Source of the DNA: a virus
Taxonomy: Duplodnaviria; Heunggongvirae; Uroviricota; Caudoviricetes
Reading direction: 5' to 3' (one strand)
DNA: 32,551 nucleotides
IMG/VR virus record: IMGVR_UViG_3300037587_000312
Span: 1-32,551 of that record
Position 1 is the stretch's first letter. Each line of letters begins with the position of its first letter. The translations under genes and the position numbers were made by a program. The notes under the pieces are model-generated. The model was not told the origin of the DNA. It worked only from the letters and a program-made list of their open reading frames with translations, and ran no database searches. Positions 1 to 32,551 of this stretch are shown here, piece by piece.

Positions 1-80
1 TGAAAGATTCTGACATCCCCCATCCTTACAGATATCCAATTGTGCGATATCCCCAGAAGAGATTGAGAAATTGTATTCAT
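1..80 (-). CDS. 5' part of a gene running off the window edge (MNTISQSSGDIAQLDICKDG...)
   Basis: ATG at 80 with a GGAG SD upstream; frame open to the window edge. Confidence 0.5.
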   Translation of the reverse strand, partial: MNTISQSLLGISHNWISVRMGDVRIF

Positions 81-113
81 GTAATAGAACTTCTCCTGTA
101 ATCTCTGGCATTG

Positions 114-311
114 TTACTCCTTAATACTTGGGTCTACACGGGCAAAGTGAATATTGCCGTACCAACGGGGTACTTCATTATCATCATAGATCTTATAACC
201 ATTCTCACCGATCTCTTCAACCATGTAAACACTTTCGTAGGTTAATTGGTCTTCGAATCCGTTTGCATCAATGCAAATTACATACATATTATTCATCTCC
301 TGTGTAAACAT
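114..311 (-). CDS. hypothetical protein
   Basis: 65 aa ORF overlapping the thyX stop, co-oriented with the operon. Confidence 0.7.
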   Translation of the reverse strand: MFTQEMNNMYVICIDANGFEDQLTYESVYMVEEIGENGYKIYDDNEVPRWYGNIHFARVDPSIKE

Positions 312-1227
312 GTCCTTTTATAAGCTGGCGATTCTGAATCCAACCCTTGAAATTACCTGACCAATAACCCCCATCAACCGAAACATGAGTAATACCGGCA
401 TCCATATGAGAAAAACTCAACTTATCCTCTTGGCAGGCCATCGGTGTCGCCTGATGCTCAAATGGACTAGCATGTACAGGTTTCATTGTCACCAACTGAT
501 CATAGATCTTAAGAGCTTTCTCTAGGCTCTCATCACTCTTACGATAACTCACTTGAGCACAAAGACTGGCAGAGAGTTTTATCTGCATCTCTAAGTCTAC
601 ACCTACACCCATATCAAGTATCCCTTTGATGGACTCTTTCACATAGGGTAAATGCCACTCACCAGCAGCCAATAATTCAGGCTCGCTCTGCTCTCTAGCC
701 TCTAACATTACCCTTGCCAGCTCAGCAATCTCAGGCTGTGCATCTGCATGGTTTCTGAGGTAAAAGAAATTCTCATACTCCGTAGCCGTGACAACCACCT
801 TAATGAACTGATATGGTTCAAGGATGCGGTTGACTATTTGTTTATGGTAACCAGCCAGATTGAGATGTTTAGCCATTGAAACTGCCTTTCCAGCAGCCTC
901 TCCCCAAGCCTCTTCACGAGTCACTGTAGTATCTGAGCGGATACTGATAACCCGCTCTGTGCATTCTTCCTTAGCCTGCATACCACTTTGATTCTTTCCC
1001 CAGTGAGTAGGTCTTGCTGGATTATTAAGCACTTGTTCAATCACCCTCTCCACAGGGATAGCTCTTGAGCTGGCAGCATTCCGACTGAACTGCCTATGGG
1101 TCATAAACTCGCTGTGGACATATCGGTGATACTCCAATTCAAAGGTTGTGATTCGTTGTCCAGCCTTTGATATTGAATCAGCAACCACCGTTGCCTTTAT
1201 ATTCCCTTTACCTTTAACTGTTTTCAA
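289..1227 (-). CDS. thyX: flavin-dependent thymidylate synthase (phage-type ThyX)
   Basis: THRQFSRNAASSR matches the ThyX RHRxxSxxxxSxR signature; HASPFEH motif. Start probably the TTG at 1227 overlapping the upstream TGA (track start 1239). Confidence 0.9.
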   Translation of the reverse strand: MKTVKGKGNIKATVVADSISKAGQRITTFELEYHRYVHSEFMTHRQFSRNAASSRAIPVERVIEQVLNNPARPTHWGKNQSGMQAKEECTERVISIRSDTTVTREEAWGEAAGKAVSMAKHLNLAGYHKQIVNRILEPYQFIKVVVTATEYENFFYLRNHADAQPEIAELARVMLEAREQSEPELLAAGEWHLPYVKESIKGILDMGVGVDLEMQIKLSASLCAQVSYRKSDESLEKALKIYDQLVTMKPVHASPFEHQATPMACQEDKLSFSHMDAGITHVSVDGGYWSGNFKGWIQNRQLIKGHVYTGDE

Positions 1228-1346
1228 AAGAATAACCAAATGCCAAATACCGCACCCGCATCCATACTAACCAATGATAAGTGGTGCATAGGGCAAGTCA
1301 TAAACCAACTACCCTTAGACTCTGTATTTACGTCATCTGTACTCAT
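1224..1346 (-). CDS. small hypothetical protein, 40 aa (MSTDDVNTESKGSWFMTCPMHHLSLVSMDAGAVFGIWLFF)
   Basis: Translated by hand; AGGAG SD; fills the gap before thyX with a TTGA overlap. Confidence 0.6.
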   Translation of the reverse strand: MSTDDVNTESKGSWFMTCPMHHLSLVSMDAGAVFGIWLFF

Positions 1347-1375
1347 ATTTTATCTCCTATTCAAACTTTTATATC

Positions 1376-1537
1376 TTACGAAGGGAATATAGTTAATATA
1401 GTTGCGATCAGCCCGATTGAAAGGATAACCCCGGCCCACAATGGTGCTGTTACCCACCACCAACTCCACGTAATTGTTTTTGTTAACTTCAACGCTAGGA
1501 ATAGTAGGAACAGTAGTCCTAAGAAACTTACACCCAT
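1376..1537 (-). CDS. small membrane protein, 53 aa (MGVSFLGLLFLLFLALKLTKTITWSWWWVTAPLW...)
   Basis: Translated by hand; AAGGAGG SD; LKLT...WSWWWV.APLW pattern recurs in phage membrane proteins. Confidence 0.75.
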   Translation of the reverse strand: MGVSFLGLLFLLFLALKLTKTITWSWWWVTAPLWAGVILSIGLIATILTIFPS

Positions 1538-1547
1538 ATCATCCTCC

Positions 1548-1802
1548 TTACTCAAATAAATTAGTAAATTTACTCTTTAGTGCAGCGCCTACAATGGTAT
1601 CTATCAGCTCATCCCCGTCATAAACAAAACATGTAGGGATTCCCCTAACACCAAACTTCACAGATAGTTCCTGTCCCTCGTCTGTATCAATATCTATGAT
1701 CTCTACTGACCAACCTTCTTTCTCAAGAGAGGGGAGAACTTCCCCCTTCAAAAGCTTACAGGGACCGCACCACGATGCACTAAAAACCTTAACCCGTTTC
1801 AT
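1548..1802 (-). CDS. thioredoxin
   Basis: WCGPC active site, GVRGIPT cis-Pro loop, 84 aa. Confidence 0.93.
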   Translation of the reverse strand: MKRVKVFSASWCGPCKLLKGEVLPSLEKEGWSVEIIDIDTDEGQELSVKFGVRGIPTCFVYDGDELIDTIVGAALKSKFTNLFE

Positions 1803-2407
1803 TTGTCCTCCTCTAACATTTCTAATCCACGTTCAGCACAACAGATGATCTCTTTTAAAAGGTCTTCCTTGTTATGCCCTTTTTCACTGCCACGTAAAGC
1901 CTTTTTAATGATATGTTCAATACAACCACCACCGACACTGTAAAGCTGGCAAATGCGGTAAGGATCGAGATTAATATGGATATAACCTATATCAGAATGC
2001 TCCCTGCCTACATTTACTCTATAACTGTAACGGTAATGCTTACCCTTATCCGTAGATCCCTTAGGCGGCTTGCATTTCGGCATCGGTACTCCTGAAAAGG
2101 CTTCTCTAATACTCTTTTGAACTTCTGGTGTGATCACCAGATCAGGACGAGTAACTGGACGAACAGATTCCTCAACCATAGATACCACATCAGAAACCGT
2201 CATGGTTTGGTAGTTTTCCCACAACTTATTATGTCCCTCAGAAAACTCAAACTCTAATTCCTCCTCCAGTTCCATTATAATCTCTACAACATCCAGCTCG
2301 TCTATTCCCAGATCTGATGATAAGATGTGGGTTAGTTGTACAAGGTGTGGTTTAACACCTGACCACTCACTGATTATACTAATCACGTTATCCTGTATTG
2401 GTCTCAT
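1799..2407 (-). CDS. acyl-carrier-protein-like N-terminal domain (Ser to Glu at the Ppant site) fused to a DUF3310-like phage domain
   Basis: Ungapped match by eye to AcpP: DLGIDELDVVEIIMELEEEL vs [20 protein letters not shown]. C-terminal KHY...DPY...EHIIKKALRG.EKG...EDLLKE. Confidence 0.75.
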   Translation of the reverse strand: MRPIQDNVISIISEWSGVKPHLVQLTHILSSDLGIDELDVVEIIMELEEELEFEFSEGHNKLWENYQTMTVSDVVSMVEESVRPVTRPDLVITPEVQKSIREAFSGVPMPKCKPPKGSTDKGKHYRYSYRVNVGREHSDIGYIHINLDPYRICQLYSVGGGCIEHIIKKALRGSEKGHNKEDLLKEIICCAERGLEMLEEDK

Positions 2408-2431
2408 ATTTCCTCCTTATTCCTTATATAG

Positions 2432-2460
2432 ATAATAACAAAATTCTCTTTTAAAGTCAA
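2432..2460 (-). promoter_or_regulatory. sigma70-type promoter for the ACP-like/thioredoxin/thyX genes
   Basis: TTGACT-17 nt-TATTAT with a TGn extended -10. Confidence 0.75.
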
Positions 2461-2759
2461 GCCTTTTCCTTCTTATCCCAGTGATATATTCGCTTGGTTA
2501 GCCATTCATGGCAGGACATTGAAATGATACATCCAATACCACCACCAGTCCCTATTATAAGGGCTAGGATGAACGCTGCGCCCATCCCTTGATCAATGAA
2601 GGTGGTGACAAACAATCCTGTATTAAACATCTCTGTGCATGCCATGCCGTAGCTCACAGGCATAACCAGCGCCTTTCTCTTATACTGGACGTTCTGTTGT
2701 TGGAATGCCCTTAAAAAGACAAACGTAAACGATAAAAGAAAGGCTACTAGGTATATCAT
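2457..2759 (-). CDS. hypothetical membrane protein
   Basis: 100 aa with about 3 hydrophobic segments. Confidence 0.75.
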   Translation of the reverse strand: MIYLVAFLLSFTFVFLRAFQQQNVQYKRKALVMPVSYGMACTEMFNTGLFVTTFIDQGMGAAFILALIIGTGGGIGCIISMSCHEWLTKRIYHWDKKEKA

Positions 2760-2768
2760 CTTATTTCC

Positions 2769-3713
2769 TTATGCTGTGTTCATCTGGATGGTTTCTCGTT
2801 TCTCCTTTGACAGGAGATTAGTTCTGTCTCTAGATTCAGCCCCACAATTAGTACACTTGTACCGCTGGAACTTACTCAGTTGGGTATAATGATAGCCATC
2901 ACGGACCAGATCAGTACTACCACAACGACACTTAGTCTCTAGGCTATCACTATAGAGATTGAAATTCGGGTGGCGCTTATCCCAAGCAGCAATCTTATAA
3001 TACAGCTCTTCCAGAGACAGTACATCATACTTATTGTATTTCTCCATCTCCTCCCATGCTTCAAGGTTATCAGCTAGGCATTCTTTCCACAAGTAAAATC
3101 CGTGGAATTTTCCGTGGGTCAACTTCTTATACTTGGTACACAACTTATCTGTCATATACTCAAGCTTATTCGAAGTGAATGAGAAAATACTCTTGGCAAT
3201 GAGCAGTGTATCAATATGCTTGTAAGAGCTTGGTGGCTGGAATCCGTTAAGAACAAGCCGCGCATTGATCTTTTTACTGTCAAAGGACTTACCATTCTGA
3301 GTGATCAGAATATCAGCTTCATCCAACAGTTTCCATAAACTCCGTAACAAATGTGAATCATCTTCCTCTGCTACAATCCCCCTGAGGTCTTCGTACATAA
3401 TTTCTTCAGGTGATGCACCTAACCATTTGGCAGAGTACGAAAGGATAAACCAATCATTAATGATCTGATTAAGCCCTACATTCTGCTTCCACAGACTCCA
3501 CACAGCACCAGCAATAGGTGCAGTCTCAATATCCAATAGCAATACCTTAGGAAGATCCTTAGGTGCCTCATAAGACCCTGAGGTTTGAACATCAAACACT
3601 TTACGCAAATAATCACTAACCGTTGATCTAGGTTTGTCAATTGCTATAGCGACTTTTCTCCAAGACATTCCGGTAAGTGCCAGTTTTACAGCTTCATCTT
3701 TCCAATTACTCAA
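2769..3713 (-). CDS. DnaQ/RNase H-like 3'-5' exonuclease with N-terminal HTH and C-terminal Zn ribbon
   Basis: ExoI LLDIET, ExoII NGKSFD, ExoIII YNKYDV; HTH-like SWRKVA...RSTVSDYL; CRC...CTNC. Confidence 0.85.
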   Translation of the reverse strand: MSNWKDEAVKLALTGMSWRKVAIAIDKPRSTVSDYLRKVFDVQTSGSYEAPKDLPKVLLLDIETAPIAGAVWSLWKQNVGLNQIINDWFILSYSAKWLGASPEEIMYEDLRGIVAEEDDSHLLRSLWKLLDEADILITQNGKSFDSKKINARLVLNGFQPPSSYKHIDTLLIAKSIFSFTSNKLEYMTDKLCTKYKKLTHGKFHGFYLWKECLADNLEAWEEMEKYNKYDVLSLEELYYKIAAWDKRHPNFNLYSDSLETKCRCGSTDLVRDGYHYTQLSKFQRYKCTNCGAESRDRTNLLSKEKRETIQMNTA

Positions 3714-4039
3714 ACTTTAATTCCTCGGTTATCTAAAATTATTTGGATAAATTCTTCTCTTGTATGACCTGAAAGTTCAAGTAAATACTCAAGAATATCC
3801 TCATCCCTTACTACAGATTCAGAACAACAACTGCATTCTTTTGGTGTATTTTCTCCAAAATAGTTTATTAGATCCTTCTCAGTAACTGCACCATATTTCT
3901 CAATTGTGGTATCCCTACAATCACCACATAAATAGCCTTCACAACCACCACACATCCCCCAATCACCGTGATCGGAGAATGTCTCTCCACAATCAATGCA
4001 GGTATAATAATCTACTCCCATATTACTTCCTCTTATCAT
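3710..4039 (-). CDS. Cys-rich putative Zn-binding protein
   Basis: CIDC, CGGC, CGDC and CSCC motifs. Confidence 0.7.
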   Translation of the reverse strand: MIRGSNMGVDYYTCIDCGETFSDHGDWGMCGGCEGYLCGDCRDTTIEKYGAVTEKDLINYFGENTPKECSCCSESVVRDEDILEYLLELSGHTREEFIQIILDNRGIKV

Positions 4040-4535
4040 TAAAATATAATGGTACGATCACTTTGTCCACGTAAAGGTTAATAGCATCTCTCTTTAATTT
4101 AATCAATGTGGTATCAATCCCCTCTTCTCTCAATTTACTCAGGATGGTAACTAACCTCCACCTCTTAAGTCTTTTCCTCCACATATCAACCTCTGTGTGG
4201 TGTAGAGGGTTATTAGAAAAATCTTGGTCCATATAGTCGGCACAATTCCTGAGGAATTCACTAAATGTTAAGTGGGTATTTTTATTGCCATACTTGTTCC
4301 AGTATTTTTCCAAACGCCCTAAAAGCATATTACTTGTATTACTTAAAACACCTCTTACTCGACCACACTCAGAATTATCCTCCCCTTTACGGGGGATATC
4401 ATGAGAATGGTCAAGACAGGATCTTGTTTTCGTATTCGTATCTAAAGGAACTTCAAAGAGTGGACATATTCCGTCTACTTTCTCTTTCTCCTTATCACGA
4501 TAATCTTTTATTTGGCTCTTCTTTAATATCTTCAC
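4023..4535 (-). CDS. T4 endonuclease VII-like nuclease
   Basis: LDHSH...GRVRGVLSNTSN..LG aligns with T4 gp49 LDHDH...GKVRGLLCNLCN; C-terminal helical region is similar. Confidence 0.8.
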   Translation of the reverse strand: MKILKKSQIKDYRDKEKEKVDGICPLFEVPLDTNTKTRSCLDHSHDIPRKGEDNSECGRVRGVLSNTSNMLLGRLEKYWNKYGNKNTHLTFSEFLRNCADYMDQDFSNNPLHHTEVDMWRKRLKRWRLVTILSKLREEGIDTTLIKLKRDAINLYVDKVIVPLYFNDKRK

Positions 4536-5134
4536 TGAAGTTTCTTATGAAAATAGAGACCTAGTAAGAATGAATCAGCTGCATCATCTAATCCGGCACT
4601 CTTTCCACTCATCTTCAGTCCCTCTAAGAAAGGACTACCACCAGCATGAATAGCAGCTTCAACCATCTTCTTCTTATCCATTTTAACCAGCTTCGGCTTA
4701 CCTGCTTTAGTAAAACCGTCAAACTGTTCATCTTCTGGTAAGAACTTTCTGGCAAAAGCTTTCAAGGTTGTCGGTGTAACCTTATAGATGTTATTTACGT
4801 CAATCCCCGAAGTAGAAATTAATCTCTCAACTAAGGCTCCATAAAGGCAGGCTAGGTCTCGAGTTGCATTACCTACACTACCGAAAGAGAGTGATTCGAA
4901 AATAACTTCACTAGCACCCCAACCATTAACAACAGAATGAAGCTCACTTGCTAAGAAATGGATCTGCTCCTCAGTTGTGTCGAAATAAGTAACTCCTTCA
5001 TACTTAGTTTTAACCTTGGCGTTACCAGATTTAAATATTCCACTCTCAAGGGCTTCCCCTTTAGACCAGATAGTCCAAGCACATTTGCCAAGACTCTGGT
5101 CTACAGATAGTACATTAGTCATATGTAATCTCAA
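4532..5134 (-). CDS. RuvC-like (RNase H fold) Holliday junction resolvase
   Basis: VLSVDQS, VIFES and DDAADS carry the acidic catalytic residues in RuvC spacing. Confidence 0.75.
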   Translation of the reverse strand: MRLHMTNVLSVDQSLGKCAWTIWSKGEALESGIFKSGNAKVKTKYEGVTYFDTTEEQIHFLASELHSVVNGWGASEVIFESLSFGSVGNATRDLACLYGALVERLISTSGIDVNNIYKVTPTTLKAFARKFLPEDEQFDGFTKAGKPKLVKMDKKKMVEAAIHAGGSPFLEGLKMSGKSAGLDDAADSFLLGLYFHKKLQ

Positions 5135-6218
5135 ATTTATCTAGAACTTTTCGGACATCTAAACTATCATCTTTCCATCGCTGCATAAATGCACAAGTAG
5201 CCTGCATCTGCATCCACTCGACAGGTTTAATATCCATCTCAGTCTTCTCCCACGCCTCATACTGAAGTCCAGTTGGGAACCAATCATGGTAGACCTCTAC
5301 GATTCTTTCCCAATATTCTTTATCGGTTTTACAATCAACGAGGTCATCAAAAGCTGATTTCTTACCATACCCCTTTATCAAGCCATCTGTGGGACTATAC
5401 CCATCAGTTGGATCTCCGAAAAGAATCTGATAATAAAGCCAAGCTCTTCCGTGTCCTTTTGGTTCACCCTTTGGTGTCAGGTATAACTCACCTAGTCCAT
5501 TAATAATCAATGGTTCAGGATAAACAAACTTACCACCAGAACTAGTTGTTGGGTTATTCAATTGACCATCTGTGCTCCGTGCATCTTTATCCACACAGGA
5601 TACAATGGTTGTATGTTTGCCCGTTTCCAAGAAACCAAGATGACCATTATATTGATAGATTGACAGTTGATCGTCAGCTTCAATACCTGTACAGACTTCA
5701 GCTTTCTTAATATTAGTTAAATACTCTCGAGTTTCATTCAGCAAAAGAGGCTTATGAGATCCTTCACGGTTCCATTTATACTTCTTCGGCATTAGAAGTT
5801 TATGACGGAAATTCTCCCCTGTACCCATAACAATGTGGGTCTTTTGCTGACCCAAATGTTTCTCAATGCTCTTGATTTTCTGCTTAACTGAATGAAGACA
5901 ATTCTCAATAGAGTCTGCCTCATATTTCTCTTCGAGAATGAATTCCTTTAATTCAAAAGGTTTCTGGTCTCTCTCTACCCTACTCTTATTCAAATCCCCG
6001 AGCCAACCACCAAGAGTCTTCTTGCTACGACCTTGGAACTCAGTTTTATTCTTAAAGATTTTCTCCGTCTTACTTGGTTTGTGTGTAACGACAACAGTTT
6101 TCTTTTCACAAGCCGCAGCTATCACAAAGGATAACATATCTCCATCAGCGTAATGAGTTCGATCTTCTTCTATTGCATCTTCATCTACATATACTTCTCG
6201 TTGTGCTCTAGGTTTCAT
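5115..6218 (-). CDS. 5'-3' exonuclease / flap endonuclease (T7 gp6/T5-like)
   Basis: YADGD, GENFR, GIEADD, VDKD and GDPTDGY motifs. Confidence 0.88.
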   Translation of the reverse strand: MKPRAQREVYVDEDAIEEDRTHYADGDMLSFVIAAACEKKTVVVTHKPSKTEKIFKNKTEFQGRSKKTLGGWLGDLNKSRVERDQKPFELKEFILEEKYEADSIENCLHSVKQKIKSIEKHLGQQKTHIVMGTGENFRHKLLMPKKYKWNREGSHKPLLLNETREYLTNIKKAEVCTGIEADDQLSIYQYNGHLGFLETGKHTTIVSCVDKDARSTDGQLNNPTTSSGGKFVYPEPLIINGLGELYLTPKGEPKGHGRAWLYYQILFGDPTDGYSPTDGLIKGYGKKSAFDDLVDCKTDKEYWERIVEVYHDWFPTGLQYEAWEKTEMDIKPVEWMQMQATCAFMQRWKDDSLDVRKVLDKFEITYD

Positions 6219-6516
6219 ATTGTTCTAAATACCCCATATATTTTCCTCCTACAGTTAGTACCTCTTGCTGTATGCAAGGATGGTAATAACATTTGATATC
6301 ACTAATCTCACAAGATAGATCTTCAGCGATGATCCTCAGTATGACAGGATCTATGTCTACGACATTATTGTCACTGTAATAATCTTCGATTCCATCTCTG
6401 ACTAACTTATCTTGCATTCTCCTCTCCTCGAATATCCAAGCAGGAACAACTGCCCACAAATTGATCGGGGGCAGTTTAGGCTCAAACATATCCTCAGGTT
6501 TGCTATTTATCGCCAT
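6208..6516 (-). CDS. hypothetical protein
   Basis: 102 aa, overlaps both neighbours in the operon. Confidence 0.7.
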   Translation of the reverse strand: MAINSKPEDMFEPKLPPINLWAVVPAWIFEERRMQDKLVRDGIEDYYSDNNVVDIDPVILRIIAEDLSCEISDIKCYYHPCIQQEVLTVGGKYMGYLEQYET

Positions 6517-6722
6517 AATCGGGCGAAGGTAACACTACCAGTAAATGGATCAACTGCCACCACAAACTCGTTCAGACCCTCAGTTGGACTATCAATCTGA
6601 ACAATAACACCCTGTGTAAGAGGATCTCTCTGATAAGTGATAGTCGCATCAGGATCAACTTCAAAAACCTCCTCTTGCAGCTTAATCTGAAACTCCTTAA
6701 ACTTCTCTTCAAGATCCTCCAT
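6507..6722 (-). CDS. hypothetical protein
   Basis: 71 aa acidic ORF in the operon. Confidence 0.7.
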   Translation of the reverse strand: MEDLEEKFKEFQIKLQEEVFEVDPDATITYQRDPLTQGVIVQIDSPTEGLNEFVVAVDPFTGSVTFARLWR

Positions 6723-6725
6723 GAT

Positions 6726-6905
6726 CTACCAAGCCCCGAACCAAGCACCTGTTCCATGCACAAGTGCAATAGGGAAGAAAATAGCTCCTACAATAAGGAA
6801 TCCCCATGTTGCGGCTTTAATACAAACTATAATATGGGTCAGCCAAGCTGCAATTACCCAAATCACCAACCCAACACACACCCAAAAACCTGTATCTGAA
6901 TTCAT
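6726..6905 (-). CDS. small membrane protein (MNSDTGFWVCVGL...)
   Basis: Two hydrophobic segments; start moved to the ATG at 6905, which has a purine-rich SD. Confidence 0.7.
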   Translation of the reverse strand: MNSDTGFWVCVGLVIWVIAAWLTHIIVCIKAATWGFLIVGAIFFPIALVHGTGAWFGAW

Positions 6906-6915
6906 AAACTCTCTC

Positions 6916-7200
6916 TTATTTATTATACTTCGCAATAATCTCTGAATTAGCAATGATATCTTCGATATCTTTCACCTGTTCAGGTAGTTTAGCTTGATCA
7001 TAGAAATGATTGATATATTTATTGGAGACTGCCGATGGCATCCCAAATAGGTCATTCAGATCCTCTTGGACAGTCTTAATATCCTCTTTCTGAACATCAA
7101 TCTCTTGTTTATACTTGACAGCCTCTTTAATCAAAGCCATCATCTTCTTCTGGTCCTCAATGCCACTGGGCATTATGAATTCTGCTTTCTCTTTAGCCAT
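6916..7200 (-). CDS. T4 DsbA-like / GapR-like dsDNA-binding protein
   Basis: MAKEKAEF...ALIKEAVKYKQEI...DIK...FGM pattern resembles T4 DsbA by eye. Confidence 0.6.
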   Translation of the reverse strand: MAKEKAEFIMPSGIEDQKKMMALIKEAVKYKQEIDVQKEDIKTVQEDLNDLFGMPSAVSNKYINHFYDQAKLPEQVKDIEDIIANSEIIAKYNK

Positions 7201-7209
7201 TATCTCCTC

Positions 7210-7422
7210 CTAACTTGAAATTTCAAATACCTGAACAGCCTCTGGCCATTCACCCTCTTCACCCGCATCAAGTACTTCGATATTATACGTATCTATCTCC
7301 TTGACCCAGATTGGCTCGGCTGACCAAGCTTTCTCAATACTCTGCCCATGATCAGCACAGATAACAACCTCCATATCATCTGGACAGTTAATCAATTGAG
7401 CTTTCAGTTCACCTACATTCAT
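7210..7422 (-). CDS. hypothetical protein
   Basis: MNVGELKAQL...PDDMEVVI N-terminus common in phage small proteins. Confidence 0.7.
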   Translation of the reverse strand: MNVGELKAQLINCPDDMEVVICADHGQSIEKAWSAEPIWVKEIDTYNIEVLDAGEEGEWPEAVQVFEISS

Positions 7423-7424
7423 AC

Positions 7425-8204
7425 TTAGTCCTCATCATCGTAAAGCTTATTGATGTATTTACTACCCGCACTTCTTTGGTTATCATCACGGGTCATCTTA
7501 ATGTACCCAAATACACCGCCATCACGAGGGATTCGAATACCTTGCCACTCGAGTGTTGCTCTTTGGATCAAGTCAGTAAATCCATCTACACGATTAGAGA
7601 TAGCATATCGCTGGTTAGCATCACCCAGAATGATATACTTTGTATACTTACCACACCGCTCCAGTAATAGTTTCGTGGTTTGTGGTGACATCAATTGATT
7701 TTCATCTATAATAACGATACTATGATCCAGTGTAGCTCCTAACAAGAAGTTAGGAATAAGCAATTGGATCTTTTTACCAAGATCACACTCAAGCTTCTGT
7801 GGGGATATGAAATTGTTAAAGATCCCTTTGGTTGATGCATAATGTGCCTGCAATTTATCTTGCTCATCACCAGAGAGGAATCCAATTTTATCATCCCCAA
7901 CCTCAGTCGGATTCTTTATGAAGATCAGTTTGTGGTAGTTGCTCGATCTTAGCTCCAAGAGGGCTTTCCACAGGGCTACGCTTGTCTTACCTGAACCAGA
8001 GGGTCCATCTACAATAGTAAAAGTATTTGAGTCTATAGACTCTATAATTTCATTTTGAAGACCTCTTGGTTCAAACCAACCTAGATTCCAGTCATTACCA
8101 AATTCACGTTTCTGTTGATCCTCTTGCAACTGCTGCTCTCCTCTAAGTTGACGGGATACGTGCTTATTTTCAGGATTTTTCTGACTTCTTTTACTGCGCA
8201 TCAC
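7425..8204 (-). CDS. phoH: PhoH-like ATPase
   Basis: Walker A GPSGSGKT; IGFLSGD; IIDENQ; GDANQ. Confidence 0.92.
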   Translation of the reverse strand: MMRSKRSQKNPENKHVSRQLRGEQQLQEDQQKREFGNDWNLGWFEPRGLQNEIIESIDSNTFTIVDGPSGSGKTSVALWKALLELRSSNYHKLIFIKNPTEVGDDKIGFLSGDEQDKLQAHYASTKGIFNNFISPQKLECDLGKKIQLLIPNFLLGATLDHSIVIIDENQLMSPQTTKLLLERCGKYTKYIILGDANQRYAISNRVDGFTDLIQRATLEWQGIRIPRDGGVFGYIKMTRDDNQRSAGSKYINKLYDDED

Positions 8205-8210
8205 TATTCC

Positions 8211-8687
8211 TTATACGTTAAAGATATTAATACCATTTTTATTATTACGTGTAGCTATATGGACCCAAGTGATTGTTGGTCCTTCTTCAATGGTTATTGA
8301 TTCAACCCCAGTTTCATTCTTCATCCTTTCCCAATTATCCTTTATATATTGGCGAACATAGAATGCATCGTGGTTTCTGAATTTAAGATCTAAAGCATTG
8401 CCTAGTGCGTGGTCGCTATACGGGCTGTATTTCTTGTTCCCACTGCTACTAGGCTGAACCTCATCCCAACGTGCTGTTCTGAGACCAGACCACTCAAATA
8501 CTGCATGAGTATTCTCATCCTGTCGCCAATGCCAATCATTGCAGGTAACAGCACCTAGATTAACCCTAAGCCAGTCTGCAACTTTGAGCAACAAAGGATC
8601 GAAGAATCTATAACTAGCCTCTCCGAACCTGTTGTATGTTTCCCTGTCAACTATTTCATAAGCTTTCAGGTATTCTGATTTATACAT
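8211..8687 (-). CDS. peptidase M15 family endolysin
   Basis: SGLR, SDHALGNALD and WVHIA are the Zn-peptidase ligands of M15. Confidence 0.85.
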   Translation of the reverse strand: MYKSEYLKAYEIVDRETYNRFGEASYRFFDPLLLKVADWLRVNLGAVTCNDWHWRQDENTHAVFEWSGLRTARWDEVQPSSSGNKKYSPYSDHALGNALDLKFRNHDAFYVRQYIKDNWERMKNETGVESITIEEGPTITWVHIATRNNKNGINIFNV

Positions 8688-8950
8688 TAAAGTGTATTCC
8701 CTTTGCAGGTGTATTCCGGTGGTATGGGAAACATAATCCGCTTATCGAATTCTTTCCATCCAATCGTGAACATATAAAAACAAGGCTCTGCAACCTTTTC
8801 AAACTTAGACATTGTTGCAGGGTGTAGTATCTTATCGATCTCTTCGAGAGTATAAAGTTTCTCTTGTTTCGGTTCTACAACAGGCACTGGTGGATTTGAA
8901 ACACATGCAGTAACCCATATAAGACTAATTGCCAGTAGAATCTTTTTCAT
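8687..8950 (-). CDS. putative lipoprotein
   Basis: Signal peptide MKKILLAISLIWVTA-C with lipobox; coupled to the endolysin gene. Confidence 0.7.
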   Translation of the reverse strand: MKKILLAISLIWVTACVSNPPVPVVEPKQEKLYTLEEIDKILHPATMSKFEKVAEPCFYMFTIGWKEFDKRIMFPIPPEYTCKGNTL

Positions 8951-9143
8951 CAGATAAACCCTCCTTATTAGTAAAGAATCTTGCTAATTCAGCAATAGTG
9001 AAATCAATAGCCATTTGGACATACTCTAGATCTATGTCTGAATTAAGTAGATCCTCCTCTGACAGGATAGTGAGAGGCGTATCATCACCCCAGACGTAGT
9101 TACTGATCTTCAATACCAATTCTTGTTCAGTAGTTTCAGACAT
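8925..9143 (-). CDS. hypothetical acidic protein
   Basis: 72 aa, GGAG SD. Confidence 0.7.
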   Translation of the reverse strand: MSETTEQELVLKISNYVWGDDTPLTILSEEDLLNSDIDLEYVQMAIDFTIAELARFFTNKEGLSDEKDSTGN

Positions 9144-9145
9144 GA

Positions 9146-9310
9146 TTACTCTCCTTTAATAAGCTTGATTAAGATTTTATCAACATGTTTTGTTATATTC
9201 TCATAGTGATCATAATAAAACTTTGCCTGTGGTGGTGACACGCTTGTGAATTCTGGCCAGAGCAAACTAATACCCTCCATCCATAAATCGTGCTGATTAG
9301 GATAACTCAT
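9146..9310 (-). CDS. small hypothetical protein, 54 aa (MSYPNQHDLWMEGISLLWPEF...)
   Basis: Translated by hand; exactly fills the gap between its neighbours. Confidence 0.6.
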   Translation of the reverse strand: MSYPNQHDLWMEGISLLWPEFTSVSPPQAKFYYDHYENITKHVDKILIKLIKGE

Positions 9311-9311
9311 A

Positions 9312-9776
9312 TTACCACCAAAGATCTTTGTAATGTTTTGCGAAAAGGTTTAATCCCCTATTGACATCATGATAGTGTGCATGAAGGTCTAAATTATGCT
9401 TAATCTTCCCTTCAGGATTATCAGGTATGAGATCCCATCTCCGGCACCCATTCTTAGTTTCCTCCATGTGCCGTGGACCCTCAACCAGTTTGTAATATTC
9501 ATGGGGATCTGGCTCATCTGCTGTGAAAGCATAGATCATTTCACCTAAGATGTCAATCCACTCTTGAAAGCGGTTGTTTTCAGTAACCTCATCACCTACG
9601 AAGTCTTGTGGTTGAATTACAGAGCTTGGATACCCCACACAGAGACCTTTTTCATCTCTTTCCAAAAGTGTATCACGGAACTTAATCACCCCTTTGGCGA
9701 TAACAGGCTTGAGGACTTCATCAAGAGACCACGTATCCTTATATCCGAATTTTATACCCTCTCGATTCATGTACAT
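9312..9776 (-). CDS. hypothetical protein
   Basis: 154 aa; KDTWSLD...GL.LFAKHY..LWW pattern seen in phage proteins; GGAGG SD. Confidence 0.8.
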   Translation of the reverse strand: MYMNREGIKFGYKDTWSLDEVLKPVIAKGVIKFRDTLLERDEKGLCVGYPSSVIQPQDFVGDEVTENNRFQEWIDILGEMIYAFTADEPDPHEYYKLVEGPRHMEETKNGCRRWDLIPDNPEGKIKHNLDLHAHYHDVNRGLNLFAKHYKDLWW

Positions 9777-9798
9777 TATTAATCCTCCAATTCAGTGT

Positions 9799-9827
9799 AT
9801 TATTACACAGGTAAACTTCAATGTCAA
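9799..9827 (-). promoter_or_regulatory. sigma70-type promoter
   Basis: TTGACA-17 nt-AATAAT upstream of the gene starting at 9776. Confidence 0.6.
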
Positions 9828-10249
9828 GCTTCATACTCAATAAACTTCATTCCATAGGAGCGGAACTCCGTTAGATGGTCTATGCTACGGTACTTTTCAC
9901 CATATACAACGGTCTTGATCCCTGCTGAGTATAACCACTTTGTACACTCGATGCAAGGGGAAAGTGTCTGATAGACAATAGCTCCATCTGGACTAACACC
10001 TTCCCGCAACATCTTCAATAGGCAGTTCTGCTCTGCATGAATCACTAATGGATCAGTTGTGGGTTCATCATCAGGCCAATCAATCTCACACACATTGGGG
10101 AACCTGCTAGGCATCCCATTGTAGCCAATGTAGATCCCATTGCGCGGTGTTACAATACATGCTCCGACCTGACCACGCCCACAGTAGCTTTCTTGCGCCA
10201 CGCGGTATGCTATGTCCATGTACAGTTTAATCTGTGCTTGCTTCTTCAT
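9824..10249 (-). CDS. dCMP deaminase
   Basis: GYNG, HAEQN and PCIEC Zn-deaminase motifs. Confidence 0.92.
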   Translation of the reverse strand: MKKQAQIKLYMDIAYRVAQESYCGRGQVGACIVTPRNGIYIGYNGMPSRFPNVCEIDWPDDEPTTDPLVIHAEQNCLLKMLREGVSPDGAIVYQTLSPCIECTKWLYSAGIKTVVYGEKYRSIDHLTEFRSYGMKFIEYEA

Positions 10250-10257
10250 CTAATCTC

Positions 10258-10413
10258 CTATGGTGTGATACAAACACAACCTTTTGTACGTGCATGCCTT
10301 CCCTCACGGACTTCACCAACAGGACCGAAGGTTCCATTACACCAACCCTTGACCTGTACTACCTTCTCAGGATCTTCTTTCTTCAATAGTTCAATCAACT
10401 CTTTAACTTTCAT
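10258..10413 (-). CDS. small hypothetical protein, 51 aa (MKVKELIELLKKEDPEKVVQV...)
   Basis: Translated by hand; overlaps the upstream gene stop; N-terminus resembles the 7210-7422 product. Confidence 0.65.
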   Translation of the reverse strand: MKVKELIELLKKEDPEKVVQVKGWCNGTFGPVGEVREGRHARTKGCVCITP

Positions 10414-10630
10414 TTTCTTTCTCCTTACGTTTCTTGATACGATCTCTTCGTTTCCTGAGCTGTTCCAGATAGGTCTCTATCTCGTCTACAGGTTCAGATG
10501 TAAATCCTTGGCTCTCTGGGTAGCAGTTCACACAAGCGTCGAATGGCATCATAGCAGCCACAGGAACATTTGGTGGGATTGTACTCCCATAGGACTCATA
10601 GTTACCACAAGTACACTGTTCTTCACTCAT
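10403..10630 (-). CDS. hypothetical protein with Cys motifs
   Basis: CTC...CVNC followed by a charged tail. Confidence 0.65.
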   Translation of the reverse strand: MSEEQCTCGNYESYGSTIPPNVPVAAMMPFDACVNCYPESQGFTSEPVDEIETYLEQLRKRRDRIKKRKEKENES

Positions 10631-10812
10631 ATAAAATTCATCCTCTCTTGAATAGATTCTAGATCTGCAATCAGATCAGCTTTTGTATAGTTCTTCCCCA
10701 CATAAGTCAACTCAGGGAATTTACCGGATTTAAGTTTCTTGAGAACATCAGCCATTACCATGCTCTTTGGTTTGAGTCTTCCTAGAAATTTAAGTTTTTC
10801 TTCAGTGTTCAT
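10627..10812 (-). CDS. hypothetical protein
   Basis: 61 aa ORF in the operon. Confidence 0.65.
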   Translation of the reverse strand: MNTEEKLKFLGRLKPKSMVMADVLKKLKSGKFPELTYVGKNYTKADLIADLESIQERMNFI

Positions 10813-10820
10813 ATTAACCC

Positions 10821-11018
10821 CTATAGTTCAGCCACCCCTTCAATCTGACTCAGGTCTATCGTACTGATGATCAACCCCCGTCTACTACGGAAGATAGATT
10901 TCCCCTGTTCAACCTTGAGGTAGATGACTTCATTACCATTGGATCTAAAACTCCAATCTTTAACATTCTTTACTCGGATCACATTCCCGCTCTTCATATA
11001 AATATCCAATGTACTCAT
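10821..11018 (-). CDS. hypothetical protein
   Basis: 65 aa, GAGG SD. Confidence 0.7.
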   Translation of the reverse strand: MSTLDIYMKSGNVIRVKNVKDWSFRSNGNEVIYLKVEQGKSIFRSRRGLIISTIDLSQIEGVAEL

Positions 11019-11107
11019 TTTAAGCCTCTCTACGTTAAGTTATTATCTTACCTATACAATCGCCCTACTTGAAGGAGAACTCTTGTCACAGAGCCTCCTA
11101 CGCAGCC

Positions 11108-11458
11108 CTAGACCAGTTCAATCCATACAACAGCGGGTTTGTGTGTCTTTGCCAATGCATGCAGTCGCGCATTACCTTTGACAATCTTATTTTTCTTCAT
11201 ATCAATCTGGATTGGTCGTTTAGGGGCATCAAAAGTCCGAGTATCACTCTTCCGTGCCATCACATCTACACTCCGGTATTTACTACTCGGTAATACTGGA
11301 TGCTCCAGCTTATCGAGAAGCATACCCGCTTTCTCAGCAGTAATCAAGTAATACTTACATCCGTGTGCATCTCGATGAAGGCTCGGAGTGAGATATTTCT
11401 CCACGTTGAACTTGAAGGTCATGCTTTTGATAACTGAATTAATAATCTTTTTCATCAT
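11108..11458 (-). CDS. possible stand-alone ParB/Srx-like domain protein
   Basis: PIQI...IVKGNARLHAL resembles the ParB-N PIxV...xxGxxRxxA motif. Confidence 0.45.
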   Translation of the reverse strand: MMKKIINSVIKSMTFKFNVEKYLTPSLHRDAHGCKYYLITAEKAGMLLDKLEHPVLPSSKYRSVDVMARKSDTRTFDAPKRPIQIDMKKNKIVKGNARLHALAKTHKPAVVWIELV

Positions 11459-11637
11459 TCATCCCCCGTAGTGAAAATATTAATAACAGTTGCAGATGTA
11501 TATCCGGCATCATCTGAATGAGATTTATAAAACTTTTCCCAGTAATCGAGGGTATTTGTATCAGGTGAGGAGTCCTCTGTCTCCCGTACTGTCCGACCAC
11601 GAGGTAATTGTATAATAAGGTGCCATGTTGTTGCCAT
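11455..11637 (-). CDS. hypothetical protein, first gene of the leftward unit
   Basis: 60 aa, AAGGAG SD, directly downstream of a promoter. Confidence 0.7.
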   Translation of the reverse strand: MATTWHLIIQLPRGRTVRETEDSSPDTNTLDYWEKFYKSHSDDAGYTSATVINIFTTGDE

Positions 11638-11668
11638 AATTCTCTCCTTTTACTACGAATTTGGATGA

Positions 11669-11697
11669 AGAATACACCAGAGGAAATCTGCTGTCAA
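11669..11697 (-). promoter_or_regulatory. sigma70-type leftward promoter
   Basis: TTGACA-17 nt-TATTCT. Confidence 0.75.
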
Positions 11698-11952
11698 CCA
11701 CACTTCATGGAAACATCAAGAATGGATTTTGATTGATCAAGATTTTATTGAATTGTCACTTGAAAACATGGTTTTTCTGAGATCAATCCTTTATAGAAGA
11801 ACAGCTTAGAAGCAAAAACAGGCCAAAAAGAGGCTCCTTATAGTCCCCTTATGCTATACCTATACATATTCACCTCTCTATTCCTCTTTCCTTTCTCTCA
11901 TTTATCTGCTATATTTCTCTACTGATTCATTATTTCGGAGACCAAATTAAGC

Positions 11953-13272
11953 ATGAATAAAGTTTATTACAATTACTACTATAGAGCACCTATATATATG
12001 AAAGATCTTAAGAAGAAAATAAAGGGTTTGTACTTGAGTAATCTTGACTATGTTCCAAGAGAAATTGAGTCTACTATCTCATGCTTCTGTTACAACCTAA
12101 TCAGGATGGTTAAGTTTGAATATGATCTTTGTCATATCATTATGAAGAGGAGTGGTAGAGTTCCTCGAGCTATTGTGAATGGAGAGGTGATTTGTAAACC
12201 ACCTAGTCAAACGAATACTGTCAATTTAGTGGCGTTGCTCGATAGGCTAGATCTCTTATACCTCTACAAAGGGTACAATGTCCACAGTGATTGTAAAGAA
12301 TTATCATATTTTTGCTTATCGGATGAACTGATTGATATGGTAAAGACAAATGTCAATCTATCACGGGTCAGGATTCAGCCCTATGAAGATGTTGTTATCC
12401 TTAAGAATGAAGATAAGAAACAGATTGAATATCTCAGAACACCGAAAACAAGAGGGATGATAAAGCAGGTAAGGGATTTCAATAAGGTTCTCTTGTCCCA
12501 TGATATACGGTGTGAGGGTGAATCTGTAACAGTCTCATTCAAGCGGGTGTTTAATAACAACAGTTTTGAATTGGGTGGTAGATTCTATACACACTCAGGA
12601 GAGATCCAGACAGTTTCATCCAACAAGCGGAAACTTATTTTGATTGATGGAGAAAAGGCAGGAGAGGCAGACTTCAAGGCATTGCATTTGAGCCTATTGT
12701 ATGAACTGTGTGGAGAACATATGCTCGAGGGATTTGATCCATATAATGCTAACCTGACACGATGTGCCAGAGTATTCCCTGATGAGATAGCCCAGTTTGT
12801 TGCTGACAATAACTTGGATACCAGCTATAATCCTATCAGAAATCTGTGTAAGATTGCTTCGTTGATCATGGTCAATTCAAAGAATGATAGAGAGACAGTA
12901 GCAGCTCTTCGTACTAAAGTGTTGAAAGATATGAGAAAGAAGGGAACATCAGATGATAGGGAAAGAGTATTTGTGGGTCTTGATTTCCAGAATGCTAAAT
13001 TAGATAAAATCATTGAGGCATTATCAGAACATAATAAAAGTATTGACCAGTACTTCAATTCAGGGTATGGTGTGAATCTTCAGTACCAAGATTCCCAGAT
13101 CATGTCGGGAGTGATACAGGATTTCATCGAAGCAGGTAAGGTCTGTATCCCAGTACATGATTCGGCTATCACTAAGAAAAGTGATATATCTTTCTTGATA
13201 GAGTCCATGCACAGCAACTATGAACGTGTCATGGGTAGTAAAAATAACTGTTTTGTGGAGGTGAAGTGGTGA
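11953..13272 (+). CDS. divergent family A DNA polymerase / T7-RNAP-like palm-domain protein
   Basis: GGRFY (cf. GRxY), EADFKALH (motif A Asp), RNLCK (motif B Rx3K), LQYQDS, VHDS (motif C). Confidence 0.65.
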   Translation: MNKVYYNYYYRAPIYMKDLKKKIKGLYLSNLDYVPREIESTISCFCYNLIRMVKFEYDLCHIIMKRSGRVPRAIVNGEVICKPPSQTNTVNLVALLDRLDLLYLYKGYNVHSDCKELSYFCLSDELIDMVKTNVNLSRVRIQPYEDVVILKNEDKKQIEYLRTPKTRGMIKQVRDFNKVLLSHDIRCEGESVTVSFKRVFNNNSFELGGRFYTHSGEIQTVSSNKRKLILIDGEKAGEADFKALHLSLLYELCGEHMLEGFDPYNANLTRCARVFPDEIAQFVADNNLDTSYNPIRNLCKIASLIMVNSKNDRETVAALRTKVLKDMRKKGTSDDRERVFVGLDFQNAKLDKIIEALSEHNKSIDQYFNSGYGVNLQYQDSQIMSGVIQDFIEAGKVCIPVHDSAITKKSDISFLIESMHSNYERVMGSKNNCFVEVKW

Positions 13273-13496
13273 GTAAAAATGATATTGATTATGAAATGCT
13301 GGAGCGTCGTATAGATCGCTTCATTGTCTTGAGTAAGAGTGATCTAAGCATGGCTATGGTGGGGAGCCTGCTTGGTTGTCTGGCCACCAGTTATAAAATT
13401 CCAGAGAAGGAGGTCTGGAGTATCTTCAACAAAAGACATAAAAAGATAGACCATGAAGCCAGTGAAGTGTACTTCGATATCGAGGAGTTGAAATGA
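13266..13496 (+). CDS. hypothetical protein
   Basis: 76 aa, GGAGG SD, coupled to the upstream gene. Confidence 0.7.
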   Translation: MVSKNDIDYEMLERRIDRFIVLSKSDLSMAMVGSLLGCLATSYKIPEKEVWSIFNKRHKKIDHEASEVYFDIEELK

Positions 13497-13756
13497 ATAA
13501 ACCAATGAGGACTGTCAATCAATGGAAATGCCCGTACTGTGACGCGGAAGGGGAGAAATCTAAATGGAATAAACCTTGTTATCGAGAGTTAGTGGAACAT
13601 GTACAAGAGAACCATTTAGAGGAAGCGTTCACTGAACTTATTGGTCGTTATACTCCTCAAGGAAAGAAACAATTGTTAGATGGTCATTGGGGGTTCTTTA
13701 CACCTCATATAACAATAACCAAGGAAGCTATTGACGAGACAGGAGAAGGACAATGA
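13493..13756 (+). CDS. C2H2-like zinc finger protein
   Basis: CPYC-x19-H-x4-H. Confidence 0.65.
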   Translation: MNKPMRTVNQWKCPYCDAEGEKSKWNKPCYRELVEHVQENHLEEAFTELIGRYTPQGKKQLLDGHWGFFTPHITITKEAIDETGEGQ

Positions 13757-14151
13757 AAAATAAAATAATGAATGGTCTTAAGCTGGTAGGGGCGATTGTA
13801 ATTGGAGTATCTCTCGGAAAGGGATGCAGTCATCTCAACGAAGATACTTTGTCTCTAGAGGTTTATGATAATATTGAGGCAGTCTATTGGCATGGGAGCG
13901 ATAATTACTCAATCGCAATAAAAAATAATAATAATATTATTACAATGAAATATTTACCGGGACAGAAAGTTATTCTTCATACGGGAAGCGATAAACCAAA
14001 AGCCCATTGTAAAGTGTATGTGGATGGGTGGGGTGATAGGAATTATAGGTCAACTTACTGCGATCTCTATATAGGCTCAGTTGATGATATCAACCCAGCT
14101 AGTTGGAACAAAGGTAAATTCGGTAGAGGCAATATTGCGAGGATTGAATAA
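13753..14151 (+). CDS. membrane-anchored hypothetical protein
   Basis: N-terminal hydrophobic segment; ATGA overlap. Confidence 0.75.
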   Translation: MKNKIMNGLKLVGAIVIGVSLGKGCSHLNEDTLSLEVYDNIEAVYWHGSDNYSIAIKNNNNIITMKYLPGQKVILHTGSDKPKAHCKVYVDGWGDRNYRSTYCDLYIGSVDDINPASWNKGKFGRGNIARIE

Positions 14152-14357
14152 TGAGCATCTGTGTTGAGGGAGAAAAAGAAGATTTCATTCACTGGTTCAG
14201 ACTCCTTGGTTGGGAGATTAAAAATGATCAGGCGAGTAAGAAAGGGACCGTCATCCACTTTACCCAGCGAGGAGATGAGGTTATTATCACGACATTGTCC
14301 ACTGGTTGGTACAGAGAAACAGATGTTAAAAATAAAATTATAATAAATTTCAATTAA
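14151..14357 (+). CDS. hypothetical protein
   Basis: 68 aa, GAGG SD, TAATG coupling. Confidence 0.7.
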   Translation: MSICVEGEKEDFIHWFRLLGWEIKNDQASKKGTVIHFTQRGDEVIITTLSTGWYRETDVKNKIIINFN

Positions 14358-14361
14358 GGGG

Positions 14362-14389
14362 TTGACAAATCATAAAAGCATGATACAAT
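14362..14389 (+). promoter_or_regulatory. sigma70-type promoter
   Basis: TTGACA-16 nt-TACAAT with TGn. Confidence 0.75.
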
Positions 14390-14412
14390 GGTTAAACATT
14401 GAGGAAATTGTT

Positions 14413-14607
14413 ATGGATTTTGTTTTATTGGTTATCTCCATCTTACTTGGAGCACTTAGTTTATATCTATTGTTTGCTGTTTGTATGGATTTTACAAACA
14501 GAATCCACTTAGTTAAGCCATACCACCAACTATTGATTGGTGTGGTAGTGATGGTTTCATCTGGATATGGTGCATACCACTCATATCTTGCATCAGGAGG
14601 GATTTAG
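14413..14607 (+). CDS. two-TM membrane protein (MDFVLLVISILLG...)
   Basis: Start at ATG 14413 with a GAGG SD; the track start at 14362 is the promoter -35 box. Confidence 0.7.
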   Translation: MDFVLLVISILLGALSLYLLFAVCMDFTNRIHLVKPYHQLLIGVVVMVSSGYGAYHSYLASGGI

Positions 14608-14717
14608 TGAATACACTAGAAGTTATTGGGTTATTAGGGACAGGTTTCGTAGCTGGTCTTTGGACCATGTGGTATGTCCTGAGACCATTTTTAAAGAAAG
14701 GTAAAGAAGAGAATTAA
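14607..14717 (+). CDS. single-TM peptide, 36 aa (MNTLEVIGLLGTGFVAGLWTMWYVLRPFLKKGKEEN)
   Basis: Translated by hand; GGAGG SD, GTG start overlapping the upstream TAG. Confidence 0.6.
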   Translation: MNTLEVIGLLGTGFVAGLWTMWYVLRPFLKKGKEEN

Positions 14718-14719
14718 TA

Positions 14720-15265
14720 ATGAAATTTAAAGACATACTCGCAGGCGCAGCTACTTTAACAAGTATTGCATTTCCTGCATTGGCACCAGTTATCGGGTTA
14801 GTAAATAAGCTTCTGCCAGATGATAAGAAACTTCCCGAGGACGCCACAGGTAATGATGTACAGGCAGTCGTAGATACTCTTCCACCAGAGCAACAAGCTT
14901 CTTTGATGGAGCGTGAGATTGATTTAAAGATCAAACAAGAGGAAGGTTGGACCGAGCGTTACAAAGCAATGTGTTCAGCTGATGGACAAGAAACTCGAGC
15001 TAAAGTTGTTATTATGTTGACAAAGGTTCTATGTTTTGAGATATTGGCTTTCACAGGCTTATTCTTCTGGCATCCAGAGATTCTAAGTAATTCCAGTGTG
15101 TGGGTAGTCTTCGGCACATTAACTGCTGTCCCAGCTGCTACTATTGGTAAGTATTTTGGTGAGCTGCGTAGAGAGCATGGTCAACGTCAGGTTTCAGCGG
15201 GTGCTGATCCGAAAGCAATGTCTGGATTAGGTGTATTAGCAAAACTAATTCCGTGGGGTAAGTAA
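14720..15265 (+). CDS. putative holin (3TM/GTA-holin-like)
   Basis: Amphipathic N-terminus (AFPALAPVIGLV), helical middle and two C-terminal TM segments, as in the GTA_holin_3TM family. Confidence 0.6.
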   Translation: MKFKDILAGAATLTSIAFPALAPVIGLVNKLLPDDKKLPEDATGNDVQAVVDTLPPEQQASLMEREIDLKIKQEEGWTERYKAMCSADGQETRAKVVIMLTKVLCFEILAFTGLFFWHPEILSNSSVWVVFGTLTAVPAATIGKYFGELRREHGQRQVSAGADPKAMSGLGVLAKLIPWGK

Positions 15266-15266
15266 A

Positions 15267-15599
15267 ATGGACTTGACTTTAAAATTTAAAGGACTTACAC
15301 TTCTCCAATTGGTCAAGCTTGTGGAAACACTAGACGGGGCAGAGTTCGAGTATGAGGAGGTTATCCCTCAGGAGCCTGTCCAGAATCCTTGGTTTAACCC
15401 TGAGAGGCATCCATGGGATAAAGACCTAATCGGAATACCTTATCATTTCCGCTTCGATAAAGATGATATAAATGGGTATCTAAATGGTGATTGGAGTATT
15501 CCTTGTTTATTTGATGGAGTAGATCCTACGTCAACGATGGGTTTAGCATGTGGTTGTCCAAAGTGTTCTCCTCAGTCTATGACAGGAGTACCTGAATGA
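15267..15599 (+). CDS. hypothetical protein with C-terminal CxCxxC
   Basis: 110 aa; LACGCPKCSP. Confidence 0.7.
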   Translation: MDLTLKFKGLTLLQLVKLVETLDGAEFEYEEVIPQEPVQNPWFNPERHPWDKDLIGIPYHFRFDKDDINGYLNGDWSIPCLFDGVDPTSTMGLACGCPKCSPQSMTGVPE

Positions 15600-15802
15600 G
15601 ATGTTCTGCTTGCAATAATCTGCTGACTGATGATATACTTCTGATGTCAAAAGAAATTGATGGTGAAATTGTCTATGAAGACCTCTGCCATAAATGCAGA
15701 TCATCTTCACATTCAAAGTATACTTATGATGTAGATCACGAGTATATGCACCAAAGTGTAGGTATATATGGTGAATTTCACAGTTTATTTGAAAAGAAGT
15801 GA
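15596..15802 (+). CDS. Zn-ribbon hypothetical protein
   Basis: MRCSACN...LCHKC. Confidence 0.7.
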   Translation: MRCSACNNLLTDDILLMSKEIDGEIVYEDLCHKCRSSSHSKYTYDVDHEYMHQSVGIYGEFHSLFEKK

Positions 15803-15810
15803 TTTAGGGG

Positions 15811-15839
15811 TTGACTTTATACTCTAGCCATGTTAATAT
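15811..15839 (+). promoter_or_regulatory. sigma70-type promoter
   Basis: TTGACT-17 nt-TAATAT with TGn. Confidence 0.7.
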
Positions 15840-15873
15840 AGCGTTATAAGGTACACAAAAGAAGGAGATGCTA

Positions 15874-15951
15874 ATGTATATCGAAGTTATCGGTTTGAAG
15901 ACCTCTGAAGAGGATTGGGGTGAGTTAGGCTCTGAGGTAGATGGACTATGA
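15874..15951 (+). CDS. acidic mini-ORF, 25 aa (MYIEVIGLKTSEEDWGELGSEVDGL)
   Basis: AGGAG SD; ATGA overlap with the next ORF. Confidence 0.55.
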   Translation: MYIEVIGLKTSEEDWGELGSEVDGL

Positions 15952-16028
15952 GTGCTCATCCTGACAAGAAAGATAAGAAGAAGCGTAAGACAACGAGAAC
16001 TACTCGAAACAGTACTGAGACAATTTAA
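15948..16028 (+). CDS. basic mini-ORF, 26 aa (MSAHPDKKDKKKRKTTRTTRNSTETI)
   Basis: ATGA coupling; GAGG upstream. Confidence 0.5.
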   Translation: MSAHPDKKDKKKRKTTRTTRNSTETI

Positions 16029-16037
16029 GAAAAGGAG

Positions 16038-16066
16038 TTGACAATGAGTCAAAAAGAGTTTAAGAT
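16038..16066 (+). promoter_or_regulatory. sigma70-type promoter of the tRNA array
   Basis: TTGACA-17 nt-TAAGAT. Confidence 0.7.
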
Positions 16067-16145
16067 TACTGATGAAAAGATCGGCTCTGGTTCAGGTGAT
16101 GCACCTATCGGTGGCGGATCAAGTAATCGATATTACGACACCTAG
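16044..16145 (+). CDS. mini-ORF, 33 aa (MSQKEFKITDEKIGSGSGDAPIGGGSSNRYYDT), candidate leader peptide of tRNA-Tyr
   Basis: AAGGAG SD 6 nt before the ATG; stop codon ends 5 nt before tRNA-Tyr. Confidence 0.55.
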   Translation: MSQKEFKITDEKIGSGSGDAPIGGGSSNRYYDT

Positions 16146-16150
16146 TTTAA

Positions 16151-16234
16151 GGTGTCGTTGGACAGGTGATGAGTCCCTCAGGTTGTAACCCTGACGCGCA
16201 AGCTGTGTAGGTTTGATTCCTACCGGCACCACCA
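16151..16234 (+). tRNA. tRNA-Tyr(GTA)
   Basis: GGTGTCG/CGGCACC acceptor, TCAGG-TT GTA AC-CCTGA, long variable arm, T-loop TTTGATT, encoded CCA. Confidence 0.9.
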
Positions 16235-16318
16235 AATTTTAAATAGTTTAAAGTCTTTACTTTACTTGAGTTCTGCATTACGGTAGTTTATGATCAGGTA
16301 AGACACAAGCACAATGAG

Positions 16319-16720
16319 ATGTGTAAAGTGGAAAATAAAGATCAAGGTAATCTCGGTGAAGCTTATGCTATCTACAAGCTCACTGAACTAGGATATAAGT
16401 TGTCAAAACCCCTTATCGAGAATATTGGGTATGACCTTATAGCAGACTTAAATGGAGTTCTTTATAGGATTCAGGTTAAGTCTTCATCCTACAGCAGGTT
16501 TGAAGGGTTATATGATGTCGCTTTAGCGACGAGGGGAGGCAATAGATCTGGGGTAGGGAAGAGTAAGAACATCTCATCTCTTAATTGCGATTATGTGTTC
16601 ATATACACAGCACCTAAGTCCTACTTAATCCCAATACAGCCTATTGACGGACAAGGTTCCGTTCGAGTCGGCGGTAAGGGGACAAAAGATTACGAAATTA
16701 GAGAGGAGATTATGATATGA
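16319..16720 (+). mobile_element. free-standing PD-(D/E)XK homing-type endonuclease (I-Ssp6803I/PDDEXK_5-like)
   Basis: GNLGE...GYDLIAD...RIQVKSS; inserted among tRNA genes; weak SD. Confidence 0.75.
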
Positions 16721-16875
16721 TGTATGAACTGAAACCAACAGCTATGGTATTTGCAGGAGCAATTGCATTGGCTGTATCAGGTAATTCATTGACAACATTA
16801 GCAGGAACACTGTTGACAGTTGCTGGAGTCATGGTCTACCATATGCGTATTAATCAACGCAAGCAACAACATTAA
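16717..16875 (+). CDS. small membrane protein, 52 aa (MMYELKPTAMVFAGAIALAVSG...)
   Basis: Translated by hand; GAGGAG SD; stop abuts tRNA-Phe. Confidence 0.6.
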   Translation: MMYELKPTAMVFAGAIALAVSGNSLTTLAGTLLTVAGVMVYHMRINQRKQQH

Positions 16876-16952
16876 GGGTCTGTAGCTCAGTTTGGCAGAG
16901 CGCGGGGGTGAAATTCCCGAGGCCACTGGTTCGAAGCCAGTTGGACCCACCA
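16876..16952 (+). tRNA. tRNA-Phe(GAA)
   Basis: Cloverleaf; CGGGG-GT GAA AT-TCCCG; CCA. Confidence 0.88.
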
Positions 16953-16960
16953 ATTATTAT

Positions 16961-17038
16961 CGGGGATTAGCTCAGTCTGGCCAGAGTGTACCGTTTGGGG
17001 CGGTAAAGTCGAAGGTTCGAATCCTTCATTCCCGACCA
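16961..17038 (+). tRNA. tRNA-Pro(TGG)
   Basis: TACCG-TT TGG GG-CGGTA; CCA. Confidence 0.93.
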
Positions 17039-17045
17039 GTTTTAT

Positions 17046-17123
17046 AGCGGATTAGCTCAGGGGAATAAGAGCAACTCTCTACGAAAGAGTAGGTCATAGG
17101 TTCGAATCCTATATTCGCTGCCA
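17046..17123 (+). tRNA. tRNA-Arg(ACG)
   Basis: ACTCT-CT ACG AA-AGAGT; CCA. Confidence 0.92.
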
Positions 17124-17153
17124 GTTTATAAATAGATTTGAGGAGGTCTAAAA

Positions 17154-17297
17154 ATGGAAAAAGTACCACATAGAGATGTTGACGGTAACCTAGTTATGCT
17201 GTACCCTTACAAGTCATGGACATCATACATTTCTGAAGATGTTTGGGCAGTACTTATCTTTGTAGGAATGTGCAGTTTTATTTATTCTGTAGCGTAA
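17154..17297 (+). CDS. small protein with C-terminal TM segment, 47 aa (MEKVPHRDVDGNLVMLYP...)
   Basis: Translated by hand; GAGGAGG SD. Confidence 0.65.
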   Translation: MEKVPHRDVDGNLVMLYPYKSWTSYISEDVWAVLIFVGMCSFIYSVA

Positions 17298-17305
17298 AGT
17301 TTAAT

Positions 17306-17381
17306 ACTAGGATAGCTCAGTTGGTAGAGCAGAGTCTTGATAAGGCTTTGGTCGGTGGTTCAAGTCCACCTCTTAGTACCA
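17306..17381 (+). tRNA. tRNA-Ile(GAT)
   Basis: GAGTC-TT GAT AA-GGCTT; CCA. Confidence 0.92.
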
Positions 17382-17449
17382 ATTTTAAGTGTTTAACGCC
17401 TTCTTACACTATAACTATAGAGGCCAAAGCACTTCGGTGCCAAGTTTTA

Positions 17450-17525
17450 GCTTTATTAGTGTAGTGGTCGATCACGCTGGCCTGTCACGCCGGAAACAGC
17501 AGTTCAATTCTGCTATAGAGCGCCA
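17450..17525 (+). tRNA. tRNA-Asp(GTC)
   Basis: CTGGC-CT GTC AC-GCCGG; G73, CCA. Confidence 0.92.
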
Positions 17526-17527
17526 AA

Positions 17528-17670
17528 TAGCTATACAAGAGTACGTACCAAGTACTACTGTAATTTAGTGTATAAAGCAAGTCTCCTCGGAGAGCACTAG
17601 ACCCGCATCCTCGGATGTGACCAACCAAAGAGTGGTTATAAAGAGTTCTTGTTTAAATGATAGTGTTTAG
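17528..17670 (+). ncRNA. candidate structured ncRNA
   Basis: Several hairpins, two sharing TCCTCGGA; GCACTA/TAGTGT closes a multiloop. Confidence 0.4.
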
Positions 17671-17800
17671 GTGGACTGTTGTAGCAGGCTCATCGTATGT
17701 GGGAGTTTATATTCTCCATCTATCAAAAGTAGGTAACCGCTACAAAGGGACGAACTTTAGGCAAATATATACGTTCAGTTGAAAAGATGTTTATTTCTAG

Positions 17801-17828
17801 TTGACATCTACGGGAAAGCTGATATACT
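17801..17828 (+). promoter_or_regulatory. sigma70-type promoter
   Basis: TTGACA-16 nt-TATACT with TGn. Confidence 0.75.
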
Positions 17829-17845
17829 AGGACTTAGTAATTGAG

Positions 17846-17987
17846 TTTACTTAAGGAAGATAGGATTTTAGCAGGCTGTTCGGCGGAAGCGCCTAATGTA
17901 GCTAACTAAAGGTTCCCACTGTAGGTGAGGTAGGTTGATCGCTCCCACTACACTATGTTCGAATCATAGAATCTTCCCTTAAGTGAA
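17846..17987 (+). ncRNA. tRNA-like ncRNA with a Sec-like acceptor and no CCA
   Basis: GGAAGAT/ATCTTCC stem extended to about 16 bp; T-arm CTATG-TTCGAAT-CATAG; about 90 nt in place of the D and anticodon arms. Confidence 0.6.
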
Positions 17988-18001
17988 TTTGACAAGTTTA
18001 C

Positions 18002-18078
18002 CCCTCGGTAGCTTAGCGGTCCAAAGCAGTCGCCTTTTAAGCGATTGATCGAAGGTTCAAATCCTTCTCGGGGGACCA
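18002..18078 (+). tRNA. tRNA-Lys(TTT)
   Basis: GTCGC-CT TTT AA-GCGAT; CCA. Confidence 0.93.
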
Positions 18079-18085
18079 ATTTTAA

Positions 18086-18162
18086 TGCGAGTTAGCTCAG
18101 TTGGTTAGAGCACCGGGTTCATATCCCGATTGTCACTGGTTCAAGTCCAGTATTCGCAACCA
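18086..18162 (+). tRNA. tRNA-Met(CAT), initiator-like
   Basis: Three G-C pairs in the anticodon stem (GGG/CCC), weak T1:A72, ends CGCAACCA like fMet. Confidence 0.88.
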
Positions 18163-18177
18163 TTTAAGGAGTTAGTT

Positions 18178-18303
18178 ATGCTCAGAAGATTTTTGTGTTA
18201 TATCGGTTTACACGATTATGAAGAAGTAGCTGACTCAGGTGGAGATCCACCAGCTCGTGCCTATTTATGTAGAGCATGTGACAAATTAGATATTAAATAT
18301 TAG
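18178..18303 (+). CDS. small Zn-binding protein, 41 aa (MLRRFLCYIGLHDY...YLCRACDKL), DUF1660-like
   Basis: AAGGAG SD; C-x4-H...CxxC pattern. Confidence 0.65.
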   Translation: MLRRFLCYIGLHDYEEVADSGGDPPARAYLCRACDKLDIKY

Positions 18304-18325
18304 AGAATAAGAAAGGTAACTTACT

Positions 18326-18367
18326 ATGTACGAACGAGAGACACAACAACAGGACCAAGGCGTCTAG
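18326..18367 (+). CDS. mini-ORF, 13 aa (MYERETQQQDQGV), candidate leader peptide of tRNA-Gln/tRNA-Glu
   Basis: AAAGG SD 9 nt upstream; codons CAA CAA CAG GAC CAA. Confidence 0.4.
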   Translation: MYERETQQQDQGV

Positions 18368-18423
18368 TAGATTACCCAACTATAGAGTTTGGCGTTTCTA
18401 CTAGTCAAGCCATCATATTTTGA

Positions 18424-18498
18424 TGTGCCTTGGTGAAGTGGAAACACGGTGGGTTTTGACCCCACTATGCAAGGGTTCGATTCCCTTAGGCACGGCCA
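18424..18498 (+). tRNA. tRNA-Gln(TTG)
   Basis: GTGGG-TT TTG AC-CCCAC; CCA. Confidence 0.92.
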
Positions 18499-18499
18499 T

Positions 18500-18575
18500 G
18501 CTCATATAGTTTAATTGGTTAGAACATCGCCCTTTCAAGGCGACAGCCCGAGTTCGAGTCTCGGTATGAGTACCA
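18500..18575 (+). tRNA. tRNA-Glu(TTC)
   Basis: TCGCC-CT TTC AA-GGCGA; CCA; 1 nt after tRNA-Gln. Confidence 0.9.
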
Positions 18576-18583
18576 AATTTTAT

Positions 18584-18659
18584 GCAGGTATAGCTCAATT
18601 GGGAGAGCGTCATCCTTACACGGTGAATGTCAGTGGTTCGATCCCACTTACCTGTACCA
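18584..18659 (+). tRNA. tRNA-Val(TAC)
   Basis: TCATC-CT TAC AC-GGTGA; CCA. Confidence 0.92.
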
Positions 18660-18670
18660 AACAGTTTTAA

Positions 18671-18744
18671 GCGGGTATAGCTCAGAGGCAGAGCGTTTGG
18701 CTTCCACCCATTGTGCGGGATTTCGAAACTCCCTATCCGCTCCA
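18671..18744 (+). tRNA. tRNA-Gly(TCC), degenerate
   Basis: GCGGGTA/TATCCGC, U73, CCA; anticodon stem has only 3 pairs and there is a T53.C61 mismatch. Confidence 0.7.
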
Positions 18745-18821
18745 AGTTTTAGGTGCCTACAAGGTTCGAGTGGGTTAAATGTCCGTCTTTGTTGACAGCC
18801 TAGAGTAGTTTTAGAAAGAGG

Positions 18822-18851
18822 TTGACTTATGTATTTAATTTCTGGTATAGT
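18822..18851 (+). promoter_or_regulatory. sigma70-type promoter
   Basis: TTGACT-18 nt-TATAGT with TGn. Confidence 0.6.
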
Positions 18852-18957
18852 TTGCCTCGTTGTTGCTATTTACTTCCATTGGAAACTCAATGATCAAGTT
18901 AGGTTGCAACGGATAGATAAAGAGTTAAAAGAGTTGGATGAAAGTCTGACTTTATAG
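18829..18957 (+). CDS. small membrane-anchored protein, 42 aa (MYLISGIVCLVVAIYFHWKLNDQVRLQRIDKELKELDESLTL)
   Basis: Translated by hand; GAGG SD; TM segment plus charged helix. Confidence 0.6.
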   Translation: MYLISGIVCLVVAIYFHWKLNDQVRLQRIDKELKELDESLTL

Positions 18958-18976
18958 TTTAGAAAGATGTTATTGG

Positions 18977-19062
18977 TCACATGTGGGGGAATTGGTAGAC
19001 CCAGCTGACTGTTAATCAGCCGCTGAAAGGCACTGTAGGTTCGAAGCCTACCTTGTGAGCCA
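18977..19062 (+). tRNA. tRNA-Asn(GTT) with long variable arm
   Basis: GCTGA-CT GTT AA-TCAGC; 14 nt variable region; G73, CCA. Confidence 0.88.
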
Positions 19063-19083
19063 ATGACATTTTAAAGTTTTAAT

Positions 19084-19169
19084 GCGAGAGTGGCGGAATT
19101 TGGTAGACGCGCTGGTTTTAGGTACCAGTACCGCAAGGTGTGTGGGTTCGATGCCCTCCTTTCGTACCA
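19084..19169 (+). tRNA. tRNA-Leu(TAG)
   Basis: CTGGT-TT TAG GT-ACCAG; long variable arm; CCA. Confidence 0.92.
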
Positions 19170-19171
19170 TA

Positions 19172-19475
19172 ATAACTGTGTTGTCTGTGACGAACAGGGA
19201 ATGCCCTTGCAGAACAGAACGCGGGTTAGCTGCCGCCTCTTGATGATCTTAGACGGCAACATGGTGACGTTATAGGGTTCGATGTAACTGATTGCAATTT
19301 GCACAGTTATCTAGTACTAAATGGGTGATCACTCCGAAAACTGATGCGGGGCACTTGTCTGGATTTAGGGGTTGCAGCTCCTTGGCATCAAAAGGTTGGG
19401 CTTCATCAGTAGCTTTTACTTCTGCAAAGAATTTAGTGATATATCTGACTCACTGGCGCTGATGCTAGAGTAGAT
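19172..19475 (+). ncRNA. candidate structured ncRNA(s), three consecutive domains
   Basis: Closing stems 19172-19180/19302-19310, 19316-19322/19431-19437 and 19443-19451/19468-19475; no ORF with an SD. Confidence 0.55.
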
Positions 19476-19487
19476 CCCTTTCACTTT

Positions 19488-19561
19488 GGGGTTGTCGTAT
19501 AATGGTATTACACCTGCCTTGCAAGTAGGTTATAGGAGTTCAATCCTCCTCTTCTCCACCA
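19488..19561 (+). tRNA. tRNA-Ala(TGC)
   Basis: CCTGC-CT TGC AA-GTAGG; G3:U70; two T.T mismatches in the acceptor; CCA. Confidence 0.85.
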
Positions 19562-19566
19562 AATTT

Positions 19567-19664
19567 TATCTCACCGTGAGAGCATGGGTATTCAAATTGA
19601 TAATCCCACGTAAGGGCGTAGTATCCTCCTAGAGGGTATGAAGTGGCTAAACGTAGATGAGATA
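19567..19664 (+). ncRNA. candidate structured RNA domain
   Basis: TATCTCA/TGAGATA closes a multiloop with two internal hairpins. Confidence 0.4.
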
Positions 19665-19666
19665 TT

Positions 19667-19742
19667 GCCCGATTAGCTGAGTTGGCTTTAGCAGCTGTTT
19701 TGTAATCAGCAGACGGCGGTTCGAATCCGTCATTGGGCACCA
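19667..19742 (+). tRNA. tRNA-Thr(TGT)
   Basis: GCTGT-TT TGT AA-TCAGC; CCA. Confidence 0.9.
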
Positions 19743-19749
19743 GTTTTAT

Positions 19750-19826
19750 AGGTCGGTGTGTGTAATTGGCAACCTGCCGGATTCCAAATCCGTGCGTTCT
19801 GAGTTCGAGTCTTAGTCGGCCTGCCA
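19750..19826 (+). tRNA. tRNA-Trp(CCA)
   Basis: CCGGA-TT CCA AA-TCCGT; weak D-stem; G73, CCA. Confidence 0.8.
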
Positions 19827-19838
19827 AACAAGTTTTAT

Positions 19839-19931
19839 GGTAGCTTGGCGGAGCGGTTAAATCGCATCGGTCTTGAAAACCGACATTTCCTGAAAGGGGG
19901 ATCGAGAGTTCGAATCTCTCAGCTACTTCCA
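19839..19931 (+). tRNA. tRNA-Ser(TGA)
   Basis: TCGGT-CT TGA AA-ACCGA; long variable arm; U73; CCA. Confidence 0.9.
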
Positions 19932-19937
19932 TACAAT

Positions 19938-20014
19938 GGTGAATAGATGCATACTGGTACGCACCCGGCCTGTGAAGCTGGCGCAAGTGGGTTCGAGACC
20001 CACTATTCACCCCA
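19938..20014 (+). tRNA. tRNA-His(GTG)
   Basis: Encoded G-1:C73; CCGGC-CT GTG AA-GCTGG; CCA. Confidence 0.93.
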
Positions 20015-20027
20015 AACTATCCCCACA

Positions 20028-20131
20028 AACCTCTCACGCCAGTAGCAGCCTTACAACCTGTCATAATAGTGGTCTTAATCTTATGCCAAAACCTTTCGGT
20101 CTTTTGGTGTCAGGGCGCACCCAGAGAGGTT
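20028..20131 (+). ncRNA. candidate structured RNA / terS leader
   Basis: AACCTCTC/GAGAGGTT 8 bp closing stem with nested helices. Confidence 0.4.
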
Positions 20132-20161
20132 ACTTCTTAAGATTCTATTAAGGCAATAACC

Positions 20162-20491
20162 ATGGCAACAGTCCAAGATCCTAAATCAGGTAAATTCAAA
20201 GCAGGTCATAAGCCTTTGGGTCGTCCTACTGGTTCCAAGAATAAACTCAAGATTACAGATGTTCTTCTAGATGCTGATAAGCATTCAACAGATGCCTTAG
20301 AATTCCTTATACAGGTTATGAACGGTAATGTTAAGGGTGCAAGTACAACCCAAAGACAATCAGCTGCTATTAAGATTATCGACCTCGCTTATAAAAATAA
20401 GACAGATAGTGAAAAGACTGACTCAACAGATAATGCTATAGCAGATCTTACTCACGATGACACCCCTAAGATTTCCCTTACTGCGATTTAA
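20162..20491 (+). CDS. terminase small subunit (probable)
   Basis: GKFKAGHKPLGRPTGSKNK N-terminal motif typical of TerS; lies directly upstream of terL. Confidence 0.7.
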   Translation: MATVQDPKSGKFKAGHKPLGRPTGSKNKLKITDVLLDADKHSTDALEFLIQVMNGNVKGASTTQRQSAAIKIIDLAYKNKTDSEKTDSTDNAIADLTHDDTPKISLTAI

Positions 20492-20554
20492 TACCCCCTC
20501 ATAATAAGATCCCTTACAAGCAGACGCTAAAGGGGCGCTTTATTACCAATATTA

Positions 20555-20610
20555 ACGGATGATTATCCTCCCTCCGCAGTGTCCTCCTCCACTGTTGGGT
20601 AATCATTCGT
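20555..20610 (+). promoter_or_regulatory. hairpin displaying an anti-SD loop upstream of terL
   Basis: 14 bp basal stem, upper stem CAGTG/CACTG, loop TCCTCCTC. Confidence 0.55.
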
Positions 20611-20642
20611 ACTTTTATTTAACTATTAGAATAGAGGAAGGA

Positions 20643-22172
20643 ATGGCTAGAAATAATACATTAGCTCCCCAAAAAGGGAAGCAAGAATTAGCAATGAATA
20701 CCACGCCTGACGTAATGTTTTACGGTGGAGCTGCTGGTAGCGGTAAATCAAGACTGCTTTTAACTAAGGCAGCATATTATGCTTATAACGATCCTGATTT
20801 CTCAGGTGTTATGTTCCGAAGAAACACTGGACCTCTTAAGGCTGCTGGTGGACTATTCACAGAAGCAAAGAAATTATTTAGTATTTTTAAACCCGGTATC
20901 AGAGAAAATGCCATGGAAATTGATTTCTCCAAGAATGGTAATGGTGGTAGTTTAAAGTTTACTCACCTTGAGCATGAAAATGATGCTGAAGGTAATCACC
21001 AAGGACTTCAATATTCTTTTATTGGGTTTGATGAATTAACCCATTTCTCTAGCACACAGTTTCTATATCTATTAGGTCGAATGAGATCTGAATCTGAAAC
21101 AGATTCATTTGTTCTCGGTACAACTAACCCTGATCCTGATAGTTGGGTATTGAATTGGGTAGAATGGTATCTTGATGATAAAGGATTCCCTGATAAGAGT
21201 AAATGTGGAACAATAAGATATTTTCTTGTTGTTGATGACCAACCTGTATTCCGAGATAACGAAGAGGAACTTGCAGAAGAATATCCAGATCTTTGTTATG
21301 TTGAGAACGATGTAACAGGCGAGACAGTTTATGTACCGCCAATGACATTCTGTTTTATCGGTGGAACAATATTCGATAATCCTGCACTAATTAAATCTAA
21401 CCCTAAGTATCTCTCCAACCTCAAAGCCCAGACCAAAGTCAACAGAGAAAGACTCCTTGACGGTAACTGGTATGCTCGTCCTGAAGGTTCCAACTATGTG
21501 ACCCGTGGGATGGTTAAGAAGGCCGAGGTGATCCCTCATGACGCTAAGTGTGTCAGAGCATGGGATAAGGCTGCATCAGAGCCTAGCGACATTAACAGAT
21601 ACCCTGACTACACTGCTTGTATAGGTATGGCAAAGGATACCAAAGGTGATTACTATCTTTTCGGTAATTTCCACGATGACAATCACGATGATAAGTCTGA
21701 TGTCTATGGTAAATTCAGGAAGATTATAGGTAAGAGAGATGCTCTTATACGGAAGCAAGCTGAGTTTGATGGATCAGATATGGAGGTTATATTACCCCAA
21801 GATCCCGGCGCAGCCGGTGTTGCTGAGTTCACTGAATCAGCTAAAGCACTCTCCGCTGCCGGTATAGTTGCTAAGGCTGACCCCATGCCGAGTAATAAAT
21901 CCAAGCTTACCAAATTCTCCCCTTTTGCATCTGCCTGTGAAAATGGAATGATGTTTATAGTTGAGAGTACTTTTGAGAATAAAGCTACCCTTGATGGTTT
22001 CTGGAAAGAGGTAGAATCTTTTGATGGTGAACGTTCAACTGGAACAAAGAAAGATGATTGGCCTGATTGTGCAGCAACTGCATTTAACTATCTAGCTAAG
22101 AAAAAGGTTTTGGTTCCATTCGTACTACCGAAGATAAATTCACCAACTAAATATGCTTCAATGAAGCAATAA
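20643..22172 (+). CDS. terL: terminase large subunit
   Basis: Walker A GGAAGSGKS, Walker B FIGFDELTHF, nuclease motifs RAWDKA and KDDWPD; start at ATG 20643 with a GAGGA SD. Confidence 0.95.
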   Translation: MARNNTLAPQKGKQELAMNTTPDVMFYGGAAGSGKSRLLLTKAAYYAYNDPDFSGVMFRRNTGPLKAAGGLFTEAKKLFSIFKPGIRENAMEIDFSKNGNGGSLKFTHLEHENDAEGNHQGLQYSFIGFDELTHFSSTQFLYLLGRMRSESETDSFVLGTTNPDPDSWVLNWVEWYLDDKGFPDKSKCGTIRYFLVVDDQPVFRDNEEELAEEYPDLCYVENDVTGETVYVPPMTFCFIGGTIFDNPALIKSNPKYLSNLKAQTKVNRERLLDGNWYARPEGSNYVTRGMVKKAEVIPHDAKCVRAWDKAASEPSDINRYPDYTACIGMAKDTKGDYYLFGNFHDDNHDDKSDVYGKFRKIIGKRDALIRKQAEFDGSDMEVILPQDPGAAGVAEFTESAKALSAAGIVAKADPMPSNKSKLTKFSPFASACENGMMFIVESTFENKATLDGFWKEVESFDGERSTGTKKDDWPDCAATAFNYLAKKKVLVPFVLPKINSPTKYASMKQ

Positions 22173-22189
22173 CCTAAGGAGGAAAGTTC

Positions 22190-23743
22190 TTGGCAATTTC
22201 AACTAAGCCTCGCATCAGGGTAAAAGCTAATATAAGTAAAGCATCTTCTGAAGGTGCTTCAGGTAGCGTAAGAAAAACTGCTATGGGTTATGAAGGATTA
22301 AGACTCATAAGTAATCAAGGTCAGTGGGCGCAAGTCCGAGAATCCCAGATATTTGATTTACAATTTCCAAGATCATTAGATACCTTCTCGCTTATGGCAG
22401 AGGATGGAACAGTTAGTATTGCACTGTCTGTTAAGATTACTATGATCCTTCGTGCTATGAAAAGTATGAAGATTGAAGCTGGTGACAAAGAAGATAAAGC
22501 TAGTCTAGATGCAGCTAAGTTTCTATCTTGGAATCTAAAGAATCTAGATGAACAGACGTTCTTAAGTGTATTGGAAAACATCTGCACTTATAATACTTTT
22601 GGTTTCTCACTGCTTGAGAAGGTTTATTCAAAGGTTAAAACTGGTGAATTTGAAGGTATGTGGAAAGTGTCTAAATTGGCACCTCGTTCACAGAAATCAC
22701 TTAACACAGCCCATCCTTGGAATTTCTCCAAAGATGGACGAAAGCTTAAAAGCATAAACCAATCTCGAAATAATCTTCCAGATCAAACATCAACACCTTT
22801 CGGGAAAGATGTTGATGTTGTTATTCCTCGTAAGAAGTTAATGATCTTCAGTTATGGAAGTACTAACGGTAATCCAGAAGGTCGCTCTCCTTGTGCTGGT
22901 GTTTATGTCCCTTGGAAAGAAAAGAAGATTATTGAAGAGTATCAAGTTATTGGTACTACGAAAGATATGGGTGGTACACCTTTAGCAAGAGCGCCTATTG
23001 AGCATTTTAATAAGGCTGCAGCTGACCCAACCTCCCCTGAAGCCCAATCCCTTAAAGATATGCAACGTGACCTAGCTAATCTACACTCAGGGGAACAAGC
23101 ATTTATGTACCTTCCTTCTGATGTAGATGAGAAAGGTAATTATCTTTACGACATTAAGTTGATGGGTATTGAAGGTGGTGGTAAGCAATTTGATTTAACC
23201 TCTGCAATTAGTACAAGATCTAAGACAATCCTAGATAACTTCGGTGCAGGTTTCATGCAACTGGGTAACGATGGATCTGGATCATATGCTTTGATGGATG
23301 GTAAGACATCTGTCCACGAAGCTTTTGTAGAAAGAGATCTTGATTTTATTATCTCTATTTTCCATCAAGAATTATTCCCACAATTACTTGCTATGAATGA
23401 TATTAGATTATCACAAGAGCAGATGCCTGTAATGGAAGCTGGATTAATCTCCGAAGAATCTATTGATGAGGTTAGTAAGGCAATTCAACGTATCTTTGCC
23501 GTCAACGCTATACCACTTACACCTGAGATTGTTAATGAGAACCTAAGAAGATTAGGTTATGAATTCAGATTACCAGAAGACATGACTCAGGAAGAGTTAG
23601 AGAAATTACTTCCTCAGGAAGACTCTGGGACTAAATCTGGTGAAGGTATGAAAGAAGGTATGAGTAATGGAACTGGCGGAAAAGTCGGTACTGAGGGTGG
23701 AGACACTTCAACAGGTAATAAAGAGAACGGAGGTTCAGATTGA
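22190..23743 (+). CDS. portal protein
   Basis: 517 aa directly after terL; YGFSLLEKVY-type motif; TTG start with AGGAGG. Confidence 0.9.
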   Translation: MAISTKPRIRVKANISKASSEGASGSVRKTAMGYEGLRLISNQGQWAQVRESQIFDLQFPRSLDTFSLMAEDGTVSIALSVKITMILRAMKSMKIEAGDKEDKASLDAAKFLSWNLKNLDEQTFLSVLENICTYNTFGFSLLEKVYSKVKTGEFEGMWKVSKLAPRSQKSLNTAHPWNFSKDGRKLKSINQSRNNLPDQTSTPFGKDVDVVIPRKKLMIFSYGSTNGNPEGRSPCAGVYVPWKEKKIIEEYQVIGTTKDMGGTPLARAPIEHFNKAAADPTSPEAQSLKDMQRDLANLHSGEQAFMYLPSDVDEKGNYLYDIKLMGIEGGGKQFDLTSAISTRSKTILDNFGAGFMQLGNDGSGSYALMDGKTSVHEAFVERDLDFIISIFHQELFPQLLAMNDIRLSQEQMPVMEAGLISEESIDEVSKAIQRIFAVNAIPLTPEIVNENLRRLGYEFRLPEDMTQEELEKLLPQEDSGTKSGEGMKEGMSNGTGGKVGTEGGDTSTGNKENGGSD

Positions 23744-24153
23744 ACACCAAACCTATTATAAAAGCTGTTAATGATGAGCTGATGGAGTCCATAGAGGTTG
23801 TATATGAACCCTATGAACTCGATGCTCAAGAGCAGTGGATGAGTCCTGAAACAATCCGAAAGGCTTGTGACAACTTTAATATGAACCTTGAAAAAGGTGT
23901 CGTACAACCTAATCTATTTCATTCCAAAGATGATGAAGGCAACTATACAACGACTGAAGCCTTTACTATTGAGAAATCTTGGATCAATGAAGTAGAGAGT
24001 GTTATTGGGGAGCAAGTTGTTCCTGAAGGCACATGGATTTGCAAGCTCAAATGGAATAATGAAGAAGTATGGGAGAAACGTAAAGCGGGTATCTTAAAAG
24101 GCGTGAGCCTAGGTGCTGTTGGTACAATTAAACCACCTGTAGGTGAGGATTAA
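23740..24153 (+). CDS. prohead serine protease (XkdF-like)
   Basis: EVVYEP..LDAQ, NLFH, EKSWI, PEGTW, GVSLG; TTG start with GGAGG. Confidence 0.8.
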   Translation: MNTKPIIKAVNDELMESIEVVYEPYELDAQEQWMSPETIRKACDNFNMNLEKGVVQPNLFHSKDDEGNYTTTEAFTIEKSWINEVESVIGEQVVPEGTWICKLKWNNEEVWEKRKAGILKGVSLGAVGTIKPPVGED

Positions 24154-24155
24154 AA

Positions 24156-25304
24156 GTGGAATTAAAAGAACTGGAAAAATACGAGGAGATCGTTGATGTG
24201 TCTTTTGACCACGAAGGTGCTCACCTCGCAAGTACGCATACACTTCAAGGTGGTGCAAGTAATGGGTGGAATACAGCCCTTATTTTAAAAGCTGATGACG
24301 TTGATCAAGACCTTGTAAAAGCTCTAGAGCAAGTTGAAGTAAAACTATCGATGGAAGAGTTCCTTAGAAAATTCTTCGATATGTGGAGTGGCGATGCTGA
24401 ACTTCTTACTACTATCCTTGGGATGGAAACAGAAGCTGAATATCGTCTCCGTCTTCAAGATGAAGGTATGATCGCCCCAGACCGTATGGGTACTAATGAA
24501 TCTTGGGAAGAGTTCCAAAGACGTAATTTAGAATCTCGTGCTGATAAAGTTAAATTTGTTGAGAAAGCAAATGAAGATGGTATTGATAGTTTATCTACCG
24601 TTGAGAAAATTGCTGTTCTTGAGTTTCAAGCAGAAATTGAAAAAGGTGTTGAGTTCCTAGGTGGATTCGATGCTGTTATTGAAAAAGTTAAGTCTGAATC
24701 AGAGAAGGTTGACGCTGGTGAAGGTGGTGGTTTGTCTGAAGAAGGTAAAGTAGTTAAATCTACTGCTTCCGCAGAGGACAAACTCGAGAAAGATCCCTCT
24801 GCGGATGAAGAGATCAACAAAAATCAAAATACTATTAAAGGTAATAGCATGACTAAGAAAGTTGAACAAACTGCTGACCAAATTCTACTAGAGAAAATGG
24901 AAGGACAAATGGCGGATCTTGAGAAAGCTCTGCAAGACTCCAAAGAACTAGCTAAGGCTGGTGCCGATAAACTAGAAACCCTCGAGAAAGCTGAAGAAGC
25001 CCGTAAACTGAATGGTGCTCAGAAGCTAGTTAAATCTTTTAGCTTTATTGCTGAAGATAATCAAGAAGCTGTTGTTGAGTTCATGGTTAAGTCCGTTGAT
25101 GCTCCCATCATTGCTGAAGTACTAAAGCAAGCACAAGATGCTGTCACTGCCGCTAAAGCTGACGTAGAAAAAACTAAAGCTGAATTCGGTGAGACTGAGC
25201 ATGGTGCTGAAGGTGACACCGGAAAAGTTCTCCCAGAAGGACAGGAAGCTGTAAATAAGTCTCTTGAATCTTTCGGCGAAACTCTTAAAAACATGGCTGA
25301 CTAA
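24156..25304 (+). CDS. scaffolding protein
   Basis: Acidic, coiled-coil-rich protein between the protease and capsid genes; GTG start. Confidence 0.7.
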   Translation: MELKELEKYEEIVDVSFDHEGAHLASTHTLQGGASNGWNTALILKADDVDQDLVKALEQVEVKLSMEEFLRKFFDMWSGDAELLTTILGMETEAEYRLRLQDEGMIAPDRMGTNESWEEFQRRNLESRADKVKFVEKANEDGIDSLSTVEKIAVLEFQAEIEKGVEFLGGFDAVIEKVKSESEKVDAGEGGGLSEEGKVVKSTASAEDKLEKDPSADEEINKNQNTIKGNSMTKKVEQTADQILLEKMEGQMADLEKALQDSKELAKAGADKLETLEKAEEARKLNGAQKLVKSFSFIAEDNQEAVVEFMVKSVDAPIIAEVLKQAQDAVTAAKADVEKTKAEFGETEHGAEGDTGKVLPEGQEAVNKSLESFGETLKNMAD

Positions 25305-25339
25305 GCCTAATTCAATCTTAAATAAAAGGTAAATATAAA

Positions 25340-25735
25340 ATGGCTGAACTGACTCAAAAAGTTTCTGACGTTCTTCTAGGACAAGTTGGATCTTCAGACG
25401 CAGGTTATTCCTTCGATGAAAGCAAAGTAACAACTTTCGCTACCGGAATGGAAATTGGCGCTGCACTAAAAATTACAGGTGGTAAATACGTTTGGGCTGC
25501 TATCGCTGATGTAGCTGACGTAGTTGGTATTCTTATCGATGTTCGCACCACTGCCGGTTATGAAACACTGGTTAATGCAACTGACTACACATTCGTTGTT
25601 GCTAAGCGAGGAACAACTATTAATAAGAACTTCCTTACCCTAAGTGATGGTGGAACCGCTGGTAACCTCACTTCCGCTGCTGAAGCTTTCGAAGCTGCTG
25701 GCGCAAACAAAGTAACTGATAAGATTGCATCTTAA
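25340..25735 (+). CDS. head decoration/stabilisation protein
   Basis: 131 aa Ala/Gly/Thr-rich protein immediately before the major capsid gene. Confidence 0.7.
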   Translation: MAELTQKVSDVLLGQVGSSDAGYSFDESKVTTFATGMEIGAALKITGGKYVWAAIADVADVVGILIDVRTTAGYETLVNATDYTFVVAKRGTTINKNFLTLSDGGTAGNLTSAAEAFEAAGANKVTDKIAS

Positions 25736-25764
25736 TCTAAAATAAATACTAGGAGTATTTAAAT

Positions 25765-26772
25765 ATGCCACAAGCTCGTCAAAGTAATGGTTTTCTGCTA
25801 CTGGATTACAGCAAGCACATCGAACTAGTACCTCGTGTACACACCCTAGTTGGTGATATGAACCTATTTTCCGATGTTTTCGGAAATTCCACAGTTGCTC
25901 AAGCAGAGCGCGTTAATGAGAAAACTGGCCTGATCAGTGCTCGTAAACGTGGCGGCGAGCGTAACTTCGTTGATAGCGAAGACGTTCGTACTGAGAACTT
26001 CAACATTCCTTTCTTCCCTCTAGATCGTCACATTAAAGCTGCTGACATCCAGAACTTCCGTGAATACGGTACTGGGAATGAGTCTAAGACTCTGGAGAAG
26101 GAAGTAGCTCGTGTAATGGCGCGTATCAAGCGTTTCCATGCACAGCTGAAAGAACGTGCGATGGTTGCATCTATCATGGGAACCTCATGGGCACCCGGTG
26201 ATACTGACGCTACGTACAACTACTACACTGTATGGGGTCTAACACAGGCAACCGCACCTGTCAACTTCACCACTACTACGATTGATCCTCGTGATGTGAT
26301 TGAAGATGAGGCACGTACTCATATCATCGATGAAGCAGCAGATAATGCTGGTGAGTATCGTATCATCGCTATTTGCTCACGCAAGTATTTCTCTGCGCTG
26401 ATTGCACACCCACTGGTTGAGAACGCCTATCAGTTCTACGATAGTGCTCAAGAGCCTCTACGTCGTCGTCTTGGTGGTGATGTTATCAACCGTATGTTCG
26501 AGTCAAAGGGAGTCCTGTACATTGAGGATATTTCTGGGTACTTCGGTACTGACGATGCATACATCATGCCACTAGGTATTGAAGATATGTTCAAGAACCA
26601 CTTCGCTCCAGCTGACATCGCTCAGACTGCGAACGATACGGCTCAAGAACTGTACCTGTGGTACAAGCAGTCGGATTACTTCCGCGACCAGAAGTTGGAG
26701 TCTGAAACCTCCTTCATCTCTATCAACGCTCGTCCAGAGCTGGTAGTTAAGTCAGTCGGAACATACTCGTAA
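25765..26772 (+). CDS. major capsid protein (lambda gpE-like HK97 fold)
   Basis: 335 aa; FNIPFFPLD..IKAADIQ and ESETSFISINARPE motifs; followed by a terminator. Confidence 0.9.
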   Translation: MPQARQSNGFLLLDYSKHIELVPRVHTLVGDMNLFSDVFGNSTVAQAERVNEKTGLISARKRGGERNFVDSEDVRTENFNIPFFPLDRHIKAADIQNFREYGTGNESKTLEKEVARVMARIKRFHAQLKERAMVASIMGTSWAPGDTDATYNYYTVWGLTQATAPVNFTTTTIDPRDVIEDEARTHIIDEAADNAGEYRIIAICSRKYFSALIAHPLVENAYQFYDSAQEPLRRRLGGDVINRMFESKGVLYIEDISGYFGTDDAYIMPLGIEDMFKNHFAPADIAQTANDTAQELYLWYKQSDYFRDQKLESETSFISINARPELVVKSVGTYS

Positions 26773-26787
26773 TAGAGTAACCTCTCA

Positions 26788-26817
26788 AGAGGGGACAGTT
26801 ATGTCCCCTCTCTTTTT
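26788..26817 (+). terminator. Rho-independent terminator
   Basis: AGAGGGGACA-GTTA-TGTCCCCTCT followed by CTTTTT. Confidence 0.9.
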
Positions 26818-26885
26818 ATTATTTATTAATAAGATTCAGTTTTATTAATACGTAATACTTTAATATAGACACCGAGGAGAAATCA

Positions 26886-27404
26886 ATGTCTAAGCTAGAA
26901 GCACAAAGTTTCCCAAATAGATTTACCTTTTATAAGCACATCGCTACGATGACGGATAAGTTCGATGTAGAGAAATCTCTTGGAATGCCATACTTCTGTT
27001 ATGTAACAACAGATGGAAAACAATACACCCATAAGATTATGTCACACTTTATTAAGTCACTGAATGATGTATGTGGAACAAAGTTTGTTGTTAGCCGATC
27101 AGTTACTCGTAGAAATTCATTCATTGTCTTCTATGAGACAGAAGAGAAGATCTCTACTCCAGAAGTTGTCGTTGAGCCTGAAGTCACTGTTGAAGTGAAG
27201 ACAGAGCCAGAGAATACCTCTGAGGACGATTCTAAGGGTGCTCCTGTCGTAGATCTAGATAAAGCTATGGCTTTGTATAACCCAGACGATAAGAAGGCTT
27301 CTAAGCTTGCTCTAGAGGCTTACGGAAGGGAGTTTGGAGTTGAACTGAATCGTGCTAAAACTTTTGATAATATGATTAAAGCATTGAAAGAGAAAACCTC
27401 CTAA
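26886..27404 (+). CDS. hypothetical protein with a C-terminal HeH-like helical domain
   Basis: LEAYGREFGVELNRAKTFDNMIKAL after an acidic linker. Confidence 0.7.
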   Translation: MSKLEAQSFPNRFTFYKHIATMTDKFDVEKSLGMPYFCYVTTDGKQYTHKIMSHFIKSLNDVCGTKFVVSRSVTRRNSFIVFYETEEKISTPEVVVEPEVTVEVKTEPENTSEDDSKGAPVVDLDKAMALYNPDDKKASKLALEAYGREFGVELNRAKTFDNMIKALKEKTS

Positions 27405-27416
27405 AAGGAAAGTTAA

Positions 27417-28601
27417 ATGGCTGACAGTATACTAGATGTTCCAGTTCCCCAGAATGATTGGGTAGAGCTTTATGCAGAATCAGGGATACTGGCAGGGACT
27501 GCTTTAGTTCTTCAGAATAAGGGTAGTCCAGATATTCAGATTTGGATAGGAGCTGATAAACCTGCAGATGATTTCATTGGTGGGTTTATGATCCTGAGCT
27601 ATACATCGAAAGATAGTACAGCTCATGAGGTCACTAGTGATAACTTAGCTGTTTGGGCGAGGGCTACTGACAGTGGAAAAGTTTTTGGAAGACTTTCTGT
27701 TCAAGAGATAATCGGATCTTTCCCTAATATCAGTAAAGGTATTATACCTGTTGTTCAAATTGAGAATGACGCCTTAGATGGATTAGGTGCATCTGTTGAA
27801 GTTTCAGCACGAGGTGGTGTTAGTCTCGGAGTTACTCTTCAAGATCAGACAACTGAGATGTTGGATTTAGACTTCTTGCAAGCCGTTAAGAATGGTATGA
27901 CTCTTGCTGCTGACACTGTTGCCGACTCGCGTGATATCACATTGACCGCAGGTCATGGGATGGTGACTGGAGATTATCCCACAGGTGACGTTGGTACAAT
28001 CTTAGAGATCGGTAGCAGCATAAGTGGGAGGTTTATTCAGGCTAAAGTATTGGCTGTAAACGGTGATGTTATTACGCTGAATCAGTTGGTTGGTGATGTG
28101 TTCCCTATTGGATCGCTCATCAACACGGGGAATCGGAATCTAGCTTTAGCGGATGGCTCAACAGACCCAGTTATATTTAAGGTCGAACCGTCACCAGTAC
28201 AAGCGGGTGATATTACACGTATCATAATCGCCATCATTGGTCCGACTGCCATGGATTTCTCGACTTTTGGATCAGGCTCTCCATTACCAGTTGGATTACT
28301 GTTCAGGGTCAGACGCCCCGATGGATCGTATAAGAATATCAGGACTGTTGATAGGAACTTAGAGGGTTACATGTGGGGGTTCGACAATTCCATATTTACA
28401 CCTAAAACGGGTAACACCCAACATGGTCTTGCATTTCGTATAACATTTGCTGGTCAAGATAAGCATGGGGTCGCCAGTAGGCTAGATGGTTCCCTAGGGG
28501 TTGGCGAACAGTGGGAAGTGGTAGTTTTAGATGACCTAGTGGGCGGTCCAAACGTCGAGATTCGTGTCATAGCTGAAGGCTCAGAGTTACAATCTGACTA
28601 G
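27417..28601 (+). CDS. putative virion accessory/head-fibre-like protein
   Basis: 394 aa, beta-rich (Gly/Val/Thr), between head and neck genes. Confidence 0.6.
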   Translation: MADSILDVPVPQNDWVELYAESGILAGTALVLQNKGSPDIQIWIGADKPADDFIGGFMILSYTSKDSTAHEVTSDNLAVWARATDSGKVFGRLSVQEIIGSFPNISKGIIPVVQIENDALDGLGASVEVSARGGVSLGVTLQDQTTEMLDLDFLQAVKNGMTLAADTVADSRDITLTAGHGMVTGDYPTGDVGTILEIGSSISGRFIQAKVLAVNGDVITLNQLVGDVFPIGSLINTGNRNLALADGSTDPVIFKVEPSPVQAGDITRIIIAIIGPTAMDFSTFGSGSPLPVGLLFRVRRPDGSYKNIRTVDRNLEGYMWGFDNSIFTPKTGNTQHGLAFRITFAGQDKHGVASRLDGSLGVGEQWEVVVLDDLVGGPNVEIRVIAEGSELQSD

Positions 28602-28627
28602 CAAATAGATTTTAGAGAATATATATT

Positions 28628-29098
28628 ATGAGTTATGATCCAACACTTTTAAGCACCGTACCAATATATAGAATTCGTTTCACTCTCCAAGATACAGATC
28701 CTGATAATGAGTTTCTTGTTGATGATGAACTTACTTATCTTTTATCCAAACACGGCGATAATGAAACACTTTCCACTGTTGATGCAGCTAAAAGAATGCT
28801 TGCCCAATTTGCTCAATATACTAGAGAGCGAGAAGGTCTTATTGAAGTTTACGGAAATGAAATCTTTAATCAATGGCAAGAATATCTAAAAGATCTTATT
28901 AAGGATCTTACCAGTTCTAGCACTGTTTCTTATATGATCCTTGGTGGAGTTGTTAAGACTGAAGTTGATAGGGTCAAGTGTGATGGGGAATCAGTTGATG
29001 GCGGATATGAACAGGGTTATATTGATAACCAACGAACTTGGTTGAGTAGTAATCTCCTTGGTCGCAGGAATTTGAATAACCCCTTTAGGTTGGATTAA
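28628..29098 (+). CDS. head-to-tail adaptor (neck) protein
   Basis: RIRFTLQDTD...LVDDEL.YLL motif and gene position. Confidence 0.7.
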   Translation: MSYDPTLLSTVPIYRIRFTLQDTDPDNEFLVDDELTYLLSKHGDNETLSTVDAAKRMLAQFAQYTREREGLIEVYGNEIFNQWQEYLKDLIKDLTSSSTVSYMILGGVVKTEVDRVKCDGESVDGGYEQGYIDNQRTWLSSNLLGRRNLNNPFRLD

Positions 29099-29101
29099 AC
29101 A

Positions 29102-29566
29102 ATGGGGTTCACTTCTAAAGTTAAATCGACCAATAATCTTAATAATCTTATAAGAAAGCTTCAAGGATTAGACGGGAAAGAATCAGTCGCAGGATATGAT
29201 GATGAACCTCACCCTGTAGCAGATATGAGTTATGCTGAATTGGCTGATCTTCATGAGGTAGGCTCTGAGCATTTACCAAGGAGACAGTTCATGACCCAAG
29301 CGTATCATGATGGATTGGCTGATCACGATCTAAGTATACAGGTTGTTAGAGAGATTATTTATGGTAAATCAAATGCCAAAACTCAATTGACTAAATTATC
29401 AAAAGAGTTAGCTGAGCTTATTTCAACGAGTATTAGACGCGGCGATTTCGCGGCATTATCTCCTGTAACTATCAGACTCAAGGGTGGTAATACAAAGCCA
29501 CTGAGAGATTCAGATAGTCTAATGAATAATGTTAAAAGTAGTGTTGAAGATACCGAGGGATTCTGA
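29102..29566 (+). CDS. neck / tail completion protein (HK97 gp10-like)
   Basis: LADLHEVG...PRRQFM...ALSPVTI..KG..KPL.DS..LM. Confidence 0.7.
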   Translation: MGFTSKVKSTNNLNNLIRKLQGLDGKESVAGYDDEPHPVADMSYAELADLHEVGSEHLPRRQFMTQAYHDGLADHDLSIQVVREIIYGKSNAKTQLTKLSKELAELISTSIRRGDFAALSPVTIRLKGGNTKPLRDSDSLMNNVKSSVEDTEGF

Positions 29567-29961
29567 TGGCAGTTAGACGTTATAAAAGAACAAAAAGACA
29601 AGCAATTTACAGGCAGGATCTTCCCGGCAGAAACAATACGGTTACTCTGGATTCAAGAAACAATCCAATAGGTAGTTCGATTATTGATTTCACGTTGAAG
29701 GCTTGCACAATTCAACCAGCCTCTGGTGATGAGCTTAAAACCCTTGATGAAGGGTACAGGGACGCTGAATTATTTACAATATTCACAGAAACTATTGTTC
29801 GTACAGCATTAAGAGGTACCTCTCAAAAAGCCGATGAAGTATTTATCAGTACTCCTTATACAGCAGTTGCTGGTTGGTTTACTGTCCTTAAATCCAAACC
29901 TTGGCAGAACAGAATAGTTCCTCATTATCAAATTCTCGTTGTAAGAAAGAATCCAGATTAA
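29566..29961 (+). CDS. head closure / head-tail joining protein
   Basis: ACTIQPASG..LK.LDEG pattern and gene position. Confidence 0.65.
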   Translation: MAVRRYKRTKRQAIYRQDLPGRNNTVTLDSRNNPIGSSIIDFTLKACTIQPASGDELKTLDEGYRDAELFTIFTETIVRTALRGTSQKADEVFISTPYTAVAGWFTVLKSKPWQNRIVPHYQILVVRKNPD

Positions 29962-29973
29962 TAAGAGGTCTTA

Positions 29974-30546
29974 ATGTCCTACCAACAAACAGTACAAGAT
30001 TTCAGGAATGCAATCTTTGATCTCATCGAAGAGGTTTTGGGACATAGTAGAGTCTTTCCTGCAAGAACGAATTTCGTAAAACCTAAACTGGATTACGTTA
30101 CTTACCGAATAGCCAATATGACACCCTATGAGAGGGCTGGTTATCTCCCTGATGATGGACCTGAGATTAATATCAGTTACCTTGTTTATGAAGTTATAGT
30201 TGATATTGAGTCTCTCGATCCACAAGAAAATGCTATTTCCGGTGTAGCCCAAGCAAACTGTGCAAGAATAAGACACGGTTTTGATATGCGGGAAATACAT
30301 TACAAACATCTAGATCTTAATAATATTGGTTATTTGAGGTCTTCTACAATTTCTGATACCTCCGCAGTTCTCGATGGGGAGCAGTGGGAACAACGTGCAG
30401 CCTTCACCTCCATTTTTAGTATAATCGTGAAACAAAGCGATGTCCTAGGTACAACTGGAGCTATTGAAGAGGTACAAATCACAGAAAACATCGATGCTGA
30501 TGGAAATATTATTGTGCAAACAGATACAATAAAATTAAATCCCTAA
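29974..30546 (+). CDS. tail terminator / neck protein
   Basis: 190 aa before the sheath gene; QWEQRAAF motif. Confidence 0.65.
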   Translation: MSYQQTVQDFRNAIFDLIEEVLGHSRVFPARTNFVKPKLDYVTYRIANMTPYERAGYLPDDGPEINISYLVYEVIVDIESLDPQENAISGVAQANCARIRHGFDMREIHYKHLDLNNIGYLRSSTISDTSAVLDGEQWEQRAAFTSIFSIIVKQSDVLGTTGAIEEVQITENIDADGNIIVQTDTIKLNP

Positions 30547-30672
30547 AGATACTTATGGATTATAAGTAATCCTTCCTGAAATAAAGGTCTCACACCTAAT
30601 GTACAAACCTAAAACCCAATTCATAGGACACACTGAGTGTGACCTTTCAATTAACTATGAGGATAAAACCTA

Positions 30673-32016
30673 ATGGCACAGATATCCGATTATGTCTCCG
30701 TAACGGTGACTAGAGGTTCACGCCCAATTACCACTGCTGGATTTGGTATCCCCATGTTCCTTGCACAGGTTAATTTCTACGGAGCTTCAGAAGAGCACAA
30801 AATTTATTCAGATGTAGTTTCTATGACTACAGACGGATTCCCTACTAACCATCCTGCGGTAGTTTGGGCTACAGATGTATTTGCTCAAACTCAAAAACCA
30901 AACAGTATTGTAATTGGGCGTCAAGATTATACCTCTTATGATGTAACACCTACGCCTGCTGATGATACAGACTTCACAGTTGAAATTGGTATCCTTGGAT
31001 TTACAACTAGTTTTGTATTCACCTCTGGTACTTCAGCAACAGCTACACAGATCGTAGATGGTCTTAAAGCTCTGATTGATGGGGACTCTAATTATACTGG
31101 TGTTATCACAGCAACCAATGTTGCAGATGAACTTGTAATTGCGCCTGTAGCAGGACAAGAAACTTTCGTAAACGCGATCACTTCTAATTTGGTACGAGTT
31201 ACCAATGGTGCTGAAGATGTTGATGTAGCACTAGCATCTGTGACAGCAGCTCACAATGAGTATTTCTTCTTAGCTGGTCAATCTCAATCAGATGCAGATA
31301 TGAAGAAGTTTGCTGCTTTCGCTCAAGCAAACGATAAAATGTATTTCGGTAGTATTCCACTCTCTATGTCTGGACTTGGTGCTGGGGCGGATACAGGCTT
31401 TGATCTTAAAGCTCTGCAATACGATAATACACAGACTGTTTACCGTAATGATGCCAACCTAGAAGAATATGCCTCAGGTGCTCTTATTGGGTCTATGGCA
31501 GCAACCAATCCCGGTACTAGTATCTGGTTCGGTAAAACCCTTCAAGGTGTAACAGCTGAGAGTTTCACAGGAACCCAAGAGAATGATATCGCTGGTGTTA
31601 ATTCTAACTACTACCCTCTCGTGGCTGGTGTTGGATTCTACACAGATGGTGTTCAAGCCTCAGGCGAATTCGGAGATACCATCCGATTCAGTTTATGGCT
31701 TAAAGCTCGTATTGCAGAAGCTGTATTCGGATTACTGAAACGTCAATCTGATTTAGGACTTAAAGTACCTCATGATGAAAGAGGTTATGCAATGGTCCGA
31801 CAGGTCATCCAAAATGATGTTCTGGCACTCGGTGTTTCTCGTGGAGCCATTTCAACTGCTAAGGACGGCGCTGTTGATCCGACAGTTCGTACACTTGCTC
31901 GAGATGAAGTTCCAACCAATGATCGCGCAGCTCGTATCCTACCGGATGTGGTTGTTGATCTAGTTTATTCTGGTGCCGTCCAAGACGTTCGCATCAGAGT
32001 CTACGTAACAGTTTAA
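30673..32016 (+). CDS. contractile tail sheath protein (DUF3383-like)
   Basis: 447 aa; AGFGIPMFL and GEFGDTIRFSLWLKARI; C-terminal YSGAVQ.V.I.V.V. Confidence 0.88.
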   Translation: MAQISDYVSVTVTRGSRPITTAGFGIPMFLAQVNFYGASEEHKIYSDVVSMTTDGFPTNHPAVVWATDVFAQTQKPNSIVIGRQDYTSYDVTPTPADDTDFTVEIGILGFTTSFVFTSGTSATATQIVDGLKALIDGDSNYTGVITATNVADELVIAPVAGQETFVNAITSNLVRVTNGAEDVDVALASVTAAHNEYFFLAGQSQSDADMKKFAAFAQANDKMYFGSIPLSMSGLGAGADTGFDLKALQYDNTQTVYRNDANLEEYASGALIGSMAATNPGTSIWFGKTLQGVTAESFTGTQENDIAGVNSNYYPLVAGVGFYTDGVQASGEFGDTIRFSLWLKARIAEAVFGLLKRQSDLGLKVPHDERGYAMVRQVIQNDVLALGVSRGAISTAKDGAVDPTVRTLARDEVPTNDRAARILPDVVVDLVYSGAVQDVRIRVYVTV

Positions 32017-32031
32017 TAGGAGTCATACACA

Positions 32032-32511
32032 ATGGCATTAACAAATAGTATTCCTCGTCAATATGACCCTGCAAAAGTTGTTCTTCTTCTGGGTGATGTT
32101 GCACCAACAGATGTCGCACCTGACACAATGTATGTTATCTCTAAAGAAGAAGATACCATCATGCCAACAGTGGGTGTACTCGGTGAAGTAGCACTCTCCC
32201 GTAACAGGAATAACTTAGGGACATTAACTATTTCCCTCAAGCAAACTTCCCCGATGAACCAAATCTTTATGAAATGGATGACAACCTCATACGTTTCAGG
32301 GGTTCATTTCTTCCCTGTCGATCTAACAGACCCTGCTAGTGGGATTGTAATGTCAACAACTGGGTGGATTCAAACACAACCAGACTTCACTCTTGGGAAA
32401 GAGGTTTCTCAACTGGACTGGGTAATCGGACTGGCGAATGTAGAGTTTGAAATCTCAACTGGAGCTAATCTTGTAGCTGAAGCGATTAATGCGGCTGCTT
32501 CGGTACTATAA
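32032..32511 (+). CDS. tail tube protein
   Basis: 159 aa after the sheath; YDPAKV...GTLTISLKQTSP.N. Confidence 0.85.
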   Translation: MALTNSIPRQYDPAKVVLLLGDVAPTDVAPDTMYVISKEEDTIMPTVGVLGEVALSRNRNNLGTLTISLKQTSPMNQIFMKWMTTSYVSGVHFFPVDLTDPASGIVMSTTGWIQTQPDFTLGKEVSQLDWVIGLANVEFEISTGANLVAEAINAAASVL

Positions 32512-32518
32512 ACTTAAT

Positions 32519-32539
32519 GGGGGCTTCTGCCCCCTTTTT
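32519..32539 (+). terminator. Rho-independent terminator
   Basis: GGGGGC-TTCT-GCCCCC-TTTTT. Confidence 0.9.
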
Positions 32540-32551
32540 ATTCTGAGGAGA

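Follow-up and report, generated by a model that had tools for sequence, protein, structure and literature searches.

The window analyzed here, 32,551 nucleotides of a 121,737-bp contig from a Caudoviricetes phage, contains two blocks of genes that point away from each other across a 315-bp spacer (Table 1). The leftward block, on the minus strand, serves nucleotide metabolism and recombination; it carries genes for thymidylate synthase, a polymerase-type exonuclease subunit, endonuclease VII, a RuvC-like resolvase, an exonuclease, PhoH, and dCMP deaminase. To the right, the first plus-strand ORF past the spacer encodes the polymerase-like protein P0001, and the gene does open the rightward unit, as had been proposed from the sequence. 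It is followed by small ORFans and a tRNA cluster, with the terminase, portal, and virion genes beyond them. The database gene call for P0001 starts at M16; we favor the longer start, ATG 11953, because residues 1 to 15 are kept in the four closest homologs, with M1, N7, Y8, Y10, P13, and Y15 invariant.

Table 1. Positions of the polymerase gene, its predicted parts, and the flanking features in the window
Feature	Position	Strand	Details
Divergent spacer, 315 bp	11638-11952	.	Between leftward block and polymerase gene
Polymerase gene P0001	11953-13272	+	Open ORF, 439 aa
N-terminal domain, winged-helix-like (predicted)	11953-12375	+	Residues 1-141
Polymerase core, palm and fingers (predicted)	12376-13269	+	Residues about 142-439; family-A/T7-RNAP fold
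GGRFY hairpin	12574-12588	+	R210 invariant; Q219 nine residues further
Motif A, DFKALH	12670-12687	+	Catalytic D240 (putative); H245 at D+5
Motif B helix, RNLCKIASLIMVN	12838-12876	+	R296, K300, L304, N308
Motif C, VHDS	13153-13164	+	H402, catalytic D403 (putative), S404
76-aa ORF	13266-13496	+	GTG start; 7-nt overlap with polymerase stop (13266-13272)

The GTG start of the 76-aa ORF overlaps the polymerase stop, so the two genes may be translationally coupled. The three ORFs after it likewise overlap or abut. This arrangement suggests a translationally coupled string of ORFans downstream of the polymerase. The downstream ORFs gave no family matches in Pfam, and the 76-aa ORF is not conserved beside the polymerase homologs. 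Across 36 related phage loci, BLAST searches (at E values of 1e-5 and 0.05) found no conserved partner gene next to the polymerase, and no helicase is conserved there. In the window, as in ICP1 (gp95-gp100), Barba1A, 4L372D, and Vibrio phage 1.063.O, the polymerase gene follows a divergent junction at a distance of 0 to 6 genes, and it is the first gene after the junction at 14 of 31 loci against a background of 27-30%, a mild enrichment obtained with a crude ORF caller on loci that are not independent.

The ends of the contig overlap by ~184 bp: positions 1-184 repeat 121554-121737, with shared 12-mers at 15/121568, 40/121593, 83/121636, and 112/121665. The assembly, of about 121,553 bp, is either a closed circle or a genome with circular permutation, despite a CheckV estimate of 85%, and because the contig closes on itself, its gene content is complete. 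The phage encodes its own PolA (859 aa; genome 47929-50508; phrog_17) and a T7 gp4-like primase/helicase (phrog_239; E = 9.5e-142), as well as a ligase, exonucleases, and resolvases. With a full T7-type replisome already present, P0001 is an accessory enzyme. No second copy of P0001 was found in the genome. PolA is the only ORF of at least 700 aa, so a canonical T7-like RNA polymerase (RNAP) cannot be present; a PF00940 search of the phage genome was blank, as were its controls. GC skew flips at the divergent spacer, where the circular genome has its global cumulative minimum. In each of the five gene blocks, however, the skew goes with the direction of the genes and thus gives no independent signal of an origin; since it follows transcription in five of five blocks, we dropped it as origin evidence.

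Conserved motifs and predicted fold

P0001 belongs to phrog_4756, a family of unknown function (E = 3.9e-82). In an exhaustive HMMER search against representatives of clusters formed at 50% identity, the family comprised 4408 representatives at E ≤ 1e-3, of which 70 reached E ≤ 1e-30, and the closest homologs share 65% and 49% identity with P0001. Other searches with the protein were negative: Pfam returned nothing at E ≤ 10, neither RNA_pol (PF00940) nor DNA_pol_A (PF00476), NCBI-style and PDB sequence searches returned nothing useful, and no close relatives were found in viral contigs (single-sequence search) or genome contigs.

The sequence-only reading had placed four polymerase motifs in this ORF, and each was found where it had been placed: GGRFY at residues 208 to 212, the motif A aspartate (12670-12672) at D240, RNLCK (12838-12852) at R296 to K300, and VHDS at residues 401 to 404. 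In an alignment of 190 homologs, R210, R226, D240, K300, and D403 are invariant, so that both putative catalytic aspartates are conserved in 190/190 sequences. Nearly invariant are H402 (189/190), H245 (188/190; replaced by Trp in Barba1A and by Glu in AUR84708), G209 (186/190), and R296 (186/190). Conservation is lower for S404 (169/190, the remainder being A, G, E, or C), Y212 (163/190), and Q219 (150/190). The conservation of these motifs indicates that they are functional signatures rather than chance matches, and P0001 is probably catalytically active.

The Tyr-Gly of motif B had been reported as missing, and N308-S309 indeed stands in its place, with N308 present in 180 of the 190 homologs. 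Where the motif B of DNA polymerase I (Pol I) reads RxxxKxxxFxxxYG, P0001 has R296, K300, L304, and N308. Together, DxxxxH, RxxxKxxxLxxxN, and HDS appear to form a clade signature that is new here; DxxxxH also occurs in a Paracoccus homolog and in the Ma-LMM01 ORF30 family. By motif spacing, we take H245 to occupy the position of the steric-gate glutamate of Pol I (E710) and of G542 in T7 RNAP, and N308 presumably occupies that of the motif B tyrosine (Y766/Y639). T7-like RNAPs combine a motif C HDS and a GRxY hairpin with a Gly at D+5 and a motif B Tyr-Gly. In the main clade, the His/Asn pair thus appears neither DNA polymerase-like nor RNAP-like, and with His at the steric gate and Asn in place of the motif B Tyr, sugar choice is unreadable from the sequence. 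Set against a Pol I-type enzyme, P0001 lacks a DNA_pol_A match and carries His245, Leu304, Asn308, and HDS instead of Glu, Phe/Tyr, and HDE; set against a T7-like RNAP, it lacks an RNA_pol match, has H245 at D+5 and N308-S309, and begins with a 140-aa predicted winged helix. The spacing of R210 and Q219 matches what we take to be their counterparts in the Klenow fragment, R668 and Q677, which contact the primer terminus and the minor groove of the duplex. That both are kept at this spacing argues for templated synthesis on a duplex primer end.

An AlphaFold2 model of P0001, built on a 65-sequence alignment, was obtained with a pLDDT of 95.3 and a pTM of 0.90. A Foldseek search of the PDB with this model matched 136 chains at E ≤ 1e-3 (best E, 1e-6), and all 47 of the matches shown among the 50 best ranks were family-A DNA polymerases; the family-A matches include the apicoplast polymerase (apPol), the Aquifex, Bst, and Taq polymerases, Klenow, and T7 DNA polymerase (DNAP). 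A VIA search, which is independent of Foldseek and whose values refer to residues about 142-439, gave 14.2 for apPol (237 aligned, rmsd 4.2), 12.7 for Klenow, 12.5 for Pol nu, 12.5 for yeast mitochondrial RNAP, 11.6 for T7 DNAP, 10.7 for T7 RNAP, 10.7 for Pol theta, 8.1 for the N4 mini-vRNAP, and 7.4 for N4 RNAPII. The model, Foldseek, and VIA all support a right-hand palm and fingers and, with them, the original call of a compact member of the PolA/T7-RNAP superfamily. Judged by these matches, the predicted fold lies equidistant from the DNA and RNA polymerases of the superfamily, and P0001 is a real relative of both DNA polymerase I and T7 RNA polymerase at half their size. In the model, D240 ends a strand (234-241) and D403 lies within a hairpin (398-401/404-408). 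Read from these secondary-structure elements, the predicted placement of the two residues corresponds to the canonical geometry of motifs A and C, and the structural alignments to Klenow and apPol cover both. An hhalign comparison of the family profile with the phage's own PolA failed (probability, 0.7%); thus, the link to the superfamily is structural only.

The structural alignments to polymerases mostly begin near residue 142-156. Residues 1-141 match winged-helix folds only, consistent with the earlier remark that an exonuclease domain is absent; Foldseek agrees in kind, albeit weakly (E = 0.06-0.5). With moderate confidence, we regard this region of the model as a winged-helix-like domain of a DNA-binding type. 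Only one helix (164-181) is modeled between the winged helix and the GR hairpin, and the size of the protein and the alignment ranges suggest that a canonical thumb is absent.

Relationship to divPolA2, TV-Pol, and CcPol

A family of divergent family-A polymerases, divPolA2, was described computationally by Yutin, Tolstoy, Mutz, Wolf, Krupovic, and Koonin (2024, Virol J 21:200, PMC11348598), with the Rheinheimera barbaviruses as prototypes and AUR84708 of Vibrio phage 1.063.O as the modeled representative. P0001 matches AUR84708 (BLASTP E = 8e-19, 304 aa) and Barba1A gp034 (BLASTP E = 4e-17), and a tblastn search with it matches 115 Rheinheimera barbavirus records. Our family profile (A1) scores 2.6e-82 on Barba1A and 4.8e-89 on ICP1. 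P0001 also shares the traits by which divPolA2 was described: a family-A palm and fingers with motifs A, B, and C retained, no 3'-5' exonuclease, an N-terminal globular domain, a thumb that appears to be absent, and the presence in the same phage of a regular replicative polymerase (here, the 859-aa PolA). By homology, P0001 is thus assigned to divPolA2. The exemplar genes lie at 25469-26761 in Vibrio phage 1.063.O and at 4587-5894 in Barba1A.

Because divPolA2 (2024) and the related TV-Pol (2008) had already been published, P0001 does not represent a novel class, and it adds no new category of polymerase. A literature search found no mention of divPolA2 in later papers. What P0001 contributes is the clade signature, the winged-helix reading, and a direct BLAST link to integrase-coupled elements. 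There are also differences from the published description. The prototypes partner a PolB, whereas the replicative polymerase of the present phage is a PolA, and no similarity was detectable for the N-terminal domain in the original study (PMC11348598), whereas that of P0001 is predicted to be winged-helix-like. The discriminating residues differ as well: the main clade has His, Asn, and HDS, AUR84708 has Glu, Tyr, and FDE, and the Barba proteins have Trp, Asn, and HDS. Since the exemplars depart from the main clade at the steric-gate position, the clades may differ in substrate, and the residues of AUR84708 make at least part of the family look dNTP-selective.

TV-Pol was likewise described computationally (Iyer, Abhiman, and Aravind 2008, Biol Direct 3:39, PMC2579912), with examples in the N-terminal domain of Sputnik V13, an element in Ma-LMM01, and rhodobacterial elements linked to integrases or resolvases; from their integrase- and transposase-linked contexts, the authors predicted primase-polymerase activity. 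TV-Pol and P0001 have in common a minimal family-A core without a nuclease and an occurrence in phages and mobile elements. The core traits of TV-Pol are present in P0001, namely, the beta-hairpin arginine (R210), the two aspartates of the RRM palm (D240 and D403), and K300, all 190/190, and the RxxxK arginine of the fingers, R296 (186/190). However, the TV-Pol thumb of two antiparallel coiled-coil helices, which in some members is replaced by another domain (PMC2579912), is not evident in P0001, and the TV-Pol linkage to a D5-like helicase, integrase, resolvase, or transposase is absent from the window and from the 36 related phage loci.

Two sets of homologs may connect the families. First, the family profile weakly matches ORF30 of Microcystis phage Ma-LMM01. 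When A1 was aligned by hhalign with five ORF30 homologs, the probability was 77% (E = 2e-5, 135 columns), and the motifs recognized in common are GxRxY, Q, R, DxxxxH, KxAxLxxxN, and HDG (HDS in P0001). ORF30 adjoins two transposase genes, which is the context of the TV-Pol element in that phage (PMC2579912), and from this context it is presumably the TV-Pol of the 2008 paper. Second, a 619-aa homolog from Paracoccus versutus matches P0001 by plain BLASTP (E = 6e-21) and has the same motifs (GRFY, DFKAxH, RxxxKxxxLxxxN, and HDS); GxRxY, DxxxxH, KxxxLxxxN, and HD(S/G) thus recur in P0001, the Paracoccus protein, and the ORF30 family. Its ORF begins 10 nt after that of a tyrosine integrase (PF00589), and Paracoccus is among the species of the 2008 paper (PMC2579912). 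The Paracoccus pair looks like a two-gene mobile element of the TV-Pol type. On plasmid pBEN (4739-7822), the integrase and polymerase genes are flanked by two identical rve-type transposase genes. Another homolog, in pTElox9 of Thioclava electrotropha (8974-9909), is N-terminally truncated by an IS21 insertion and adjoins a DNA methyltransferase, a helicase fragment, and an AbiE toxin-antitoxin pair. Agreement in context and motifs suggests that divPolA2 may be a phage branch of, or sister to, TV-Pol.

The sole characterized enzyme that Iyer et al. placed in TV-Pol is CcPol (PMC2579912), which in the CcPol-MP complex is the SCCmec primase (Bebel et al. 2020, PMC7581432; Rice 2023, PMC10061031). 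CcPol gains de novo priming, and with it primase function, when a DNA-binding partner joins it on the N-terminal side; it keeps the ribonucleotide-discriminating residues of Pol I and uses dNTPs, and CcPol-MP shows terminal transferase activity (PMC7581432, PMC10061031). The likeness to P0001 lies in a truncated family-A polymerase, carried on a mobile element, with a DNA-binding module on its N-terminal side. However, CcPol is recognizably Pol I-like and P0001 has His at the gate; the DNA-binding part of CcPol is a separate OB-fold protein and that of P0001 a fused winged helix, DNA-binding-type by predicted fold; and CcPol is linked to a helicase, whereas P0001 has no conserved partner gene.

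Candidate roles of P0001

The explanation that we tentatively prefer, while giving it somewhat less than an even chance, is that P0001 is a site-directed accessory primase-polymerase that starts phage replication. P0001 would be an active, template-dependent nucleic acid polymerase of low processivity, with a family-A core that lacks an exonuclease and the usual thumb. Its winged-helix head would hold either the single-stranded template or a particular site on the DNA while the core starts or extends a short chain; the gp4-like primase-helicase and the 859-aa PolA would then take over this chain, and replication would begin early in infection. Analogs would be T7 RNA polymerase at the T7 primary origin, priming by mitochondrial RNA polymerase, and the CcPol-MP primase. 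For P0001, we infer de novo initiation, a DNA target, and a replication role.

This explanation is favored by the fused head of a DNA-binding type, by analogy with CcPol-MP, and by the integrase-only elements, which need a self-priming replicase. It is also favored by the homolog in ICP1 (ORF100/gp100, 555 aa), which is expressed early to middle and lies near the ICP1 origin. RNA sequencing counts for ORF100 are 0 at T0 and 13-33 thousand at 4 min, with a peak at 8 min, and the primase-helicase gene ORF57 follows the same time course (PMC7567579, Data Set S1). Theta replication of ICP1 begins at a peak of read depth "near 60 kb" (PMC7145576). With coordinates of 56.0-57.7 kb, ORF100 is about 2-4 kb from this peak (binned at 1 kb) and not on it, which weakens the argument. 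Other observations also weaken it: the phage already has a primase; some phages carry paralogs of divPolA2 (PMC11348598), which is unusual for a primase; and there is no conserved helicase or partner gene. In addition, the spacer yielded no iterons or conserved element when searched (the region 11300-14800 gave only short repeats at chance level), the enrichment at junctions is mild, and the GC skew is uninformative.

A minimal single-subunit, DNA-dependent RNA polymerase for a class of phage genes is an unlikely second explanation, in which the winged helix would replace the promoter-binding N-terminal domain of T7 RNA polymerase. The motif C HDS and the GRxY hairpin are as in T7-like RNAPs, P0001 has no counterpart of the steric-gate glutamate of Pol I, its gene stands at the head of a transcription unit, and expression of the ICP1 homolog is early. 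Yutin et al. raised the possibility themselves, and the paralogs in some phages would suit different promoter classes (PMC11348598). A review of ICP1 notes that no RNA polymerase is predicted there and gives the replisome as a Pol I (Gp58) with a gp4-type helicase-primase (Gp57). A polymerase of this kind is opposed, however, by the lack of a repeated phage-specific promoter (no 12-mer occurs at least four times in 121.5 kb); T4-type late promoters are not in excess either, TATAAATA occurring 8 times against about 13 expected. The residues also argue against it, as P0001 has a bulky His at D+5 and an Asn in motif B where T7-like RNAPs have Gly and Tyr-Gly, and AUR84708 has the DNAP-like Glu, Tyr, and FDE. 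Finally, P0001 gives no Pfam RNA_pol match and is half the size of the T7-like RNAPs, including the minimal heterodimeric N4 RNAPII (PDB 6dt7); its 439 aa hold no N-terminal promoter domain and no equivalent of the intercalating hairpin or specificity loop.

Ranked below this, and also improbable, is a specialized polymerase for DNA repair, gap filling, or translesion synthesis, similar in spirit to Pol nu and Pol theta, that would be used in recombination-dependent replication or after attack by host-defense nucleases. In other phages, however, the gene has no conserved linkage to repair genes, a winged-helix head of the sequence-reading type would be unexpected for lesion bypass, and the integrase-only mobile elements that carry the same enzyme need a replicase or a primase. 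The remaining explanation, that the product of P0001 is something else (a tail added without a template, a decoy or signaling nucleic acid in counter-defense, or a patch of modified bases), would suit a gene among small early ORFans typical of host-takeover regions, with a variable neighborhood, occasional paralogs, and a terminal transferase precedent in CcPol-MP, but we consider it very unlikely, as the minor-groove-contact positions are kept (R210 190/190, Q219 150/190), the fingers helix with its complete RxxxK speaks for synthesis on a template, and no defense or anti-defense family was matched in the searches described here. Among the options listed in the sequence-only reading, a template-independent transferase is accordingly the one that the conserved primer-terminus positions R210 and Q219, identified by what we take to be Klenow-like spacing, would make least favored.

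The primase-polymerase explanation can be extended, more doubtfully, to divPolA2 as a whole, whose members may be site-specific starters: the head would bind at or near a theta origin, and the thumbless core would lay the first RNA or DNA primer. Such starters would serve T7-type or PolB-type replisomes that have no known initiator, and the invariant His would give them an unusual preference for the sugar. In a bolder variant, these proteins, at about 440 aa, would be the smallest known promoter-directed RNA polymerases. If true, a self-contained, chain-initiating enzyme of 440 aa would define the smallest core with which the Pol I/T7 RNAP superfamily can work and would fill a gap in the account of how replication starts, or transcription switches, in such phages. 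With 4408 representative clusters, the family is very large; it has a member in the model cholera phage ICP1, and an initiating polymerase of 440 aa could be a useful small enzyme.

The spacer itself holds several sequence features. A sigma-70-like site was found for the leftward unit only (11697-11669), and none was found at the scan threshold on the plus strand upstream of the polymerase gene. The leader of this gene has a pyrimidine-rich (CT) tract of ~55 nt on the coding strand, at about 11870-11925. A survey of intergenic 8-mers gave no promoter set, and the sole standout was GATTGATC, with 6 of its 11 copies in intergenic DNA, a 5.4-fold enrichment. The divergent spacer has two copies in inverted orientation, at 11731-11738 and 11781-11788, separated by 42 bp. 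Near 85 kb, in the convergent spacer, the 8-mer forms part of a perfect 8+5+8 palindrome, GATCAATC-aggct-GATTGATC (genome 84966-84994). Inverted arrangements of GATTGATC thus occur at the two main strand-switch points, which are the minimum and maximum of the cumulative GC skew, and the element may be a candidate binding site for a regulator or for the winged helix.
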